Of a stretch of DNA of 64,000 nucleotides, positions 1 through 64,000 are shown in pieces. Within the stretch, counting starts at the first letter, position 1. The number at the start of each line of letters is the position of its first letter. The notes beneath the pieces were generated by a model, which saw only the letters and a list, made by a program, of their open reading frames with translations, was not told the DNA's origin and ran no database searches. Both the position numbers and the translations under genes were made by a program. The DNA comes from Acidimicrobiia bacterium (GTDB lineage: Bacteria; Actinomycetota; Acidimicrobiia; Spongiisociales; Spongiisociaceae), in NCBI GenBank assembly GCA_011523635.1, contig WTGI01000009.1, forward strand, positions 16,781-80,780. Direction: 5' to 3'.

Positions 1-26
1 GGAGATGGGATGAAGCCCTCGCCGAG

Positions 27-437
27 TTGCGCGCCTACCGGAGACTGACCGGGGACACCACCCACATGCCCGTCGAGATGGACTCGCTCCGCGCCTTGAA
101 GCGCCACCGCGATGTGGAAGTTACGTGGGGCCGGTTCGTGGAACTCGGCGGCAACCGTCCCACCGAGGCCGAGGCGAGGGTCGTCTATGCCTCGTACCTG
201 CTCGACAGGGGGAGGGCTGCGGAGGCGTGGACGATCGCCGGACCTGATCGCCTTTCCAGAGATGCCCAGCCGTACGAGAGGCGGTGCTGGTTCGTGGCCG
301 CCCGGGCCGCCCTGGCGATGGGGGAGACGGACCCGGCCGCCCAGCTGACCGAGGCGATCCGGCGGGCGGATCCGGAGATGCCCGGGCTCGAGGAGCTGAT
401 CCGGCAGGTGGAGGAAGCCAGGTCAGGCCGGAGCTAG
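27..437 (+). CDS. hypothetical protein
   Basis: 136-aa ORF in the track with a GC3-rich codon pattern. No motif recognised. It may continue upstream of the window. Confidence 0.35.
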   Translation: MRAYRRLTGDTTHMPVEMDSLRALKRHRDVEVTWGRFVELGGNRPTEAEARVVYASYLLDRGRAAEAWTIAGPDRLSRDAQPYERRCWFVAARAALAMGETDPAAQLTEAIRRADPEMPGLEELIRQVEEARSGRS

Positions 438-550
438 CCCGACCACCCATCTGTATCGCTGAGTCATGGTCTCATACGTATTTCTGTCATACCCACCCCA
501 TACAGTGGTCTACCTATCGCACTTCTCCCTGAGGCGAAGGAGCCAATCCC

Positions 551-907
551 ATGGTCAAGAGCAACAATCCAGCCAAGCCCGAGGACACGAAGCGGCACGA
601 CCGCAACGAGGTTGTCCTGAGAGGCGTGCTGACCACCGCACCGGAGCATCGGGTCTTCGGATCGGGGGCGTCACTGGCCCGCCTGCTGGTGACGATCCGC
701 CTGTCCGCTCCGAGGACCCGGACCGACGTCATTCCGGTAACGGTCTGGGAACCGGAGGCGGCCGTCATCGAAGCCGAACGCGGGACTCCCATCGACGTTG
801 TAGGTCAGGTGCACCGCCGCTTCTGGACCGACGCCGAGGGCCGGCATAGCCGCGTCGAGGTGGTAGCGACCGAGGTCGTGCTCGGCGAGATCGAGGCGAC
901 CGCCTGA
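551..907 (+). CDS. single-stranded DNA-binding (SSB-like OB-fold) protein
   Basis: 118-aa ORF. The layout NEVVLRGVLTT..RVFGSGASLARLLVTI...PVTVWEPEAA...VVGQVHRRFWTDAEGRHSRVEVVATEV follows the SSB OB-fold pattern. It has no acidic C-terminal tail, so the family assignment is tentative. Confidence 0.5.
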   Translation: MVKSNNPAKPEDTKRHDRNEVVLRGVLTTAPEHRVFGSGASLARLLVTIRLSAPRTRTDVIPVTVWEPEAAVIEAERGTPIDVVGQVHRRFWTDAEGRHSRVEVVATEVVLGEIEATA

Positions 908-1013
908 GAACAGGCGCCTGGAACGCAGGCGTAGCGACCGCACACGAACGGCCACCGGGACACCGGCGGGTGTCGATTGCGGGCTATGCACTCCGCAACG
1001 GGATAATGGAAAC

Positions 1014-1784
1014 GTGCGGATTGCAGTTCGTCCCCGATGGATCGTCTTCTCGGTCCTGGTGGTCGTGGTGGCGGTCGCCTGCGTCTTCCTGGGGTTCTGG
1101 CAGTTGAGCCGTCTGGAGGAACGGCGGGCGTCCAATGCCGTCCTGGTCGCCAGGTTGGCCCGTGAGCCGATCCCGCTCGAGGACCTGACATCCGCGCTCC
1201 GGCCGGAGCAGGGGATAGAGGTCGACCCGGCCCACTACGAGCACACGAGAGTGGTTGCCACGGGAAGGCTGACCGAGCGGGGCCGGGTGCTGGTCCGTTC
1301 CCAGGTCGTCAGCGGGCAGGCCGGGGTGCACGGTGTGTATGCGATGGAGTTGGACGACGGAACCGCCGTCCTGGTGAACGTAGGCTGGTTCCCCATCGAC
1401 TCCGAGATCGGCTCGATCGCGGATGCTCTCGGAGGGTCGGGGCATATCGAGTTGACCGGCTTGGTCCGGGCCGACCAGAAGAGACCGGCGCTGGGCCGGG
1501 CAGAGCCCCCCGGACTGCTTGATACCGTGGCTCGGATCGACATCGACCGGATCCAGCAGCAGGTGGAGGCGCCGCTGCTGCCGTTCTGGATACAGATGGT
1601 CGAGCCGGACGATCCGGGCCGCCTTCCCATCCCCGTCCCTCTACCCGAGGCCGGCGAAGGAGCCCACCTGTCCTACGCCGTGCAGTGGTTCTCGTTCGCC
1701 GCCGTCGCCGTCATCGGCTACGCGGCCTTGATGCGTCGGGAGCTCAGGCCGGGCCGTCGGCGGAAGGCGCGGGCAGAGGGTTAG
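1014..1784 (+). CDS. SURF1 family (cytochrome oxidase assembly) protein
   Basis: N-terminal TM followed by WQLSRLEERR, and a C-terminal TM (HLSYAVQWFSFAAVAVIGYAAL). Both are typical SURF1 topology and motifs. Confidence 0.65.
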   Translation: MRIAVRPRWIVFSVLVVVVAVACVFLGFWQLSRLEERRASNAVLVARLAREPIPLEDLTSALRPEQGIEVDPAHYEHTRVVATGRLTERGRVLVRSQVVSGQAGVHGVYAMELDDGTAVLVNVGWFPIDSEIGSIADALGGSGHIELTGLVRADQKRPALGRAEPPGLLDTVARIDIDRIQQQVEAPLLPFWIQMVEPDDPGRLPIPVPLPEAGEGAHLSYAVQWFSFAAVAVIGYAALMRRELRPGRRRKARAEG

Positions 1785-2265
1785 CCAGGTCCTCGATGAC
1801 GCTGACGGACGGCATCCGGTCGAATACCCCCGGGTTGACCGAGATCTTGGTGGAGCGGTCTCCTCCGCCCACGATTATCTCGTCGAGCGACATGATCCGG
1901 GCGTCCACATAGACCGGAAGGTCGCCAGGGAGTCCGAAGGGTGTCACGCCGCCGATCTCCATTCCGGTCAGCTCCATCGTCAACTCGGCGGAGGCGAAGG
2001 ACAGCTTCCGTACCCCGAGGAGGCCACGTACCCGGCGGTTCACGTCGAGTCGGGTGGTGGCGGTAGCCAGGCAGACCGCGTTGTGCCCCAACGGCCGCTT
2101 CGAAGCCACCACGATGGCGTTGGCCGATTGCTCCGGGGAGTAGCCGTACCGCGCGCAGAAGTCCGCCGTGTGGGTGAACGCCGGGTCGATGTCGATGACC
2201 GTGAAGTCGGCTCGGAGGGCTGCCAGAGCGTCCTGGACCCTCTGAGCGATGTCGTTACTCATCAT
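1744..2265 (-). CDS. YbaK/ProX-type aminoacyl-tRNA deacylase domain protein
   Basis: IDPAFTHTADFCARYGYSPEQSANAIVV...AVCLATATTRLDVNRRVRGLLGVRKLSFASAELTMELTGMEIGGVTPFGL matches the YbaK/prolyl-tRNA editing domain. The ORF-track ATG at 2283 may be the start instead. Confidence 0.65.
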   Translation of the reverse strand: MMSNDIAQRVQDALAALRADFTVIDIDPAFTHTADFCARYGYSPEQSANAIVVASKRPLGHNAVCLATATTRLDVNRRVRGLLGVRKLSFASAELTMELTGMEIGGVTPFGLPGDLPVYVDARIMSLDEIIVGGGDRSTKISVNPGVFDRMPSVSVIEDLANPLPAPSADGPA

Positions 2266-2337
2266 CCGGCTGCATGGTGGCACGTGTGATGGCCCGAGCC
2301 AACCGTAAGCCGCCCGAGACGTGCGATACTCACACCC

Positions 2338-2541
2338 ATGGCGATCGATCCGGTGCTGTTGGACATCCTGGTGTGCCCTCTCAGCAAGGCATCTCTCAAG
2401 GAGATCGACGGCGCCCTGGTCTCCACCGATCCGGAGACCAGGATGCGCTACCGGATCGATGGCACCATTCCGGTCATGTTGGTGGAGGAGGGCGAACGGA
2501 TGCCCTTAGACGAATGGAAGGAAGCGATGGCGCGTGGCTGA
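2338..2541 (+). CDS. Trm112 family protein
   Basis: 67-aa protein with LLDILVCPLSKASL...DGTIPVMLVEE, the Trm112/YcaR zinc-ribbon-like signature. Confidence 0.7.
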   Translation: MAIDPVLLDILVCPLSKASLKEIDGALVSTDPETRMRYRIDGTIPVMLVEEGERMPLDEWKEAMARG

Positions 2542-2890
2542 GCAGCGTAACGACACGGTGTTCGGGATGATCCTGAGGGGCGAGATTCCCGCCGACATCG
2601 TCTACGAGGACGAGCTTGCCGTCGCCTTCCGGGACATAGCTCCCCAGGCCCCGGTCCATGTCCTGGTGATTCCACGGCGGCGCGTCCGGAGCCTCGCCCA
2701 CGCCGCAGCGGACGACCAGGCCCTCGTCGGCCATCTCCTGAGCGTGTGCGCGGCGGTTGCGGAGCAGGAGGGCGTGGCCGAGTCGGGCTACCGGGTGGTG
2801 ACCAACATCGGCGAGGACGGGGGACAGTCGGTCGATCATCTCCACTTCCACGTCCTGGGTGGCCGACGGCTGAGTTGGCCCCCCGGCTGA
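2534..2890 (+). CDS. HIT family (histidine triad) hydrolase
   Basis: HLHFHVLGG histidine triad and an N-terminal FGMILRGEIPADIVYEDE motif. It overlaps the Trm112 stop by 8 nt (operon). Confidence 0.8.
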   Translation: MAEQRNDTVFGMILRGEIPADIVYEDELAVAFRDIAPQAPVHVLVIPRRRVRSLAHAAADDQALVGHLLSVCAAVAEQEGVAESGYRVVTNIGEDGGQSVDHLHFHVLGGRRLSWPPG

Positions 2891-3912
2891 CCCGGCGCCC
2901 GGCCGGTGGCCTCTTGGTGGCACTGGCGGTCCTCCTCCTGCCGGCTGGGGCGGGCTGCTCGGCAGGGAACGGGGATCACGTCGTCGAGGTTGCCTTCTAC
3001 GCCTTCTTCGAGCCGGTGAGCTCGTCGGCGGACACCGATCCCGCGTCGCCCGACTTCAACGTTCACGTCGGCTACGAGGCCGACCTTCTGACCGCTATCG
3101 AGGCGATCGAGGGTTACGGCCTCCGGTTCCACCGCACCGCTATTCCCCAATGGAGCGACATCTGGCTGAGGCCGGCCGGTGCCGAGTTCGATCTTGCCGG
3201 TGGGGGCATCACCATTCTCGAGGCCCGCACCCGTGATGAGTCCGGCACAGCGGTCGTGGCGTTCACCGACGGCCACATCGACTTCACCCAGTCACTCCTG
3301 GTTCGCTCCGAAGACGCCCGCCGGTTGCCCGATCACGAGGCGCTCCTGCCTACGGATGTCGTGGGAGTCCTCCCCAATACGACCGGAGAGGCCAGGCTGC
3401 TCCAGCTCCTGGGGGTGGCGGACGAGGACGGGGGTCTCGCGGCCGGCACCCGCATCGAGACACCATCCGGTTGGATAACGGTCGAGACGGACGGTGCCCT
3501 CACCATCAGCGCCGCCCGCGCGTCGCAGGAGTTGGCAGCTCGCAAGCGCCTCATCGCGGCCGATCCCGACCGACCGGAGATCCTCTACCTGGGGGAGGAG
3601 CCCGGCGCGGAGGTCGGGGAGCCGGAGCTCCTGGCCGCACTGGCCGACGGCACGATCGACGCGATAGCCCGAGGCACCGCAGGCAACACGCTCGCGGCGG
3701 CCTCCTCGGGTGACGCCTTCGTAGTCACCGCCCTCGACCCCCGCCCCGAGCGAGGCGGATTCGTGGTAGACATCGACGACACCGGGCTCTTGAAAAAGAT
3801 CAACGAGGCCATCGCCTGGCTGACCGACGAGGGCCGGATCGGCCTGGCCGAGTGGCTGGCCGATCCTCTGGTCTTCCTCGAGCGGGCCGCCCTCTGGGAT
3901 GATCGGTACTGA
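2876..3912 (+). CDS. ABC transporter substrate-binding protein, family 3 (amino-acid type), probable lipoprotein
   Basis: Signal peptide with Cys (LLVALAVLLLPAGAGCS). SBP_bac_3 core GITILEARTRD...VAFTDGHIDFTQSLLVR. The start is uncertain. The track's ATG at 2746 lies inside the HIT gene, so TTG/CTG near 2876-2914 is preferred. Confidence 0.55.
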
Positions 3913-4007
3913 GGGCAGATCATGAGAAAGACCGCATGGGGGTTGAAATCGTCACACCCTCGCCATACATTACCCATCGCCAAGCACCTGCGCCGGTCGA
4001 GAGCTCT

Positions 4008-4171
4008 GCCAATTGGCTCGACCGACCCGAGGGAACAATCAGCTTCTAGGAGCGAAGGACCTTCATCCCGGCATCCAGCCGGGTATGGCCGACCACGCTC
4101 CAAACAGGAAAGGTGGTGGTGGGGGAGGGCCCGGTGCGGAGCGCCGGTTTTGCGGCGCGATTTTCGCGTTC
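4008..4171 (+). repeat. Copy 1 of a ~165-nt repeated structured intergenic element (candidate sRNA, cis-RNA or REP/MITE-like)
   Basis: Aligns over its full length with 10957..11118 and partially with the reverse complement of 43910..44076. Shared parts: GCCAATTGGC start, CCCGGCATCCAGCCGGG hairpin, G-rich (GGN)6 tract, hairpin CCGGTGC-GGA-GCGCCGG followed by TTTT, and a terminal CGCGATTTTCGCG hairpin. Reading frames are not conserved between copies, so it is non-coding. Confidence 0.6.
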
Positions 4172-5274
4172 TCGGGCCGGTCCGGCGGTGGCGCCGGGCG
4201 GTTGTGGTGCTGCTTATCTCCTCGCTGGTGGCTTGCGGTTTCGGATCCGACCCGACCGAGGAGGTGCCTTCCCCGGTCTGCGCGTCCGGGCAGATCGACG
4301 GCGAGGTGGTGCTGCTCAGCCGCGACGGGCAGATGGCGCCGGAGGTCATCGACCGGTTCGAGCGGCGCTACGCGGTGGACGTCAAGGAGCTGTTCTACGA
4401 GACCGACGGTGAGATGCTGTCCCGTGTAACCGCAGGCGCCGACCCGTTCGACGTGGTGATTCTTCGCCAGGACCTGGCGGCGATTCTCTGGCGTGGAGGC
4501 CAGCTCCACGCTCTCGACCCGATCGCCTTGCCGGGTCGGGTCAACCTCGACACGCAGCTCACCCGACCGGACTCGGATACCGAGGGCTTCTACACGGTGC
4601 CGCTCGTCTGGGGCACGGTCGGGATCGGTTTGAATGTCAACGTGGTGCCGGACACGGCCGAAACGAGCTGGGGACTCATCTTCGATCTCTCCCAAGCTTG
4701 GATCTACGCGGGTCGGGTCTCGCTCCTTGATGATCCCCGCCAGGTCATGGCCGCCGCCATGTTCTACCTGGGCTACTCGCCGAACTCGGCGAATCGGGAC
4801 GAGGTGCGGGAAGCCGGCCGGGTGGTGGCGGAGGCGAAGGCCCACTTGAGAGGGTTCGATTCCGAGGACTACGCGGCCAGGTTGGCCGATGGGGGGCTCG
4901 ACCTTGCTCAAGGCCGGTCGGATGACTTCCTGGCGGCCCTTGCGCCCGCCTCGGACGACTTCCTCTACGTCATACCCCAGGAAGGGGCCGCGATCTGGTT
5001 GGAGTCGATGGCCGTACCCGTCACCTCCCAGCATCCGTGCAGTGCCCACTCCTTCATCGACTACCTGCTCGAGCCTCGGACAGGAGCGCTAGTGGCCGAC
5101 CATATCGGAGAGGCCACCGCGAATACGGCCTCGCTTTCGTACCTGATGCCCGAGACCGCCGCCAACCGGACGCTCTATCCGACGCTCCTGGCCAGGGAGC
5201 GGCTGGTGCTCCTCGAATACACGGAGGAACTGGACCTCCTGTACGCCGAGGAGTTCGCTCTGGTGGTGGAATAG
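4150..5274 (+). CDS. polyamine (PotD/PotF-like) ABC transporter substrate-binding lipoprotein
   Basis: Lipoprotein signal RRWRRAVVVLLISSLVAC. SBP_bac_1/8-like body (DVVILRQD, YTVPLVWGTVGIGLN, YVIPQEGA) typical of spermidine/putrescine-binding proteins. The track ORF extends to 3922 only by reading through the repeat element. TTG 4150 or a downstream GTG is the likely start. Confidence 0.5.
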   Translation: MRRDFRVLGPVRRWRRAVVVLLISSLVACGFGSDPTEEVPSPVCASGQIDGEVVLLSRDGQMAPEVIDRFERRYAVDVKELFYETDGEMLSRVTAGADPFDVVILRQDLAAILWRGGQLHALDPIALPGRVNLDTQLTRPDSDTEGFYTVPLVWGTVGIGLNVNVVPDTAETSWGLIFDLSQAWIYAGRVSLLDDPRQVMAAAMFYLGYSPNSANRDEVREAGRVVAEAKAHLRGFDSEDYAARLADGGLDLAQGRSDDFLAALAPASDDFLYVIPQEGAAIWLESMAVPVTSQHPCSAHSFIDYLLEPRTGALVADHIGEATANTASLSYLMPETAANRTLYPTLLARERLVLLEYTEELDLLYAEEFALVVE

Positions 5275-5336
5275 GACGATGTCACTAGGTGTGGTGGAGG
5301 GCCGGTCCGGCGGCGGGAGCCTTGTAGTCTGATCTG

Positions 5337-6044
5337 GTGGCCGACACCGTTCCCAAGCTCCGACCTGTCCTCAAGAAGCGGGCCCCCCACCTTCGGGTCG
5401 AAAGGCGGCTCTGGGAGGTGGGACACGAGGTGGTGGTGGGTGTGGACGAGGTCGGGAGGGGTGCCTGGGCGGGTCCGTTGACTGTCGGAGCAGCCGTCAT
5501 CCCCAAGGACCGGCGCATCTACAAGCTGCGCGACTCCAAGATGCTCACCGAAGCCGAGCGCGAGGCGTTGTTCGATCGCGTGGCCGGCTGGTGTGTTCGG
5601 TGGTCGACCGGCCACGCCGACCACCAGGAATGTGATCGGCTGGGCATGTCGGAAGCCCAGCGCCTGGCCGCCCGCCGCGCGCTCGACGGCTTGGGTCTGA
5701 TCCCCGACCGCATCCTGGTCGACGGTCGCTGGGACTTCGTGGGTGGGGCGAGAACCATCAGGCTGGTCCGGGGGGATGCGACTTCCCTTTCGATTTCGGC
5801 CGCGTCGATCCTCGCCAAGGTGACCCGTGACCGGATGATGCGCCGGGCGGCGGCCCACTATCCGAACTACGGATTCGAGAGCAACAAGGGCTATCCATGC
5901 CCGACCCACAAGGCCGCCCTACAGGCATGGGGTCCGTCTGCCATCCACCGCCGGAGCTGGGTGTTCATGGACCACATGCCCTGGACCGGGATCCCACGCT
6001 ACGTCAGACCGGACCCCCAAGGAGTGCTCTTCGACGCCGGCTGA
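5337..6044 (+). CDS. rnhB: ribonuclease HII
   Basis: GVDEVGRGAWAGPLTVGAAV, DSKMLTEAERE, SISAASILAK and HYPNYGFESNKGYP match the RNase HII catalytic motifs. Confidence 0.85.
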   Translation: MADTVPKLRPVLKKRAPHLRVERRLWEVGHEVVVGVDEVGRGAWAGPLTVGAAVIPKDRRIYKLRDSKMLTEAEREALFDRVAGWCVRWSTGHADHQECDRLGMSEAQRLAARRALDGLGLIPDRILVDGRWDFVGGARTIRLVRGDATSLSISAASILAKVTRDRMMRRAAAHYPNYGFESNKGYPCPTHKAALQAWGPSAIHRRSWVFMDHMPWTGIPRYVRPDPQGVLFDAG

Positions 6045-6106
6045 CACGTTGTCCCTCAGGTAGAAGGTTGTAGCAGACGGCGGAAGCCGGACCTTTATCG
6101 AGAACC

Positions 6107-6901
6107 TCAGCCTGGTAGGAAACCGGCGATGGCGTCGATCACCCGGTCGGGTTGCTCGACCATCATGATATGGCCCGCGCCGTCGATGGTGACTTCCCGC
6201 AGGCCGGCCAAGCGTTCCCGGAGAGGCGCCGCCGCCCGGGACGGCGTCATGATGTCCACCGAGCCGCGGATGAGCAGTGCCGGGCACCGGACCTGGCCCG
6301 CCGCCTCAGGGCCGCCGGTGTAGTCATTGCAGGCGTGGAGGTCCGAAGCCAGGACCCCGGCTGGCGCCCGCTCCCACAACCGGATGGTGCCGCCCATCAT
6401 CCACAGGCCGGGCGTCTGGTGGCCGCCCAGGTGGAAGGGCTTGCCGTGACCCCAGGAGGACATCAACTCGTAGGCCAGGTGCTCTCCCTGCTCGGACGCG
6501 GCCAGCAGACCGGGATGAACCCGGATGGCGGAAGCCCCGCCGCACATGGTGAGGGTGGAAACACGATGCGGATGGCGCGCCGCCGCTTCGAGGGCGATCA
6601 GGGCGCCCATCGAGTGACCCACCAGATGGGCCTTCTCGAATCCCGCCGCCGCCACCAACTCCGCCACCCAGTCGGCGTAGTCCTCGATGGCGCCGAGCGC
6701 CGGACCGTCGGAGGAGCCGTGACCGGGAAGGTCCACCGCCAGGACCGAGAAGCCGTGGTGAGCGAAGTAGCGAGTCTGGAGCTGCCAGGTGGTCTTGTCC
6801 AGTGCTGCTCCGTGGATGAACACGAGAAGCGGTGATTCCCGGTCGAGATCCCGACCGCCGGTGGTGGCGGAGACACTGGAGGCGCGGACGGTCAGTTCCA
6901 C
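6107..6901 (-). CDS. alpha/beta hydrolase fold protein
   Basis: VFIHGAALD...LVGHSMGALIALE nucleophile elbow (GHSMG) with a later His. 264 aa. Confidence 0.6.
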   Translation of the reverse strand: MELTVRASSVSATTGGRDLDRESPLLVFIHGAALDKTTWQLQTRYFAHHGFSVLAVDLPGHGSSDGPALGAIEDYADWVAELVAAAGFEKAHLVGHSMGALIALEAAARHPHRVSTLTMCGGASAIRVHPGLLAASEQGEHLAYELMSSWGHGKPFHLGGHQTPGLWMMGGTIRLWERAPAGVLASDLHACNDYTGGPEAAGQVRCPALLIRGSVDIMTPSRAAAPLRERLAGLREVTIDGAGHIMMVEQPDRVIDAIAGFLPG

Positions 6902-6907
6902 GGCGAC

Positions 6908-8200
6908 CTACCGCTGGGAGGCTCGCAGTGCGGCAGCCAGGTCGTCCAACAGGTCGTCCGGATCCTCCAGGCCCACCGAGAGCCGGATCAGGTCCTCCCC
7001 GACCCCGGCCCTGGCCAACTGGTCGGCGCTCATGGTCGAATGGGTGGTCGAAGCCGGGTGGATCACCAGTGACTTGGCATCTCCGACGTTTGCCAGGTGC
7101 GAGAAGATGCGGAGGCGCTCGATGAACCGCCGGCCGGCGTCCCGCCCACCCTTGATGCCGAACGCCAGGATGGCGCCGCACCCGTCAGGCATCAACCGGG
7201 CCGCCCGATCGTGGTCGGGGTGCTCTGGCAGGTCGGGGTGGATGATCCAGGCCACCTCGTCCCGGCCTGTGAGGAAGTCCAGTACTACCCGGGTGTTGGC
7301 GACGTGCTTCTGCATCCGGATAGCCAGGGTCTCCATGCCCTGGAGGATGTAGAAGGCGTTCTGCGGGGCCAGGGGCGCTCCGAAGTCCCGCAGGCCTTCC
7401 ACCCGCCCCCGGATGATGAAGGCCTGCGTTCCGAACTCCTCGGTGAACCGGAGGCCGTGGTAGCTGGGATAGGGCTCCGTCAGGGTGGGGAACTTGCCCG
7501 AGGCCTCCCAGTCGAACCGTCCGCTATCGACCAGCGCTCCGCCCACGGCCAGCCCGTGCCCGCCGATGAACTTGGTCACGGAGTGGTAGGAGAGATCGAC
7601 GCCCCACTCGAAGGGGCGGAACAGGTAGGGAGTGGCAAACGTATTGTCGAGCATGAAAGGCACCAGGGCCTCGTGCGCGATGGCCGCCACGGCCTCCACG
7701 TCCATGATCTCCAGCCCGGGGTTGCCCAGCGTCTCGCCGTACACCAGCCGGGTCTCGGGGCGGATCGCGTCCCGGAAACCGTCGGTGTCCCGCGGATCCA
7801 CGAACGTGGTCCGGATCCCGAAGCGGGGGAGGGTGGTGCCCAGCAGGTTGTTGGATCCTCCGTACAGGGACGAGGAGGAGACGATGTGGTCGCCGGCCCC
7901 CATGAGTGTGGCGATGGCCAGGAACAGGGCGGACATGCCCGAGGCGGTGGCTATCGCCCCGACACCACCCTCGAGCGCCGCCAGCCGCTCCTCCAGGGCG
8001 GCCACGGTCGGGTTCGAGATCCGGCTGTAGATGTGGCCCTGCCGTTCCAGATTGAACAGGCCGGCCGCGTGTTCCACATCACGGAACACGTAGGAGGTGG
8101 TTTGATAGATTGGGATGGCGCGGGCGCCATGGTCGGAATCGGGATGATGGCCGGCGTGCACGCTCAGCGTGTCGAAGTTCAAAAACTTGGGATCAACCAA
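6908..8200 (-). CDS. metY: O-acetylhomoserine sulfhydrylase (aminocarboxypropyltransferase), PLP-dependent
   Basis: 430 aa. Cys/Met-metabolism PLP fold with HSVTKFIGGHG lysine motif, SRISNPTV, and MetY-typical length. TTG start with AGGAGA RBS. Confidence 0.8.
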   Translation of the reverse strand: MVDPKFLNFDTLSVHAGHHPDSDHGARAIPIYQTTSYVFRDVEHAAGLFNLERQGHIYSRISNPTVAALEERLAALEGGVGAIATASGMSALFLAIATLMGAGDHIVSSSSLYGGSNNLLGTTLPRFGIRTTFVDPRDTDGFRDAIRPETRLVYGETLGNPGLEIMDVEAVAAIAHEALVPFMLDNTFATPYLFRPFEWGVDLSYHSVTKFIGGHGLAVGGALVDSGRFDWEASGKFPTLTEPYPSYHGLRFTEEFGTQAFIIRGRVEGLRDFGAPLAPQNAFYILQGMETLAIRMQKHVANTRVVLDFLTGRDEVAWIIHPDLPEHPDHDRAARLMPDGCGAILAFGIKGGRDAGRRFIERLRIFSHLANVGDAKSLVIHPASTTHSTMSADQLARAGVGEDLIRLSVGLEDPDDLLDDLAAALRASQR

Positions 8201-8296
8201 CGGCTCTCCTATGCGGAGAACAGAGCCTAACGCTGCCGGCGTGCCGGTAGGGAAGGTGGGCGGGGCGGTCCCGGTCGAGGAGGTAGCGAGAGCCGC

Positions 8297-8980
8297 ATGG
8301 ACGAAGTATCGATCAGCTATTGCGGCGACTTCCAGGCCACCATCACCATCGAGCGGCCTGACACCCTGAATTCCCTGGCAGCGTCCACCCTGACCGAGCT
8401 GGCCCGGGCGGCGGCCGAGGTGTCCGCCCGCGGGGACTCGCTCAAGGTGGTGCTGCTGCGGGGTAGGGGCCGCGCGTTCTCATCGGGACTCGACCTGAGC
8501 ATGCTTGAGCCGGACTGCGGAGTCCCCGTCAGGGCGATCGTCCGGGGCGGTCAGACCGTCATGGACGCGTTCGACGCCATCCCTGCGGTCACCGTGGCCG
8601 TCCTCCGGGGGGCGGTGGTAGGGGGTGGCGTGGTGCTGGCGTCGGCGTGCGACCTGAGGATCGCCGCCGAGGACACCTATTTCGCCCTCCCGGAGGTCGA
8701 CCTGGGAGTTCCGATCCGCTGGGGCGGGGCTGCCCGGCTGGTTCGCGAGCTGGGGCCGTCCCTGGCTCGGGAACTGGCGTTGACCTGCCGTCCCTTCACC
8801 GCTCAGGAGGCCAAGGCAGCCGGATTCCTGACCAGGGTGGTTCCTGAGGGAGAGCTCGATGATGCGGTCCGGGAACTGGCGGAAACCCTGTGCGACAAGC
8901 CGGTCCGACCACTCCAGGCCGTGAAGCGGAGCATCGCCGAAGCGGTAGAGGTCATGACGCCCTCCCGCACCGGGTCCTGA
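8297..8980 (+). CDS. enoyl-CoA hydratase/isomerase (crotonase) family protein
   Basis: Crotonase fold pattern: LLRGRGRAFSSGLDL, AVLRGAVVGGGVVLASACDLRIAAEDTYFALPEVDLGV. Confidence 0.7.
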   Translation: MDEVSISYCGDFQATITIERPDTLNSLAASTLTELARAAAEVSARGDSLKVVLLRGRGRAFSSGLDLSMLEPDCGVPVRAIVRGGQTVMDAFDAIPAVTVAVLRGAVVGGGVVLASACDLRIAAEDTYFALPEVDLGVPIRWGGAARLVRELGPSLARELALTCRPFTAQEAKAAGFLTRVVPEGELDDAVRELAETLCDKPVRPLQAVKRSIAEAVEVMTPSRTGS

Positions 8981-9017
8981 GCCGGGCCACGGACGCCGGA
9001 CCCGCATCAGGTCCGGA

Positions 9018-10775
9018 TCAAAGGTCGGCGGCGCCGATGTCGAACAGGATCTCGTCCCCGCTGGTAGCGGCGCCGTGAAGGGCCGTGCTGAGCGGTAGCA
9101 GTTGTTCGAGGTAGAAACGGCAGGTGGTCTCCTTCCGGCGGTTTCCCGCGGCGACTGCGGCCGCTCCGGACTCCGCCATCATCGCTCCGGCCGCCACACC
9201 CCCGAACATGAGGCAGTAGGGGCTGGCGCCCGCCAGCACCCGGTTGGGCCGGTCGGTCTGGGCGAGCAGCCGGCCGGTGGCATCCTCGAGTCGAGAAAGG
9301 GCCGCGTCGAGGCTGTCCGCCGCGGCATACCACCCCACGTCGCGCAAGGCGGCCACGGATGGCCACAACGACCGGATGTATGACCCGACGGTCCGGCCTC
9401 CGTCCATGGGGAGCTTGCGCATTACCAGGTCGATGGCCTGGATGCCGTTGGTCCCCTCGTAGATCGGGGTGATGCGGGCGTCGCGCCAATGCTGGGCGGC
9501 GCCGGTCTCCTCGATGTAGCCCATGCCCCCATGCACCTGGATCCCGATCGAAGCCATCTCCACGCCGATCTCCGTGCACCACGACTTGACGACAGGGGTG
9601 AGGAGGGCGAGAAAGTTGGAGTGCCGGCGGCGCTGATCCTCGTCCGGCGCGGCATGGGACAGGTCCTGATGCATGGCCGCCCGGTAGATCAGGGATCGCA
9701 TAGCCTCCGTATAAGAGCGCATGGTCATCAGCATGCGCCGCACGTCGGGGTGATCGATGATCAGCGACATCGGCTCGGTGGCGCCTACCGCACGTCCCTG
9801 GCGCCGCTCTCTGGCGTAGGCGGCCGCCTGCTGGTAGGCCCGCTCCGCCACGGCCATACCCTGGATGCCCACCGATATCCGGGCGGTGTTCATCATCGTG
9901 AACATGTTCCGCATGCCTTGATCGGGGCCTCCCAGCAGGTATCCGACCGCTCCGCCCCGGTCCTCGCCGTAGGCCATGACACAGGTAGGGGTGGCCTTGA
10001 TACCCAGCTTGTGCTCCAGCGACACCACCTTGACATCGTTGCGCTCGCCCGGCTCGCCGTTTGGGTCCGGCAGGAGCTTGGGCACGATGAACATCGAGAT
10101 TCCCCTGGTGCCGGGCGGGGAACCGGTGATGCGGGCCAGTACCAGATGGATCACGTTGCCCGCCATGTCGTGGTCGCCGTAGGTGATGAATATCTTGGTC
10201 CCGGTCAGGCGGTAGGTTCCGTCCCCGGCAGGATGGGCCCTGGTGTCGAGGGCGCCCACATCGGATCCGGCGTGGGGCTCGGTGAGGTTCATCGTGGCCG
10301 ACCACTGGCCGGTGATCAGCTTGGGAAGGTACAGGTCCCTTTGCTCATCGGTTCCGTGGGCGGCGAGAGCGGTGATGGCGCTGGTGGTCAGCAGCGGGCC
10401 GGTACTGAAGGAGAGGCATCCCGAGGTGAAGAGCTCCTCGACGGCCACCCCGAGGATGCGGGGCATGTCGGCGCCACCCCAACGGGCCGGTGCGCCGATC
10501 GTCCCCCACCCGGCGTCGACGTAGGACTTGTAGGCCTCCTGGAATCCGGGCGGGGTGACCACCCGGCCGTCCTCGAGGGTCGACCCCTCCACGTCGCCAA
10601 CCCGGTTGAGAGGCGCCACCAGATCCTGGACGAAGCGGGCGCACTCTTCCAGCAGTGAGCCCACCACGTCCGGCTCGGCGTGGCGGAACGGTTCGAGGCC
10701 GAGGACGTGATCGAGGCCGGCGATGTGCTCGAGGGCGAAGCGGACGTCTCGGAGCGGGGCAACGTAGCCGGACAT
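9018..10775 (-). CDS. acyl-CoA dehydrogenase (long, FadE-like with C-terminal extension)
   Basis: ACAD N/M/C domains (GTKIFITYGDHD, PIYEGTNGIQAIDLV). The track ATG at 10949 is probably too far upstream. MSGYVAPLRDVRF (~10775) is the likely start. Confidence 0.8.
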   Translation of the reverse strand: MSGYVAPLRDVRFALEHIAGLDHVLGLEPFRHAEPDVVGSLLEECARFVQDLVAPLNRVGDVEGSTLEDGRVVTPPGFQEAYKSYVDAGWGTIGAPARWGGADMPRILGVAVEELFTSGCLSFSTGPLLTTSAITALAAHGTDEQRDLYLPKLITGQWSATMNLTEPHAGSDVGALDTRAHPAGDGTYRLTGTKIFITYGDHDMAGNVIHLVLARITGSPPGTRGISMFIVPKLLPDPNGEPGERNDVKVVSLEHKLGIKATPTCVMAYGEDRGGAVGYLLGGPDQGMRNMFTMMNTARISVGIQGMAVAERAYQQAAAYARERRQGRAVGATEPMSLIIDHPDVRRMLMTMRSYTEAMRSLIYRAAMHQDLSHAAPDEDQRRRHSNFLALLTPVVKSWCTEIGVEMASIGIQVHGGMGYIEETGAAQHWRDARITPIYEGTNGIQAIDLVMRKLPMDGGRTVGSYIRSLWPSVAALRDVGWYAAADSLDAALSRLEDATGRLLAQTDRPNRVLAGASPYCLMFGGVAAGAMMAESGAAAVAAGNRRKETTCRFYLEQLLPLSTALHGAATSGDEILFDIGAADL

Positions 10776-10956
10776 GGGCCGCGATTCTAGGTCCGCCCGA
10801 GCGGCCTTCGACCGGCGTCCACCGGCCGGGTAGAGCTCGGGATCTGCCCCGAAGGCACCAGCGTTTTCTCGCGTTCCCGCAAGAGGGGGTTGAATGTGTC
10901 CTACCTCCGCGGTACGTTGCCCACTGCCAAGCACTGACAACCGGTACATGAACTAT

Positions 10957-11118
10957 GCCATTGGCTTTACCGGTCCGAGGGAACATACGAACTTCATGGA
11001 GCGATCGCCGATTCCCGGCAACCACCCGGGTATGGCCGACCACGCTCCGAACAGCAACGGCGGTGGAGGCGGGGGGTGGGCCCGGTGCGGAGCACCGTTT
11101 TTCGCGACTTTTCGCGGG
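10957..11118 (+). repeat. Copy 2 of the ~165-nt repeated structured element
   Basis: About 80% identical to 4008..4171 with compensatory changes in the hairpin (CGGTGC-GGA-GCACCG versus CCGGTGC-GGA-GCGCCGG). It ends 11 nt before the stop of the minus-strand CGS-family gene, so it is antisense to its neighbours. Confidence 0.6.
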
Positions 11119-11128
11119 ATGTGCGGGA

Positions 11129-12280
11129 CTAGAGGCGGTCCAGCCCTTGCGTCAGGTCCTCGATCAGGTCCTCGACGTCCTCGAGGCCCACGGAGATGCG
11201 CACCAGCCCGTCGGTAATGCCGACCCGGAGACGTTCGGGTTTCTCGACATCGGCGTGGGTCATGGTGACCGGATGGGTGATCAGCGACTCCACCGACCCT
11301 AGGTTCTCCGCCAGGGTCCACACCCGGAGAGATCTCATCAGCGCCTTGGCGGCCTCCACGCCGCCCTCGACCTCGAACCATCCCATGGCGCCGTATCCGG
11401 AGGCCTGCTTGGTGGCCAGTTCGTGCTGGGGGAACGAGGCCAACCCCGGGTAGGAGACACCGGTCACCTTGGGGTGGTCCTCCAAGAACTCGGCCACCGC
11501 CATGGCGTTGGCCGATTGGCGATCCATCCGCTCGCTCAGGGTCTTGCTGCCTTGGAGCGTCAGCCACGCCACCATGGGCGACATGATCAGGCCGGCTGCG
11601 TTCTGCACGAATGCCACCGCCTCCGAGAGCGCCTCCGTCCGGGACACCACCGCTCCACCCACCGTGGCGTTATGACCGTCGAAGTACTTGGTGGTGGAGT
11701 GCACCACCAGGTCGGCGCCGAGCTCGATCGGGCGCTGGAAATAGGGAGTCAGGAAGGTGTTGTCCACTGCGTGGGGGATTCCCAGCGAGGTGGCGATCTC
11801 GGAGACCGCGGCGATGTCCGTGTACTTGAGGGTCGGGTTGGCGGGTGTCTCGGTGAAGACGAGCCGGGTCCGTTCGTTGATCGCGGCCCTCACCGCATCG
11901 AGGTCGGATGTGTCGGCGAAGGTGAAGTCCACCCCGAATCGGGTGAACACCTTGGTGGCGAGGCGGTAGGTGCCCCCGTAGGCGACATCGCTGACCACCG
12001 CGTGATCCCCGGCATTGAGGAGGGCCATGAAAACGGCGTTGGTGGCGGCCATGCCGGACGAGAACGCCGCCGAGCCGATCCCGCCCTCCAGCTTGGCGAC
12101 TCGGGCCTCGAACGCCGTGACGGTGGGGTTGCCGGAACGGGAGTACGAGTAACCGGTAGCCATGTAGTCGTCCACCGACGGCTGCACGAAGGTGGTCGAC
12201 TGATGTATGGGCGTGAGGATGGCGCCACTGGAAGGGTCAGGCGTCACCCCGGCATGTATCTGGTCTGTTCTGAACCCCAT
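11129..12280 (-). CDS. Cys/Met-metabolism PLP-dependent enzyme (cystathionine gamma-synthase / gamma-lyase family)
   Basis: 383 aa, HAGVTPDPSSGAILTPIHQSTTF, YSRSGNPT, HSTTKYFDGHN lysine motif. MetB, MetC and MccB cannot be told apart by eye. Confidence 0.75.
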   Translation of the reverse strand: MGFRTDQIHAGVTPDPSSGAILTPIHQSTTFVQPSVDDYMATGYSYSRSGNPTVTAFEARVAKLEGGIGSAAFSSGMAATNAVFMALLNAGDHAVVSDVAYGGTYRLATKVFTRFGVDFTFADTSDLDAVRAAINERTRLVFTETPANPTLKYTDIAAVSEIATSLGIPHAVDNTFLTPYFQRPIELGADLVVHSTTKYFDGHNATVGGAVVSRTEALSEAVAFVQNAAGLIMSPMVAWLTLQGSKTLSERMDRQSANAMAVAEFLEDHPKVTGVSYPGLASFPQHELATKQASGYGAMGWFEVEGGVEAAKALMRSLRVWTLAENLGSVESLITHPVTMTHADVEKPERLRVGITDGLVRISVGLEDVEDLIEDLTQGLDRL

Positions 12281-12358
12281 CGGCCTCCTAGGACGGTTGC
12301 CAGGTTACCCCGACGTGCGGGATAGCCCGGCCGCGGGCGGGTACCATCGCCAGCCGGG

Positions 12359-13366
12359 ATGATCAACAAGGCGCACACGATCACGACCACCGAGATGCAC
12401 ACCGGCGGGGAGCCGGTCCGGATCGTGGAGTCCGGGTACCCGCCCATCCCGGGGGCCACCATCCTGGACAAGCGCCGCTACGTCCGTGCGGAGCTCGACC
12501 ACCTACGTACGGCGCTCATGCACGAACCGCGCGGCCACTTCGACATGTACGGCGTGATTCCCGTGGAGCCCGACCTTCCCGAAGCCGACCTCGCGGTGCT
12601 GTTCATGCACAACTCGGGTTACTCCACCATGTGCGGCCACGCCGTCATCGCGTTGGGCAGGTACGCGGTGGACAGGGGACTGGTTCCGAAGGTGGCGCCC
12701 GAGACCAGGATGGTGATCCAGTGCCCGTGCGGGCCGGTGGCGGTCCGCATCGAGGTGAACGGAGGCGATGCCGGAGCGGTCGGCTTCGAGAGCGTGCCCG
12801 CCTTCGCCCACACCCTCGACCTTGAAGTGGAAGTAGAGGGTTATGGTACGGTCTCGTGTGACATAGCGTACGGGGGCGCCTTCTATGCCGTAGCCGACGC
12901 CGGCCGGTTCGGGTTGGAGGTGCCGGGTTCTCCGGTCGCGGAACTGGTCACCGCCGCCAACGCTCTCTCCGGAGCAGTGCGGGAGCGTGTCGAACTCGCC
13001 CATACCGATGCCGATGACCTGGGGTATCTGTACGGGTCTGTCCTGACCGACGGCCGGGACGGCGAACCTGTCTCGGCCAACGTTTGCGTGTTCGCCGATT
13101 CCCAGGTTGATCGGAGCCCTACCGGCTCGGGAGTGACCGCTCGGATGGCCCTTGGCCACGCTCGAGGGCAGGTTGGTCCAGGCGAGGTGCGTACCTTCGA
13201 GAGCGTCACCGGATCGACCATGACCGGCCGGGTCGTGGCAGAGGGCGTGGTCGGTGATCTGCCGGCAGTCACAGTGGAGGTATGCGGGGAGGCCTACTAC
13301 ACCGGCGCGGCGTCGTTCGTCATCGAGCCGGACGACCCCTTCCGTCACGGCTTCCTGGTGCGGTAG
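12359..13366 (+). CDS. proline racemase family protein, predicted trans-3-hydroxy-L-proline dehydratase type (Cys/Thr catalytic pair)
   Basis: Family motifs SGYSTMCGHAVIALGRY (first catalytic Cys) and DRSPTGSGVTARMA, where the second catalytic Cys is replaced by Thr. Confidence 0.6.
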   Translation: MINKAHTITTTEMHTGGEPVRIVESGYPPIPGATILDKRRYVRAELDHLRTALMHEPRGHFDMYGVIPVEPDLPEADLAVLFMHNSGYSTMCGHAVIALGRYAVDRGLVPKVAPETRMVIQCPCGPVAVRIEVNGGDAGAVGFESVPAFAHTLDLEVEVEGYGTVSCDIAYGGAFYAVADAGRFGLEVPGSPVAELVTAANALSGAVRERVELAHTDADDLGYLYGSVLTDGRDGEPVSANVCVFADSQVDRSPTGSGVTARMALGHARGQVGPGEVRTFESVTGSTMTGRVVAEGVVGDLPAVTVEVCGEAYYTGAASFVIEPDDPFRHGFLVR

Positions 13367-13391
13367 GGGGACCAGACTCTCTCAGGCCCGC

Positions 13392-13862
13392 TTAGACACG
13401 CGTGAGTTCGGCTTCGAGATGGACCTGAAGGGGCTGGCCGACGGCGGCCATCGACAGCCGGTACCGCATGGTGTCTCCCACCACCCTGATGCTGCGCTCC
13501 ACCCGCGCTACCTCGACGGCGGTCGGGCTCAGCCTGACGTCCTTGGACCGGAAGCACACCTCGTCCCTGCCTATCTCTCCCGTGTGGATCTCGACTATTC
13601 CGGTCGGTTGGGCGATGACAAGCTCGGCCCCGTCCGGACCTCCGGGCCGGATGTAACCCGACTCGGAGTGGAGCGGTTCGGCTCCGCCGGCCCGTCTCGT
13701 CCGTTGCCGGTAGGCGATGAACGGCTTGCCCGGGCCCGGGGTGAAGACGGCTTCCTCGACATACTCGAAGGGTTCGATGGTCGGGTACCGGCCGTTGCCG
13801 TGACCTTTCCAGGTCCCGACCAGGAAGGCCAGCGAGTCCAGGTCGGGGTGCGCTCGGCTCAC
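13392..13862 (-). CDS. nitrobindin / THAP4-like heme-binding beta-barrel (DUF1794, Rv2717c-like) protein
   Basis: [27 protein letters not shown]...SGYIRP...RLSPTAVE...GDTMRY matches the UPF0678/nitrobindin lipocalin-like family. The GTG start overlaps the msrA stop as GTGA, which implies translational coupling. Confidence 0.55.
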
Positions 13863-14506
13863 CGAGGCGCCGGTACCCGGCAGGACACTCCGGTTCCCTT
13901 GAGGCCGCAGTAGCCGTTGGGGATCTTGGCCAGGTACTGCTGGTGGTAGTCCTCGGCGTAGTAGAAGGTGGGCGCCTCCCGGATCTCGGTGGTAACCGGC
14001 CCGTAGCCCCGAGCGGCCAGATCCCACTCGTAGGCCTCCTTGGTCTCCCGGGCTAGCTTGCCCTGGGCCTCGGATGTCCAGTAGATCGCCGACCGGTACT
14101 GGGTGCCCCTATCGTTCCCCTGGCGCATTCCCTGGGTCGGGTCGTGTTCCTCCCAGAACGGCTTCAGGAGGTCTCCGTAGGAGACGACCTCCGGATCGAA
14201 CACCACCATCACCGCCTCGGTATGCCCTGTGTATCCGCTGCAGACTTCCCGGTAGGTCGGATTTGGGGTGAACCCACCCTGATAACCGGCCGCGGTCGTG
14301 TACACCCCGGGAATCTGCCAGTAGATCCGTTCCACCCCCCAGAAGCAACCCATGCCGAAATAGGCGAGATCCATACCGTCCGGGAACGGCGGTGCGATGG
14401 TTCGCCCATGCACGAAATGCGGGCGCGGCTCCAGGACCGGGGCGTCCCGTCCCGGCAGGGCCGACTCCGCCGAGATCAACATGTTCTTGGTGGTCCGGAA
14501 CATCAA
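13859..14506 (-). CDS. msrA: peptide-methionine (S)-S-oxide reductase
   Basis: GMGCFWGVE active-site motif and [26 protein letters not shown], the classic MsrA. Confidence 0.85.
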
Positions 14507-14649
14507 CCCTCACCCTCGTCGCCTACCCGGAATCCTACTCCCGGGCCGTTGCTAGCCTGCACGCCCGGAGCCCTCATCGAGGTACTTCACGGATCCAGAC
14601 CCCCTAGCCTCGCGGTCGCGGATCGGAATCGACATGGAGGTGTGCACGG

Positions 14650-15495
14650 ATGCGCGTCGGGGTGAACATTTTCCTCACCGAATACTCGATCCAGCCGGTC
14701 CAGCTGGGGGAGGAGTTGGAGGCTCGGGGGTACGAGTCGCTCTGGGTGGCGGAGCACAGCCACATCCCGACCAGCCGGGTCACTCCTTGGGGTGGGCGGA
14801 AGAATGCCCCGCCGCTGCCGAAGGAGTACTGGTACACCTACGACTCGTTCGTGGCGCTGGCCGCGATCGCAGCGACCACCGATCGGCTGAAGGTCGGCAC
14901 GGGCATCGCCCTGGTGGCGCAACGGGATCCGATCTGGCTGGCCAAGGAGGTGGCGTCGCTGGACATCATCTCCGAAGGACGGTTCGAGTTCGGGATCGGG
15001 TTCGGCTGGAACCGGGAGGAGATGGCGAGCCACGGCATCGAGTCTCGGACCAGGCACAGGCTGGTCCGGGAGAAAGTCGCCCTGATGAAGGCTCTGTGGA
15101 CTCAGGACCTGGTCTCCTACGAGGGAGAGATGATCAGCCTGGAGGAGAGTTGGGCGTGGCCCAAGCCCTACCAGAAGCCGCATCCCCCCATCGTGATGGG
15201 AAGCGGAGGAGGCCCCATGGCCCTGGCGGCGGTGGCCGAATACTGCGACGGCTGGATGCCGGTGCACCCGCAGAACCTGGCCGGCGACATCGCCACCTTG
15301 CACGGCCTGCTGGAGCAGGCCGGGAGGGATCCGTCGGAGGTTGACATCGGCGTCTACGGCAGCCAGCCGGATCCTGAGCTGTGGAAGGAGTACAAAGCCT
15401 TGGGGGTGTCCCGGGTGACAATCTTCCTACCTCCCGCGCCCGCTGACGTCGTGGTGCCCCTACTCGATCAGCATCGTCACCTGGTCGACAACTAG
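14650..15495 (+). CDS. LLM-class (luciferase-like) F420-dependent oxidoreductase
   Basis: TIM-barrel LLM pattern (VGTGIALVAQRDPIWLAKEVASLDIISEGRFEFGIGFGW) and a mycobacterial-type F420 LLM family C-terminal region. Confidence 0.65.
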   Translation: MRVGVNIFLTEYSIQPVQLGEELEARGYESLWVAEHSHIPTSRVTPWGGRKNAPPLPKEYWYTYDSFVALAAIAATTDRLKVGTGIALVAQRDPIWLAKEVASLDIISEGRFEFGIGFGWNREEMASHGIESRTRHRLVREKVALMKALWTQDLVSYEGEMISLEESWAWPKPYQKPHPPIVMGSGGGPMALAAVAEYCDGWMPVHPQNLAGDIATLHGLLEQAGRDPSEVDIGVYGSQPDPELWKEYKALGVSRVTIFLPPAPADVVVPLLDQHRHLVDN

Positions 15496-15668
15496 CACCC
15501 CGCCCTGCCCGGCCGGCCATTGCGGCCATGGGTGAAGAGCCCTGGGTTCCGGGTGCCTGCTCTGGGACGCGCCTCCCGGATGGCGCCGGTCGACTCGCTC
15601 CGGGCCGGGGCAACCGGATGAAGCGGGTACGATGTCGCGATTGCGAGCGAGCCGGCGAGGATGCGTAG

Positions 15669-15944
15669 GTGAGTTACCAGGGTTACGTACGTGTCATCGG
15701 CGAGGGCGGGAACATCCTGGACGTGGCCGAGGTGTCTTTGGGTGAGATCGACCATCCGGGCCACCGCTGGGGTGGCACCATGACCGTGTGGAGTGGGGGC
15801 GCGCTCGACGGCAAGACCATGATGGTCGATCTGGAGGTCCCCGGTTCCTTCCGGGCGCCCGCCCTGATCCTTCCGGGCCCGGTATCGGGTAGGCAGCGCC
15901 AGATGTCGGTGCTGGGTAGCGGGGACTCGCCCTTCGCCGGCTGA
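15669..15944 (+). CDS. hypothetical small protein
   Basis: 91-aa ORF with coding-like GC3. No motif recognised. Confidence 0.3.
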   Translation: MSYQGYVRVIGEGGNILDVAEVSLGEIDHPGHRWGGTMTVWSGGALDGKTMMVDLEVPGSFRAPALILPGPVSGRQRQMSVLGSGDSPFAG

Positions 15945-15956
15945 ACCTTTACAGCT

Positions 15957-16457
15957 TCAGGGCAGGATCCAGGCCTCCGAGCCGTCGCCCGAAGCCGCCG
16001 CGGCCAGGTTGCGGACGCTGTTGATCACCGCTCCGAGGAGGGCAAGGACCAGGGCGGCATAGATAACCAGGACGGAAAGGATCGGAAGCGAACTCACCAG
16101 GGAAGGAACCGTGGTGGCGGCCGTGTAGAGGATGACCAGCGTGGACCAGGTCATGATCACCGCAACGATGAAGAAGACCGGCTTCGAAGCCCCCTCCGAC
16201 CGACCGATCCCCTTGTATATCAGGGGCGCCAGCACCGCCAGAATCCCGAAGGCGAGCATGGTGGCCTGCGCCCCCGCCCCCAGCAGCACCAGGACCAGGG
16301 CCAGCACCACCGCGATGCTCGAAGACCAGCTTGCGGAGAAGGACCACTGCAGCGGGCCGACCGTGCCCGACCATCCGTCCTGGGAATCGCGCACGGCCGC
16401 GTATGCGATCAGGAGTGCCACCAGGCCGATGGCAATGATCATCGTTTGCGGGTTCAT
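15957..16457 (-). CDS. hypothetical integral membrane protein (4-5 TM)
   Basis: Multiple hydrophobic helices (IIAIGLVALLIAYAAV, IAVVLALVLVLLGAGA, FFIVAVIMTWSTLVILY). The start is probably MNPQTMII. Confidence 0.5.
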   Translation of the reverse strand: MNPQTMIIAIGLVALLIAYAAVRDSQDGWSGTVGPLQWSFSASWSSSIAVVLALVLVLLGAGAQATMLAFGILAVLAPLIYKGIGRSEGASKPVFFIVAVIMTWSTLVILYTAATTVPSLVSSLPILSVLVIYAALVLALLGAVINSVRNLAAAASGDGSEAWILP

Positions 16458-16627
16458 GTGCTCCTCCCGTTCGTTCTGCCAGGCCCGCCAGGAGGGGATG
16501 CTCATCTCTCGCTGGCCGCGGGCTTGTGTTCCGTCCCTTGGTAGTTAGGACTCTACGGTACGCGTGGGCGTTTCACGAGTAGATTCCGCCGCGGACGACC
16601 CGGCCGTTGAGCGATCGGAGGTGCCGG

Positions 16628-16746
16628 TTGAGGTTTGCCGAGGTGGTTGCTACGTCGCGGAAGATCGCGGGCACGAGGGCGCGCCGCGCCAAGGTAGCCG
16701 GTCTGGCCGATCTCCTCGCTCGGGCGGAGCCCGAAGAGATACGGAT
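16628..16746 (+). pseudogene. 5' fragment (about 40 codons) of an ATP-dependent DNA ligase (LigB-like), separated from the rest of the gene by an IS insertion
   Basis: TTG start with a GGAGG RBS. It encodes MRFAEVVATSRKIAGTRARRAKVAGLADLLARAEPEEIR, a LigB N-terminus. The frame resumes exactly at 19866 after the element (EEIR|ILVGFLSGRP). Confidence 0.7.
16739..16746. repeat. 8-bp target-site duplication, left copy (ATACGGAT)
   Basis: Identical 8-mer at 19866..19873, immediately outside the other inverted repeat. Confidence 0.8.
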
Positions 16747-16768
16747 GGGAATTATACGCTTGACTTGA
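16747..16768. repeat. left terminal inverted repeat of the IS1595-family element
   Basis: GGGAATTATACGCTTGACTTGA. Similarity extends a few nt further inward. Confidence 0.8.
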
Positions 16769-16783
16769 AGCGGAGCGGGGTAT

Positions 16784-16960
16784 CAGTCGAGGAGTGCTTC
16801 AGCGGCAGCGTCTAGGAACTCGATGTCATGCTGGTAGGCCGCGATTATCCGCTGGGCGTCGTCGGGCGTGATGAACGTGTTGGTGAGGTCTGAGACCAAC
16901 CGATCGGTCCGTCCCTGCTTCAGGGCTTCAACGTCGGGGGTTGGCTGTTCGTCTGTCATT
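16784..16960 (-). CDS. hypothetical small protein (58 aa) inside the transposon
   Basis: Not in the track because it is under 60 aa. ATG preceded by an AGGAGGGA RBS. MTDEQPTPDVEALKQGRTDRLVSDLTNTFITPDDAQRIIAAYQHDIEFLDAAAEALLD. Confidence 0.3.
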
Positions 16961-17093
16961 CTGGTCCCTCCTGGTGAGTGGTGGCTTCCCGATCAGCGCT
17001 CTGGCTACGTCGATGGGTGTGGCACCCCGATAGGCCGGGTTCTCCGCCGGTGTGTGTGACCACTCATCGACCTTCGCCCGGCGGGTTTCGTCC

Positions 17094-17366
17094 TTAGACA
17101 CCGGCGCCGCCTTCTAGGTCCTGGACCCGAACGGTCAGGTCCGATACCGCGTCGATAAGCGCGGTGACGCCGGACTTGACGAAAGTCATGTCGTTCTCCA
17201 ACCCGTCGAGCCGTCCGTCCATTATGTCGAGTCTGCCGTCTATCCCGTCGAGCCTGCCGTTGATCCTGCCGATATCGCCCTTGATGACACCAAGGTCGTT
17301 CAGGATCACCGAGAACGCGGTCTCGATGTCGAACCCCTTGGGTTGACGGCGCGGCAGCGCGGCCAT
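17094..17366 (-). CDS. small coiled-coil protein with DGxxGRLD heptad-like repeats (passenger gene)
   Basis: The 90-aa version starts at MAALPRRQ with a GGAAGGAA RBS. Repeats are GRINGRLDGIDGRLDIMDGRLDGLEND. It loosely resembles XhlA-like phage coiled-coil proteins. Confidence 0.45.
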   Translation of the reverse strand: MAALPRRQPKGFDIETAFSVILNDLGVIKGDIGRINGRLDGIDGRLDIMDGRLDGLENDMTFVKSGVTALIDAVSDLTVRVQDLEGGAGV

Positions 17367-17449
17367 CTTGGTTCCTTCCAGATTGGACTGACTCGATCCT
17401 AACTCTACCAGCCGGGCGACAACCGTTGTCACGATCCGGTACGCTGGGC

Positions 17450-17567
17450 GTTGCCACCGACAACCCAGGAATCCCGCACCCGTGAGGGACCTGTACCGCA
17501 TGGTCCCTTCGGTCGGTTACGGGTTCCTGTGTCGGTGGCAACGGTACAGACCCCAACCGAAGGGACC
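17450..17567 (+). promoter_or_regulatory. structured 5' leader with RBS-sequestering alternative pairing upstream of the small membrane protein / SLH protein genes
   Basis: 13-bp perfect outer stem GTTGCCACCGACA...TGTCGGTGGCAAC and inner stem GAGGGACC..GGTCCCTTC. The segment GGTCCCTTCGG is also perfectly complementary to CCGAAGGGACC, which contains the GAAGGGA RBS 6 nt before the ATG at 17573. Confidence 0.45.
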
Positions 17568-17572
17568 ACCAC

Positions 17573-17896
17573 ATGGCCGACGATCTTGTACTTGAGGGGC
17601 AACCCGCCGCCCAGCCACCCATTCAGGCCGCCCCGAGCACCCGCGGTATCTTCTACGTGCTGGTCGGAATCCTGATCGTCCTCGCGGGCATTCTGTACTT
17701 CGTAGCTGACCAGGCTCTAGTCAACCCCATCAAACTGAAACAGGACTATTGCGTAGAGAGCGACGGCCAGGTCGTCTGGTCCACCGGCGGCGGCCTGATA
17801 TGCGACCAGAGACCCCTCCAGTCAATCGGTGAGAGCTTCGGCCAGAACGATTGGGTCATCATGGACGGCGCCTCGGCTAACCCCTTCGGCGGGTAG
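17573..17896 (+). CDS. small single-pass membrane protein (passenger gene)
   Basis: 107 aa. TM is GIFYVLVGILIVLAGILYFV. The C-terminal ectodomain has two Cys. Confidence 0.45.
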   Translation: MADDLVLEGQPAAQPPIQAAPSTRGIFYVLVGILIVLAGILYFVADQALVNPIKLKQDYCVESDGQVVWSTGGGLICDQRPLQSIGESFGQNDWVIMDGASANPFGG

Positions 17897-17899
17897 ACC

Positions 17900-18553
17900 A
17901 TGAGAACCAAACAAGTCACAGCCATTGCGTTGGTGCTAGTCCTGGCGGGCGGGTTGTCGGTGTGGGCACAGGCGTCCCGGTTTTCCGACGTACCAGACAG
18001 TCACCCCCAAGCGCACGATATCGAACACGCCGCCGAGCAGGGCTGGTTCGCCGGGTTCGTGGATGGCACGTTCCGACCAGACCAGACCATCTCAGCGGAG
18101 AACGCTCTGAGGGTGTTCAACCGGGCATTCCCCGAAGGTGTCACCCGTGCCGACCTCTCTACGTTCCTGCGGGCTGGGGCCAACCAGTTGGCCACCATCC
18201 ACCATGACGGATATTGGGGCTGCGTGAATGTCACCGATCAGGCCGCCGAACTGTCCGGTGGCGTAGTCGAGTCGATGGTCTTGCAGACCCTCTGCTACCT
18301 GAGAGTCGAACAGCAAATACGCAACGGGCAGGTGTGGGTTATCGCCCGCATCCAGACGCTCACCGACTGCCCGCGAGGCTGGGAGTTGGTGGTGCGCCTA
18401 TCGCCCGGTGAAGGCCTCGCCCCGTCCAGAACGTTAGGAACGGGGTACTCACCGAAGGCGTGGGCCGGTGATGTCCTGGTGGTTGGTGTCCCGTCGAACA
18501 TGGACCGATGGGAAACCCTCGACGTCACATCCGACTGCCACCAGCCCTGGTAA
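17900..18553 (+). CDS. secreted SLH (S-layer homology) domain protein (passenger gene)
   Basis: Signal peptide MRTKQVTAIALVLVLAGGLSVWAQA. SLH motif FSDVPDSHPQAHDIEHAAEQGWFAGFVDGTFRPDQTISAENALRVFNRAF. Cys-containing C-terminal domain of about 140 aa with unknown function. Confidence 0.6.
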   Translation: MRTKQVTAIALVLVLAGGLSVWAQASRFSDVPDSHPQAHDIEHAAEQGWFAGFVDGTFRPDQTISAENALRVFNRAFPEGVTRADLSTFLRAGANQLATIHHDGYWGCVNVTDQAAELSGGVVESMVLQTLCYLRVEQQIRNGQVWVIARIQTLTDCPRGWELVVRLSPGEGLAPSRTLGTGYSPKAWAGDVLVVGVPSNMDRWETLDVTSDCHQPW

Positions 18554-18560
18554 GGGGCTC

Positions 18561-18815
18561 CTATCGACAGAGCCGTTCAAGGGCGTCGTGTCCCTGCCAC
18601 GTCAGCCGCCCGAGGCGGGCATAACGCAGACCACCGCCCGATACGGCGATGGGTTTGCTGGCTTCGAGGTATCCGGCCTGTTCGCACAGGTGGACGTGGT
18701 AGTGAACCTGATCCGTGTCGTACCCGTCGATCTCGGGCACCGCACGCCCGGCAAGAGTGGGGGCCGATTCCGCGTACCGGAGAATCTCGCAGATGAGTTC
18801 CATGACTCGGGACAT
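18561..18815 (-). CDS. DUF2513 family protein (phage-associated small protein)
   Basis: 84 aa. MELICEILRYAE...IDGYDTDQVHYHVHLCEQAGYLEA...GGGLRYARLGRLTWQGHDALERL matches the DUF2513 pattern. Confidence 0.45.
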   Translation of the reverse strand: MSRVMELICEILRYAESAPTLAGRAVPEIDGYDTDQVHYHVHLCEQAGYLEASKPIAVSGGGLRYARLGRLTWQGHDALERLCR

Positions 18816-18828
18816 GCGTCGAAGCCTA

Positions 18829-19833
18829 CTAGGTGGCTAGGGAACTCTGCCCGGTGTCTGCGATCAGGTCTCGGTACATGAGACGGCGTCCGACCATCGC
18901 GGCAACTACGTGCTGCATCTGCGCGAGGGTGTCCCACTCGCGGATGTTCTGACGGCCTGCGAACACGTCGACGTACCGCTGTAGGTGCTTGGGGGAGAGC
19001 CGGTGGTAGACGCCTTTGTGGGCTCGTTTGAGCATCGACCAGAAGGATTCGACTCCGTTGGTGTGAACCATGTCCCTCACGTACTCGCCGACCGAGTGGT
19101 GGACAGCTTCACGGTTGGGGAGGCCGTCGTAGGCGGTTGACCCGTCCGTGTAGACCGGGGCGTTAGGGACGCGGTGTTCTTCGACGAATCCCTGGAGGGT
19201 GCAGGCCGTGGTGTTGGGCACGACTCGGGCGACGACTTGGCCGGTGGTGCGGTCCTTCATACCGACCACGGCGGTCTTACCGACCGGCCCGCGGCCGAGG
19301 TTCTGACGCTTGGAGCGGTGCTTGTTGCGCTCCAGACCGCCCACGTAGGTCTCGTCGACTTCGACCGGCCCCTCGAACAACGGGGCGATACCGGCGAACG
19401 CTTCCCGTATCCGATGGAGCATGAACCAGGCCGTAGCCTGCCGGACTCCGAGGTCACGGTGCAGCTTCATGGAGGACACGCCTTTGAGGCTGGTGAGCTC
19501 GAGGTAGATCGCCCACGCCCACATACGGAGCGGGAGCTTGGAGTCTTCCATGGCGGTGCCGGTCTTCAACGAGAAGTAGCGGCGGCACGTCCGGCAGCGG
19601 TACGGCATCGGCTTGGCGGACTTGACGCGGTAGGCGTCGTCCGATCCGCAGCGCAGGCACGCTATCTCACCGGTCGGCCAGTGGATGGCCTCGAACCAAT
19701 CGACGGCGTGCTGTTCGGTGGCGAACAACTCCGTCATCTGGAGGACGCTGATACCCTCGCGGTGTGCCTTGCCGGGGGCCTTTTGGCTTGCTCTGACAGT
19801 TGTGGTGCTCATGCCTGTATTCTCGCAGGTCAC
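18829..19833 (-). CDS. IS1595 family transposase (ISXO2-like DDE domain plus N-terminal zinc ribbon)
   Basis: CLRCGSDDAYRV...YRCRTCRRYFS zinc ribbon. ISXO2-like core VDETYVGG...KTAVVGMKDR...YTDGSTAY...HTNGVESFWSMLKR. It starts 32 nt inside the right inverted repeat. Confidence 0.85.
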   Translation of the reverse strand: MTCENTGMSTTTVRASQKAPGKAHREGISVLQMTELFATEQHAVDWFEAIHWPTGEIACLRCGSDDAYRVKSAKPMPYRCRTCRRYFSLKTGTAMEDSKLPLRMWAWAIYLELTSLKGVSSMKLHRDLGVRQATAWFMLHRIREAFAGIAPLFEGPVEVDETYVGGLERNKHRSKRQNLGRGPVGKTAVVGMKDRTTGQVVARVVPNTTACTLQGFVEEHRVPNAPVYTDGSTAYDGLPNREAVHHSVGEYVRDMVHTNGVESFWSMLKRAHKGVYHRLSPKHLQRYVDVFAGRQNIREWDTLAQMQHVVAAMVGRRLMYRDLIADTGQSSLAT

Positions 19834-21272
19834 GCCCGGTTTGTCAAGTCAAGCGTATAATCCCCATACGGATCCTGGTCGGCTTCCTCTCCGGCCGGCC
19901 GCGGCAGGGACGTGTTGGCGTGGGCCCGGCCGCGCTGTGGGCTTCGAAGGTCGATCCCGTGCCGGAACCGATCCTCGACATCACGGAGGTAGATCGGGTG
20001 ATCGGCACGATCCCGGGTATCACGGGTTCCGGTTCCCAGGCTCGCCGGACCGACCTGCTCGAGTTCCTGCTCGGTAGGGCCACCTCTGACGAGCAGGACT
20101 ACCTGCGGCGGCTGCTGACCGGAGAACTGCGGCACGGCGCGCTCGAGGGCCTGATGATGGACGCGGTGGCGGTGGCGTCGGGAATCGATGCGGCAGTGGT
20201 GAGGCGGGCCGCCATGCTCGGGGGTGACCTCGGATCGATCGCCGTTCCGGCCCTCACGGAGGGAGCGGAGGCTCTGCAGGCGATGCGCATCGTTCCGTTG
20301 CGGCCGGTCCGGCCGATGCTGGCCTCGACCTCCGCGTCGGCCGCGGATGCGATGGAGTCGTCCGGGCGGGCATCGGTGGAGTGGAAGCTCGACGGCGTCC
20401 GCATCCAGGCGCACCGGTCCGGTTCGCAGGTGGCGGTGTTCAGCCGGCGGCTCAACGACGTCACCGACCGGCTGCCGCTGGTGGCCGAGGTGGTGTCCGG
20501 CCTTCCCGTCTCGAGCGTGGTGCTCGACGGGGAGGTGCTGGCTCATGATCTCGAGGGCCGGCCGGAGCGCTTCGAGCAGATCATGAGCCACTTCGGCACC
20601 CATGAGGAGGGCGGCAGGAAACCGCTGTACCCGCACTTCTTCGACATCCTGCATCTCGACGGCGAGGATCTGATCGACCTTCCCCTCGGACGGCGCATCG
20701 CCGTGCTCGAGGACCTGGTCCCGAGCGAGTGTCTGGTTCCCAGGCTGGTCACCGACCGGGTCGCGGAAGCCGAGGGTGCCTTGTCGGAAGCCCGCCGGAG
20801 CCGCCACGAGGGGATCATGGTCAAGGCGATCGGCTCGACCTACCAGGCGGGCCGGAGGGGGTCGGCCTGGCTCAAGGTCAAGCCGGCCTATCACCTCGAC
20901 CTGGTGGTGCTGGCCGCCGAATGGGGCCACGGGCGCCGGACCGGGCGGCTCTCCAACCTGCACCTGGGTGCCCGGGACGCCGAGAGCGACCGGTTCGTGA
21001 TGGTGGGCAAGACCTTCAAGGGCCTGACCGATGCGATGCTGGCCTGGCAGACCGAGCGGTTCCTGGAGATCGCGGTCCGAAGGGAACGCCATGTCGTGTT
21101 CCTGCAGCCCGAGGTGGTGGTGGAGGTGGCCTTCGACGGGGTTCAGTCGAGCCCGGTGTATCCGGGCGGGGTAGCGCTCCGTTTCGCCCGCGTCAAGCAG
21201 TACCGGCCCGACAAGCCGCCCGTTCAGGCCGACACCATCCAGCGGATCCAGCGGATATTCGAGGAACGCTGA
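19800..21272 (+). CDS. ATP-dependent DNA ligase (LigB-like), 3' portion after the IS insertion point
   Basis: EWKLDGVR (KxDG adenylation motif), then the OB domain and C-terminal LKVKPAYHLDLVV. The track ORF begins at an ATG inside the transposon right end (19800). Native codons resume at 19866 (IRILVGFLSGRPRQ, compare mycobacterial LigB). Confidence 0.75.
   Translation: MWCSCLYSRRSRPVCQVKRIIPIRILVGFLSGRPRQGRVGVGPAALWASKVDPVPEPILDITEVDRVIGTIPGITGSGSQARRTDLLEFLLGRATSDEQDYLRRLLTGELRHGALEGLMMDAVAVASGIDAAVVRRAAMLGGDLGSIAVPALTEGAEALQAMRIVPLRPVRPMLASTSASAADAMESSGRASVEWKLDGVRIQAHRSGSQVAVFSRRLNDVTDRLPLVAEVVSGLPVSSVVLDGEVLAHDLEGRPERFEQIMSHFGTHEEGGRKPLYPHFFDILHLDGEDLIDLPLGRRIAVLEDLVPSECLVPRLVTDRVAEAEGALSEARRSRHEGIMVKAIGSTYQAGRRGSAWLKVKPAYHLDLVVLAAEWGHGRRTGRLSNLHLGARDAESDRFVMVGKTFKGLTDAMLAWQTERFLEIAVRRERHVVFLQPEVVVEVAFDGVQSSPVYPGGVALRFARVKQYRPDKPPVQADTIQRIQRIFEER
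19844..19865. repeat. right terminal inverted repeat of the IS1595-family element
   Basis: TCAAGTCAAGCGTATAATCCCC is the reverse complement of GGGGATTATACGCTTGACTTGA. Confidence 0.8.
19866..19873. repeat. 8-bp target-site duplication, right copy (ATACGGAT)
   Basis: Identical to 16739..16746. Confidence 0.8.
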
Positions 21273-21281
21273 GGGTGACGG

Positions 21282-22574
21282 CTATCGATGGATGCCGTAG
21301 GGGTCCGTGTCGGCGGGTTCGGCCATCGAGATCAGCAGGGCGCTCACCAGGACCACCTGGGCTAGCAGCGCCGCGCATCCGGCCAGGATCAGCCCGAGCG
21401 TGGCGGGGATGCGTACCAGTACGGGGATGACTGCTCCAACTACCCAGGCGAGTTGGAAGAGGGTCTCCGAATAGGTGAAGGTCCGGCCCCGTTCCTCGGG
21501 CCTGACGCTGGCGTGGAGGAGGCCGTCGTATCCGAACTTGGCCGTTCCCCAGGCCAGCCCGGCGAAGAACGCCACGGCCGCGGCCGACCACACGCCGAAC
21601 ACATGGGCGCTGATGAACGCCGCGGCCGCCTCCAGGGCCAGGGCCGCCACCACCATCGGTTCCTCGCGAAGGCGTCGAGCCAGGAACTGCGCCAGCAGCG
21701 ACGCCACGCCGAATCCGGCGCCGGCGGCGAGCAGCAGGCTGCCGAATCCCACTATTCCCGCTTCGTTGTCCCGGAACACAAAGGCCACCAGGAGGAGGAG
21801 GTAGCCGTTCAGTAGGCGGACGATGGCGGTGGCTATGCGGGCGTGGCGGACCGCCCGCCGGGACGCGGGGGACCGGGCGGCATGCACCGCCTCCGCGCCC
21901 GGATCCCGGGCGGCCGGCCGCAGGTCTACTCGCAGACCCAGAGCGGAGACGCCCGACCAGGCGAAGACAACGGCTGCCAGCACGAGGGCGGCTGTGCTTC
22001 CCACCAGATTGATGGCTCCCAGCCCGATCGGGAGGACTGCGCCGCCGGCGAGGATTCCGAGCCGGGCGAGGCGGGCGTTGGCCTCCACCAGATCGGCCGG
22101 ATTCGGTAGCGCGGTGGGCAGGATGGAGCTACGGCTGATCCCGTAGATCCGGGACAGCACCAGGATCCCGAACACCATCGACAGCATCACGAGGTCGGTT
22201 TCCGCTCGCATCATGGCGACCACCAGCACCACCCGCCCGAGCGATCCGAAGGCTAGGCCGGCCCGGTGGCTGCGGGGTAGCCGATGGACCAGCGAGCCGA
22301 GGAGGGGTCCGATCACGGCGAAGGGGGCCAGGGTGAGGAGCAGGAACGCGACCACGTTGCCGCGAGCCTCGGTGGTGGGCACCGAGAAGAAGAGCGTGTC
22401 GGCGAGGGCCAGGGCCACCAGGGCGTCTCCGGTCACGTTGGTGGCGTGGGAGATGGCCAGCCGCCGGAAGGCCCAGCCATGTCGTGAGAACTGTTCCTCG
22501 ATCTTGCGGCCCACGGCCCGGGTGGCGCGGGAAATCTTCGAGGGTGGCCGGGGCGGCGGAGAGGCAGAGCTCAT
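21282..22574 (-). CDS. MFS transporter
   Basis: 430 aa with about 12 TM segments and an MFS-like layout. Confidence 0.65.
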   Translation of the reverse strand: MSSASPPPRPPSKISRATRAVGRKIEEQFSRHGWAFRRLAISHATNVTGDALVALALADTLFFSVPTTEARGNVVAFLLLTLAPFAVIGPLLGSLVHRLPRSHRAGLAFGSLGRVVLVVAMMRAETDLVMLSMVFGILVLSRIYGISRSSILPTALPNPADLVEANARLARLGILAGGAVLPIGLGAINLVGSTAALVLAAVVFAWSGVSALGLRVDLRPAARDPGAEAVHAARSPASRRAVRHARIATAIVRLLNGYLLLLVAFVFRDNEAGIVGFGSLLLAAGAGFGVASLLAQFLARRLREEPMVVAALALEAAAAFISAHVFGVWSAAAVAFFAGLAWGTAKFGYDGLLHASVRPEERGRTFTYSETLFQLAWVVGAVIPVLVRIPATLGLILAGCAALLAQVVLVSALLISMAEPADTDPYGIHR

Positions 22575-22649
22575 ACCATTAACGTAGCGGCGAGCGCCGG
22601 CGGATCGTCTCGCCGGTGACCGCGCAGGAGTCGGACAACCCGGAACGAG

Positions 22650-23537
22650 ATGATGAACTTAAACCAGTTGCAGAAGGTTAAGGAAGGGAGAGGTTTCATC
22701 GCCGCGCTGGATCAGAGCGGGGGTAGCTCGCCCAAGGCGCTGGCGGGATACGGGGTACCGGAGGACGCCTACTCGACCAGCGACGAGATGTTCGATCTGA
22801 TCCACGACATGCGAACCCGGATAATCACCAGCCCCGGTTTCGGCGGGGACAGGATCTTGGGAGCCATCCTGTTCGCCGACACGATGCGCCGCCGGATCGA
22901 GGGTGTTGCCACGGCCCGTTACCTGTGGCAGGAGAAGGGCGTGGTGCCCTTCCTGAAGGTGGACGAGGGTCTGGACGAGGAGCGCGACGGCGTCCAACTC
23001 ATGAAGCCGATGGCCGGCCTGGAGGATCTGCTGGAAGAAGGCCGGGGGTGCGCCGTCTTCGGCACCAAGATGCGCTCGGTCATCAAGCTGGCCGACAGGG
23101 ATGGCATCGAGGCCAACGTGGAGCAGCAGTTCGAGGTGGGGGAGCGGATTCTGGAGGCCGGATTGATTCCCATCCTCGAGCCGGAGGTGGACATCAACAG
23201 CCCGGAAAAGGCCGGAGCCGAGGACCTGCTGCTGCGGGCCATCCTGGCCCGGCTGGGCCGGCTCGGGGACTCGGGCGTGATGCTCAAGCTGACGCTTCCC
23301 AGCCGGGACGATCTGTACATGGGTCTGGTCGAGCATCCCAACGTGGTCCGGGTAGCGGCCCTCTCCGGGGGCTACGACCACGTGGAGGCGTGCGAGCGCC
23401 TGGCCCGGCAACGCGGCATGGTTGCGAGCTTCAGCCGGGCCCTCCTGGAGGGCTTGGCGGTGGACCAGTCCCAGGAGGAGTTCGATGGGGTACTGGACCG
23501 GCTGGTGGGCAACGTGTTCGGAGCTTCGGATACGTAA
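22650..23537 (+). CDS. fda: fructose-bisphosphate aldolase, class I (Gram-positive Fda type)
   Basis: GFIAALDQSGGSSPKAL, VVPFLKVDEGL, GVQLMKPM, LIPILEPEV, VMLKLTLPS. Collinear with Staphylococcus-type class I FBA. Confidence 0.8.
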   Translation: MMNLNQLQKVKEGRGFIAALDQSGGSSPKALAGYGVPEDAYSTSDEMFDLIHDMRTRIITSPGFGGDRILGAILFADTMRRRIEGVATARYLWQEKGVVPFLKVDEGLDEERDGVQLMKPMAGLEDLLEEGRGCAVFGTKMRSVIKLADRDGIEANVEQQFEVGERILEAGLIPILEPEVDINSPEKAGAEDLLLRAILARLGRLGDSGVMLKLTLPSRDDLYMGLVEHPNVVRVAALSGGYDHVEACERLARQRGMVASFSRALLEGLAVDQSQEEFDGVLDRLVGNVFGASDT

Positions 23538-23566
23538 CGTGTGGCGCCTGCTCGGATGACCGAGAC

Positions 23567-24781
23567 ATGAAGCCCCTGGATGACGTACGTGTCATCGAGC
23601 TGGCCAACTGGATCGCTGCGCCCGCGGCGGGCGCGGTCCTGGCCGATCTGGGCGCCGATGTCATCAAGGTGGAGCCCCCCACCGGTGATCCAGTCCGCGG
23701 CTTCCTCCGTTCTCCCGAGGTCAGCGGTTCCGCCGCCGAGGTGGACTATCCGTTCACGGTCAGCAACCGGGGCAAGCGGTCCGTAACGCTGGCGGTCAAC
23801 ACCGGGGCGGGCCGGGAGGCGTTGCTGGTGCTGGCGGGCTCCGCCGACGTGTTCCTCACCAACATGCTCAACTACCGGCTGGTGAAGTACGGCCTGGAAC
23901 CGTCCGACCTGCTGGAGGTGAATCCGCGGCTGGTGGTGGCCCGGGTGAGCGGGTACGGGAGCCGGGGCCCCGAGGCCCACCGGCCCGGCTTCGACATGAC
24001 CGCCTTCTTCGCCCGCGGCGGCATGATCGACACCATGACCCCGCCCGATGGCGACGCTCCCAAGCCACCGACGGGACCCGGCGATCACGCCACTGCCATG
24101 GCGATGGTGGCTGCGATCCTGCTGGGCCTCCGCACCGCCGAGCGGACCGGCCGCGGCCAAGTGGTCGACACCAGCCTCCTCTCCATGGGGATCTGGACCA
24201 TGGCCAGCATGCTGGCCGCCGCCCTGGTAGACGGACGGGACCGTGAACACCGGTCGAGATCGTCCGAGGTCACCGCTCTGAACAACCGCTACCGCACCTC
24301 GGACGGCCGGTGGCTGTTCCTGACCATGCCCGGGGGTGCGATGTGGCGGCCGCTCTGCCTGGCGCTGGGTGTCGAGGACATGATCGATGACATGCGTTTC
24401 GCCGACGCCGATGCCCGTCTGGAGAACATGGCGCTGGTAGTCGAGCGCCTCGATCGAGCGTTCGAGACCAGGACCCTGGCCGAGTGGGGTGAGATCCTCG
24501 ACGAGGCGGGCCTGGTCTGGGGTCCGGCCTCCAGCCTGAGCGAGGTGGCCTCTGATCGCCAGGCCGAGATCCTGGGCCTCTTTCCCGAGATCGAGCATCC
24601 TGGCGCGGGTACGTTCCGCACGGTGGCGACTCCGTTCGAGATGGATGGCGCCGACCTCCGCCCGACCGGCCCGGCCCCCGACCCTGGCGAGCACACCGAG
24701 TCAGTACTACGGGAGATGGGTTGGGATGATGCCCGCATCGAAGCAGCCCGCCTCCGAGGCGCCTTCGGTCCACCTGTATGA
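23567..24781 (+). CDS. CoA transferase family III (CaiB/BaiF-like)
   Basis: MKPLDDVRVIELANWIAAPAAGAVLADLGADVIKVEPPTGDP..., canonical family III N-terminus. The track ORF starting at 22925 is an out-of-context extension. Confidence 0.75.
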   Translation: MKPLDDVRVIELANWIAAPAAGAVLADLGADVIKVEPPTGDPVRGFLRSPEVSGSAAEVDYPFTVSNRGKRSVTLAVNTGAGREALLVLAGSADVFLTNMLNYRLVKYGLEPSDLLEVNPRLVVARVSGYGSRGPEAHRPGFDMTAFFARGGMIDTMTPPDGDAPKPPTGPGDHATAMAMVAAILLGLRTAERTGRGQVVDTSLLSMGIWTMASMLAAALVDGRDREHRSRSSEVTALNNRYRTSDGRWLFLTMPGGAMWRPLCLALGVEDMIDDMRFADADARLENMALVVERLDRAFETRTLAEWGEILDEAGLVWGPASSLSEVASDRQAEILGLFPEIEHPGAGTFRTVATPFEMDGADLRPTGPAPDPGEHTESVLREMGWDDARIEAARLRGAFGPPV

Positions 24782-24839
24782 AGCCACGGCCGGAATGCAT
24801 GAAGTCAAGACCGCGAAGAGCCAACGCTAAACTCAGGGT

Positions 24840-25955
24840 GTGACAGAAGACGGCGGTTCCGCCGCCGGACGCAGGCTCAGGCAGCTAGCCCTGCGGGACC
24901 GGCACGAAGCCCTCGGCGCCCGTTTCGCACCCTTCGCCGGCTGGGAGATGCCACTCCAGTACCAGGGGATCGTCGGCGAGCACCATGCCGTACGTAAAGG
25001 GGTCGGCGTCTTCGATGTCTCTCATCTCGGACGTGCCCTGGTGCAGGGTCCACAGGCGGGCCCCCTGCTCAGATCGGTAACCACTTTCGATGTGAACAGG
25101 CTGGCGGCCGGCAAGGCTCACTACTCGCTCTACTGCAACGAGGCCGGGGGGATCGACGATGACGTGTTCATCTACCGGCTGGTCGGCGAGCGTTGGCTGA
25201 TCGTCCACAACGCTTCCAACGCCGACCAGGACTTCGACCGGCTCCGGTCCGTGTTCGGCGACGAGGCCTCCGAGATCACTGCCGAGACAGCGATGCTGGC
25301 CGTACAGGGTCCGGACGCGATGTCGCTTCTCGGCCGCGTCCTCGGGGACGCCGTCGCCGGGCTCGAAGTGCGCTCGTGCGTGGAGCTCGACTGGGAGGGC
25401 GGGCAGGTCCTGTTTGCCCGCACCGGCTATACCGGCGAGGACGGTGGCGAGTGCATCGTGGGGGTGGCGTACGCCGCGGCGCTCTGGGATGCGCTGATCG
25501 ACGGAGGTGCATCGCCGGCGGGCCTCGGGGCGCGGGACACGTTGCGCCTGGAGGCCGCGTTGCCCCTGTACGGCAACGATCTTGACGCGGCGACGAGCCC
25601 CTACGAGGCCGGATTGGGCTTCGCGGTGACCCTTGATGACGGGGCGCCCTTCACAGGGCGCCAAGCGCTGGCCGAGGCGCAGGAGCGCCCCCGTACGCGA
25701 CGCCTCGCCCACCTCTTGGCGCGCGGGCGCGGTGTACTGCGGACGGGATATGCCGTACACGCTCCGGATGGCGGCGACCCGGTGGCCCGGCTCCGCAGCG
25801 GAAGTTTCAGCCCGAGCTTGCGTCTCGGCATCGGCATGGCCTACCTTCCCGTGGAGCTTGCGAAGACCGGCGCCCGTTTCGATGTCGACGTACGCGGCCG
25901 TATGCTCCCGGTCGAAGTCGTGCGCCGCCCGTTCTACCGAAAGTCGAGGGAGTGA
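24840..25955 (+). CDS. gcvT: glycine cleavage system aminomethyltransferase T
   Basis: FAGWEMPLQYQGIVGEHHAVRKGVGVFDVSHLGR aligns with the GcvT N-terminus. GTG start. The true start may be further downstream. Confidence 0.85.
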   Translation: MTEDGGSAAGRRLRQLALRDRHEALGARFAPFAGWEMPLQYQGIVGEHHAVRKGVGVFDVSHLGRALVQGPQAGPLLRSVTTFDVNRLAAGKAHYSLYCNEAGGIDDDVFIYRLVGERWLIVHNASNADQDFDRLRSVFGDEASEITAETAMLAVQGPDAMSLLGRVLGDAVAGLEVRSCVELDWEGGQVLFARTGYTGEDGGECIVGVAYAAALWDALIDGGASPAGLGARDTLRLEAALPLYGNDLDAATSPYEAGLGFAVTLDDGAPFTGRQALAEAQERPRTRRLAHLLARGRGVLRTGYAVHAPDGGDPVARLRSGSFSPSLRLGIGMAYLPVELAKTGARFDVDVRGRMLPVEVVRRPFYRKSRE

Positions 25956-26359
25956 TGAAGGCCGACTACGAGATTCCCGACAACCTTCTCTACACGGAGG
26001 AGCACGAGTGGCTGCGCCGCGACGAGGAGAATCCGGACCAGGCCACGATCGGCATCACGGACTTCGCTCAGGACAATGTGGGAGACGTGGTGTACCTGGA
26101 CCTTCCCCCCGAGGGAGACAGCGTGTCCGCCGGTGAGACCTGCGGCGAGATCGAATCGGCCAAGACCGTTTCCGACCTCTACGCCCCGGTGGATGGCGTG
26201 GTGGTCGCTACCAACGGGGACCTCGAAGACCAACCGGAGCTGGTTAACGACTCACCCTACGGTGACGGCTGGATGATCCGCGTCTGCATCGCCGACGCGT
26301 CACAGCTCGACGACCTGCTCGACGCCTCCGCCTACCGGACGTTGATCGAGGAGCATTGA
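25952..26359 (+). CDS. gcvH: glycine cleavage system H protein
   Basis: EIESAKTVSDLYAPVDG lipoyl-lysine motif. Overlaps the gcvT stop. Confidence 0.85.
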   Translation: MMKADYEIPDNLLYTEEHEWLRRDEENPDQATIGITDFAQDNVGDVVYLDLPPEGDSVSAGETCGEIESAKTVSDLYAPVDGVVVATNGDLEDQPELVNDSPYGDGWMIRVCIADASQLDDLLDASAYRTLIEEH

Positions 26360-26366
26360 GACCCTG

Positions 26367-27731
26367 ATGTCCGCACGGTCCTCCGGTTCACCGCATCCCT
26401 ACATCCCCGCCACGGAGGCAGATCGCGCCCGGATGCTGGAGCGGATCGGCGCCCCCGATGTGGGCGCGCTATTCGCCGACCTGCCCGCAGCGATGCGGGA
26501 TCCGGCGATCCACCTACCGTCCGCGCTACCGGAGCCGGAGTTGATCGCGTTGATGGAGGAACTCGCCGGCGCCAATGCTGACCCGTGGCGACCTGATTTT
26601 CTGGGCGCAGGAGCGTACCGGCGTTCCATCCCGGTTATCACCGCATTCCTGACCGGGCGTTCCGAGTTCGCCACCTCCTACACGCCGTACCAGCCGGAGA
26701 TCAGCCAGGGAACCCTGCAGGCTGCGTTCGAATACCAGTCGGTCGTCTGCGAGCTGACAGGGATGGACGTTTCCAACGCCGGGCTCTACGACGTAGCCAG
26801 CGCCACCGCCGAAGCCTGCCTGATGGCGGCCCGAGTCACGAAGCGGAGGACGGTAGCACTGCTCGAGCCGATCCATCCCGGAACCGCTGAAGTGGTCCGC
26901 ACGTACGCACGGGGCGCCGGGCTGGGCGTGGATGCTGTCCCGTCGCCCGATGCGATCGGTGAGGAGCACGCCTGCCTGGTGGCCCAGCAGCCGGATTTCC
27001 TCGGGACCATCGTGGATCTCGAACCGCTTGCCGACGCCGCCCATGGCGTGGGTGCGCTGTTCGTGGCCGTCGCCGATCCGTTCGCTCTGGGCCTGCTGCG
27101 CGCGCCGGGTGATGCCGGCGCCGACATCGTGACCGGCGAGGGCCGTGATCTGGCGGGCCCTCCCAACTACGGCGGGCCCTCCCTCGGGTTGTTCGCGGCG
27201 CGCACCAAGTACCTGAGGCAGATGCCCGGCCGCATCGTCGGGCGTACCCGGGAGCTCGCTGACGGAAACGGCAGGGGAGAACAGCGCACCGGATACGTGC
27301 TCACGCTGCAGGCCCGCGAGCAGTTCATCCGGAGGGAGCGGGCCACGTCGAATGTCTCCACCGCTCAGGCCCTGATAGCGGTTGCCTTCACCATCACCGT
27401 CCAGGCGCTCGGCCCGATGGGAATGCGCGAATCCGCAGTGCTCTGCTACCAGCGTGCCCACGACGCCGCCTCACGCATCGCGGCGCTGCCCGGCTACCAG
27501 ACACCCGACCGCGGGCCCTGGTTCCAGGAGTTCCTCGTTCGAGGGCCCGTCCCCGCCGGCGAACTCGCAGCCCAACTGGCGGCGCGCGGTATCGGAGCGG
27601 GTCTCGATGTGTCGGCCCGGCCGGAACCCGAAGCACGCGATGCCTTGCTGTTCGCGGTGACGGAGGCGACGCCCGATGCGCACGTGGACGCGTTGATCAG
27701 GGCGCTGGCGGAGATCGGGGGAGAGGAGTGA
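26367..27731 (+). CDS. gcvPA: glycine dehydrogenase (decarboxylating) subunit 1
   Basis: P-protein N-terminal half: GAGAYRRSIPVITAFLTGRSEFATSYTPYQPEISQGTLQA. Confidence 0.85.
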   Translation: MSARSSGSPHPYIPATEADRARMLERIGAPDVGALFADLPAAMRDPAIHLPSALPEPELIALMEELAGANADPWRPDFLGAGAYRRSIPVITAFLTGRSEFATSYTPYQPEISQGTLQAAFEYQSVVCELTGMDVSNAGLYDVASATAEACLMAARVTKRRTVALLEPIHPGTAEVVRTYARGAGLGVDAVPSPDAIGEEHACLVAQQPDFLGTIVDLEPLADAAHGVGALFVAVADPFALGLLRAPGDAGADIVTGEGRDLAGPPNYGGPSLGLFAARTKYLRQMPGRIVGRTRELADGNGRGEQRTGYVLTLQAREQFIRRERATSNVSTAQALIAVAFTITVQALGPMGMRESAVLCYQRAHDAASRIAALPGYQTPDRGPWFQEFLVRGPVPAGELAAQLAARGIGAGLDVSARPEPEARDALLFAVTEATPDAHVDALIRALAEIGGEE

Positions 27732-29206
27732 GCGGCTCCGGACCCGGCGTAGCGGACTTCGGAGCGCGCCTGAGCTTCGATCGCGGAGAACCGGGCCGCC
27801 GTGCGGTCGATGTGCCTTCGTGGGCGGGGGAGGAGGCTCCTCTTCCGGACGATCGTCTGCTGCGCGACTCCGTGCGGTTGCCAGAGCTAAGCCAGGGAGG
27901 GCTGGTCCGCTACTACACGGCCCTGTCAGTTCGGAACTTCGGGATCGACTCCGGTACGTACCCGCTGGGCTCCTGCACCATGAAGTACAACCCGAAGGTC
28001 AACGACACGATGGCGTCCCTTTTCGGGTTCGCACGAGCACATCCGCAGGCCCCGGCGGAGGACGTCCAGGGCACGCTGCGTATCCAGTTGGAGTTGGGTC
28101 GTGGTCTGGGCGAGCTCACCGGCCTACCAAATGTCAGTTTCTCTCCCGCGGCGGGTGCGCACGGAGAGCTGGCAGGTGTTCTCATGGTGGCCAGCGCCCT
28201 CGATGATCGGGGAGAGCTCGAGACCCGCCGCCGCATCCTCGTTCCGGATTCGGCCCACGGCACCAACCCGGCGACGGCCACCATGGCCGGATTCAAGGTC
28301 ACCCAGATCCCGACCGGCGCCGACGGCTCGCTCGACCGGGCCACGATCGAGCGAGAACTCGACGAGACGGTGGCGGCCGTCATGGTCACCGCGCCCAATA
28401 CCCTCGGGTTGTGGGAGCGCGGCATCGAGGAGGTCGCCGGACTCATCCACGACGCCGGCGGGTACCTGTACGGCGACGGAGCGAACTTCAACGCGATCAT
28501 GGGCCGCGTGCGCTTCGGAGACCTGGGCTTCGATGTCGTCCACCTCAACCTCCACAAGAGCTTCAGCACCCCCCACGGTGGCGGAGGTCCGGGCGCCGGA
28601 CCCGTGTTGTGCTCCGAGGAACTGGCCCCATACCTGCCCACGCCGGTGGTGGAGGAAAGCGATGACGGTCTGGTACGCCTGGTCGCGCCCGAGCGCAGCA
28701 TCGGCCGGCTCCAGCAGTTCCAGGGCAACGCCGCCGTCCTGGTCCGGGCCTATGCGTACATGCGGGCCTTGGGGCTCGACGGCCTGCGCGCCGCCTCCGG
28801 CCAGGCCGTGCTCAACGCCAACTACGTGCGCGCTCTGCTCCATGGTCACTACGACCTGCCGTACGACCGCCCGGTGCTGCATGAGGTGGTCTTCTCCGGC
28901 TCCCGCCAGCGCCGGGAGCTCGGGGTGCGAACCTACGACATCGCCAAGCGCCTGATCGACCATGGTTTCCACCCGCCGACCGTCTACTTCCCGTTGATCG
29001 TCGAAGAGGCCCTGATGATCGAGCCCACCGAATCCGAGCCTCCCGAGGCCATCGAAGCGCTGGTCGAAGCCCTCATCTCGGTGGCGGAGGAGGCCGAGAG
29101 CGATCCCGACACGCTGCACCACGCGCCCTGGACCGCACCCATAGGCCGCCTCGACGAGGCCACCGCCGCCCGCCGCCCCGTACTCCGCTGGCAGGACGGC
29201 TCGTAG
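27728..29206 (+). CDS. gcvPB: glycine dehydrogenase (decarboxylating) subunit 2
   Basis: HLNLHKSFSTPHGGGGPGAGPV PLP-lysine region. 4-nt overlap with gcvPA. Confidence 0.85.
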   Translation: MSGSGPGVADFGARLSFDRGEPGRRAVDVPSWAGEEAPLPDDRLLRDSVRLPELSQGGLVRYYTALSVRNFGIDSGTYPLGSCTMKYNPKVNDTMASLFGFARAHPQAPAEDVQGTLRIQLELGRGLGELTGLPNVSFSPAAGAHGELAGVLMVASALDDRGELETRRRILVPDSAHGTNPATATMAGFKVTQIPTGADGSLDRATIERELDETVAAVMVTAPNTLGLWERGIEEVAGLIHDAGGYLYGDGANFNAIMGRVRFGDLGFDVVHLNLHKSFSTPHGGGGPGAGPVLCSEELAPYLPTPVVEESDDGLVRLVAPERSIGRLQQFQGNAAVLVRAYAYMRALGLDGLRAASGQAVLNANYVRALLHGHYDLPYDRPVLHEVVFSGSRQRRELGVRTYDIAKRLIDHGFHPPTVYFPLIVEEALMIEPTESEPPEAIEALVEALISVAEEAESDPDTLHHAPWTAPIGRLDEATAARRPVLRWQDGS

Positions 29207-29290
29207 GATCCCATTTCAGGCTGTTCCAAAGTCAGACGTCGGAACAGCCCTCCGCGAAGGCGGCGCTTCGCGACTGTGTAGCCTGGGAGC

Positions 29291-30913
29291 GTGTTCGAGC
29301 ACCCGATCCGATGGGAGTCCCGACGCTCGCCGATCCTGTCGACGAGGGGTGTGGTGGCCTCGAGCCAGCCGCTGGCCACCCTGGCCGGTGTCTCGGCGCT
29401 GCAGTCGGGCGGCAATGCGGCCGACGCCGCCGTTGCGACCGCCGCGGCGCTGGCGGTGGTCGAACCGGGTTCCACGGGCATCGGCGGTGACTGCTTCTCC
29501 CTCTTCTATGACGCCGGCCGAGGCGTGGTCGATGCCGTCAACGGCAGCGGACGAAGCCCCAAGGCTCTGACACCGGAAATGGCCGGGGGACCGGCCGGCT
29601 TCGATCCCCAGGGACCCCACGCGGTGACGGTGCCCGGCACGGTCGCAGGCTGGGTGGACACCGTGGAGCGCTTCGGGCGAATGTCGATGGCTGAGGTGCT
29701 GGCGCCGGCCATCGCGCTGGCCGAGCACGGGTTTCCGGTGACGCCCATAATCAGCGCCGGCTGGGAGGGGCAAGAAGATCTCTTGAGGGCCAAGGGACCT
29801 GCCGGCCACGATCTGCTGGTGGACGGCCGTGCTCCCAGGCCAGGGGAGGTGTGGAGAAACGCGTCGATCGCCCGGGTGATGCGCGCCGTGGCGGAGGGCG
29901 GCGCCGATGCCTTCTATAGCGGGTGGCCGGCGCGGGCCATCGTCGAGGCTGTGCAGCTGAACGGCGGCTGCATGACGGCCGACGATCTCCGAGATCACCG
30001 TTCATCCTTCGACAACCCGATCTCAACCACCTACCGTGGCTACACCGTCTACGAGTGTCCTCCCAACGGCCAAGGCATCACCGCGCTAATGGCTCTGAAC
30101 ATCCTGGAGGGATTCGACATCCCTTCGACCCGACCGAGGTCGCCGGAAGCGTTGCACCCGACCATCGAGGCGATCCGCCTGGCCTTCGCCGACGCCCGGG
30201 CCTACGTCGCGGATCCCACCCGCTCCCGCGTCCCCGTCGCCGCCATGCTCAGCAAACGGTACGCGGCGAAGCGTCGCCGGCTCATCTCCTACGAGGGCGC
30301 CATCGAGTTCGCAACCGCCGGACACCTGCCGGGCGGCTCCGACACCGTCTACCTATGCACGGTCGACGGAGAGGGGAACGCATGCTCCTTCATCAACAGC
30401 AACTATCACGGCTTCGGAAGCGGCATCGTGCCCCGTAGCTGCGGATTCAGCCTCCAGAACCGCGGTGCCGGGTTCGTCCTCGAAGCGGACCACCCCAATA
30501 CCCTGGAGGGCGGGAAGCGCCCCTACCACACCATCATCCCCGCCATGCTCACCCGGTCCGACGGGTCGCTCGTGGGGCCATTCGGGGTGATGGGCGGGTG
30601 GAACCAGCCCCAGGGACATGTCCAGGCGGTGATCAATCTGGTGGACCGCGGCATGGATCCCCAGAGTGCCATAGACGAGCCTCGCTTCTCGATCTACGAC
30701 GACCCGCCCAATGGTCCTATCTGGGTTGAGGACACCATTGACGAGGGCACGATCAGCGCCTTGGCCCGACTCGGGCATCCCGTCCGTCCCGCTTCGGGCG
30801 CCCTCAGAACAAGGGTGGTAGGCCAAGGGCAGATCATCGTGCGCGACCCGGACACCGGCGTCCTCTGGGGCGGCTCAGATCCCAGGGGCGACGGCTGCGC
30901 CATCGGTCTCTGA
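29291..30913 (+). CDS. ggt: gamma-glutamyltransferase
   Basis: GSTGIGGDCF, TVYLCTVDGEGNACSFINSNYHGFGSGIVP (autoprocessing Thr region), GGWNQPQGHVQ. Confidence 0.8.
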   Translation: MFEHPIRWESRRSPILSTRGVVASSQPLATLAGVSALQSGGNAADAAVATAAALAVVEPGSTGIGGDCFSLFYDAGRGVVDAVNGSGRSPKALTPEMAGGPAGFDPQGPHAVTVPGTVAGWVDTVERFGRMSMAEVLAPAIALAEHGFPVTPIISAGWEGQEDLLRAKGPAGHDLLVDGRAPRPGEVWRNASIARVMRAVAEGGADAFYSGWPARAIVEAVQLNGGCMTADDLRDHRSSFDNPISTTYRGYTVYECPPNGQGITALMALNILEGFDIPSTRPRSPEALHPTIEAIRLAFADARAYVADPTRSRVPVAAMLSKRYAAKRRRLISYEGAIEFATAGHLPGGSDTVYLCTVDGEGNACSFINSNYHGFGSGIVPRSCGFSLQNRGAGFVLEADHPNTLEGGKRPYHTIIPAMLTRSDGSLVGPFGVMGGWNQPQGHVQAVINLVDRGMDPQSAIDEPRFSIYDDPPNGPIWVEDTIDEGTISALARLGHPVRPASGALRTRVVGQGQIIVRDPDTGVLWGGSDPRGDGCAIGL

Positions 30914-30929
30914 TCCCTCTACTTCTCTA

Positions 30930-31631
30930 TCACCTGCGATGAGGCTGCGGGCGTTCGTCCAGCGTCAGATCGGTCAGCGCAGTGAGGGGTGCCGGGACGC
31001 CGGAGCCGGACTCCAGGTCTGCCGACGGGGTTGCCCGGCCGAAACGGGTCGTGATCGGTACCGTCCCCGCCCACCAGGGGCCTTCGATGTCCTCAGGATC
31101 GTCGATCGGATCCCCGGTTCTCACCTTGGCTGACGCTTCCACCAGAGGGAGTTCCAGGACCAGGGTCTTGCGCAGCTCGGACTGTGACGGTGGGCGGACA
31201 TCGTCCCAGTGCGCTACTACGTGGTCGGTGATGAGCCTGAGCGCTTCGAGCTTCCGCCGATCGTCGCGGATCCGACGACCGCGGCCCCGCACCACCACCG
31301 AGCGGTAGTTCATCGAGTTGTGGAAGGGGGAGCGGGCCATCACGAGCCCGTCGAGGTGCGTCACGGTGGCGCAAATCTCCTGCTCTTCACCAGAACTGAG
31401 GAGGTGATTGGCGATGGCCCCGTGCAGGTAGAGCATTTCGTCGTCGCGGCCGTAAGCCATCGGGAGAACGAGGGGTCCGTCAGGTGTGGAAACACCGACA
31501 TGGGCTATGACGCCGGCGTCCAGAATCTCCAGCACATCTACCCGGTCGTAGCGGGCCCGATCCCGACCACGGCGCACCCTCGTGCGGGCAGACGGCGGCG
31601 TATGGCTGTGCTGAGGCGCAAGGTCGTCCAT
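30930..31631 (-). CDS. pyridoxamine 5'-phosphate oxidase-like (FMN/F420-binding split-barrel) family protein
   Basis: PNPOx-like N-terminal pattern (VLEILDAGVIAHVGVSTPDGPLVLPMAYGRDDEMLYLHG). Confidence 0.5.
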   Translation of the reverse strand: MDDLAPQHSHTPPSARTRVRRGRDRARYDRVDVLEILDAGVIAHVGVSTPDGPLVLPMAYGRDDEMLYLHGAIANHLLSSGEEQEICATVTHLDGLVMARSPFHNSMNYRSVVVRGRGRRIRDDRRKLEALRLITDHVVAHWDDVRPPSQSELRKTLVLELPLVEASAKVRTGDPIDDPEDIEGPWWAGTVPITTRFGRATPSADLESGSGVPAPLTALTDLTLDERPQPHRR

Positions 31632-31763
31632 GGCCGGGGGAGGGTAGCGTCCCCGCCTGAGTAGTCGCTTGCCGCCGGAGGGTGTCAGGATTGCCCGGCC
31701 CTTGCGCCCGCTCGAGAAGTGCTAGACTAAGTCTTGTGGACTAAGTTGGTTGGGAGACACCAT

Positions 31764-32009
31764 ATGCAAACCGTCAACATGCATGAAGCCAAGACCCACC
31801 TGTCGCGGCTCGTGGCGGCCGCGGCGAATGGCGAGCCATTCGTTATCGCACGGGCCGGGACCCCTCTGGTCAAGGTGATAGCGGTCGACGCTCCGGCGCC
31901 TGGACCAAAGCGGCGTGTGGGGTTCCTAGAGGGCCGGTTCTCCGTACCCGATGACTTTGATCGCATGGGCGCCGGGGAGATAGCGGGCCTGTTCGAATCT
32001 GACGCGTGA
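31764..32009 (+). CDS. type II toxin-antitoxin system Phd/YefM family antitoxin
   Basis: MQTVNMHEAKTHLSRLVAAAANGEPFVIARAGTPLVKV. 4-nt overlap with the downstream PIN gene. Confidence 0.7.
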   Translation: MQTVNMHEAKTHLSRLVAAAANGEPFVIARAGTPLVKVIAVDAPAPGPKRRVGFLEGRFSVPDDFDRMGAGEIAGLFESDA

Positions 32010-32392
32010 GCCTGCTACTCGATACGCACATCCTGCTGTGGGTGGCGGGTGAGCCCGACCGGCTGCCCGAACAAGTGCGTTTTGTGGTCGAGAACCCGGG
32101 CACTGAGGTCCTTTACAGTGCGGCGTCACTGTGGGAGATTGCCATCAAGAGCGGCCTGGGCCGGACCGACTTTGCGGTGGATCCGCGTGTGCTGCGCCGA
32201 GGTCTGCTAGAGAACGGCTACACGGAGTTGCCGGTAACCGGCACCCATGCGGTTGCGGTCGACTTGCTTCCTCCCATCCACAGAGACCCCTTTGATCGCA
32301 TGCTGGTGGCCCAGGCACAGATCGAAGGAATAACGCTACTGACCGCGGACGCCACCCTAGGGCTCTACCAGGGCCCCATCGAGGTCATCTAG
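32006..32392 (+). CDS. vapC: type II toxin-antitoxin system VapC family toxin (PIN domain)
   Basis: LLLDTHILLW...SAASLWEIAIK...LLTAD with PIN acidic residues. 128 aa. Confidence 0.75.
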   Translation: MSLLLDTHILLWVAGEPDRLPEQVRFVVENPGTEVLYSAASLWEIAIKSGLGRTDFAVDPRVLRRGLLENGYTELPVTGTHAVAVDLLPPIHRDPFDRMLVAQAQIEGITLLTADATLGLYQGPIEVI

Positions 32393-32425
32393 CAGGCCGA
32401 GTCCAACCGTCGGAGCGGGCCAGGC

Positions 32426-33262
32426 TCAGAGGGTCTGCCGGACCTTGTCGGCCCCGTGGAACAGGATGTCGCGCACCGCATCCGAGGCCTTGCTGTGGAA
32501 CTTCACCGTTTCCGGGTCGAAGTCCCTGGTGGGCCGAGGAGTGTGGGTGAAGTGCCGGTAGGTGTCCTGGCCGCGGACCAGGGCCGCGCTGTCCCAGTCG
32601 CCGATGATCTGGCGAGTTCTGGTCGGCATGTAGTGGAACGAGACCCCGATCCGGCGGTCGCCGGACGTGTTGGGGGAGGAGGCATGAGCCAGCCGGCCGT
32701 TGTGCATGGAAATCTCGCCGGGCCGTAACGGCATCGTGACGGTGTCGGCCTCGTCGACCTCCACCGTTATCTCCTGGCCGCGGGTCAGCATGTTGTCCTC
32801 TTGGAACGTGTCGCTGTGAGGCATGAACTCACCCCGGTGGCTTCCCGGCAGAACGCTCATGCAGCCGCTCTCGGGTGTGGCGGGCGACAATGCCAGCCAC
32901 ACCGTGATCAGGTCGTCGGTGTCCAGCCCCCAGTAGTTGAGGTCCTGATGCCAGGACACGTAGGACTTGGTCTCGGGCTCCTTGATCCAGAACAGAGTGT
33001 TCCAGCACAGGATGTTCTCGCCGATCAGGTCCTCGACCGCGTCGAGAACGGTGCCATCACGCATCAACTCGTCGACCCAGCGGAACAGCAGGTGGCACTT
33101 GTTGCGAAGGGCCCCGGATACCGGACCGCCCTGTTCGGATTCGAACTGTTCAAGCGTCCGCCGGTAGCCGGCCGCACGGGTCGCATCCATCACCCGGACC
33201 GGGCAGATGTACCCGTCTTGCCGGTACTGAGCAACCTCCTCGGCATTCAGGCGTTTGAGCAT
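32426..33262 (-). CDS. phytanoyl-CoA dioxygenase (PhyH) family Fe(II)/2OG oxygenase
   Basis: WHQDLNYWG...GSHRGE...MHNGRLAHASSPN (His-x-Asp...His facial triad). The start is probably MLKRLNAEE. The track extension to 33475 is GC-rich and non-coding-looking. Confidence 0.65.
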   Translation of the reverse strand: MLKRLNAEEVAQYRQDGYICPVRVMDATRAAGYRRTLEQFESEQGGPVSGALRNKCHLLFRWVDELMRDGTVLDAVEDLIGENILCWNTLFWIKEPETKSYVSWHQDLNYWGLDTDDLITVWLALSPATPESGCMSVLPGSHRGEFMPHSDTFQEDNMLTRGQEITVEVDEADTVTMPLRPGEISMHNGRLAHASSPNTSGDRRIGVSFHYMPTRTRQIIGDWDSAALVRGQDTYRHFTHTPRPTRDFDPETVKFHSKASDAVRDILFHGADKVRQTL

Positions 33263-33361
33263 CACACTTCCCCTCGGTAACCGCGCGCCCGAGCCTAGCG
33301 ATGGCGTCTCCAGCGGTGTCCGGAGGGTTCCGTTCAAGCGCGGCGATATAAGCTCGGGAGC

Positions 33362-34777
33362 ATGCAGGCATCCGACGCGGTCCCCGGTAGCCAGACAACC
33401 GTGGAAGGCCCCGCCGAGTCCATCGTCAGGTCTGTCCGCGACGGCAGGCGGACCGCCCGCGAGGTGGTCGAGCATTACCTCGAGATCGCCGAAGCGAAGA
33501 ACCCGGACCTCAATGCCTTCACCGAACTCGACCGCGTCGGCGCGCTGCGGCAGGCCGATCTAGTCGACGCCGGATCCCGCGCCGGCTCGCTGGCGGGCGT
33601 CCCGATCGCCCTCAAGGACCTGATCGATCATGCCGGGCATGTGACGACCGCCGGGTCGGGCTTCTACCGCCACGAGGCTGAGGTGTCGGCCCCGGTTGTC
33701 AAACGCTTGGAGGCCGCGGGGGCGATCATCATGGGCCGGACCGGGCTGGACGAGTTCGCGTACGGAGGCACCTCCGAAAATCCCTGGTTCGGGGTGGTTC
33801 GCAACCCTTGGGACCGCACGCTGTCGCCGGGCGGGTCGTCCGGGGGGTCGGCCGCGGCTGTCGCGGCGGGGATGGCCCCGGCCGGCATCGGCACGGACAC
33901 CGGAGGTTCGGTACGGGTGCCGGCCGCCATGTGCGGCGTGGTCGGCCTCAAGGTGACCCACGGCCGCGTCCCGCTCACCGGGGTGTTCCCGTACGCCGGA
34001 TCGATGGACACCGTGGGACCGCTGGCCACCAGCTGTGCCGACGCTCGCCTCATGTACAGGGCGATGAAGGGGTTCGACCGGAGCGACCCCTGGTCCGACC
34101 CCAGGGATCTGCCCGGCCGCAGGCTCCGCTCCCTCAACCGGGTCCGGGTTGCCTTGCCCGTAGGCTGGCTCGAGTGGGTGCCGACATCGGATGAGATCAG
34201 GACCGCGTTCGAAACGTTCTGCGACCGGCTCGGGGAGACCGGCACCGGGGTCGAACTGCTCCGGGATCCGGCTCTGGTCCCGGATCCGATCCGCATGGCG
34301 CTGTCCTCCGCCGAGGCAGCCGCCGTCCATCGGCAGTGGATCGACGACCCTGACAAGCCATACGGAGCCGAAGTGCGGGGGCGCGTCGAGACGGCGATCC
34401 AGACCACGACCGACGAATACGTGCGCGCTTTGCGATGGAAGGCCGGAATCATCCAGGCGGCGCGGAGGATTTTCTCCGAATACGACCTGATCCTGACGCC
34501 GACGGTCGGCCACAACCGCAAGACGATCGGGGTCGACGGAATCGTGGTAGGGGGTGAACGCCATTGGACCGGCGACGTCATGGGCGGCTTCACGTCCCCG
34601 GTCAACGTACTGGGCTGCCCGGCGATCTCCCTGCCCCTTGCCGACGAATGGACGCCGCCCCCAGCGGTGCAGTTGATCGCGCCCTGGTGGCAGGAGGAGC
34701 TCCTGCTCGACGTCGGGGAGTTCCTCGAACGGACCGGCCTCGTGGCTTGGAGACCTCCTCCTGACCCCACCCCATAG
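33362..34777 (+). CDS. amidase (amidase-signature family)
   Basis: GGSSGGSAAAVAAGMAPAGIGTDTGGSVRVPAAMCGVVGLKVTHGRV, the AS-family Ser-cisSer-Lys signature. Confidence 0.75.
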   Translation: MQASDAVPGSQTTVEGPAESIVRSVRDGRRTAREVVEHYLEIAEAKNPDLNAFTELDRVGALRQADLVDAGSRAGSLAGVPIALKDLIDHAGHVTTAGSGFYRHEAEVSAPVVKRLEAAGAIIMGRTGLDEFAYGGTSENPWFGVVRNPWDRTLSPGGSSGGSAAAVAAGMAPAGIGTDTGGSVRVPAAMCGVVGLKVTHGRVPLTGVFPYAGSMDTVGPLATSCADARLMYRAMKGFDRSDPWSDPRDLPGRRLRSLNRVRVALPVGWLEWVPTSDEIRTAFETFCDRLGETGTGVELLRDPALVPDPIRMALSSAEAAAVHRQWIDDPDKPYGAEVRGRVETAIQTTTDEYVRALRWKAGIIQAARRIFSEYDLILTPTVGHNRKTIGVDGIVVGGERHWTGDVMGGFTSPVNVLGCPAISLPLADEWTPPPAVQLIAPWWQEELLLDVGEFLERTGLVAWRPPPDPTP

Positions 34778-34908
34778 GCCAGCTTTACATAACGTGCATT
34801 ATGGGACATCCCGATCAGTTCCGGATGGCCATCTCTGAGCCCCCTACCTTGTCCAAGTCCACTACCGGTCCACTAATCCGGTTGACGCTCTCTTTACCGG
34901 ATGGTCGA

Positions 34909-36015
34909 TTAGTCGGTTGTGGAGTCAAGTCCGAATGCGGACTCGACTGTCCTGATCGTGTTTTCGTCCTTTAGCCTGCATGCCGTGATTTGTGAGGCGA
35001 AGAGGCCCTTCTCCCAGACCGCTTCTTCGATAGGCCGGGTGCCGAGCCACTCAACCGGTACGACCATCTCGGTCCGTTCCGGGTCGTCCGAGGCTGCGCG
35101 CTGCCACTTTTCGTCTCTCAGTTCCGGTTGATCGAGTAACGGCTGTAGGCCTCCGTTGATCTCGATTCTGGCATGGCGAGCGGGCGCCATCTCGCCGGTG
35201 ACTCGGCCTAGGCCGACATAGCCGGCGCCACCGACGTATGCGAAGACGCGCTTTCCGGGCGTGAGGTTGCGGAGTGGCTTCCAGTACCACGATCCACCGC
35301 CTGCGTTAAGGAGCCCGTACTTTCTGGCTATGGACCAGCGGTCGGGATACGGGTCCTCGACTCGGCCTAGGACGCAGTAGAAGTCCCGGCCGTTCCATGG
35401 CCTGCTCTTTCTTCGCGATGGTCGCTGGGTCGTGTCTCCGTCTGGTTGTGGATCGAGCAGCCATGTCCGGGCGAGGTAGTCACGGCCATCGTCGCTGAAG
35501 TGGCGGAAGAACACGGCGTTGATGGGCACGCCGTAGGACTCTGCGAGGAACTCGACGATGCGATCAGATGTCAGGTCGAGTTCGGACGCGATGATCGTGA
35601 ATTGCTGGTCGGCGTTAACCACATCCGGCAGCGGGCTGTCGAATCGCTCGGCGAAGGCCTCTCCGAGGTCGGTGTCGCCATCATGGTGGTCCAGGTAGAT
35701 CTGCTCCAGGTCCTCGACGCCTAGATCCTGTACCCAAGATCCGTAGTCGAGTGTTTGGGCGACAACGTCGCGAGGAGTCCGATCACGCTTTAGCTCGAGG
35801 ACATGGGCGCGACCGTCAGCATCTAGGGCCAGGAGATCAATGTATCCGCCATATCGGGTCCGCACCTGGCGCCCGACGACAAGCAGATCCATCCCGCACA
35901 TGCCGGGATCTTCAGCCAGCATATCCTCGAGACGCTGTTCCGAGTCGAGCGGTGATGACACCAGATGCCGAGGCCCCGCATCGGTCATCCTCCAGATCGC
36001 CATCTCGACAGCCAC
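34909..36015 (-). CDS. NucS-like (DUF91, PD-(D/E)xK) nuclease-domain protein with an uncharacterised C-terminal beta-rich domain
   Basis: N-terminal GRQVRTRYGGYIDLLALDADGRAHVLELKRDRTPRDVVAQTLDYGSW parallels the NucS C-terminal nuclease motif (GRQV..G.IDLL..D.dG..VV.ELKR...DVV.Q.L.Y..W). The C-terminal half (WYWKPLRNLTPGKRVFAYVGGAGYVGLGRVTGE) resembles a PUA/EVE-like fold. Confidence 0.45.
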   Translation of the reverse strand: MAVEMAIWRMTDAGPRHLVSSPLDSEQRLEDMLAEDPGMCGMDLLVVGRQVRTRYGGYIDLLALDADGRAHVLELKRDRTPRDVVAQTLDYGSWVQDLGVEDLEQIYLDHHDGDTDLGEAFAERFDSPLPDVVNADQQFTIIASELDLTSDRIVEFLAESYGVPINAVFFRHFSDDGRDYLARTWLLDPQPDGDTTQRPSRRKSRPWNGRDFYCVLGRVEDPYPDRWSIARKYGLLNAGGGSWYWKPLRNLTPGKRVFAYVGGAGYVGLGRVTGEMAPARHARIEINGGLQPLLDQPELRDEKWQRAASDDPERTEMVVPVEWLGTRPIEEAVWEKGLFASQITACRLKDENTIRTVESAFGLDSTTD

Positions 36016-36184
36016 TTGAATCCTCCTCTACACCGGAACCTACATGATGTCATGCGGCAGTGACACTCCCCCGAATCGAGGGGCCTTCTTGTTGAGCGGC
36101 GGCCCGAGGTTCTGATCGGGTCCGGTAACCGCGCCAGCGACACTAGGTGAGCGTGGCGGATGAGGAGATGGGTCGACGGGAGAA

Positions 36185-38446
36185 TCAGTCGTTCTCGAGG
36201 GTGTTGATGATCTGTTCACGCAGATCTTGGGGTCCGGGTTGGCTGAGGTCCTCGCAGACGACGCGTTGGATGTGTCCTGTGAAGGGGAAGGGTGGTTGGT
36301 AGTCGTCGCACACTGGCGTCCCGTAGTCCCCGCCGACCAGCAGGCGCCCTAGTCGGAACTGGGTGGTGAGAGGATTGTCCGAGAGGTCCATGGCGCCCAC
36401 CTCTTGACCATTCAGTGCCAGGCTGATGGTGTGGTCGGTCGCGTTCTCGGTGTGCAGGAGTTCGATCTTGTGGGTGCCTGCCGGAATCCGTCCGGCGGCC
36501 ACGAGCCGTTCGGGTGTGCCGCGCAGATTGAAGGTCAAGACGGGGTGGCCGTCTAGGAAGTAGAGGGCCCACCCTTGGTCGGTGAAGTGGTCCATCATGC
36601 CGAGCCGCTGGGTGCATATGATTCCGGCGGCGTTCCGATCTGCGCCTATTTCGATATCGGCGACGAGGCGGAAGCTGGACACGAGAGCGGAAGTGAGGAT
36701 GGGCCCTCCCCCGGGTAGGTAGACGTATCGGCGCCGGCCGACGTGCGGGGGTGGCTCGATGGCGGCGGCCTGGTTCGAATCCCAGAAGCCATCCATGAGC
36801 GGTAGAACGTGATTCCGGTCAGCTTCGCGCCACCAGAGTTCAACGAGGTCATCCAACCGCTCGGGGTACTCCCCCGCTACGTCATTCGCCTCTGAGAAGT
36901 CCTCCTCCAGGTTGTATAGCGACCACCGGTCCGACCCGTAGTCATCGCTGCCCTCGATGAGCTCGCGCTCGGCTTCCAGCATGCTGCCGACATGGTCGGT
37001 CGTCGCCTTCCAGCCCTCGTGGTAGATGGCGCGGGAACCCAACATCTCGAAATACTGGGGAGTCCGTTCTATCCGGGCGTCGGCTTCACGGAACGTGGGC
37101 AGGAGGCTCTCTCCGTGGAGGGGCTGCTGGTCGACACCGTCGAGCACGGCAGGGGTGTCGACTCCAGCTGTTTCGAGGATCGTGGGCATGAGGTCGATGG
37201 CGTGACAGAATTGCGGGCGCACATCGCCGTTGTGCTCGGCCGGGATGCCCGCCGGCCACCTCATGATGAGGGGGGTACGAACCCCGCCGAGCCAGGTATA
37301 TCGCTTCCAGAGCCGAAATGGCGTGTTGCCGGCCCAGGCCCATCCCCAGGCGTAGTCGCTCGCTACTCCTACTCCCCCGAGGTCGTCTACGTGCCTCGCC
37401 ATCGAGTCGATGTCATCTTTGGCTGCTCGGTGCCCGTAACGGCGCACCATGCCGTGGGGCCCTGCGTCGGCGCTGGCGCCGTTGTCGGACAGGAACATCA
37501 CCAGGGTGTTGTCGGCTATGCCCATCGCATCCAGGAACTCCATGAGGCGCCCTATCTGGGCGTCGGTATGCGTGACGAACCCGGCGTATACCTCCATCAT
37601 GCGGGCATAGAGTTGGCGTTCCTTGAGCGGCAGATCCTCCCATGGGGCCACCCAGGAGGGGCGCTCGGTGTTGATGGTGCCGGGTGGTACGACGCCCAGT
37701 TCCTTCTGTCTCAGGAAGGTGCGAGAACGCGCCGCCTCCCACCCGTCGTCGAACCGTCCGCGGTAGGGCTCGATCCAGGCGTCGGGGACCTGGTGAGGTG
37801 AGTGAGGCGCCGCGGTGGCGAAGTACAGGAAGAACGGCTTGTCGGGTGCTGCTTGCTGCTGATCCTGCATGAGCCGGATCGCTTGAGACGCCAGGTCCTC
37901 GGTCAGGTGATAGCCCTCCTCGGGGGTCAGTGGCGGCTCTACGAACCGGTTGTCGCAGACGAGATGCGGCGTCCACTGATCGGTCAGTGCGCCGAGAAAG
38001 CCGTAATAGCGCTCGAAGCCGAGACCGAGGGGCCAATGCTCGAACGGACCTGCCTGGTTGCGGTCGAAGCGGGGCGTCAGGTGCCACTTTCCCACCGCAA
38101 GGGTGCTGTACCCGGCGTCACGCATCAGCCTGGGAAGGGTTCCCGCAGACTTCGGGATCCGCCCGGTATAGCCGGGGAACCCCATCGGGACCTCGGGACC
38201 GATCCCCATACCGACCGCGTGATGGTTGCGACCTGTCATGAGCGTGGCTCTCGTCGGTCCGCATAGTGATGTGACGTGAAAACCGTTGTAGCGGAGGCCG
38301 TCGTCCGCGAGCAGGTCGATGTTGGGAGTGGCGATCTCGGCGCCGTAGCACCCGAGCTGCGCAAAACCCAAGTCGTCAAGGACGATCAGGACGACGTTCG
38401 GAGCACCCATGGGTTCGTTAATGATGGGGGTATCCGGGGAGCTCAC
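36185..38446 (-). CDS. arylsulfatase (formylglycine-dependent sulfatase family)
   Basis: LCGPTRATLMTGR (CxPxR FGly motif), GKWHL, and large sulfatase N- and C-domains. 753 aa. Confidence 0.8.
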   Translation of the reverse strand: MSSPDTPIINEPMGAPNVVLIVLDDLGFAQLGCYGAEIATPNIDLLADDGLRYNGFHVTSLCGPTRATLMTGRNHHAVGMGIGPEVPMGFPGYTGRIPKSAGTLPRLMRDAGYSTLAVGKWHLTPRFDRNQAGPFEHWPLGLGFERYYGFLGALTDQWTPHLVCDNRFVEPPLTPEEGYHLTEDLASQAIRLMQDQQQAAPDKPFFLYFATAAPHSPHQVPDAWIEPYRGRFDDGWEAARSRTFLRQKELGVVPPGTINTERPSWVAPWEDLPLKERQLYARMMEVYAGFVTHTDAQIGRLMEFLDAMGIADNTLVMFLSDNGASADAGPHGMVRRYGHRAAKDDIDSMARHVDDLGGVGVASDYAWGWAWAGNTPFRLWKRYTWLGGVRTPLIMRWPAGIPAEHNGDVRPQFCHAIDLMPTILETAGVDTPAVLDGVDQQPLHGESLLPTFREADARIERTPQYFEMLGSRAIYHEGWKATTDHVGSMLEAERELIEGSDDYGSDRWSLYNLEEDFSEANDVAGEYPERLDDLVELWWREADRNHVLPLMDGFWDSNQAAAIEPPPHVGRRRYVYLPGGGPILTSALVSSFRLVADIEIGADRNAAGIICTQRLGMMDHFTDQGWALYFLDGHPVLTFNLRGTPERLVAAGRIPAGTHKIELLHTENATDHTISLALNGQEVGAMDLSDNPLTTQFRLGRLLVGGDYGTPVCDDYQPPFPFTGHIQRVVCEDLSQPGPQDLREQIINTLEND

Positions 38447-38452
38447 GGGGCA

Positions 38453-39274
38453 TCAGATCCGGATTATGCGCGGATCGCCGCCGACGAACACCTTGCCCTT
38501 GAAGCCCCGCCGGACCTCGCGGGCCATGCGCCTCACCGCCCGCCGGCCGGTGGCATCTCCGTTCCCGCCGAAGTGCACGATTGCCACCATTCGCACACCC
38601 GCCTCCGAGGCGATTCGGCCCACATCCGTCGATGACGTGTGGAAATCCCCGAGACCCTTCTCCCGGATGATCTCGTCGGTGGCAGTGCACTCGTGGATGA
38701 GCAGGTCGGCTCCCTGGGCCAGCCGTATCATTTCGTCCGACGGCGCCGTGTCTCCCGAATAGGCCACTGATCCCTGTTCGGTATCCAACCGGTATGCCCA
38801 GGCGTCGAGAAACGGGGAGTGGGGAACGGCAGCCGCCGTGACCCTCCAATTCTCTCCCTCGTGGACGACCCCGGGGGCCTCCACGTCGCCGGCCAGTACC
38901 TCGATTCCCCCCGGATCCATGCCGACCGAGCCGTCTGTGCGAGAGGCGATGTCACGGGCATAGAAGCCGTCCGGGCCGATGAGGGCCTCGATGAGCGCGG
39001 CCGTGCCCTTCGGTCCGTAGACGGGGACCGGCTCGGTGCGCCCGGTGAGCCACGAGCCGAACAGGAACTCGACCAGGCTCATGTTGTGGTCGAAGTGGCT
39101 GTGCGAGATGAAGAGCGCCGATACCTCCGCCGGGGGGATGCCGACTCGGAAGAGACGGCTGACCGCTTTCCGGCCGCAGTCGAACATGACGTTGGTGTCC
39201 CCGAAGGACACGACATGGGCCGGGCCGCCTCGGGTGCGGTGCCACCACCCGGAGCCCAGAATCGCTACTCGCAT
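38453..39274 (-). CDS. MBL-fold metallo-hydrolase (RNase Z/ElaC-like)
   Basis: HSHFDH metal-binding motif and downstream His/Asp ligands. Confidence 0.7.
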   Translation of the reverse strand: MRVAILGSGWWHRTRGGPAHVVSFGDTNVMFDCGRKAVSRLFRVGIPPAEVSALFISHSHFDHNMSLVEFLFGSWLTGRTEPVPVYGPKGTAALIEALIGPDGFYARDIASRTDGSVGMDPGGIEVLAGDVEAPGVVHEGENWRVTAAAVPHSPFLDAWAYRLDTEQGSVAYSGDTAPSDEMIRLAQGADLLIHECTATDEIIREKGLGDFHTSSTDVGRIASEAGVRMVAIVHFGGNGDATGRRAVRRMAREVRRGFKGKVFVGGDPRIIRI

Positions 39275-39311
39275 GTCAGGTCCCAGGAGCCTGCGGTGGC
39301 CGCGGGGTTGC

Positions 39312-39851
39312 TCAAACCCCCGCCTTGTCGGTCACCAGGTCGGCGACCTGCAGCCATCCGTAGGCCACCTCAGCAAGGTCTGCTCCGGCGACGTCGATGG
39401 TTCTGCTGTCGATCGGTTCCCCTCCGAGCGCCTCGTAGAAACGGCACGCCGGATGGTTGTCCTTCGCCACCCACAGCAGCATCGAGTCGAACCCGTCCGC
39501 CAACAGCCTCTCCGCCACGGCCGAGACGAGGAGGCGCCCCAAACCCCTGCGCTGGTACTGCTCGAGCAGGTAGACGAGATAGAGCTCTCCCAGGTAAGTC
39601 TCGTTCCCGGTTCGCTCCGGCCCTCCCGCGGCCAAGCCGACCACATCACCGGACTCGGTTTCCGCGAGGAAGTTGCTGACGATGGGCCGCGCGGTCGTCA
39701 GGACCTGTTGCCAGAACGACTCCCTATCCCGGTACGAGAGTCCGGCCAAGAACTCGTCGGGCAAGATGCCGGCATAGGTGGACCGCCACGAATCGACGTG
39801 AACCCTGGCGAGCGAGCCGGCATCCCGCGGTTCCGCAGTCCTGATACGCAT
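39312..39851 (-). CDS. GNAT family N-acetyltransferase
   Basis: QRRGLGRLLV acetyl-CoA-binding motif. 179 aa. Confidence 0.7.
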   Translation of the reverse strand: MRIRTAEPRDAGSLARVHVDSWRSTYAGILPDEFLAGLSYRDRESFWQQVLTTARPIVSNFLAETESGDVVGLAAGGPERTGNETYLGELYLVYLLEQYQRRGLGRLLVSAVAERLLADGFDSMLLWVAKDNHPACRFYEALGGEPIDSRTIDVAGADLAEVAYGWLQVADLVTDKAGV

Positions 39852-39862
39852 GGATGTGCTGG

Positions 39863-40300
39863 CTAACCGGGGAAGGTGACCGGGCCTACTACGTCCTCAA
39901 CGTCGGCAGCGTCGATGACCACGCGGCCGCGGTCGATGGCCGACTGCTTCATGGTGTCGAGGTCCACTCCCGGCGGTGGCGGTGCGAAGCTGAGCACGAA
40001 CGAGACCGTGGCAGAACCCCGGTTCTCCACTCCGAAGGGCATCCCCCTCGGAATGTGGAGCGCGTCGCCGGGAGAAAGAGCCACACGGTCCTCGTCGAGG
40101 ATCCCGTCCAGGCGTCCCTCGAGCATGAACAGCGACAACTCGAACAGCTCGGCCTCCTCGGCATCGGGCGGCATGTAACCGCCCGCGGGCACGTGGGCCA
40201 CGTAGGAGAACAGTTCCTTCCCGGCGACCAGCGGCCGGTAGTAGTAGCCGTCGTCGGCGTGCTGGTAGGCCTCGACTTCGGTGAACCTTCGGATGGACAT
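39863..40300 (-). CDS. cupin domain protein
   Basis: Short beta-barrel sequence with G(X)5HxH-like and PxGxxH-like elements. The start is probably MSIRRF. The N-terminal Asn/Pro/Thr-rich extension in the track is doubtful. Confidence 0.45.
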   Translation of the reverse strand: MSIRRFTEVEAYQHADDGYYYRPLVAGKELFSYVAHVPAGGYMPPDAEEAELFELSLFMLEGRLDGILDEDRVALSPGDALHIPRGMPFGVENRGSATVSFVLSFAPPPPGVDLDTMKQSAIDRGRVVIDAADVEDVVGPVTFPG

Positions 40301-40373
40301 GATCACGGTCCCTGGGCAGGCGAATTCAGTGTCCCACCCTAGTGCTGGTCCTGATCGGGTCGAGTGTGGGTGG

Positions 40374-41608
40374 CTATCCGCCGGGGTGGGGTTGTTGGGG
40401 GTGGTATTTGTTGAGGAAGGCCTGGTAGGCGCGTTGTTGTTGTTCATGGGGGCTGAAGTATTCGAGGTTGGTGGGGTGCCGGTAGTGGGGCCAGGTTCGG
40501 GGTGGGAGGAGCCGGCGGCGGTGTGGTGGTGTGTGGGGGTCGATCTGCTGTCCGCGCCGGTGAACGGCGATGTGGTGGTGGTACCAGCAGAGCGTGGCGA
40601 GGTTGCCAGCCGTGTCGGCGCCGCCGTCGCGTCTGGGGATGACGTGGTGTGCCTGGAGCCGGTAGCTGCTCTGGCATGAGTCGATGACGCACTTGCGGTC
40701 CCTTGCGAGAACCGCTCGGCGGAGCCGTTTGGGAACGTGGCGCCGGGTTGGTCTGATCTCTACGACCTGGCCGTTGTTGATGGTGACGGGTTCGGTGCGT
40801 CCTTCGCATTCGACCGCCTCGACGGTTTGAGGTCCGACTCGTGGACCGTTGAACAGTTCGACTCCTTGGGTGTCATTCGATTGGTCTGCGAGGGTTTGGT
40901 CCTTGATCAACATGATGACCGGTTCCCGGCCGGCGGGGTCGCCTGGTGTGAGGTTCTGGTCCAGGTCGTCTTGGGCCATGGTGGTTAGCCCGATGGCCTG
41001 TTTCTGAGCGGGTGTCAGCTCAGAATCGGTGTCTGTGCCGTGGGTGAGGCGTGGGATCTGGTCGGAGCGGCGATCCAGGGCGTGGCGTACGATCTGGCCG
41101 TCGGTGGCAGTCAGCCTGCCTGAGAGGTGCCACACGGCGCCGTCATCCGACGCTCTCAGGTTGACGTACTGTCTCTCGAACGCGCTCCGCTCGTTTCCCC
41201 GGCTGATCTTGCGGAACCTGGTGGCCAGCTTCGTGACCCCGGCCAGGTCGAGATCCTCCGAGGCAGCGAGATCGGAGGGGCTGGCTCCAGCTTGCAGGAG
41301 ACGCTGCTGGGAGACGGTGCGGTCGAACGGCAGGTGGCCGCGTCCTATGAGGTCGATGGTGTCGTCGTCCAGCCGGGCGCCAGGTAGGCGAGATCACGCG
41401 CCACCGTATGAGGTATGTCCAGCCTCGATGCTGTCCAGTCGATGAGGGATCGGTATCCGTCCCGGACGATCCCCCGGTGGCGGACCACCATCTTGAGCCA
41501 GGCGAGCTGGCGGCCCCGGAGCCGGTCGATCTCCCCCTGGGCGTCTTTGAGGTTGTTCTCGGCGACCAGAATGGAGTCGGCGTCATGAAAAGTCGGTGTT
41601 TCGTACAT
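40374..41608 (-). pseudogene. DUF222 domain / HNH endonuclease (actinobacterial 13E12-type), apparently frameshifted
   Basis: The N-terminal DUF222-like segment (41345..41608) and the C-terminal HNH segment (CVIDSCQSSYRLQAHHVIPRRDGGADTAGNLATLCWYHHHIAVH, 40374..41135) lie in different frames with no single ORF joining them. Confidence 0.45.
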
Positions 41609-41742
41609 GCCAACTAATATAATGGCTGTCTATGACAAACTATTTCTTACAATCGCAGAAATCTAAAAAATTAACGATTTCGGCATACCCAACGGCTGGG
41701 TTGGGGGAAGCATCCCGGAGAGCAATTCGAGTTGGTCGGTGT

Positions 41743-42969
41743 TCATCCGGGCTGCTCGGCGAATACGTGGATGGTGCCCGAATAGGTCGATACCCATACC
41801 TCGTTGTTGAAGGGGTCGTAGGTGATGCCGATGGGTCTGGGGGTGGTGTCGAACTCCTGGAGGATCGTGAAGTCGCTGGTCCGTACCTTGCTCACGGTGT
41901 GCGACCTGTAGTTGACGACATATAGAGCCGTGCCATCGGAGGAGATATCCATGGTGCGGGGTGCCTGGCCGGTCCGTATGCGGCGGATGACCTGTCCCGA
42001 GTCGAGATCGACTGCTATGACCGCGTCCTCTCCGTTGAGCGTGGCGTACAGGGTCTTGCCGTCCGGGCTCAATACCAGGTGGCGGGGCGAGATCCCGACC
42101 TTGCGTATGTATGTCGGCGCCGGTGGGCTTGCCGTCCCGGTGTCGCCGTTCTCGGGTGAGAAGGCCGTAAGGTCGATGGCGGCTATGCCGGTGGACCCCA
42201 TCACGGCCACGTAGGCGGTCCCGCTGTCGCTCGTGACCGCAACTCCCCTCGGGTGGCGACCGACGTCGATCTCCGCGAGGGTCTTATGCGTGACCAGGTC
42301 GATCACGGTGACATCGAAGCCGCACCAGTTCGATACCACCAGGAGACGGTTGTCCGGCGTTACGGCCAGGTGTTTCGGTACGGGACCGACCGGATAGACA
42401 CGGTCGATCTCGAGCGCCGTAGTGTCTATGCGGTATACGAAACTGTCCTGTCCCTGGTCCTTCCCGCAGGTGTCGCTGCCGGCTTGCGGGTCGTATCCAG
42501 GACCGTACATGCGGTAGTTGGATACGAATGCGAACGATCCGTCCGACGTGAAGGCCGCCTCCACGGGTGCTCCCCGGTAGACATCTCCGGTGGCGTCATA
42601 CCCGAACTCCCGCAGGTTGACGGAGTCGTCGATGGTCTTGACGATGCGCTTCGTGTGGTCGAGGACCGAGATGGTGTGCCGGTACATCATGTTCTGAGCG
42701 AGGTACAACCCGGTTCCGGACGCCACGACCGATTTGGGGGCGAGATCGCCGGCGATCCGGGCCACCGGGTACATCACGAGCTGGTCGTTCTTCGGGCGCG
42801 GGATCGGCACCAGGAATCCGTTCACGACCATGGTGCCGAACGGCGCGGTGTCTGTCCGTGGCTCGCCGGCCGCCTCGACCGGGAGTGCCGGAGCGGGGAG
42901 TCCGAGGAGAAGGGCAACGCTCGCGGCCACGAAGCGGGACGCCACCCTCACGCGCATCGAGGTCGGCAT
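41743..42969 (-). CDS. secreted YVTN-family beta-propeller repeat protein
   Basis: Signal peptide (RFVAASVALLLGLPAPALPVEAAG). Repeated blades with motifs such as YVAVMGSTGIAAIDL, TLYATLNGEDAVIAVDLDSGQV, ALYVVNYRSHTVSKV. Flanked by AT-rich islands. Confidence 0.6.
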   Translation of the reverse strand: MPTSMRVRVASRFVAASVALLLGLPAPALPVEAAGEPRTDTAPFGTMVVNGFLVPIPRPKNDQLVMYPVARIAGDLAPKSVVASGTGLYLAQNMMYRHTISVLDHTKRIVKTIDDSVNLREFGYDATGDVYRGAPVEAAFTSDGSFAFVSNYRMYGPGYDPQAGSDTCGKDQGQDSFVYRIDTTALEIDRVYPVGPVPKHLAVTPDNRLLVVSNWCGFDVTVIDLVTHKTLAEIDVGRHPRGVAVTSDSGTAYVAVMGSTGIAAIDLTAFSPENGDTGTASPPAPTYIRKVGISPRHLVLSPDGKTLYATLNGEDAVIAVDLDSGQVIRRIRTGQAPRTMDISSDGTALYVVNYRSHTVSKVRTSDFTILQEFDTTPRPIGITYDPFNNEVWVSTYSGTIHVFAEQPG

Positions 42970-43142
42970 CCGGAACCGGATCGGCCTTTTGGAGGATGCC
43001 TTCCAAACATGTACAACATCATATCAACCCTCTATTATATGAATCAATCGCTCAATAGCAACTCCGGATTCCGTACCCCACCTGGGCCGGACTATGGACG
43101 GCGCGGTGGTAGGTTCTGGGGTGATCCATCGGTATCGGCGTT

Positions 43143-43892
43143 TTGGAGGTGGGTGTGAGGAGTCATGAGGTCGACTACCGGATTGTCGGTGATGACCTGC
43201 AATTCGTGGAGGTGGAACTGGACCCGCAGGAGACGGTGGTGGCCGAGTCCGGGGCGATGATGTATATCGAGGACGGCATCACGTTCGAGGTCAAGATGGG
43301 CGACGGGTCGGAGCCCAACCAGGGAGCCTGGGGAAGGCTCAAGTCGGCCGGCAAGCGGGCGCTGGCGGGCGAGTCGGTGTATCTCGGCCACTTCACCAAC
43401 GAGGGCGGCGGCCGGCGCAAGGTTGCGTTCGCAGCTCCGTATCCGGGAAAGATCGTGCCGCTCGACCTCGCGCAGCTCGGTGGCCGGATCCGGGCCCAGC
43501 GGAACGCGTTTCTCTGCGCGGCGCGGGGCACCAAACTCGATATCGCCCTCAACCGGAAGCTCGGCGTCGGCTTCTTCGGCGGCGAGGGTTTCATCCTCCA
43601 GGACATCTCGGGCGACGGGATGGCGTTCTTACACGCCGGCGGCACCATCGTCGAGAAGCACTTGACCGGCGAGAAACTCCGGATAGACACCGGTTGCGTG
43701 GTGGCGTTCGAGCCCCAGATCGAGTTTTCGATCGAGCGGGCCGGACGGGCGTCGACCATGTTCCTGGGCGGCGAGGGGCTGTTTCTGGCGACCCTGGAAG
43801 GCGCCGGACGGGTCTGGTTGCAGTCGCTCCCCTTCAGCAAGGTGGTCGACGAGGTCATCCGCCACATCCCGCCGCCCAGCAGCAGCGGCTAG
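43143..43892 (+). CDS. AIM24/TIGR00266 family protein
   Basis: Characteristic N-terminus ([30 protein letters not shown]) and C-terminus ([11 protein letters not shown]). Confidence 0.65.
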
Positions 43893-43909
43893 CGGCCTGA
43901 GTCGGCCAA

Positions 43910-44076
43910 GAACGCGAAAATCGCGGGAGCGGGCTCCGCCCGCCGGGCCCTCCCCACCGCCACCACCTTGGTCGGGGCGCGTTTTGCTATGCCCTGGTGG
44001 GGGCTGCCCCGAACGATTTGATCCGTCGAGAGGCCTGGTAGACGTCCGAACCGGGCCGTTGGTAATTACGGTTATC
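43910..44076 (-). repeat. Copy 3 of the repeated structured element (minus orientation, 5' half diverged)
   Basis: The reverse complement carries ...AAGGTGGTGGCGGTGGGGAGGGCCCGGCGGGC-GGA-GCCCGCTCCCGCGATTTTCGCGTTC. It has the same G-tract, a GGA-loop hairpin with covarying stem, and an identical terminal CGCGATTTTCGCGTTC. It lies directly downstream of msrB on the same strand. Confidence 0.5.
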
Positions 44077-44157
44077 CACTAACATACAACGGTGGTGTGA
44101 CATGTTCAACCCCTCTGTGGAGGTGACCGCCGCAGGTTGTGGGGAATCCCAGCCGGG

Positions 44158-44571
44158 TCAGTCGCGTTCCAGGTCGAGCGAGGCGGAGTTCATGCAGTAG
44201 CGCTGGCCGGTCGGCTGCGGGCCGTCGGGGAAGACGTGGCCCAGATGTGACTCGCAATTGCCGCACACCACCTCGGTACGCACCATGCCGTAGCTGTAGT
44301 CGTGGCGCTCCTCCACCGGGGCTCCGTCGACCGATTCGTAGAAGCTCGGCCATCCGGTCCCGGAGTCGTACTTGGTCTCGCTGCGGAACAGCGGGATCCC
44401 ACAGCCGACGCACATGTAAGTGCCGGCGTCCTTGGTGTTCCAGTACTCGCCGCTGAAGGCCCTCTCGGTACCGGCTTCGCGAGCCACGTGGTACTGCATC
44501 GGGGTCAGCTTCTCCCGCCACTCCTCCTCGGTTTGCGGGATGGCGGCTGCTTTGCTCGGGGTCGGGGTCAT
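44158..44571 (-). CDS. msrB: peptide-methionine (R)-S-oxide reductase
   Basis: CxxC...CxxC zinc motif ([11 protein letters not shown]...[14 protein letters not shown]) and catalytic region (RYCMNSASL). Confidence 0.8.
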
Positions 44572-44766
44572 TCTCCGGTTCCTTCCCTTGGTGGCGCTGG
44601 CTTCCGACGCGACTGGCAGGCTCCGTACGACCGACAACGGAATCGGTGCCAGGACCCCTGCAATAGCGATCGCAATGATCCTATCCTTATGTCATGGCAA
44701 CTGAACATGAACGCCCGGGCGGGGCTGTCAACAGACTCCCCGGCCCAATGATCCTAACCCTGTCCC

Positions 44767-46491
44767 ATGGCGGCTGAACCCGTGGGTCCCGCCGCCGCCT
44801 CCTCGGGCAACCAGCCCCCGAGCGGGTGGAGATCGACCAGGGACTACTTCCTCGCCGGGCTGGTGGCGAGCGGGTTCGCCGTGGCCTTCTCCGAGATGCT
44901 CGCCTCGTTCTTCGTGTCGGCGCCCTCGCTGGTGCTGACGATCGGGCAGAGGTTCATCGACATCACCCCGGCCGCCCTCAAGGACTGGGCCATCGCCGTC
45001 TTCGGCACCAACGACAAGGCGGTCCTGATCGGAGGGATCGTGGTGGTGACGATCATCATCGGCGGCCTGCTGGGTGTGTTGGCCCGCGAGCGCATGCCGC
45101 TGGCTGCGATGGGGTTCGTCGCCTTCGGGGTGCTCGGCTACGCGCTGGGAATCACCGACCCGCTCGCCACGGCAGGCGCCACCTTCATTCCCGCCATAGC
45201 GGCGGCCGGGAGCGGCATCGCCGTGCTGGTCCTGCTCCGTCGCCTCCTCCAGGGACCTGCCGCCGAGGCCGCCGAGGCTATCGATGCCACCGGGGCCGTG
45301 TCGCCGGACTCCCGGCGGGCGTTCATGACCGCTTCGGGCGCCGCAGTCGTTCTCGCGGCGGGCCAGGTGGTGATCGGGCGGCTCGCCGCCGGCCGGACGC
45401 AGTCGGTGGTGGCGGCCCGCGAGCAGGTCACGCTTCCCACGGTGGCCGCCTCACCCTCGACGACCGCCGCCCCCGCCAGCACCACCACGGTGGCTGCCAC
45501 CGTGGCTGTCGAGGAAACGGCGGTGGCGGAGACCACGGCCACCACCGCGGCCGAGACGGAGGTGGTACGCACCGTGGCGGATCCGACACCCGCCCAGATC
45601 GCCCAGGTGGAAGGGGTGTCGGAGTTGATCACGCCCAACGAGACCTTCTACCGGATCGACACCGCGCTCAGCATCCCCAACGTCGACCTGGACACCTGGG
45701 AGGTCAGCTTCACCGGCCTGGTGGACTCACCCTTCAGCCTCACCTATGACGAGTTGACGGCCCTTCCCATGGTGGAGCGCTACATCACCATCTGCTGCGT
45801 CTCGAACTCCGTGGGAGGCGACCTGATCGGCAACGCCAAGTGGCTCGGCGTTCCCCTGAAGGATCTGGTGGAGCGGGCCGGCGTCCGGCCCGAAGGCACG
45901 CAGTTGATCGGTCGCTCGGTCGATCGCTTCACGGTCGGCTTCCCCACCGAGGCGGTATTCGACGGGCGAGAAGCGTTGCTGGCGATCGGCATGAACGGAG
46001 AGCCCCTTCCGGTCAGGCACGGCTTCCCCGCCCGGCTGGTGGTCTCCGGCCTGTACGGGTACGTCTCCGCCACCAAGTGGCTGTCCGAGGTCGAATTCGC
46101 CCGCTGGGAGGACTTCGACGCCTACTGGATACCGCGAGGTTGGGCCAAGGAGGCCCCGATCAAGACCCAGTCCCGGATCGATACGCCCCGCCCGGGCACC
46201 GTGGCCGTCGGCACGCAAGCCATCGCCGGAGTGGCCTGGGCACAGAATCTAGGCATCGACAGGGTCGAGGTCCAGGTCGATGACGGGCCGTGGATGGAGG
46301 CCATCCTGCCTGAGGAGCTCGCCATTGACACCTGGCGCCAGTGGCACGTCGAGTACGACTTCACGCCAGGCCCCCACACCATTGCGGTGAGGGCCACGGA
46401 CCGGTCCGGGTACACCCAGACCTCCGAGATAGTCCCGCCCCGGCCGGACGGAGCGACCGGCTACCACACTGTCCAGGTGGTAGTGGTCTGA
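44767..46491 (+). CDS. membrane-anchored molybdopterin-dependent oxidoreductase (sulfite oxidase / MsrP-like family)
   Basis: N-terminal polytopic membrane domain, an Ala/Thr-rich linker, then a Moco-binding SUOX-family domain (YRIDTALSIPNVDLDTWEVSFTGLV...ITICCVSNSVGGDLIGNAKWLGVPL) and a dimerisation-like C-terminus. Confidence 0.65.
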   Translation: MAAEPVGPAAASSGNQPPSGWRSTRDYFLAGLVASGFAVAFSEMLASFFVSAPSLVLTIGQRFIDITPAALKDWAIAVFGTNDKAVLIGGIVVVTIIIGGLLGVLARERMPLAAMGFVAFGVLGYALGITDPLATAGATFIPAIAAAGSGIAVLVLLRRLLQGPAAEAAEAIDATGAVSPDSRRAFMTASGAAVVLAAGQVVIGRLAAGRTQSVVAAREQVTLPTVAASPSTTAAPASTTTVAATVAVEETAVAETTATTAAETEVVRTVADPTPAQIAQVEGVSELITPNETFYRIDTALSIPNVDLDTWEVSFTGLVDSPFSLTYDELTALPMVERYITICCVSNSVGGDLIGNAKWLGVPLKDLVERAGVRPEGTQLIGRSVDRFTVGFPTEAVFDGREALLAIGMNGEPLPVRHGFPARLVVSGLYGYVSATKWLSEVEFARWEDFDAYWIPRGWAKEAPIKTQSRIDTPRPGTVAVGTQAIAGVAWAQNLGIDRVEVQVDDGPWMEAILPEELAIDTWRQWHVEYDFTPGPHTIAVRATDRSGYTQTSEIVPPRPDGATGYHTVQVVVV

Positions 46492-46518
46492 TCCGGCGGG
46501 GACCTTCTAGTGGTCTGC

Positions 46519-46555
46519 TGGTCTTCGGCGCCAAATCCGACATTTGGTCTTCGTC
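46519..46555. repeat. 35-nt hairpin-containing repeat, copy A (GGCGCCAAATCCGACATTTGGTCTTCGTCTAACG)
   Basis: 33/35 identical to the reverse complement of 47803..47838. It has an internal CCAAAT/ATTTGG stem and lies 28 nt after the stop of the Mo oxidoreductase gene. Confidence 0.6.
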
Positions 46556-46919
46556 TAACGCGGCAGTTGGGTGCGGCGGTCGTCGTGTACTGGCCGACAT
46601 TCGTTCGGCTGCTTCAGGAACTGAGTGCTGTACCGTGATTGAAGACCGGTACATGGAGTTGCTGGGTGATGTTATGGCCCTGGTTCGTGCGCTCCGTGTG
46701 CACGGCCACCATATATTGAGACCGCTGGGCTATCAGCCTGGGATGCCAGCCATCCGATAGTGGCCTCACGGTTCGAGCTTCGCGCTGCGACGAACAACGT
46801 GTGTCACGGTCGGGCCCCCTTGTCTCCGGGCACGGACTTGCGAGACGATATTGGTGAGGACGCGAGGCGCGAAATGCCGAGCCGAGTTGAGCTTGCTTGA
46901 GCCCGCGGGATGCTCCCGG

Positions 46920-47726
46920 TCAGGACCGTTCGAACGCGATTTGTCTCATCTCCCACTCGATGGTCGATTTTGGGCTGGAGCCGCGCGCCATCACGTCGAG
47001 TTCGTAGGCCAGCCGACGGATTGCGTCTGCGCCATACGTGTCGGTAGCGAATCTTCGGTGTCGCCACGCCTCCATATTGAGGCGGAACATCTCCGCTGCG
47101 CGCCGGTCCAGCACGGGCAGTGACCGGACTCCGTTCGCCCTCGTCTGGAGAAACTCCGGCAACCTGATCGTGTCCAATACAGGGCCGATGTAGAGGGTTC
47201 TTCCCTCGTGGTTCAACAGCGAGTTCACGACTTCCAGGTACCGTGACAGCACGCGGTTCGAAGTGGTGATCGACTCCACTTCGTCCAGCAGTAGTACACC
47301 ACCTCTCACAAGCTGCGATCCCCATGCACCGATCACAGCCTCCGGATCCCGAAGGTGTGTAGCCACGAATCGCGCGTACAGAACATCCGCCGGGCCTATA
47401 GGGAAAGGGACAGCAGTCGCATCATGAACGAGGTACCGCTCACTCCCTCGTGCGGTACGCTGCGCCTGGGCCACGTACACCTCGGAGGTGTCCATCCCAA
47501 CTGTTAGGCGCGGTTTCAGTGTTCTGGCGATGAGGCGGGTCGTGTAGCCGGGTCCGCATCCGATGTCTACAGCGAGATTCGGCGGGTCGGGAACTGCCTC
47601 GTTGACGAAGCTACGCGAGGACTCGGCAAAGATCCGGGCCAATAGCCTCAACCGGTCGGAAGCCGTGCTGTCGTCGCCGAACATGTACTCCGCCTCGCCC
47701 GGATCGCTTACCCGTCGTTCAGGCAT
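46920..47726 (-). CDS. class I SAM-dependent methyltransferase (small-molecule type)
   Basis: VDIGCGPGYTTRLIA (motif I) plus post-I and II motifs. The start is probably MPERRV. Confidence 0.65.
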   Translation of the reverse strand: MPERRVSDPGEAEYMFGDDSTASDRLRLLARIFAESSRSFVNEAVPDPPNLAVDIGCGPGYTTRLIARTLKPRLTVGMDTSEVYVAQAQRTARGSERYLVHDATAVPFPIGPADVLYARFVATHLRDPEAVIGAWGSQLVRGGVLLLDEVESITTSNRVLSRYLEVVNSLLNHEGRTLYIGPVLDTIRLPEFLQTRANGVRSLPVLDRRAAEMFRLNMEAWRHRRFATDTYGADAIRRLAYELDVMARGSSPKSTIEWEMRQIAFERS

Positions 47727-47802
47727 GAAGCTGCCATATCTGCCGGAGTTGGCCCAGATCGTGTTGCCCAACCCCAAGCAGCCCACTTGTGGCCTCCCCT
47801 CC

Positions 47803-47838
47803 CGTTAGACGAAGACCAGATGTCGGATTTGGCACCGA
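47803..47838. repeat. 35-nt hairpin-containing repeat, copy B (inverted relative to copy A)
   Basis: CGTTAGACGAAGACCAGATGTCGGATTTGGCACCG, 15 nt after the yebC stop on the yebC sense strand. Confidence 0.6.
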
Positions 47839-47852
47839 TGCTCGGCCAACCC

Positions 47853-48593
47853 CTACTCGGCCAGAGCAGCCAGGTAATCGTCGGGGATGTCGAAGTTCCC
47901 GTAGACGCCTTGCACGTCGGCCAGTTCGTCCAGCGTGTCCACCAGGCGCAGGACCCTGGCGGCGCCGGAAGCGTCCAGCGGGATGGTCGTGGAGGGGAGT
48001 TGGGTGATCTCGGCGGTCTGCACGGACAGTTCGGCCTCCGCGAGGGCGTCCCGGACCGCCGGGAAGTCGGTCGGAGCCGTGATCACCTCGAACTGGTCCC
48101 CGCTCTCGCGGACGTCCTCGGCGCCCGACTCCAGCGCCGCCATCAAGACATCATCCTCCTCACCTTCTACTAGAAGGTAACCCTTCTGGTCGAAGAGGTA
48201 GGCAACTGAGCCCGGCTCGCCGAGGTTGCCCCCGTTCCGGGTGAAGGCGGACCGGATGTCGGAGGCGGCCCGGTTCCGGTTGTCGGTGAGCGCCTGCACC
48301 AGCAGCGCCACTCCCCCGGGTGCGTAGCCTTCGTAGAAGACCGTGTCGAGGCGCTCGCCCACCAGCTCTCCGGTACCCCGCTTGATGGCCCGCTCTATGT
48401 TGTCCTTGGGAACCGAGGCAGACCTGGCCTTGTCGATAGCGGTGGCCAGCACCGCGTTTCCTGCCGGATCGCCACCACCCTGGCGAGCCGCCGCCTCGAC
48501 GGCGCGGCACAGCTTGGCGAACAGGTTGCCCCGCGCCGCGTCCTGGCGCCCCTTGCGGTGCTTGATGTTCGCCCACTTGGAATGACCGGCCAT
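47853..48593 (-). CDS. yebC: YebC/PmpR family DNA-binding transcriptional regulator
   Basis: MAGHSKWANIKHRKGRQDAARGNLFAKL, the diagnostic YebC N-terminus. 246 aa. Confidence 0.85.
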   Translation of the reverse strand: MAGHSKWANIKHRKGRQDAARGNLFAKLCRAVEAAARQGGGDPAGNAVLATAIDKARSASVPKDNIERAIKRGTGELVGERLDTVFYEGYAPGGVALLVQALTDNRNRAASDIRSAFTRNGGNLGEPGSVAYLFDQKGYLLVEGEEDDVLMAALESGAEDVRESGDQFEVITAPTDFPAVRDALAEAELSVQTAEITQLPSTTIPLDASGAARVLRLVDTLDELADVQGVYGNFDIPDDYLAALAE

Positions 48594-48602
48594 CGAGTCT
48601 TC

Positions 48603-49163
48603 TCAGGCCACCAGGTCGATGAGCATCCGGTGGACGCGGTGATCGCCCGTGAGTTCGGGGTGGAAGGCGCACGCCATGACATGGTCCTTTCTTACCAGCA
48701 CGGGCCGGCCGTCGTGGCTGGCCAGCACCTCGATGTCGGGTGCGGTGCTGTCCACCAAGGGCGCCCTTATGAAGACCGCCGGGAACGCATCCTCCCAGCC
48801 ATCCACGGCCAGGTCGCACTCGAACGACTCGTTCTGGCGGCCGAAGGCGTTCCGCTCCACCACCATATCGAGCGCTCCCAGCTGGGGTTGCTCTCCCCTG
48901 GTCACTTTCGAGGCCAGGAAGATCATCCCGGCGCAGGTGCCGAGGGTGGGGAGCCCGTCCGAGATGCGCTTGCGAAGAGGATCGACCAGCCCGTAGAGGG
49001 TGGCGAGCCGCCCGATAGTGGTCGACTCCCCTCCCGGGATGATCAGCGCGTCGATGCCTTCCAGATCGCCGGGCCTCCGGATCTCCCGGGGAACGCCTCC
49101 GGAGGCGGCCACCATCCGGGCGTGCTCGCGGACGTCTCCCTGGAGGGCGAGCACCCCGACCAC
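48603..49163 (-). CDS. pdxT: pyridoxal 5'-phosphate synthase glutaminase subunit
   Basis: VGVLALQGDVREH, GTCAGMIFL (catalytic Cys), class I glutamine amidotransferase of the PdxT type. Confidence 0.85.
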   Translation of the reverse strand: MVGVLALQGDVREHARMVAASGGVPREIRRPGDLEGIDALIIPGGESTTIGRLATLYGLVDPLRKRISDGLPTLGTCAGMIFLASKVTRGEQPQLGALDMVVERNAFGRQNESFECDLAVDGWEDAFPAVFIRAPLVDSTAPDIEVLASHDGRPVLVRKDHVMACAFHPELTGDHRVHRMLIDLVA

Positions 49164-49189
49164 CGGAGCCGGCGCCTCGGGCGCGGTCG

Positions 49190-50092
49190 CTACCAGCCTC
49201 GCTCCTGCATCCGCTGGCCGGCGGGAATGTCGTCGATCTCGATCCCCACCATGGCCTCACCGAGATTGCGGGACACCTTGGCGATGATCTCGGGATCGCG
49301 GTAGAAGGTGGTGGCCTCCACGATGGCCCGGGCCCGGACCGCCGGGTCGCCGCTCTTGAAGATTCCCGAACCCACGAAGATGCCGTCGCATCCCAGCTGC
49401 ATCATCATGGCGGCGTCCGAGGGCGTGGCGATGCCACCGGCGGCGAAGTTGACCACCGGCAGGCGGCCCGACCCGGCCACCTCTCGCAGCAGTTCGACCG
49501 GTGCGCCCATGTCGCGTGCCAGAGCCATCATCTGGTCGTCGCCTGCGGCGGCCGCCTGAGCGATCTCCCGGTTCATCCGCCGCATATGGGTGACGGCTTC
49601 GACCACGTTGCCCGTGCCCGGCTCCCCCTTGGTGCGGATCATGGCCGCGCCCTCCGCGATCCGGCGCAGCGCTTCCCCGAGGTTACGGGCGCCGCACACG
49701 AACGGCGTGGTGAAGGCCCACTTGTCGATGTGGTGATTGTTGTCGGCGGGGGTGAGGACCTCGGACTCGTCGATGTAGTCGACCCCGAGGCTCTGGAGCA
49801 CCTGCGCCTCCACGAAGTGTCCGATCCGGGCCTTGGCCATGACCGGAATCGAGACCGCCTCCATGATCTCCTGGACCTTGCTCGGGTCGGCCATCCGGGC
49901 CACTCCCCCGTGGGCCCGGATGTCGGCCGGAACCCGCTCCAGTGCCATGACCGCCACCGCCCCGGACTCCTCTGCGATGCTCGCCTGGTCGGCGTTGACG
50001 ACATCCATGATCACGCCGCCCTTGAGCATCTCGGCCAGGCCACGCTTGACCAGCAACGTGCCGGTCGTCTCCGCCTTGGTGCCCTGTTCCAT
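49190..50092 (-). CDS. pdxS: pyridoxal 5'-phosphate synthase lyase subunit
   Basis: [46 protein letters not shown]...[34 protein letters not shown], near-canonical PdxS. Confidence 0.9.
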
Positions 50093-50172
50093 GGCGAATT
50101 CGTCCTTTCGATAGTACCAGTTATCAGGAATATTCTACCGGGTCCAAGCCTCAACGCAACCTTTAGAAGTTG

Positions 50173-51276
50173 CTATCCGGCGCGGGCGGCCAGGCGGTAC
50201 AACTCGACGTACCGGGACATCACCCTCCCCCAGTCGAACCGTTCGACCCGGGCCGAGGATCCCCCCGCCAGGCGTTCCCTCAGGCCGGGGTCGGCCAGCA
50301 CCGCCTTGAGGGCGCCGGCCAGGGCGGCGGGGTCGCCGTTCTTGAACATGAGGCCCGTCCCGCCGAGTACGTCCTCGAATGCGGGCAGGTCGCTGGCCAC
50401 CACGGCGCATCCCGCCGCCATGCCCTCCGCGACGGTTATCCCGAAGCTCTCTCCACCCCGGTTGGGGGCGCAGAACACGCCGCTACCGGCCAGGACGGAG
50501 CGCTTCTCGGCCTCCGACACCCGGCCCAGGTACTCGACGCCCTCGGTCGGGGGCGACTCCCCGCCACCGACCACCACCAGCCGGGCGTCCGGCACCTCGG
50601 AGCGCACGACCGGCCAGGCGGACAGCAGAAGGTCCCGGCCCTTACGAGGGTCGGGCCGGCCTACGAAGGCCACCCGGCGAGGATGGCGCCGCGCTTCGAC
50701 CCGGAAGGAGGGCACATCGACGGCGTTGGGTATCTCCACCGGGTCGAGACCGAGTTGCTCCACGGCGCTCCGGGCGGTCCGGCTCACCGCGGTGGCCACC
50801 ACGTCTCCCAGCAACAGCCTCACCAGGCCTCTCCCCCATCGGTACGCGGCGCGGAACATGGGAGACGGATCGGCGTGGAAGGTGACCACCGTGGGTCGTC
50901 CGGTCCGGAGCGCCGCCCATCCGACCAGGGGAACCATGGGCTCGTGGACGTGGATGACGTCCGCGCCGGCCACGGCTGCCCGCACCCGGCGGACGGCTAC
51001 GGGAGACAGGGCGATGGGCGCTCGGGACCGGTTTACCGGAAACATGACCGGCCGGCCAGCGTTCGTCGCCGCAGCGCCGGATCCGGCTCCCGGACCCACG
51101 GCGAAGGCTTCCTCGCCCTGCCGCCGCAGATGCTCGACCAGCCCGAGTACCTGCTGCTGGACACCGCCCGGGATGTCGAGGGCGTAGGGCGAGATGACGG
51201 CGACCCTCAAGCATCCTCCCGGCGCCGCTCGAGGAAGTCGCGGTCGGACGGCCAGTTGGGTTGTACGAGGTGCCAT
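50173..51276 (-). CDS. GT4 family glycosyltransferase (PimA-like phosphatidylinositol mannosyltransferase candidate)
   Basis: GT-B fold with GGV N-terminal motif (VAVISPYALDIPGGVQQQV) and C-terminal EX7E-like region. Synteny with pgsA1 and the acyltransferase as in mycobacterial pgsA1-patA-pimA. The start is uncertain because of overlap with the upstream gene. Confidence 0.65.
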   Translation of the reverse strand: MAPRTTQLAVRPRLPRAAPGGCLRVAVISPYALDIPGGVQQQVLGLVEHLRRQGEEAFAVGPGAGSGAAATNAGRPVMFPVNRSRAPIALSPVAVRRVRAAVAGADVIHVHEPMVPLVGWAALRTGRPTVVTFHADPSPMFRAAYRWGRGLVRLLLGDVVATAVSRTARSAVEQLGLDPVEIPNAVDVPSFRVEARRHPRRVAFVGRPDPRKGRDLLLSAWPVVRSEVPDARLVVVGGGESPPTEGVEYLGRVSEAEKRSVLAGSGVFCAPNRGGESFGITVAEGMAAGCAVVASDLPAFEDVLGGTGLMFKNGDPAALAGALKAVLADPGLRERLAGGSSARVERFDWGRVMSRYVELYRLAARAG

Positions 51277-52112
51277 TGGGTGGGTGCTTCCCGGATCATG
51301 TCCTCGTACCGGTGCGCCAGCTGCTGGGTGATGCTGGCCATCCGGTCCGGGTCCTCCAGACCGGGATCCTCGATGGGTGCGAGCACCACCACTCGGTGAC
51401 CCGCGCCCCGCTTGAAGTACGAGACCACGGGGAGCAGGACCGCGGCGTTGCGGATCGCCAGGGCAGCCGGGCCGGCCGGCAGGGTGGTCCTCTCACCGAA
51501 AAACTCCACCTCCACGCCGCGCCCGCCGATGTCACGGTCGGCGACCAGCGCGATGACCCGTCCCTCCATCATGTCGTTGCGCAGGGCCCGCATCGTGGAC
51601 AGGCCCTCCGCCAGCACCACCCGGATTCCGAGTTGGGCCCGCATGCCGGTGAACCACCGGGCCAGGCGGCGGTTGGCCAGCGCCTCCGCCACGGCGGTGA
51701 TCTGGACGTTCGCATCCTCCGCCAGGGTGCCCGCCAACTCCCAGTTCCCCACGTGGGGAAGCGCCGCCACGATCGGTCTCCCCGTCTCCTGGGCTGCCCG
51801 GACGTGTTCCAGCCCGGTCAGCGTCACCCGCGACCTCACCGCATCCGCCCGCCGTGGGCGGAACCAGAGCGTCTCCGCCCAGTAGCGACCGTAGGCGCTG
51901 AACACTTCCCGGGCCGCTCGCTCCACGGCCCGCGCATCGCCCCGGCCGAGAACCCTTCCCATATGCCGGATCGCCATGGCCTTGCGCTCCCCCGCCCAGA
52001 GCCAGCAGAGCCGGCCTGCCCAGCGACCCAGGTGGCGGACGATCGGTTCGGGTAGAGCTCCGAAGATCCCGGCGCCTGCCCGGTAGGTCAGGTAGGTGAG
52101 CAGGTCAGTCAC
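51207..52112 (-). CDS. lysophospholipid/lipid A-type acyltransferase (HtrB/PatA-like)
   Basis: LPHVGNWELAG (HX4D-like acyltransferase motif region) and LpxL/PatA-like length. Sits between pgsA-like and the GT4 gene. Confidence 0.65.
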   Translation of the reverse strand: MTDLLTYLTYRAGAGIFGALPEPIVRHLGRWAGRLCWLWAGERKAMAIRHMGRVLGRGDARAVERAAREVFSAYGRYWAETLWFRPRRADAVRSRVTLTGLEHVRAAQETGRPIVAALPHVGNWELAGTLAEDANVQITAVAEALANRRLARWFTGMRAQLGIRVVLAEGLSTMRALRNDMMEGRVIALVADRDIGGRGVEVEFFGERTTLPAGPAALAIRNAAVLLPVVSYFKRGAGHRVVVLAPIEDPGLEDPDRMASITQQLAHRYEDMIREAPTQWHLVQPNWPSDRDFLERRREDA

Positions 52113-52734
52113 CCGATGACAGCTGCCGCCAGGTCTTGAAGAACCGTTGGAACACGGTTAGCCAGGTGAGGATGGCCATGAGCCACAGCATGACCGAGAC
52201 CTGATCGAAGAGGAATCCCGCCGCGAAGAGGATGACCCGCTCGGCCCGGCCCATCAGGCCGCCCCGGCCCTCGACGCGCCCGATGTCGGCCTTGGCGCGC
52301 AGGTAGGAGATGACCAGCGAGGCCCCCAGGCTCAGCACGCAGAGCACGACGAGCGCAGGATCGCCCTCCTGGGGTGAGAGCCGGGAGGTGAGCCAGAAGG
52401 AGCAGGCCGCGAACATGGCCGTCTCGCCGATACGATCGAATACGGAGTCGAGCAGGGCGCCGCGGGGCGAATCCGATCCCGACGCCCGGGCAACCGACCC
52501 GTCCAAACCGTCGAGAGCCGAACCGCCCAGGATCACCAGGGCGCCGAAGACCACGCTGCCGGTGGCCAGCAAGATGGATCCGATGAGGGTTACCACCAGC
52601 CCGGTGACGGTCAGGTGGGCGGGTCGCACCCCGAAGCGGGCCAGGCCACGACCGATTGGCGCCACGACTTTCTCGACATGCTCGCGGGCCCAGACTTCGA
52701 TCACGGTGGCTCCTTCCGCTCGGGAAGCTACCAC
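52105..52734 (-). CDS. CDP-alcohol phosphatidyltransferase (phosphatidylinositol-phosphate synthase PgsA1-like)
   Basis: DGLDGSVARASG (DG..AR...G...) and later D residues, with multiple TM segments. Confidence 0.75.
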   Translation of the reverse strand: MVASRAEGATVIEVWAREHVEKVVAPIGRGLARFGVRPAHLTVTGLVVTLIGSILLATGSVVFGALVILGGSALDGLDGSVARASGSDSPRGALLDSVFDRIGETAMFAACSFWLTSRLSPQEGDPALVVLCVLSLGASLVISYLRAKADIGRVEGRGGLMGRAERVILFAAGFLFDQVSVMLWLMAILTWLTVFQRFFKTWRQLSSGD

Positions 52735-52793
52735 AGACGGCGAGCATCGTATGATTGCCTACACTCGGATGCCCCACAAGGAAGCGGAGGAGG

Positions 52794-54833
52794 ATGCGAC
52801 CGGAGAACATTCGAAATGTGGGCCTGTTCGGCCATGGAGGTTCCGGTAAGACCTCCCTGGCAGAGGCCCTCCTTTTCAACGCCGGCGAGATCAACCGCAT
52901 CGGCTCCGTCGATGACGGCAACACGGTCATGGACCACGAGCCCGAGGAGATCGAGCGCCAGAGCTCGCTGGGGCTCGGAGTGGCGTCCTTCGATCACAAC
53001 GGTACCCGGGTCAACCTCATCGACACACCCGGGTACGCCGACTTCGTGGGGGAAGCGCTGGCGGCGTTGCGGGCCGTCGACCTGGCCGTCTTTGTGGTCT
53101 CCGCCGTGGATGGCGTCGAGGTCCAGACCGAGATCCTCTGGGAAGCCGCCCGCCTGGAGGGCATCCCGAGGGTGGTATTCGTCAACAAGCTCGACAGGGA
53201 CCGCGCCTCGTTCTCCCGCACCCTGGACGAATTGGTCGAGGCCTTCGGCAAGCGTATCGCTCCGATCCAGATACCGGTCGGAGAGGAGGACAGCCTGAGC
53301 GGAGTGGTCCGGCTGGTGTCGGGGCGCGCCTACCGGTACGGATCGGGCCTCACGAAGGGCAATCCGGTCGACATTCCACCCGAGGTTGCCGATGCCTTCG
53401 AAGAGACCCGTTCAGCCCTGGTGGAGTCGGTGGTGGAGACCGACGACGATCTGCTGGAGGCCTACTTCGAGGGCGAGGAGCCGTCGGCGGACCGGATGGT
53501 GCAGGTCATCCACGACGGGATGCTGGCCGGAGACATCTTCCCGGTGCTGGTGGGTTCCGCCGGTTCCCTGGTGGGAATCGACACGCTGGCCGAGTTCGTG
53601 GTCGACTTCGGCCCCGATCCCCTGGAGCGGACGGTGCCTGCGACGCGGAGCGGCGAGTTGGCACCCGATGCCGACGCACCGGCGGTGGCCTACACCTTCA
53701 AGACCTCGGGGGATCAGTACGTGGGCCGGGTCAATACCTTCCGGGTCTTCTCGGGCTCGTTCAGGCCCGACACGGTGCTCGAGAACCCCGGCGGGGACAA
53801 GCTCAAGATGTCCAGCCTCTTCTCGCTCCAGGGCAAGGACCACGCCGCGCTGCCGGAGGTGACGGTCGGGTCCATCGGGTCGGTGGCCAAGCTCGACCGG
53901 CTGCGGGTGGGCGACACGCTTCGGGCCCCCGGAAGCGATGTCGAGATCGCGCCGGTCCGGGTGCCCCGCCCCGTACACGAGGTGACGGTATCGCCCCGAT
54001 CCACCCAGGATGAGGACAAGCTCTCGACCGCCCTGGCCCGCATCCAGGAGGAGGATCCCACCATCATGGTGGAGCGTCGCGCCGAGACCAGCGAAACGGT
54101 CCTCTCGGGCCTCGGGGAGGCCCACGTCAGTGTCACGCTGGCCAAGGTGGCGCGGCTCTTCGGGGTCGAGGTGGACACGGGCGTGCCGCGCATCCCGTAC
54201 CGCGAGACCATCCAGGGGCGGGCCGACGTGGAGGGCAAGCACAAGAAGCAGTCGGGCGGGCGGGGCCAGTTCGGCGTGGCATACGTGCGGTTCGAGCCCA
54301 ACCAGCGCGGCGAGGGTTACGAGTTCGTGGACCAGATCAAGGGCGGGTCGATTCCCCGGAGCCTTATCCCGGCGGTCGACAAGGGGATCCGGGAGGCCCT
54401 CGCCCGGGGCATCCTGGCCGGCTATCCGGTTATCGACGTCCGGGCCACCGTCTATGACGGCAAGTTCCACTCCGTCGACTCCGATGAGCTCAGCTTCCGG
54501 ATGGCGGGGATCATGGCAGTCCGGGCGGCGGCCTCCGACCTGCGGGCTACCATCCTCGAACCCATCGCCGTGGTCACCATCCGGGTACCCGAGGACTACA
54601 TGGGCGACGTGATCGGTGACATCAACGCCAAGCGGGGGCGGGTGCTCGGGATGGACGCCGACGGGCGGAGCCGGGTCCTGAACGTGGAGGTCCCGATGGC
54701 CGAGGTGCAGCGCTACTCCGTCGATCTGCGATCGATGACCGGAGGGCGTGGATCCTTCGACATCGAGTTCGCCCGCTACGAGCCCGCTCCGCCCCAGGAA
54801 GTGCAGCGGGTCGTGGCGGCGGCCAAGGCCTAG
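52794..54833 (+). CDS. elongation factor G family GTPase (EF-G paralog)
   Basis: G1 GHGGSGKTSL, G3 DTPGYADF, G4 NKLD, then EF-G domains II-V. Shorter than canonical FusA, so it is a paralog. Confidence 0.75.
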   Translation: MRPENIRNVGLFGHGGSGKTSLAEALLFNAGEINRIGSVDDGNTVMDHEPEEIERQSSLGLGVASFDHNGTRVNLIDTPGYADFVGEALAALRAVDLAVFVVSAVDGVEVQTEILWEAARLEGIPRVVFVNKLDRDRASFSRTLDELVEAFGKRIAPIQIPVGEEDSLSGVVRLVSGRAYRYGSGLTKGNPVDIPPEVADAFEETRSALVESVVETDDDLLEAYFEGEEPSADRMVQVIHDGMLAGDIFPVLVGSAGSLVGIDTLAEFVVDFGPDPLERTVPATRSGELAPDADAPAVAYTFKTSGDQYVGRVNTFRVFSGSFRPDTVLENPGGDKLKMSSLFSLQGKDHAALPEVTVGSIGSVAKLDRLRVGDTLRAPGSDVEIAPVRVPRPVHEVTVSPRSTQDEDKLSTALARIQEEDPTIMVERRAETSETVLSGLGEAHVSVTLAKVARLFGVEVDTGVPRIPYRETIQGRADVEGKHKKQSGGRGQFGVAYVRFEPNQRGEGYEFVDQIKGGSIPRSLIPAVDKGIREALARGILAGYPVIDVRATVYDGKFHSVDSDELSFRMAGIMAVRAAASDLRATILEPIAVVTIRVPEDYMGDVIGDINAKRGRVLGMDADGRSRVLNVEVPMAEVQRYSVDLRSMTGGRGSFDIEFARYEPAPPQEVQRVVAAAKA

Positions 54834-54851
54834 GAGGGACAAGCGCAGCTC

Positions 54852-56132
54852 ATGGAGAAGGCAACCATCCGTGTCGATGGCGAGGACGCGATCGACGTAC
54901 CGATCGCATCGGGAACGGAGGGTGAACGGGCGCTCGACATCCGGCGCCTCCGGGCGGCCTCCGGGATGGTCACGCTCGATCCCGGATACGGGAACACCGC
55001 GGAGACCTCCAGCGAGGTCTCGTTCATCGACGGCGAGGCAGGGATCCTCCGTTACCGCGGCTATCCGGTGGACCAGCTGGTCGAGAACTCCACGTTCCTG
55101 GAGGTGGCCTACCTGCTGGATAGGGGCGAGTTGCCCACCTCCGACCAGATGGCGTCATTCGAGAGCCGCATCGCGGAGCACCGCGCCCTGCCCGAGGGGT
55201 TCGAGAAGGTACTGGAGGCTCTCCCGCCCGGTACCCATCCGATGCAGAAGATCGCCACCGCGATCGCCCTGCTGAGCGCCTACTTCCCGGGAACGGGGGG
55301 ACCGGGAGAGGTGGAGGCCAACCGCCTGGCCGCTACCCGCCTGGTGGCGATGATGCCGGCGCTGGTGGCGTGGTCGCACCGCAGCGATCGGGACCGGGTG
55401 TACATCGATCCCGACCCCGGCCTCGGTTACGTGGCCGACTTCCTGAACATGACCTTCAACCCCGGCGACGCGGGCTACGAGCTCAAGTCGACCCATGTCC
55501 AGGCCATGGAGGCGTTGCTGATCCTCCACGCCGACCACGGCCAGAACCTGTCCACCTCGGCGGTCCGGCTGGTCGGGTCGGGACAGACCGACCTGTTCTC
55601 CTCGATATGCGCCGGCGTCCTGGCGCTGTCAGGCCCCCTGCACGGCGGCGCCAACCAGCGGGTCATCGAGATGCTGGAGGACATCCGGTCCGCCGGCGGG
55701 GACACCGGGCTGTTCCTGGACCGGGCAAAGGACAGGAACGACCCCTTCCGGCTCATGGGCTTCGGCCACCGGGTCTACAAGAATTTCGATCCCCGGGCGC
55801 TGATCATCAAGCGGCACGCCCGCGCCCTGCTCGACTACCAGGCCAATCCGTTGCTCGATCTGGCTCTGAAGCTGGAGCAGGAGGCCCTGGCGGACGACTT
55901 CTTCATCCGGCGGCGCATCTACCCCAACGTGGACTACTACTCGGGCATCATCTACCAGGCGATGGGCTTTCCGAGCGAGATCTTCACGGTGCTGTTCGCC
56001 CTGGGCAGGCTGCCCGGATGGCTGGCGCAGCTGCGGGAGATGAAGGAGTCGTCGAGCGCCCCCCTCAAGCGCCCGCGCCAGATCTACACCGGCTACCCGC
56101 AGCGAGACTACGTGCCCCAGGCGGAGCGTTGA
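54852..56132 (+). CDS. citrate synthase
   Basis: GYRGYPVDQL, HADHGQNLSTSAVRLVGS, GFGHRVYKNFDPRA, the canonical citrate synthase catalytic His/Asp regions. Confidence 0.85.
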   Translation: MEKATIRVDGEDAIDVPIASGTEGERALDIRRLRAASGMVTLDPGYGNTAETSSEVSFIDGEAGILRYRGYPVDQLVENSTFLEVAYLLDRGELPTSDQMASFESRIAEHRALPEGFEKVLEALPPGTHPMQKIATAIALLSAYFPGTGGPGEVEANRLAATRLVAMMPALVAWSHRSDRDRVYIDPDPGLGYVADFLNMTFNPGDAGYELKSTHVQAMEALLILHADHGQNLSTSAVRLVGSGQTDLFSSICAGVLALSGPLHGGANQRVIEMLEDIRSAGGDTGLFLDRAKDRNDPFRLMGFGHRVYKNFDPRALIIKRHARALLDYQANPLLDLALKLEQEALADDFFIRRRIYPNVDYYSGIIYQAMGFPSEIFTVLFALGRLPGWLAQLREMKESSSAPLKRPRQIYTGYPQRDYVPQAER

Positions 56133-56611
56133 CGGACGGGATCCGCATTCCTGCCGACGTGGCGCGGGAAGCGGGCGTTCCGGACGACCTGGACTCCGGA
56201 CAGCTGGGTCCGTACCGGTTCCCATCCCCGGCCCGTCGCCGGATCGGCGGCCGCATCTACCTGACCGCAGGGCTGCTGGCCGTGTTCGGTGCGCTGGCCA
56301 ACCTCGGTGCCGGCCTGTGGGTGGTCGCGCTCGGGCTGCTGGCCCTCGCCTACGTTCACTACCGCACGGCCTGGTCGCTGGCGATAGACCAGGAGCGGGC
56401 GCTGGACATGGCCGCAGCCCTGGCCCCGTTCCCGGTGGGTCACGCCTCGGCCGCCCTCGGGTTCGTGGGAGGGCGGTCACGCCCGGTCTGGAACCTCATC
56501 CTGTACTCGGCGGAGGACCCGCCCCTGATGCGGGCGCTGGTACGGATAGATGCGGTCAGCGGGCACAGGATCGACGAGGTGTACACGGAGCAACTGGAGC
56601 AACCTGACTGA
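56129..56611 (+). CDS. hypothetical membrane protein
   Basis: TTG start overlapping the citrate synthase stop. Two hydrophobic helices (IYLTAGLLAVFGALANLGAGLWVVALGLLALAYV). The track shows it only as the tail of a longer out-of-frame ORF. Confidence 0.3.
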   Translation: MTDGIRIPADVAREAGVPDDLDSGQLGPYRFPSPARRRIGGRIYLTAGLLAVFGALANLGAGLWVVALGLLALAYVHYRTAWSLAIDQERALDMAAALAPFPVGHASAALGFVGGRSRPVWNLILYSAEDPPLMRALVRIDAVSGHRIDEVYTEQLEQPD

Positions 56612-56638
56612 GCCCGCCGGGGGCTCGGATAGTACGTT

Positions 56639-58651
56639 TCAGCCGGGAGGCCGGGCGGCATCGACCAGCTCGGCCAGCGCCTCGTCCATCGGAACGCCCC
56701 GCCTCTCTCTCTTCTGCGACCGGAGGCGAAGACCGACGGTGCCGTTACCGGCATCCTGGTCGCCCACCACCAGGATCGCCGGGACCTTCCGGGTTATGGC
56801 CTGGCGGATCTTCTCCCCCAGCTTGCCCGGTCCCGAGGCGGACTCGACCCGTAGGCCCGCGTCCCGGAGCCCGCCCGCGACCCGGCCGGCGTAACCGTCG
56901 TGCCGGTCGGCGACCGGTACGACCACGGCTTGGACGGGCGCCAGCCACATCGGCATGGCGCCGGCGTAGTGCTCGACCAGCACCCCCAGGAAGCGCTCCA
57001 CGGAGCCGAACTTGGCGGCGTGGATCATGACGGGTCGTTCCCTGGTGTCGGCGGGCGTGACGTATTCGAGGCCGAACCGCTCCGGAAGGGAGAAGTCCAC
57101 CTGGATGGTGGACATCTGCCAGCGGCGCCCGATGGCGTCATCGACATACACGTCGATCTTGGGGCCATAGAAGGCGCCCTCGCCCTCCGCCACGCGGTGA
57201 GGGATGCCCGCCGTGGCGAGGGCTTGGGCCAGCGACTCCTCGGCCAGTTCCCACAACTCCTGCTCCCCGACCGACTTCTCCTCCGGGCGGGTCGACAGTT
57301 CGGCCCGAAAGTCGTAGAAGCCGAAGTCTTGAAGAAGTCGGAGCACGAAGTCGAGGTGGAGCTGCAGCTCGGACGGGACCTGGTCGCGGGTGCAGAAGGT
57401 GTGGGAGTCGTCCTGGGTGAACCCCCGCGCCCGGAGCAGGCCGTGTACCACGCCCGACCTCTCGTAGCGGTACACGGCGCCCAGCTCGGAGAGGCGCATG
57501 GGGAGGTCCCGGTACGAGCGGGCGTCCGAGCGGTAGATCATCACGTGGAACGGGCAGTTCATCGGCTTCACGCGGTACTCGACACCCTGGTCCATCTCCA
57601 GGCCGGGGTACATGTTCTCCGCATAGAAGTCCAGGTGGCCGGACGTCTTCCAGAGATCGGCCCTGGCCAGATGGGGCGAGAACACGAAGTCGAAGCCGTA
57701 GGCCTCGTGGATACGCCGGCTGTAGTCCTCGACGAGGCGCCTCAGCATGCCGCCCTTCGGGTGCCACACGGCCAAGCCCGGGCCGAGGCCCTCCGGGAAC
57801 GAGAACAGGTCGAGTTCACGGCCCAGCTTGCGGTGGTCGCGGCGCGCCGCTTCCTCGATCCGGTGGAGATGGGTCCGGAGCGCCTTGCCCGACTCCCAGG
57901 CGGTTCCGTAGATGCGTTGCAGCTGGGGACGCTTCTCGTCCCCCCTCCAGTATGCCCCCGCCGTCCGCATGAGCTTGAAGGCCTTCAACCTTCCGGTTGA
58001 AGGTAAGTGTGGGCCCCGGCACAGGTCCACGAAGCCATCGTTGCGGTAAACGGACACCACGTCCCCGGAATCGACCTCCGACTCGTCCACCGAGCGGATT
58101 ATCTCGAGCTTGTACGGGTGTTCCCGGAACAGCTCCAGCCCCGCGGCCCGGGACATCTCCTCCCGGACGAAGGGCTGATCGGCCGCGATGATCCGGTCCA
58201 TCTCCTCCTCGATCGCATCCAGGTCGTCGGGCGTGAACGGCCGCCCGATGTCGAAGTCGTAGTAGAAGCCGTCGGTGATGGCGGGGCCTATGGCGAAGGT
58301 GGCTCCCTCGAAGAGTCCGAGTACCGCCTGGGCCATTATGTGGGCTGCCGAGTGGCGGAGCACATGGCGACCCTCCTCCGATTCCGGGGTGACGACCGCG
58401 AATCGCCCCCCGGCATGGATCGGCTGCTCCAGGTCCATCAGGACGCCGTCCACCGACACCGCCACGGCCGCGCCGGCCAGGCGCGGGTCGATCGATCCGG
58501 CCACCTGGAGGCCGGTCACTCCGGCCTCGCGGCGGATGAGGGTTTGGTCGGGAAGGATCAGTTCGATGCTCACGGCCGGGTCCGGGAAGATGGATTCGCC
58601 ATCGTAATCAACGACCCGGCGGCGGCCGGTATTCCTCCCGGCGCCGGCCAC
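56639..58651 (-). CDS. thrS: threonine--tRNA ligase
   Basis: TGS and second-additional domain (ADQPFVREE), class II core motifs (FRAELSTRPE, HRVAEGEGAFYGPKID) and an anticodon-binding C-terminus. 670 aa. Confidence 0.9.
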   Translation of the reverse strand: MAGAGRNTGRRRVVDYDGESIFPDPAVSIELILPDQTLIRREAGVTGLQVAGSIDPRLAGAAVAVSVDGVLMDLEQPIHAGGRFAVVTPESEEGRHVLRHSAAHIMAQAVLGLFEGATFAIGPAITDGFYYDFDIGRPFTPDDLDAIEEEMDRIIAADQPFVREEMSRAAGLELFREHPYKLEIIRSVDESEVDSGDVVSVYRNDGFVDLCRGPHLPSTGRLKAFKLMRTAGAYWRGDEKRPQLQRIYGTAWESGKALRTHLHRIEEAARRDHRKLGRELDLFSFPEGLGPGLAVWHPKGGMLRRLVEDYSRRIHEAYGFDFVFSPHLARADLWKTSGHLDFYAENMYPGLEMDQGVEYRVKPMNCPFHVMIYRSDARSYRDLPMRLSELGAVYRYERSGVVHGLLRARGFTQDDSHTFCTRDQVPSELQLHLDFVLRLLQDFGFYDFRAELSTRPEEKSVGEQELWELAEESLAQALATAGIPHRVAEGEGAFYGPKIDVYVDDAIGRRWQMSTIQVDFSLPERFGLEYVTPADTRERPVMIHAAKFGSVERFLGVLVEHYAGAMPMWLAPVQAVVVPVADRHDGYAGRVAGGLRDAGLRVESASGPGKLGEKIRQAITRKVPAILVVGDQDAGNGTVGLRLRSQKRERRGVPMDEALAELVDAARPPG

Positions 58652-58747
58652 GAGGCGATTGGTTCCAAGCGGTCTTTGACCGGCGGTCAGTGGCCCCTAC
58701 GGACACTGGAACGATCCATGCTGATACAATCGATCATATATAACTAT

Positions 58748-58782
58748 GAACTAGCAACTAGCAACTAGCAACTAGCAACTAG
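58748..58782. repeat. tandem heptanucleotide repeat (GAACTAG + 4x CAACTAG) in an AT-rich island
   Basis: Five perfect head-to-tail 7-mers. On the minus strand these read TAGTTGC x5 immediately after the stop codon of the MshD-like gene, which is itself inside the repeat. Confidence 0.8.
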
Positions 58783-59671
58783 TCCAGCGGTAGGCGCGGT
58801 CGGTGCGTTCGGTGGTGAAGCCGAGGCGCCGGTAGAGGTTCACGGCGGCGACGTTGGCCGAGTCCACGTAGAGGATCGCTCTGGTGGCATGCCTGTGGCG
58901 AGCGAGGTAGTCGAGCCCGTCGAGTGCGATGGCGCGGCCCAGTCCGCGGCCGAGGAAGGCGGGATCGACCGCCAGTACGTAGATCTCGCCCAGCGCGCCC
59001 CCGTCGGGTGCCGGCGTATCGTGGACCTTGGTCCAGTGGAATGTGACCAGGCGGCCGTCGATCCGGCCGGTGCGGAGTCCGCGGGGATCGAACCACGGCA
59101 TCGAGGTCCGCCGCGCCAGGTCCTGTAGTGACCAGCCGCCCTGCTCGGGGTGGCCCTCGAAGGCCCGGTTGTTGACCTCGATAAGGGCTTGCGCATCCCG
59201 GTCGACATCGAATCCGGCGAACCGGACGCCCGCCGGTGGCCGGCCGATGCCGGGGACGGGAAGTGCGGCCGCCATCAGGTACAGATCTCGTTCGTGGGTG
59301 AAGAGCGCACGTGGAGGCTCGAGGGCCGCGGTGTGGAGCCAGAGCACCGCTTCCTCGATCCCGGCGGCATCCAGGTCCTCGACGACTCCGGTGAGAAACC
59401 GTTCCGGCCGGCCGGAGTCGTCAGCCAATTCCAGCGTCCAGACCCTCCCGTCGGGGTTGGAGGCGGCGAAGGCATAGGAGACCAGCCTTCCGCCTGCCCA
59501 CGCGGCGTAGCCCAGTCCCCCACTGCCAGGGTCGTTCATGGCTGCTCGAAGGACCTCCCCGAAGGGCGGGGCGCCCTGCTTCTCGGTGACCCTGGCGATG
59601 AGATTCACCAGCTGCTCCCCGAGTTCGCCCGGCGAAGTGCGACATACCTCCATTGGCGCCGGAGGGTACAA
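58772..59671 (-). CDS. tandem-GNAT acetyltransferase, mycothiol synthase (MshD)-like
   Basis: About 300 aa with two GNAT modules. The C-terminal module has YVLAVDPAFLGRGLGRAIALDGLDYLARH...LYVDSANVAAVNLYRRLGF. Confidence 0.55.
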   Translation of the reverse strand: MYPPAPMEVCRTSPGELGEQLVNLIARVTEKQGAPPFGEVLRAAMNDPGSGGLGYAAWAGGRLVSYAFAASNPDGRVWTLELADDSGRPERFLTGVVEDLDAAGIEEAVLWLHTAALEPPRALFTHERDLYLMAAALPVPGIGRPPAGVRFAGFDVDRDAQALIEVNNRAFEGHPEQGGWSLQDLARRTSMPWFDPRGLRTGRIDGRLVTFHWTKVHDTPAPDGGALGEIYVLAVDPAFLGRGLGRAIALDGLDYLARHRHATRAILYVDSANVAAVNLYRRLGFTTERTDRAYRWTSC

Positions 59672-59710
59672 CTATCCTCCGGGTGGAATAGGCGTCGGAG
59701 GGTTAGTGCC

Positions 59711-60574
59711 GTGACCTGGTCGGACGATCAGAAGCCGCCGGAGGGTACCCGCCGTCCGGGGGACTCCCGCTGGTCCGGAGTCCGCCAAGCCGATCAGGTG
59801 CCGGTGACCGATGCGATGGTCACGCCCCGCTCGGAATCCGGCGAAGCGCGGACCGTTGCGGGCGTCCCGGAGGGCGAACCACGCTTCTGCCCCCAGTGCG
59901 GTCAGCAGTGGACACCCAAGACCTTCATCTGCCAGTCGTGCCGTCACCGGATAGGACGGCCCGAATCCCCGGCCCGGACAGGACGGTTCGCCTCCGGCCC
60001 GGGCTCCATGCGGCGGATTGCTCTGATCCTGGCGGTGGTGGCCGGCCTGGTGCTCGGGCTGCGAACCCTTACCAGCCGTGACTCCTCCACGGAGGCCGTG
60101 GAGCCCGCCGTCGAGACCACATCTTTGCAGAGCGACGCGGCGGCCCTGGAGTTCTACGCGGACGAGATCTCGCTGCTGGCCCTGGACGTGGCGGATGCGA
60201 TGGACACCGGGCGGCAGATAAACGACGGTTGGGACAGCGGCAGCCTCGAGTACGACGCGGCTGTCGAGCAGATGGGCGCCCTGGTGTCCCGGGTGACCGT
60301 CCTTTCCGCCCGGCTGGCCCGGGTGGACGCGCCGCCGGGGATCAGCACCCGGCTGCAACAGGGTCTGGCCGGCTCTCTCGCCTCCTTCATCGCGGCGGCG
60401 GAGACCATGCAGGAGGGCCTGGAGTCGACCGATACCGGGGAGACCCGTCGCGCCGGCCTGCTGGCCTTCGAGACGGCTGCCTTCGAGTTCGGCCTTCTGG
60501 CCGGCCAGGTGGCTACTGCGGTCGAGGAGGCGCAACCGGCTCCGGACGGCGTCGAGGGCGGCGCGGACGGGTAG
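59711..60574 (+). CDS. hypothetical protein with zinc ribbon (CPQCG...CQSCRH) and one TM helix
   Basis: GTG start. The track ORF begins far upstream on the opposite face of the GNAT gene. IALILAVVAGLVLGL is the TM helix. Confidence 0.35.
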   Translation: MTWSDDQKPPEGTRRPGDSRWSGVRQADQVPVTDAMVTPRSESGEARTVAGVPEGEPRFCPQCGQQWTPKTFICQSCRHRIGRPESPARTGRFASGPGSMRRIALILAVVAGLVLGLRTLTSRDSSTEAVEPAVETTSLQSDAAALEFYADEISLLALDVADAMDTGRQINDGWDSGSLEYDAAVEQMGALVSRVTVLSARLARVDAPPGISTRLQQGLAGSLASFIAAAETMQEGLESTDTGETRRAGLLAFETAAFEFGLLAGQVATAVEEAQPAPDGVEGGADG

Positions 60575-61496
60575 ACCGCGGCGGGTCTGACGGGGGTTCC
60601 GGTCGCCCCCGCCGGCGCCGGGAGTTCGACTCGCGGCCCAGCGCCTGGGTCAGCACGCCGGCCGCCACGATGGCTCCGCCCGCCAGGATGGCGACGCTGG
60701 CCGTCTCGTCGAAGAGCCACCACACCCAGAGCGGCGCCAGCACGATCTCGATCATCGAGATGAGCACCGACTCGGCCGGCCTCACGTATCGCGCTCCTAC
60801 CGTGTACAGCGCCAACCCACCGGCCAGGGCGACTCCTCCGAGCCAGAAAGCCACCACCAGGTCCCGCGGGCTCGGGGCGGCGCCGCCGATCAGCCAGCTC
60901 GTGGCCGCGGCCGTTATCAGACCTGACACGGCGATGGCCGGCAACATGTCGACATGCCTGCGGCGACGCTGCAGCACCGTGAACACGGCGAATCCGAGCG
61001 CCGACAGGAGGGCCAGCAAGGCTCCAGGCGAGATCCCCGCCGACCCGTCCGGGCCGTTCATCACCGCGATGCCGGCCAGCACCAGCGCCATTGCCAGCCA
61101 GGTGATCCGGGTGATGGGCTCCTTCAACAGCGCCCATCCCAGCAGCCCGGCCAGGACCGGCGCCATGCTGAAGATGAACACCACCTCGGCCACAGTGGTG
61201 AGGCTGAGGGCGTACACGAACGCGATGGAGGCCATGGAGATGGAGGCGCCGGCGATGACCCCGTCGGCGCCGATGTCTGCGAACGAACGGGCGAACCCCC
61301 GTCCCCGGCGCATGGCCACCCAGGCGCCGATCACCACGACCTGGGCTATGGCCCGGTAGAACAGTATCTGCCAGGTGGTGGCGGTGTCCATGATCCTCAC
61401 CCCGAGGCCGAGCGTGCTCCAGAGGGTCCCGGCCGCGGCCAACAGCAGGATTCCCCTGGCGCGGGCAGGTAGGAGGGTGGCGGTCCGGATCGTCAT
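60513..61496 (-). CDS. DMT superfamily (EamA-like) transporter
   Basis: Ten TM helices in a duplicated EamA-domain architecture. Confidence 0.7.
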   Translation of the reverse strand: MTIRTATLLPARARGILLLAAAGTLWSTLGLGVRIMDTATTWQILFYRAIAQVVVIGAWVAMRRGRGFARSFADIGADGVIAGASISMASIAFVYALSLTTVAEVVFIFSMAPVLAGLLGWALLKEPITRITWLAMALVLAGIAVMNGPDGSAGISPGALLALLSALGFAVFTVLQRRRRHVDMLPAIAVSGLITAAATSWLIGGAAPSPRDLVVAFWLGGVALAGGLALYTVGARYVRPAESVLISMIEIVLAPLWVWWLFDETASVAILAGGAIVAAGVLTQALGRESNSRRRRGRPEPPSDPPRSTRPRRPRRRPEPVAPPRPQ

Positions 61497-61508
61497 GCTG
61501 ATCCGGAC

Positions 61509-62378
61509 TCAGTGGTCTGTCATGGTCCGGATCCATGCCACGATGTCATCGAGGATCATTCCGCCTACCGGCTCCTGCAAGGAGGCGTGCCGGACGCCCG
61601 GATACAGTCGCCGCTCGACGTTGGGGAGCCGAGCCAGTGCGTCACTCGTCGTCGGTGGCACGAGCGTGTCGTCCTCGCCGTGCGTCACCAGGCACGGGGC
61701 CGAGAAGCGGTCGAGGGATGCGCCGACCCGGTCCATCGTGCTGAGCAGATGGGCGCCCAGCCGGACCGTGGTACGCGGTTCCAAGAGCGGATCGGCGAGA
61801 TAGCCGGCAACGAAGGAAGTGTCGTTGAATATCTGGTCGGGGTTGATCGGGTTGGCCAGGGTCAGGGTGGGAACCAGCCCGGCCAGGATCGGGGAGGCCC
61901 TCCGTTTCCAGGCCGGTACGACGGCGTCCACGGCGGGTGCATTGAGCACCACCAGGTCGGGTTGGCGATGGCGCGACATGGCGTAGTCGAGGGTGAGGAG
62001 GCCTCCGGCGGAGTGGCCCAGCACGACTCCGGGGAGGCCGCGATCCAGCAACCGGGCCAGGTTGTCCGACAACTGGAACAGATAGGAGTGCCAGTCCGCT
62101 ATGTCGGCCCGGGTTCCCCCGGACGCTCCGAAGCCCATCAGATCGAAGGCGTGGGTGTCGATACCGGCGGCCGCCAGCCGGGCACCGACGTCCCGGTAGC
62201 GACCCGAGTGCTCCGCCAAGCCGTGGACGATCAGGAGGGAGGCCCATGGATCCTCGGCTTCCCACCGGCGGCGCAACTCGGTGACGCCGCCTCGGGTGGT
62301 GACGATCTCCATGCTGGTGGCGGGCGGGGCGGTCATTCGATGGAACCTTGCCTGGGAGCCGGGGTGGTCCATGGCCAC
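61509..62378 (-). CDS. alpha/beta hydrolase (lysophospholipase / monoacylglycerol lipase-like)
   Basis: LLIVHGLAEHSGRY, LGHSAGGL nucleophile elbow. 289 aa. Confidence 0.65.
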   Translation of the reverse strand: MAMDHPGSQARFHRMTAPPATSMEIVTTRGGVTELRRRWEAEDPWASLLIVHGLAEHSGRYRDVGARLAAAGIDTHAFDLMGFGASGGTRADIADWHSYLFQLSDNLARLLDRGLPGVVLGHSAGGLLTLDYAMSRHRQPDLVVLNAPAVDAVVPAWKRRASPILAGLVPTLTLANPINPDQIFNDTSFVAGYLADPLLEPRTTVRLGAHLLSTMDRVGASLDRFSAPCLVTHGEDDTLVPPTTSDALARLPNVERRLYPGVRHASLQEPVGGMILDDIVAWIRTMTDH

Positions 62379-62589
62379 GAAGTAGCCGGCATTCTAGGGG
62401 TCTGTCTGTCGAACGGCGGCGTGGTATGCGCTGGCCGGCGGCGTTCCTCGCAAGGCCCGCTGACGAAGGCGTACCCGCAGCGGTACGTTGAGGAAGCGGA
62501 ACGCAGCGAGGGCCGTCGATGGCCGCCAGAGCACGCCAGGTTGTTTGACAGGCAGACCCCTGGGTCCCCTCGGGGGTCCCTTGACGTCA

Positions 62590-63009
62590 CTAGCCTGACG
62601 TGCTCCGGTTGCGGTCGGTCAGCCGGGTCACGAGCGGCGGCCCGGAGTGACGGGTCGGGACCAGCTCGGATCCGGATGGTGGTGCCGAATCCAGGCCGTA
62701 CTTGAAGACCAGGTGCAGGTAGTCACGCCGGTACAGCAGCCTGATGTCCACGTCGGGATACCGGGCCCGGAACAGGCGCACCTTGCGCTTCTTCTTGGTG
62801 ACCAGGCTCTGCTTCATGGTGGTCAGCTCCACGAAGACGTCCTCGTCCGGCAGGTAGAAGTCGGGGGTGAAGCTCTTGGTAGGCCGACCCTCTTCGTCCC
62901 ACTGGATGGGAAACGAGCGGGGCTCGTACTCCCAGCGCACGTGGTAGAAGTCGAGCAGCCGGGCGAACTGGATCTCGCTGTGGTGGGCGAAGGCGACGCC
63001 GGCAGGGGA
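62590..63009 (-). CDS. hypothetical protein, possible PD-(D/E)xK nuclease-like fold
   Basis: FTPDFYLPDEDVFVELTTMKQ (D...E.K pattern). The probable GTG start is upstream of the track ATG (VAFAHHSEIQFARLLDFYHVRWEYEP...). Confidence 0.3.
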   Translation of the reverse strand, partial: SPAGVAFAHHSEIQFARLLDFYHVRWEYEPRSFPIQWDEEGRPTKSFTPDFYLPDEDVFVELTTMKQSLVTKKKRKVRLFRARYPDVDIRLLYRRDYLHLVFKYGLDSAPPSGSELVPTRHSGPPLVTRLTDRNRSTSG

Positions 63010-63038
63010 AGATGTGACCGGACTCGGGCCGGAGGAGG

Positions 63039-63614
63039 TCAGCTGTTGGCCGCCTCGGGACCGGATTGGAGTTCAGCAAAAGGGAGCTCGGCCTGCACCG
63101 CGCTCGGAGCGAAGTCCAGCAACTCACCCTTGAGATCACGCTGGATCCGTCCGACGGCGATGGCGAATACTCCCTGACCCCGCTGGAGCGCGTCCATCAG
63201 GTACTCCTGGGTTCCCTCACGGTCGAAGCTGGTCAGGATGGTGGCGCCGTCGCTGATCAGGTTGGCTTCGGAGAGGGGTAGGTCGATCTCCTGCTCGCGG
63301 AGCCACTCGACCGCCGTCCGGATCCGGTTGAGGTGGAGGCCCGTGTCGAGGAGGCCCTTGATCACCCGTAGCTGGACGAGGTCGGAGAAGGAGTAGAGCC
63401 GCTGGGTCCCGGATCCCTGCGCCGCTATCAGTGAAGGCTGCAGGAGGTCGGTGCGATCCCAGTAGTCGAGCTGGCGATAGGTGATCCCGGCCAGCTTGCA
63501 CACCTGGGGCGCCCGGTAGCCCTGCATCGCCTCAGCCGGGTTCTCGGTATTGATATCTCGGTCCATCGGAACGGGACTCCCCTCCCCGGCGGGTCGGCGC
63601 CGACCCGCTGTCAC
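63039..63614 (-). CDS. MerR family transcriptional regulator
   Basis: HTH VCKLAGITYRQLDYWDRTDLLQP. The start may be at MDRDIN (63566). Confidence 0.7.
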   Translation of the reverse strand: MTAGRRRPAGEGSPVPMDRDINTENPAEAMQGYRAPQVCKLAGITYRQLDYWDRTDLLQPSLIAAQGSGTQRLYSFSDLVQLRVIKGLLDTGLHLNRIRTAVEWLREQEIDLPLSEANLISDGATILTSFDREGTQEYLMDALQRGQGVFAIAVGRIQRDLKGELLDFAPSAVQAELPFAELQSGPEAANS

Positions 63615-63863
63615 CGGGTCATTACAGCCAGGTAATTACCTGTGTGCGAGCCGTACGATAGACCATCGGGAGCCGCGTTCCAACGGTTTCCCGGGGATGC
63701 CCACCCCCCGGGCGCGGGGATTTGCCCTGGGTTCAGCCCGGCCTGGACGATCCGTTCCGAGTCGGTTCAGGCCGTCTGAGTTTCACTGCGCAGGGGCTGA
63801 GAACCACGGGAAACAGCAGGAGAAAGAACCACGGCAGCCTTGACTTGACCTCAATAATAATTA

Positions 63864-63898
63864 ACGACTATCAACTAACAACTAGCAACTAAAAACTA
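63864..63898. repeat. degenerate tandem heptad repeat (ACGACTA TCAACTA ACAACTA GCAACTA AAAACTA) in an AT-rich island
   Basis: Same NCAACTA heptad family as 58748..58782. Again it overlaps the stop codon of a minus-strand gene. Confidence 0.6.
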
Positions 63899-64000
63899 AC
63901 CGCTCCTGAAGTCCTCTGGCGACAGATCTTCGAGGAACTCCCGGAAGGCCTCCACCTCCGCCTCCTGGTGGTCGTCCTTGATCTCGATGCCGGCGTCGTC
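63896..64000 (-). CDS. partial CDS (C-terminal end only; gene continues beyond the window)
   Basis: Open minus-strand frame ...DDAGIEIKDDHQEAEVEAFREFLEDLSPEDFRSG* ending with TAG at 63896..63898. Confidence 0.3.
   Translation of the reverse strand, partial: DDAGIEIKDDHQEAEVEAFREFLEDLSPEDFRSG

Follow-up and report, generated by a model that had tools for sequence, protein, structure and literature searches.

The main finding of this work was the identification of a passenger-carrying insertion element in the DNA of an Acidimicrobiia bacterium, within a stretch of 64,000 nucleotides of contig WTGI01000009.1 (the window). The region very probably represents an IS1595-family transporter insertion sequence (tIS) with ISNwi1-type ends (GGGAATTAT), in which a layered cargo lies beside the core machinery. 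A tIS is an IS-like structure holding, inside its repeats, passenger genes unrelated to transposition (10.1101/2021.05.26.445724; PMC3129680), and the class is documented for IS1595 (10.1101/2021.05.26.445724; PMC11891212; PMC3129680). In the element described here, the repeats enclose five passenger ORFs, and the target-site duplication is outside these (Table 1).

Table 1. Features of the element and of the interrupted gene (window positions).
Feature	Position	Strand	Description
ATP-dependent DNA ligase gene, 5' fragment	16607..16746	+	~46 codons; includes left target duplication
Target-site duplication, left copy	16739-16746	.	ATACGGAT, 8 bp
IRL, left terminal inverted repeat	16747-16768	+	Transposase-distal; GGGAATTATACGCTTGACTTGA
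orf58	16783..16959	-	Acidic 58-aa ORF between conserved small gene and IRL
Small IS-core gene	16928..17101	-	57 aa, GTG start; motif W-x2-TP-x2-NP-x-Y-x-GATP-x-DV-x-RALL
cc90	17094..17366	-	Coiled-coil protein of 90 aa with heptad repeats; DGRLDxI encoded by three 21-nt DNA repeats
Extended hairpin	17501..17568	+	Inverted repeat, 5' leader of mem107-SLH operon; conserved in L098 and L094
mem107	17573..17896	+	Predicted bitopic membrane protein (sequence reading): one TM helix, ~65-aa outer domain with 2 Cys
SLH217	17900..18553	+	Secreted protein: signal peptide, one SLH repeat, helical linker, C-terminal 4-Cys beta-sandwich
DUF2513 protein	18561..18815	-	84 aa; starts 13 nt past transposase stop, same strand
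DDE transposase, IS1595 family	18829..19812	-	327 aa; Pfam DDE_Tnp_IS1595 and Zn_ribbon_IS1595
Promoter-like site	19819..19847	-	TTGACA-17-(TG)GAGAAT, consensus match only; reads into transposase gene
IRR, right terminal inverted repeat	19844-19865	-	Transposase-proximal
Target-site duplication, right copy	19866-19873	.	ATACGGAT, 8 bp, perfect match
ATP-dependent DNA ligase gene, 3' part	19874..21272	+	Pfam DNA_ligase_A_N/M/C on reconstructed protein

Boundaries, insertion site and transposase

The element measures 3119 bp (16747-19865) and its 22-bp terminal inverted repeats match at 21 of 22 positions, a match for which shuffled sequence gives an expectation of 0. Both ends read GGG(A/G)ATTATACGC, and the repeat seen in IRL also flanks relatives from many phyla. 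No third repeat-like site was found inside or near the element, even with up to 8 of 22 mismatches allowed. Since the duplication lies outside the cargo, no repeat lies within and both ends are common to the relatives, the data support movement of this passenger-carrying element as one 3.1-kb unit. The sequence-only reading had proposed just such an IS1595-family element with passengers, which the ends, the duplication and the transposase confirm; the roughly 2 kb that it placed between the left repeat and the transposase gene was measured as ~2.06 kb (16769-18828, from IRL to the transposase stop). All five cargo ORFs that it listed exist, the first being one base off, and a sixth was missed. 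That sixth ORF, which lies in the segment presumed to be cargo and was likewise overlooked by gene callers, belongs to the IS core, the other five being passengers.

The 3119-bp unit interrupts a LigB-type ATP-dependent DNA ligase gene at codon 46/47. When the element and one repeat copy are removed in silico, a continuous 512-aa ligase ORF is regained, whose N-terminal 150 aa align with actinobacterial ligase genes in single pieces that run through the junction; PDB ligases match at 1e-89. The insertion deprives the ligase of its first 46 codons and is very probably fixed in the population of the high-GC and presumably sponge-associated host. The element is known at a single site, all 14-16 contigs with its proteins representing the same locus, and an unoccupied site was not encountered. 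For these two reasons it is unproven that the element still moves, and its present competence for transposition is putative.

This transposase is, judged by its sequence, intact. It matches PF12762 (DDE_Tnp_IS1595; 2.7e-38, 131.8 bits against a cut-off of 27), PF12760 (the N-terminal Zn ribbon; 27.7 bits against 25.4) and NF033547 (NCBIfam transpos_IS1595; 1.4e-54, 185 bits against 75), and an alignment with six relatives showed the catalytic residues D153, D223, E255 and K262, together with the Zn-ribbon residues C52, C55, C73 and C76, to be invariant. The DDE domain, zinc ribbon, inverted repeats and 8-bp duplication expected of the IS1595 family are all present. Full-length identity of the transposase reaches 69% at the most similar genome locus, and plasmid and genome matches are annotated only as "IS1595 family transposase". 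An alternative GTG start at 19833 would give a protein of 334 aa. The gene is probably transcribed from the promoter-like site, whose -35 hexamer falls within IRR, and the enzyme would act on both repeats, moving all the DNA between them and making the 8-bp target duplication.

A conserved small gene and five passengers

By tblastn, the small gene was located beside the distal repeat of L044 (72% identity, 9e-14), L019, L060, L030, L021 and L020. Its conservation in the closest relatives, at the end away from the transposase, places it in the core and not in the cargo. Variation falls at codon position 3 in 33 of 34 columns, and at positions 1 and 2 in 21 and 14; with a pN/pS of 0.21-0.50, this codon pattern demonstrates a gene evolving under purifying selection. 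In a set of 1.84 billion representatives, 28 clusters match the 57-aa protein (E<=1e-3), almost all of them 50-90 aa long; Pfam and PDB gave no match.

Among the passengers, the mem107-SLH217 two-gene operon would constitute an older cargo module, common to two sister elements, L094 and L098. SLH217 carries a Pfam SLH match (PF00395, residues 27-65; 24.9 bits against a cut-off of 20.8, 2e-5), and only 7 full-length homologues were found among 5.8 billion clusters. Proteins of this type usually hold three tandem SLH repeats that form a wall-polymer-binding unit, whereas Pfam finds one in SLH217. As in the SLH cell-wall-anchored proteins of Gram-positive bacteria, an N-terminal signal peptide precedes an SLH motif above the Pfam threshold; SLH217 differs from these in its single repeat, its small size (217 aa) and its rare Cys-containing beta-sandwich. 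In the AF2 model the C-terminal strands reach a pLDDT of 74-90, and residues 1-100, which include the SLH part, stay below 55; Foldseek returned only generic Ig/Fn3-like matches for the C-terminal domain. Judged by substitution rates, the mem107/SLH217 pair evolves under purifying selection, with a dN/dS of 0.23-0.31 for SLH217 and of 0.29 for mem107, the latter at saturated dS. Both products probably sit in the cell envelope, in agreement with the envelope-directed cargo proposed from the sequence: SLH217 by its signal peptide, SLH motif and Cys-containing beta-sandwich, and mem107 as a bitopic protein.

Ahead of the operon, a conserved hairpin spans the ribosome-binding site and would gate translation; its 3' arm includes a Shine-Dalgarno-like GAAGGGA 7 nt upstream of the ATG at 17573. 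The same fold was predicted in this element, L098 and L094 (-37, -40 and -32 kcal/mol), with z-scores that are modest (-1.9, -2.3 and -1.3) and come from n=3 sequences. No Rfam match was found for it.

The DUF2513 protein, cc90 and orf58, by comparison with related sequences, appear as copy-specific additions. The DUF2513 protein matches Pfam PF10711 over 78 of 84 residues (50.8 bits against a cut-off of 29.6, 2.2e-13), so that this gene call of the sequence-only reading, like those of the SLH gene and the transposase, holds above the Pfam cut-off. Its AF2 model (pLDDT 80.8, pTM 0.74) has a winged-helix fold, for which most of the top PDB fold matches are regulators of the MarR/PadR winged-helix type (TM 0.5-0.64, E>=0.013), and the protein may therefore be a DNA-binding regulator, its gene apparently co-transcribed with that of the transposase. 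For cc90 all matches were sub-threshold: DUF7310 as the best in Pfam (17.8 bits against a cut-off of 40), phrog_5553 (8.8e-5) and the trimeric coiled coils of P22 gp26 and reovirus sigma-1 (3e-4 to 1e-3). The earlier label of XhlA-like had to be dropped, since cc90 does not match PF10779 and no match reached a family threshold. A C-terminal membrane anchor was sought in cc90 and no hydrophobic segment was visible in the sequence. Among the cc90 matches, the XhlA annotation occurs only on distant heptad-repeat proteins.

The remaining ORF, orf58, forms a singleton cluster with no family match, is called by gene callers in all metagenome copies, and is either a copy-specific passenger or spurious. 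Codon-position GC is 0.68/0.39/0.73 in orf58, typical of coding sequence, and 0.65/0.38/0.81 in cc90; since homologues of the two are only compositional, the case for them as real genes comes from this measure and from the gene callers. All ORFs of the element are intact with a coding GC pattern, all cargo proteins are singleton 90% clusters, and the functions given here for every passenger are predictions.

Related elements and their cargo

Relatives at 75 genome loci have the same repeats and 8-bp duplications. GGGRATTATACGC ends with perfect 8-bp duplications bracket elements of 1.46-7.3 kb in Gemmatimonadota, Alphaproteobacteria, Chloroflexota, Saccharibacteria and other MAGs, most of the delimitable ones measuring 2.4-7.3 kb. 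About 20 distinct delimitable elements hold 1-5 kb of cargo, mostly DNA methyltransferase or restriction genes, the types including methyltransferase/nuclease fusions, BglII, type I-like M/S, SH3, metallopeptidase and others. Passengers are thus normal in the clade and not unusual, as had been supposed, and the check proposed earlier on the constancy of the cargo gave a negative answer, this passenger set being found in 0 of the 75 loci. Four copies at different sites in one alphaproteobacterial MAG (L033-L036) hold the same MTase-HNH cargo, from which it follows that cargo-bearing units of the clade transpose whole. Occurrence of unit and cargo at more than one site, as expected of a tIS, is therefore seen in these relatives and not in the exact element.

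The sister elements L019, L020, L033-L036, L094 and L098 share with the present one the repeat consensus, the 8-bp duplications and the order transposase, cargo, small ORF, repeat; L019, L020 and L033-L036 differ in their restriction-modification-type (MTase-nuclease) cargo. L094 and L098, which use the repeat variant GGGAATTATATACGTGAGT, have in common with this element the SLH gene and its leader hairpin, and one of them also has the membrane protein. In L094, an SLH homologue of ~72% identity over the 193 aa aligned by tblastn is followed on the opposite strand by a 72%-identical transposase, with an IRL-like end at ~3572; DUF2513, mem107 and cc90 are absent. L098 has an IRL-like end, a homologue of mem107 at the same position (2e-10) and an SLH homologue (63%), and lacks cc90 and orf58.

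Alternative readings and class assignment

It is exceedingly improbable that the left repeat is coincidental or a solo copy, with the IS proper confined to the transposase-proximal ~1.1-1.4 kb and the "cargo" being ordinary neighbouring chromosome. Among the closest relatives there are indeed elements of 1.46 kb that carry no cargo (L022-24, L042) and one deletion derivative of 1.0 kb (L044). However, the full 3119 bp is bracketed by the 8-bp duplication and the two ligase halves, no repeat-like site separates cargo from transposase even at 8 of 22 mismatches, the conserved small gene lies beyond the cargo and adjoins IRL as in the relatives, and GC is 0.61-0.64 over the entire 3.1 kb against 0.65-0.72 in the flanks. 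A coincidental left repeat is refuted by these observations. A possible, though rather doubtful, explanation is that the passengers are hitch-hiking chromosomal genes, captured by chance and with no role tied to the element, kept only as it has neither moved nor decayed since, the relevant effect being the ligase knock-out. The single known locus, the singleton clusters of the cargo proteins, the entirely different cargo of related elements, the lack of detectable relatives of cc90 and orf58 and the loss of the first 46 ligase codons are consistent with it. Against this, all ORFs are intact with a coding GC pattern, and three elements, with transposases now as little as 72% identical, retain the SLH gene and its leader; such retention, with the low dN/dS of 0.23-0.31, argues for selection on the passenger while linked to the IS.

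The idea of a phage-interaction module is speculative, and we consider it unlikely that the cargo acts in superinfection exclusion, with SLH217 and mem107 blocking adsorption or injection, DUF2513 as regulator and the tIS spreading the defence. The mostly restriction-modification genes of sister tIS elements make defence cargo typical for the vehicle, two cargo products appear extracytoplasmic, and the SLH gene is under purifying selection in three diverged elements; PHROG profiles match DUF2513 (6.5e-8) and cc90 (8.8e-5), but the matching families are of unknown function. These weak matches are all that speaks for the phage origin suggested earlier: tblastn found no matches of DUF2513 or cc90 in 50,697 GenBank phage genomes and only weak SLH-motif matches of SLH217, with no homologue of its C-terminal domain, and IMG/VR held no homologues of DUF2513, cc90 or that domain. 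PADLOC defence models gave no relevant match to the cargo at E<=0.1, the lone hit being a spurious 13-bit REase_II match. The fold matches of SLH217 are generic Ig-like domains, and a 41%-identical chromosomal homologue (L095) lies next to an fn3 protein and away from any IS1595, which suggests that SLH217 came from an ordinary surface-protein family that was captured.

Returning to the tIS assignment, IS1595-family tIS of the ISNwi1 group with passenger genes were reportedly described by Siguier, Gagnevin and Chandler in 2009 and in ISfinder/TnCentral. Placement of the element in this subgroup follows from what we take to be the ISfinder end consensus, GGnnATTAT, which its ends fit. ISNwi1 elements with passengers measure 1.75-4.75 kb, a range that includes the 3.1 kb found here, and ISNha5 elements measure 3.45-7.9 kb and have ends CGGnnTT. 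Like the ISNwi1-group tIS, the element encodes one DDE transposase that bears the IS1595 Zn ribbon, is flanked by an 8-bp duplication and has passengers inside its repeats, whereas its passenger set (DUF2513, membrane, SLH, coiled coil, orf58) is absent from the 75 related loci. ISNha5-type tIS of the IS1595 family carry transcription regulators (PMC11891212), and here too a regulator-like passenger, the DUF2513 winged helix, rides with the transposase, but the regulator family is different and the ends are GGGAATTAT.

The core machinery would comprise the DDE transposase with its N-terminal zinc ribbon, the two 22-bp repeats and the conserved 57-aa protein, and the variable cargo of the clade would be placed between the genes for the transposase and the small protein. 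The cargo may have been built up in layers, the DUF2513 winged-helix protein, cc90 and orf58 being added in this copy to the older mem107-SLH217 module. The element is a new member of a known tIS class, and its passengers, although their function is unproven, are new.

Boundaries and insertion site of the element

The element is an IS1595-family transporter insertion sequence (tIS) that ends in a left (transposase-distal, IRL) and a right (transposase-proximal, IRR) terminal inverted repeat and is flanked by an 8-bp direct repeat. Shuffled sequence gave zero matches of terminal-repeat quality, and the repeat search reports 31-nt arms because the flanking 8-bp repeat is partly self-complementary. 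Removal in silico of the element and one 8-bp copy fused 16607-16746 to 19874-21272 in a single 512-aa ORF that carries the N, adenylation and OB domains of ATP-dependent DNA ligases; its residues 1-150 align unbroken with ligase regions on replicons of Nonomuraea, Nocardia, Tsukamurella and Kitasatospora. Since the ligase ORF is restored and its N-terminus aligned without a break, the 3.1 kb entered as one unit, at codon 46/47 of a LigB-type ligase gene. This insertion as one unit, together with the absence of any further repeat-like site in or near the element at a tolerance of up to 8/22 mismatches, leads us to reject a coincidental solo repeat as explanation of the IRL. An origin as prophage or genomic island was also rejected, as no integrase or att site is present here and the boundaries are those of IS repeats. 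The passenger-carrying IS1595 element proposed in the sequence-only reading of this DNA is thus supported by the repeats, the 8-bp duplication and the inclusion of transposase and passengers in a single inserted unit. GC content is 0.61-0.64 within the element vs. 0.65-0.72 outside. Gene callers annotate a ligase starting 3' of the insertion, and this truncated protein, lacking the first ~60 residues, may still be expressed.

The window holds one copy of the element. All contigs with these proteins (ENA BPAM22-1 assemblies, JGI 33000330xx, Logan SRR106949xx) show the same insertion, and look-ups of the exact SLH, DUF2513 and flanking 91-aa proteins revealed no other insertion site and no empty site. 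The cargo proteins present in the collection each form a singleton 90% cluster, and cc90 is absent as exact sequence. In the nine copies compared, which include two strain variants (L002 and L005) with flanks diverged by 1.6-3.4%, the element is 100% identical (3119/3119). The identical tract extends over ~1.1 kb per side, up to SNP-dense blocks; it may have arisen as the insertion allele spread by recombination, or as a product of mosaic metagenome assembly.

Features of the element, its surroundings and the leader hairpins of two sister elements (L094, L098)
Feature	Position	Strand	Description
SNP-dense blocks	15000-15607; 20969-21500
Identical tract	15608-20968		element and flanks
8-bp direct repeat	16739-16746; 19866-19873		ATACGGAT
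Element	16747-19865		3119 bp
IRL	16747-16768		GGGAATTATACGCTTGACTTGA, 22 nt
IRR	19844-19865		inverted copy of IRL, one mismatch
orf58	16783..16959	-	GC pattern of coding type, without relatives
Small distal gene (orf57)	16928..17101	-	57 aa, GTG start, conserved
cc90	17094..17366	-	heptad coiled coil on three 21-nt DNA repeats
Leader hairpin	17501-17568	+	predicted
Leader hairpin, L098	366-434		predicted
Leader hairpin, L094	4151-4214		predicted
mem107	17573..17896	+	bitopic membrane protein, first gene of operon
SLH217	17900..18553	+	secreted, one SLH repeat (24.9 bits vs. cut-off 20.8), second gene of operon
DUF2513 protein	18561..18815	-	Pfam 50.8 bits vs. cut-off 29.6
Transposase	18829..19812	-	DDE_Tnp_IS1595 2.7e-38, Zn_ribbon_IS1595, NCBIfam transpos_IS1595 1.4e-54
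Region with the annotated ligase	19800-21272	+	450-451 aa

Transposase, passenger genes and related elements

The transposase retains the invariant D153, D223, E255 and K262 and four zinc-ribbon cysteines, and a promoter-like TTGACA-17-GAGAAT, recognized by consensus match alone, lies 5' of its gene with the -35 hexamer within the IRR. Also on the minus strand, the DUF2513 gene starts 13 nt past the transposase stop codon; the single-sequence AF2 model of its product is a winged helix (pLDDT 80.8), and most of the top-ranking PDB structures are MarR/PadR-type regulators, at TM 0.5-0.64 with E-values that are not significant. The C-terminal four-cysteine domain of SLH217 was modelled by AF2 as a beta-sandwich (pLDDT 74-90), for which the fold search gave generic Ig/Fn3-like matches only; no PDB match reached E<=1e-3. 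NCBIfam profiles matched none of the cargo proteins, and the XhlA-like label given earlier to cc90 was not demonstrable, all its matches being sub-threshold or compositional. A toxin-antitoxin reading of the small ORFs was rejected, since the sole match, to Tox-HDC, is sub-threshold (15.9 bits vs. cut-off 21).

Transporter ISs are a published concept in the IS1595 family (10.1101/2021.05.26.445724; PMC11891212; PMC3129680), which passenger carriage in this clade fits. A transposase scan of the genome collection yielded 75 loci (L-numbers denote loci with copies or relatives of the transposase or of the SLH protein); the best full-length match has 69% identity, and a deleted copy reaches 83%. 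These are mostly marine MAGs of many phyla (at least eight), some in sponge-associated taxa by name, and relatives occur in Longimicrobiales, Ca. Palauibacter, Latescibacterota, Acidobacteriota, Alphaproteobacteria, Caldilineaceae, Rhodothermales and Saccharibacteria. Relatives share the conserved GGGRATTATACGC ends, and those that could be delimited, most with perfect 8-bp duplications, measure 1.46-7.3 kb. Their cargo includes N6_N4 methyltransferases fused to Mrr or HNH nucleases (L019, L020, L033-36), a BglII endonuclease (L040), an N6 methylase with or without S subunit (L046, L058, L086), a nested IS3 (L021), an SH3 secreted protein (L059), a Replic_Relax protein, a metallopeptidase and membrane proteins (L066/69), and several secreted or membrane proteins of no named family. 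In one genome, copies with identical MTase-HNH cargo occupy four different sites (L033-36). Passenger carriage is therefore the rule in this clade. The cargo did not stay constant, a point which the sequence-only reading, in calling the passenger set unusual, had proposed to check: 0/75 related loci contain any of the window's cargo proteins, and the set found here is not a fixed module.

Two of the MTase-HNH copies, L033 and L035 (alphaproteobacterial MAG, OZ219786/OZ219787), have reciprocally swapped 8-bp flanks, CATTACTG/AATCCGAA vs. AATCCGAA/CATTACTG, a signature of rearrangement by inter-copy recombination; L034 and L036 retain perfect duplications. With 83% identity over 163 aa, L044 (257-1263, MAG APA_bin_98) is the closest transposase relative; an internal deletion has left it with 1007 bp, in which the two repeats, the small distal gene and the N-terminal part of the transposase are retained, and it is presumably non-autonomous.

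The cargo had also been suggested as a possible envelope or phage-interaction module, on the view that DUF2513 and XhlA-like coiled-coil proteins are typically phage-borne. The SLH, DUF2513 and cc90 proteins have no homologues in GenBank phages and IMG/VR beyond the SLH motif, and a PADLOC search of the cargo gave no relevant match. IMG/VR contained two transposase matches at 44% identity, and PHROG profiles gave matches to phrog_585 (6.5e-8) and phrog_5553 (8.8e-5), both families of unknown function. What stands of the proposal is indirect: a defence-related role can be argued solely because sister tISs mostly carry restriction-modification genes, and the evidence for a phage or defence link of the cargo is weak.

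A conserved small gene at the distal end

Between cc90 and orf58, overlapping both gene ends in another frame, lies a small distal gene that is absent from the gene list of the sequence-only reading and from metagenome gene-caller output. In the closest relatives (L044, L019, L060, L030, L021 and L020), tblastn located it immediately next to the transposase-distal repeat, on the inner side; the L044 match has 72% identity over 36 aa (9e-14). Across six elements, 33/34 columns at codon position 3 are variable, compared with 21 and 14 at positions 1 and 2, and pN/pS is 0.21-0.50; what is conserved is thus a protein and not just a site in the DNA. Searched exhaustively with phmmer, 1.84 billion representatives yielded 28 clusters with E<=1e-3; almost all are of 50-90 aa, and they share the motif W-x2-TP-x2-NP-x-Y-x-GATP-x-DV-x-RALL. 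In many of these proteins the C-terminus is VK(S/T)xV, which is the translated terminal repeat, with the stop codon within the repeat's TATAA. Pfam and PDB searches with the family gave no match.

The cargo-free 1.46-kb relatives (L022-24, L042) consist of the transposase gene and the small distal gene, and in cargo-bearing relatives the cargo is placed between these two genes. From its conservation by the distal repeat and its presence in cargo-free relatives, the small gene belongs, in this subclade, to the core of the IS; its product may be, as a guess, a small DNA-binding accessory or regulatory factor. The mechanism by which IS1595-type elements transpose is, to our knowledge, poorly studied, and the product of this gene is a concrete candidate for one of its accessory factors.

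The SLH/membrane operon in sister elements

SLH217 has just 12 relatives among 5.8 billion clusters, 7/12 of them full-length, and the only full-length one with a taxon name belongs to Ca. Spongiisocius; this relative and the high GC content point to a sponge-associated Acidimicrobiia as the probable host. Two are located in the sister elements L094 and L098. In L094, an IRL-like end (GGGGAATTATATACGTGAGT) is followed by two small minus-strand ORFs, the conserved leader, an SLH homologue (~72% identity over the aligned region) and, on the opposite strand, an IS1595 transposase (72% identical), with no DUF2513 between the last two. BLASTP revealed no similarity of orf58 and orf57 to the positionally equivalent L094 ORFs, which were counted as positional analogues only. 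L098 combines the same repeat variant with homologues of the membrane protein and of SLH217, the latter 63% identical. The membrane gene is gone from L094, where the hairpin and a 15-codon remnant ORF are left. A tyrosine integrase (Arm-DNA-bind_3/Phage_integrase; L094 2114-3271) lies ~300 bp outside the IRL-like end, and this sister element may have inserted into another integrative element or close to one.

The 80 nt 5' of the operon are 78-85% identical among the three elements, and all three leaders are predicted to form the same extended hairpin, with a GAAGGGA ribosome-binding sequence in its 3' arm and an inner stem whose sequence differs among the copies while pairing is maintained. 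An Rfam search of the element, leader hairpin included, gave no match. From these comparisons we infer that the recurrent SLH/membrane operon is probably hairpin-gated. The SLH gene (dN/dS 0.23-0.31) and the leader are kept in the sister elements, which marks the SLH module as an older, selected passenger in the sub-lineage and DUF2513, cc90 and orf58 as later, copy-specific additions. With no IS1595 alongside, a 41%-identical SLH217 homologue (L095) is found beside an fn3 protein in a chromosomal variable region of ordinary kind. A metagenome scan with the SLH alignment gave 6 distant loci only, matching mainly the N-terminal SLH region.

Taken together, the element is a cleanly delimited multi-gene insertion sequence at the IS/transposon border, and the passenger slot of its clade is in routine use, mostly for restriction-modification genes, in many phyla of the same kind of habitat. 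A far-reaching interpretation would make it a tIS of a cross-phylum clade that circulates among marine MAGs, whose names in several cases point to sponge association, and that serves as a carrier of defence and cell-surface genes, with the 50-70-aa distal protein as an undescribed accessory transposition factor and the hairpin-gated membrane/SLH pair as a new mobile surface module altering phage or host (sponge) recognition; we consider it unlikely that this whole picture holds. Within the set of papers searched, none linked IS1595 with sponge symbionts. None of these findings overturns current understanding. What goes beyond routine is the conserved small distal gene and the recurrent, putatively hairpin-gated operon; for uncultured sponge-associated Actinomycetota, its SLH/membrane pair offers a small candidate, open to testing, for mobile variation of the cell surface.

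What the first reader, a model, noticed from the sequence alone, without database searches (positions are those of the whole stretch)
17450..17575. Riboswitch-like leader inside the transposon: a long hairpin whose 3' arm can alternatively sequester the RBS of the membrane-protein / SLH-protein operon
The 206-bp divergent region contains a 13-bp perfect stem (GTTGCCACCGACA / TGTCGGTGGCAAC) enclosing a second stem (GAGGGACC / GGTCCCTTC). The strand GGTCCCTTCGG (17502..17512) is also the exact reverse complement of CCGAAGGGACC (17557..17567), which includes the GAAGGGA Shine-Dalgarno 6 nt before the ATG at 17573. Two mutually exclusive pairings for the same segment, one of which occludes the RBS, is the architecture of riboswitches, RNA thermometers and attenuators. 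Finding it in front of passenger genes on a mobile element is unusual.
Basis: seen in the sequence. Interest (0 to 1): 0.55.

Follow-up and report, generated by a model that had tools for sequence, protein, structure and literature searches.

The report
Conserved switch-like mRNA leader on transposon
The hairpin is real and is a previously uncatalogued, evolutionarily conserved folded RNA leader that sits in front of the cargo genes of a small transposon family in sponge-associated actinobacteria and can fold either to expose or to hide the ribosome-binding site.

Summary
Window 17449-17568 holds a long hairpin, and its inner 3' strand (GGTCCCTTCGG) is an exact complement of the Shine-Dalgarno (SD) block. 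Two of the three perfect inverted repeats of at least 13 nt in the 64-kb window lie here.

The element sits inside a bona fide IS1595-family transposon (16747-19865, 22-bp inverted repeats, 8-bp target duplication). I found nine further, diverged copies in Ca. Spongiisocius and related sponge metagenome contigs. They precede different cargo genes encoding membrane, SLH or secreted proteins. No Rfam family matches.

Across the ten copies:
- The outer stems P1 and P2 covary strongly.
- The inner stem is kept through G:U changes.
- The anti-SD and SD strands are almost invariant, with only U:A to U:G changes.
It pairs the inner loop with the segment just 5' of the SD and is incompatible with both other folds.

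A conserved -35/-10 promoter ends 6-8 nt before the hairpin, so the whole structure should be in the mRNA.

Folding predicts that the intact leader leaves the SD open, and that losing the 5' arm closes it. The best reading is a multi-state translational leader. The trigger is unknown, and a ligand riboswitch is not shown.

The parts
16739..16768 (.). Left end of the IS1595-family transposon: 8-bp target-site duplication ATACGGAT (16739-16746) followed by the terminal inverted repeat GGGAATTATACGCTTGACTTGA (16747-16768)
17094..17366 (-). Divergent 90-aa coiled-coil protein with DGRLDGI heptad repeats. It is not conserved next to the leader in other copies.
17416..17445 (+). Predicted promoter: -35-like GCGACA (17416-21), an 18-nt spacer, and -10 TACGCT (17440-45) preceded by GG. 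A TAnnnT hexamer sits 6-8 nt before P1 in all 8 full copies.
   Evidence: prediction only; no transcription start data
17449..17462 (+). P1 5' arm of the outer stem
   Evidence: 8 of 10 pairs changed on both sides
17466..17474 (+). P2 5' strand
17480..17491 (+). Strand 1, CCGTGAGGGACC: an SD look-alike (anti-anti-SD) that pairs with the anti-SD in stem P3
17486..17498 (+). Helix X 5' strand (strand 1 plus the P3 loop, GGGACCTGTACCG)
   Evidence: (I5)
17501..17516 (+). Strand 2, the anti-SD TGGTCCCTTCGGTCGG. It is nearly invariant in the 10 copies and pairs either with strand 1 (P3) or with the SD block (helix Y).
   Evidence: (I2)
17521..17543 (+). P2 3' strand (17521-29) and P1 3' arm (17530-43)
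17542..17554 (+). Helix X 3' strand (pre-SD segment CGGTACAGACCCC)
17553..17575 (+). SD block CCAACCGAAGGGACCA (17553-68; SD core GAAGGGA 17559-65), a 7-nt spacer, and the ATG at 17573
17573..18553 (+). Cargo operon: a 107-aa single-pass membrane protein (17573-17896) and a 217-aa secreted SLH-domain protein (17900-18553)
18561..19812 (-). DUF2513 protein (18561-18815) and IS1595-type DDE transposase (18829-19812), convergent with the cargo operon
19844..19873 (.). Right terminal inverted repeat (19844-19865) and the second copy of the 8-bp duplication ATACGGAT (19866-19873)

Best explanation
The region is the 5' untranslated leader of the cargo-gene mRNA of an IS1595-family transposon. It is a conserved, structured, cis-acting RNA.

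Transcription from a promoter whose -10 ends about 4-7 nt upstream begins at the foot of a roughly 95-nt hairpin, H1 (stems P1, P2, P3). Inside H1, an invariant anti-SD (GGUCCCUUCGG) is held by an SD look-alike (strand 1). The true SD, 45 nt downstream, is therefore left single-stranded and the cargo genes are translated.

If the 5' half of H1 is missing, cleaved or occupied, the released anti-SD pairs with the SD block. This is helix Y, 13-16 bp, inside a -35 to -46 kcal/mol hairpin, and it shuts off translation.

A third conserved helix, X, pairs strand 1 plus the P3 loop with the segment just 5' of the SD. It competes with both folds, so the leader has at least three states.

Shown: the pairings, their conservation or covariation, the promoter-like boxes, and the predicted energetics.

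Inferred: that the RNA is made from this promoter, that helix Y represses translation, and what flips the switch. My preferred trigger is loss or unzipping of the 5' arm by RNA processing or decay, or by a trans-acting factor. Confidence in that particular trigger is low, about 0.2. Confidence that this is a conserved structured mRNA leader is about 0.85. Confidence that it controls SD access through helix Y is about 0.5.
For: Conservation independent of the genes:
- The 3' half of the leader is 77-85% identical to other copies, while the adjacent coding sequences are 70-73% identical or unrelated.
- There are ten distinct copies: the window plus L009, L010, L011, L012, L016, L018, L022, L023 and L025.

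Structure counts:
- H1 on alignment A5 is 88% paired. Fourteen pairs changed on both sides, and 0 of 500 shuffles reach the observed values. Slid controls give 35-48% paired.
- Helix X on alignment A6: 8 of 13 pairs changed on both sides, with a covariation score of 0.409 against 0.146 in shuffles (0 of 500). Cognate strand pairings are the best of 120 permutations.
- Helix Y is 94% paired. Its only variable paired positions are purine changes opposite U.
- Within the same hairpin, the segment that has the alternative partner is frozen, while the segment without one (P1, P2) covaries freely.

Strand: H1 contains 17 G:U cells against 4 A:C cells, which favours the + strand RNA.

Promoter: a TAnnnT hexamer lies 6-8 nt before P1 in 8 of 8 full copies, with a -35-like hexamer at 17-18 nt spacing.

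Energetics:
- The minimum-energy fold is H1, with the SD open, in 8 of 8 copies. Forcing helix Y costs +4 to +17 kcal/mol. The 3' half alone always sequesters the SD.
- Stepwise 5' truncation of the window leader drops the probability that the SD is unpaired from 0.57 to 0.0.
- The natural 5'-truncated copy L023 is predicted to be locked with the SD paired.

Not coding: neither the upstream ORF on the + strand nor the ORF on the minus strand is conserved in frame or length.

DNA-level argument: the spacing between the two complementary blocks varies by 5 bp among copies, which argues against a phased DNA operator.
Against: - There are no expression or transcription start data. The promoter is only a consensus match, and the generic scan found none at its threshold.
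- Helix Y has no covariation because both strands are invariant. Their conservation could have another cause.
- H1 is so much more stable than the helix Y state that no spontaneous switching is expected, and no trigger is identified.
- Helix X is not explained by the simple ON/OFF model.
- Only 10 sequences from about 5 lineages, all from one narrow clade, were available. Alignments A5 and A6 were fitted to the tested structures.
- No Rfam family matches.
Confidence: 0.5

Rival explanations
1. H1 is only a 5'-terminal stabiliser or insulator hairpin that protects the cargo mRNA from 5'-end-dependent RNases. The anti-SD:SD complementarity is a by-product, for example of an SD-derived duplication, with no regulatory use.
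For: The predicted start lies at the foot of P1. H1 is the dominant fold, with the SD open, in every copy. No trigger is known.
Against: This does not explain why strand 2 and the 23-nt SD block are invariant while the rest of the same hairpin covaries freely. It also does not explain why a third pairing, X, covaries.
Confidence: 0.17
2. It is a true riboswitch-like sensor. A small molecule, protein or sRNA stabilises one conformer, for example a P1+X pseudoknot or an opened P3, and thereby sets SD access.
For: There are two or three mutually exclusive helices, at least two of them supported by covariation. The sequence blocks are highly conserved, and the position directly 5' of the start codon is cis-regulatory.
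Against: No Rfam match. The architecture is rod-like, and most conserved bases are already accounted for by helix Y. The cargo genes are heterogeneous, with no shared pathway. The distribution is very narrow.
Confidence: 0.15
3. The roughly 24-bp near-perfect P1-P2 duplex is an RNase III processing site. Cleavage removes the hairpin and sets mRNA half-life or translation.
For: The stem is long, nearly perfect and conserved by covariation. Its length suits RNase III (my own knowledge).
Against: Double-strand cleavage would release the anti-SD together with the apical fragment, leaving helices Y and X without a role. There are no cleavage data.
Confidence: 0.08
4. It is a DNA-level element. The inverted 11-13-bp blocks would be half-sites of a repressor or transposase-accessory protein (for example DUF2513) that controls the divergent promoters.
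For: Both blocks are invariant, as operator half-sites would be. The region is a divergent promoter region in the window.
Against: The spacing between the blocks varies from 67 to 72 bp. DUF2513 and the divergent gene are absent from other copies. The P1, P2 and X covariation, and the G:U-type changes, are RNA signatures. There is no similarity to the terminal repeats.
Confidence: 0.04
5. The functional RNA is made from the minus strand, or is a separate small RNA, rather than the cargo mRNA leader.
For: The A:C mismatches of helix X on the + strand would be G:U on the minus strand. CATG and the SD-like block read the same on both strands. In the window, a 135-codon minus-strand ORF starts at 17501.
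Against: H1 has 17 G:U cells against 4 A:C cells on the + strand. Minus-strand ORFs range from 12 to 135 codons, with no conserved peptide. The promoter, SD and start codon are all arranged for the + strand.
Confidence: 0.05

Closest known systems
Anti-anti-SD / anti-SD / SD expression platforms of translational riboswitches and sRNA-activated leaders (for example the thiM TPP riboswitch and the rpoS leader opened by DsrA; my own knowledge)
   Same: Three-strand logic: an anti-SD can pair either with the SD or with an upstream decoy, and the element sits directly 5' of the start codon.
   Different: No recognisable aptamer and no Rfam match. The decoy is locked by a long 5'-terminal hairpin, so the default state is ON. 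A third competing helix, X, is present.
Folding-pathway mRNAs of type I toxin-antitoxin systems (hok/sok; the H. pylori aapA3 metastable SD-sequestering hairpins, PMC6733600)
   Same: Several mutually exclusive, phylogenetically conserved helices in a 5' region. The SD is sequestered by upstream CU-rich anti-SD segments, and the state depends on which part of the RNA is present or processed.
   Different: The downstream genes encode diverse 103-296-aa membrane or secreted proteins, not a small toxin. No antisense RNA is known. Here the full-length RNA is predicted to be translatable and the 5'-shortened RNA silent, the opposite of tisB- or aapA-type activation by processing.
Sequestration of translation initiation signals in IS10/IS50 transposase mRNAs (summarised in 10.1101/2025.01.24.634351; see also the ISPpu9 5' UTR, PMC8450116)
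   Same: Transposon-borne. An upstream complementary segment can hide the ribosome-binding site in an mRNA secondary structure.
   Different: Those elements control the transposase and discriminate read-through from native transcripts, because the promoter lies between the arms. Here the regulated genes are cargo, the transposase is convergent, and the promoter precedes all arms.
5'-terminal stabiliser stem-loops (ompA-type 5' UTR hairpins; my own knowledge)
   Same: A stable hairpin within a few nucleotides of the predicted 5' end.
   Different: A stabiliser needs no invariant anti-SD, no SD complementarity and no alternative covarying helix.

Membership tests
Known riboswitch / cis-regulatory RNA family (Rfam 15) | Match to a curated covariance model | tested here: not met
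   No hits at gathering thresholds across the 64-kb window. The permissive scan of 17300-17700 gave only miRNA-precursor hairpin noise with E of at least 0.12.
Riboswitch (ligand-sensing leader) | Mutually exclusive pairings that link a sensor to the SD (expression platform) | tested here: met
   P3, Y and X all compete for the same strands. H1 and X are supported by covariation.
Riboswitch (ligand-sensing leader) | Conserved aptamer with a ligand pocket, and association with genes of one pathway | tested here: not met
   H1 is a rod-like hairpin. Its conserved bases are accounted for by helix Y. The cargo is heterogeneous: single-pass membrane proteins, SLH proteins, a DUF4352 protein and unknown secreted proteins.
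Riboswitch (ligand-sensing leader) | Ligand-dependent structural change | not testable with these tools
   Needs in-line probing, SHAPE or reporters.
RNA thermometer (ROSE / fourU type) | SD held in a weak, mismatch-containing hairpin that melts in the physiological range | tested here: not met
   In the full leader the SD is unpaired in the minimum-energy fold. The SD-sequestering hairpin is -35 to -46 kcal/mol, with 13 perfect bp.
Leader-peptide translational attenuator (ermC / cat type) | Conserved short upstream ORF with its own SD, whose translation remodels the leader | tested here: not met
   The ATG at 17500 is conserved in 9 of 10 copies. The ORF behind it is 12-72 codons long, or fused to the main ORF in L023, in varying frames. 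The distance from the SD look-alike ranges from 10 to 16 nt (sequences).
IS10/IS50-type fold-back inhibition | Controls the transposase, with the native promoter between the two complementary arms | tested here: not met
   The leader precedes cargo genes, the transposase is convergent, and the predicted promoter lies 5' of all arms.
Type I toxin mRNA folding switch | Small hydrophobic toxin ORF plus a cis-antisense RNA | tested here: not met
   The downstream ORFs are 103-296 aa and diverse. The antisense RNA was not tested.
IS1595-family transposon (context) | DDE_Tnp_IS1595 plus zinc-ribbon transposase, terminal inverted repeats, 8-bp target duplication | tested here: met
   PF12762 at 2.7e-38 and PF12760. 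The 22-bp inverted repeats match at 21 of 22 positions. ATACGGAT is duplicated at both ends. The 8-bp size as typical of the family is from my own knowledge.
5'-terminal stabiliser hairpin | Stem begins within a few nucleotides of the transcript's 5' end | tested here: inconclusive
   The -10 box ends 6-8 nt before the P1 core in 8 of 8 copies, but no transcription start has been measured.

The most novel reading that the evidence does not exclude
The leader is a new class of factor- or ligand-responsive RNA switch carried as a portable expression module by a transposon. A pseudoknotted conformer (P1+X) and the hairpin conformer (P1+P2+P3) would be interconverted by an unknown signal. That signal would decide whether the invariant anti-SD is released to silence whichever envelope or secreted-protein cargo the element carries in sponge symbionts.
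Probability: 0.12. Interest if true: 0.75.

Novelty: new member of a known kind. Interest (0 to 1): 0.5.

Why it matters
If correct, this is an uncatalogued structured RNA motif with three mutually exclusive conserved pairings. It travels with a transposon as a ready-made promoter-plus-leader cassette while the cargo behind it is swapped.

That would show how a mobile element standardises, and possibly gates, the expression of cell-envelope genes in uncultivated sponge symbionts. It would also add a compact natural example of a default-ON, 5'-integrity-dependent translational switch, which could be tested and reused in high-GC Gram-positive hosts.

Tried and rejected
- The 107-aa cargo protein has only identical copies in the protein database. 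All 14 contigs carrying it, and all 13 carrying the transposase, are the same insertion with a 100% identical element, so they give no comparative signal.
- More distant SLH paralogs (L026-L028) lack the motif, so it is not a general SLH-gene leader.
- Seven of the 11 genome-collection pattern hits (Binatia x3, Planctomycetota, Streptomyces, Thermoanaerobaculia, Krumholzibacteria) are unrelated sequences, and model R1 gives none of them a hit with E of 1 or below.
- There are no hits in viral contigs, plasmids or phages.
- The MAFFT alignment A2 was structurally inconsistent and was replaced by alignments fitted to covariance models.
- A conserved upstream-ORF peptide, and a minus-strand gene starting at the conserved CATG, were both rejected. 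The upstream ORF in L023 has no codon-position GC signal.
- Specific conservation of the apical part of the SD-sequestering hairpin was not supported (21 of 120 permutations do as well).
- An integron attC site, an intrinsic terminator (no U tract) and a repeated MITE/REP-type element (single copy) were considered and dismissed.
- A literature search for the host genus found nothing.

Full report
**Observation**

- The outer stem is 14 perfect bp, 17449-62 with 17530-43.
- An inner stem pairs GAGGGACC (17484-91) with GGTCCCTT (17502-09).
- GGTCCCTTCGG (17502-12) is an exact complement of CCGAAGGGACC (17557-67). The match extends to 13 perfect nt, and to 16 nt with one mismatch.
- The SD core GAAGGGA lies 7 nt (not 6) before the ATG at 17573.

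The 64-kb window (66.6% G+C) has only three perfect inverted repeats with arms of at least 13 nt and spacers of at most 100 nt. Two of them are in this leader, against 0.32 expected per window. The region folds with z = -3.7.

**Context**

The element lies in a genuine transposon.
- Inverted repeats: 22 bp, GGGAATTATACGCTTGACTTGA at 16747-68 and its complement at 19844-65.
- Target-site duplication: the 8-bp direct repeat ATACGGAT flanks both ends.
- Transposase: an IS1595-type DDE enzyme (PF12762, 2.7e-38), preceded by a DUF2513 gene, both on the minus strand.
- Cargo on the plus strand: a 107-aa membrane protein and a 217-aa SLH-domain protein.
- Between the left repeat and the leader: two small minus-strand genes.

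**Relatives**

The cargo membrane protein and the transposase occur only as identical copies at one chromosomal site.

Homologues of the SLH protein at 63-73% identity gave three contigs. In them, the only non-coding DNA similar to the window is the 3' half of this leader, at 77-85% identity. That is higher than the coding sequence.

A pattern built from the two invariant blocks retrieved further copies:
- four from the genome collection: two in one Ca. Spongiisocius MAG, one in Ca. S. variivorans and one in an unclassified sponge MAG;
- three loci from metagenomes, two of which (L023 and L024) carry the same sequence.

The remaining genome hits are unrelated sequences, and the covariance model finds nothing in them at E of 1 or below.

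This makes ten distinct copies from about five lineages, all in Acidimicrobiia-like high-GC DNA. There are no hits in Rfam, viral contigs, plasmids or phages.

Inverted-repeat-like ends and homologous transposases flank several copies. The common architecture is: inverted repeat, promoter, leader, cargo, then a convergent transposase and the second inverted repeat.
- In L016 the leader starts about 150 nt from the repeat.
- In L018 the -35 box abuts the repeat.

The cargo differs between copies: single-pass membrane proteins, SLH proteins, a DUF4352 protein and other secreted proteins. SLH paralogs outside such elements lack the motif. The leader therefore belongs to the transposon lineage, not to one gene family.

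**Structure**

A covariance model built from four well-aligned copies realigned all ten. Pair counts on that alignment:
- P1: 8 of 10 pairs changed on both sides, 96% paired.
- P2: 6 of 6 pairs changed on both sides.
- P3 (strand 1 with strand 2): only one-sided, mostly G:U, changes, because strand 2 is invariant.
- Whole structure: 88% paired, with 0 of 500 shuffles reaching the observed values, against 35-48% paired for slid controls.

G:U cells outnumber A:C cells 17 to 4, so the plus strand is the folded RNA.

The alternative helix Y (strand 2 with the SD block) is 94% paired.
- Twelve of its 16 pairs never vary.
- The variable paired positions are purine changes opposite U (U:A to U:G).
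- One further position is mismatched in most copies.

Helix Y is therefore consistent with selection but cannot be proven by covariation. An indirect argument supports it. Within one hairpin, the stretch that has the alternative partner is frozen in sequence, while the stretches that do not (P1, P2) drift freely with compensation.

A third helix, X, pairs 17486-98 (strand 1 plus the P3 loop) with 17542-54 (just 5' of the SD).
- Its cognate strand pairs are the best of 120 permutations in duplex energy.
- On a model-fitted alignment, 8 of 13 pairs changed on both sides, with a covariation score of 0.409 against 0.146 in shuffles (0 of 500) and 0.02-0.10 in slid controls.

Helix X crosses P1/P2 with no linker, and crosses Y with a 2-nt linker. 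It also competes with P3 for strand 1. It therefore defines a further, mutually exclusive conformer or a long-loop pseudoknot with P1. Its role is unexplained (note).

**Promoter and coding checks**
- In all eight full-length copies a TAnnnT hexamer, usually preceded by GG, ends 6-8 nt before the P1 core. A -35-like hexamer lies 17-18 nt upstream of it. The transcript is therefore predicted to start at the foot of P1 and to contain every strand.
- The conserved CATG (17499-17502) opens ORFs on both strands, but their lengths and frames are not conserved.

**Energetics**
- The minimum-energy fold of every full leader is the long hairpin with the SD region largely open. The probability that the SD is unpaired is 0.34-0.59.
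- Forcing helix Y costs 4-17 kcal/mol.
- The 3' half alone always folds into an SD-sequestering hairpin of -35 to -46 kcal/mol.
- Shortening the window leader from the 5' end drops SD accessibility from 0.57 to 0.0 once the P1 5' arm is gone.
- The natural copy L023/L024, whose 5' half has been replaced, is predicted to be locked shut.
- Specific conservation of the apical part of the closed hairpin is not supported.

**Interpretation**

The best-supported reading is a cis-acting, multi-state translational leader. An intact 5'-terminal hairpin keeps an invariant anti-SD occupied by an SD look-alike, and the SD is open. Removing or opening the 5' arm releases the anti-SD onto the SD.

What does that in the cell is not shown. 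RNA processing or decay, a protein, an sRNA or a ligand are all possible.

It works like the expression platform of a translational riboswitch, or like the folding-pathway mRNAs of type I toxins (PMC6733600). It also echoes the sequestration of initiation signals in IS10/IS50. It fails the membership tests of all of these families.

**Rivals**
- A pure stabiliser hairpin leaves the invariant blocks and helix X unexplained.
- An RNase III site leaves helices Y and X unexplained.
- A DNA operator is disfavoured by the variable spacing and by the RNA-type substitutions.
- A minus-strand RNA is disfavoured by the G:U counts and the gene layout.

**Verdict**

This is a new, narrowly distributed RNA motif of a known general kind, with an unusual transposon-module context and an unexplained third helix. 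Interest is moderate.

Noticed in passing
window 16739-16746 and 19866-19873: An 8-bp direct repeat, ATACGGAT, flanks the 22-bp terminal inverted repeats. It is a clean target-site duplication that defines the transposon as 16747-19865 (3119 bp). The element is inserted about 55 bp upstream of an ATP-dependent DNA ligase gene and sits at a single site in all public contigs that carry it.
   Followed up: yes
window 18553-18561: The cargo operon (+) and the DUF2513/transposase genes (-) converge with a 7-nt gap and no predicted terminator. Read-through from the cargo promoter would therefore be antisense to the transposase mRNA.
   Followed up: no
L018 (oriented) 4122-4180: In this copy the transposon's inverted-repeat-like end lies only about 30 nt 5' of P1, so the -35 box sits at the inner edge of the repeat. 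No transposase or second repeat was found within the 8-kb locus, so this may be a relic end.
   Followed up: partly
L023 / L024 (motif at L023 2004-2128, minus strand): This natural variant has the 5' half of the hairpin replaced by unrelated lower-GC3 DNA. An ISL3-like transposase lies nearby. Its SD is predicted to be permanently paired.
   Followed up: partly
L013, L017, L021 (Binatia MAG OZ243916.1): At least three near-identical copies of an unrelated repeat with CCGTCCCTTCGGC...GCCGAAGGGACGG arms occur in one genome. They were picked up by the pattern scan by chance.
   Followed up: no
window 20539-20551 / 20578-20590: This is the only other perfect inverted repeat of at least 13 nt in the window (GGCTCATGATCT... 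/ ...AGATCATGAGCC). It lies inside the DNA ligase coding sequence.
   Followed up: no
window 17197-17272 (minus-strand gene 17094-17366): Three 21-nt tandem repeats encode DGRLDGI-type heptads in the 90-aa divergent protein. The only family hit is a weak match to the coiled-coil family DUF7310.
   Followed up: no
window 17369-17378: GGTTCCTTCC is the complement of the divergent gene's own SD. It pairs with the cargo SD in the fold of the whole intergenic region. It lies upstream of the predicted promoter and so is probably not in the transcript.
   Followed up: partly
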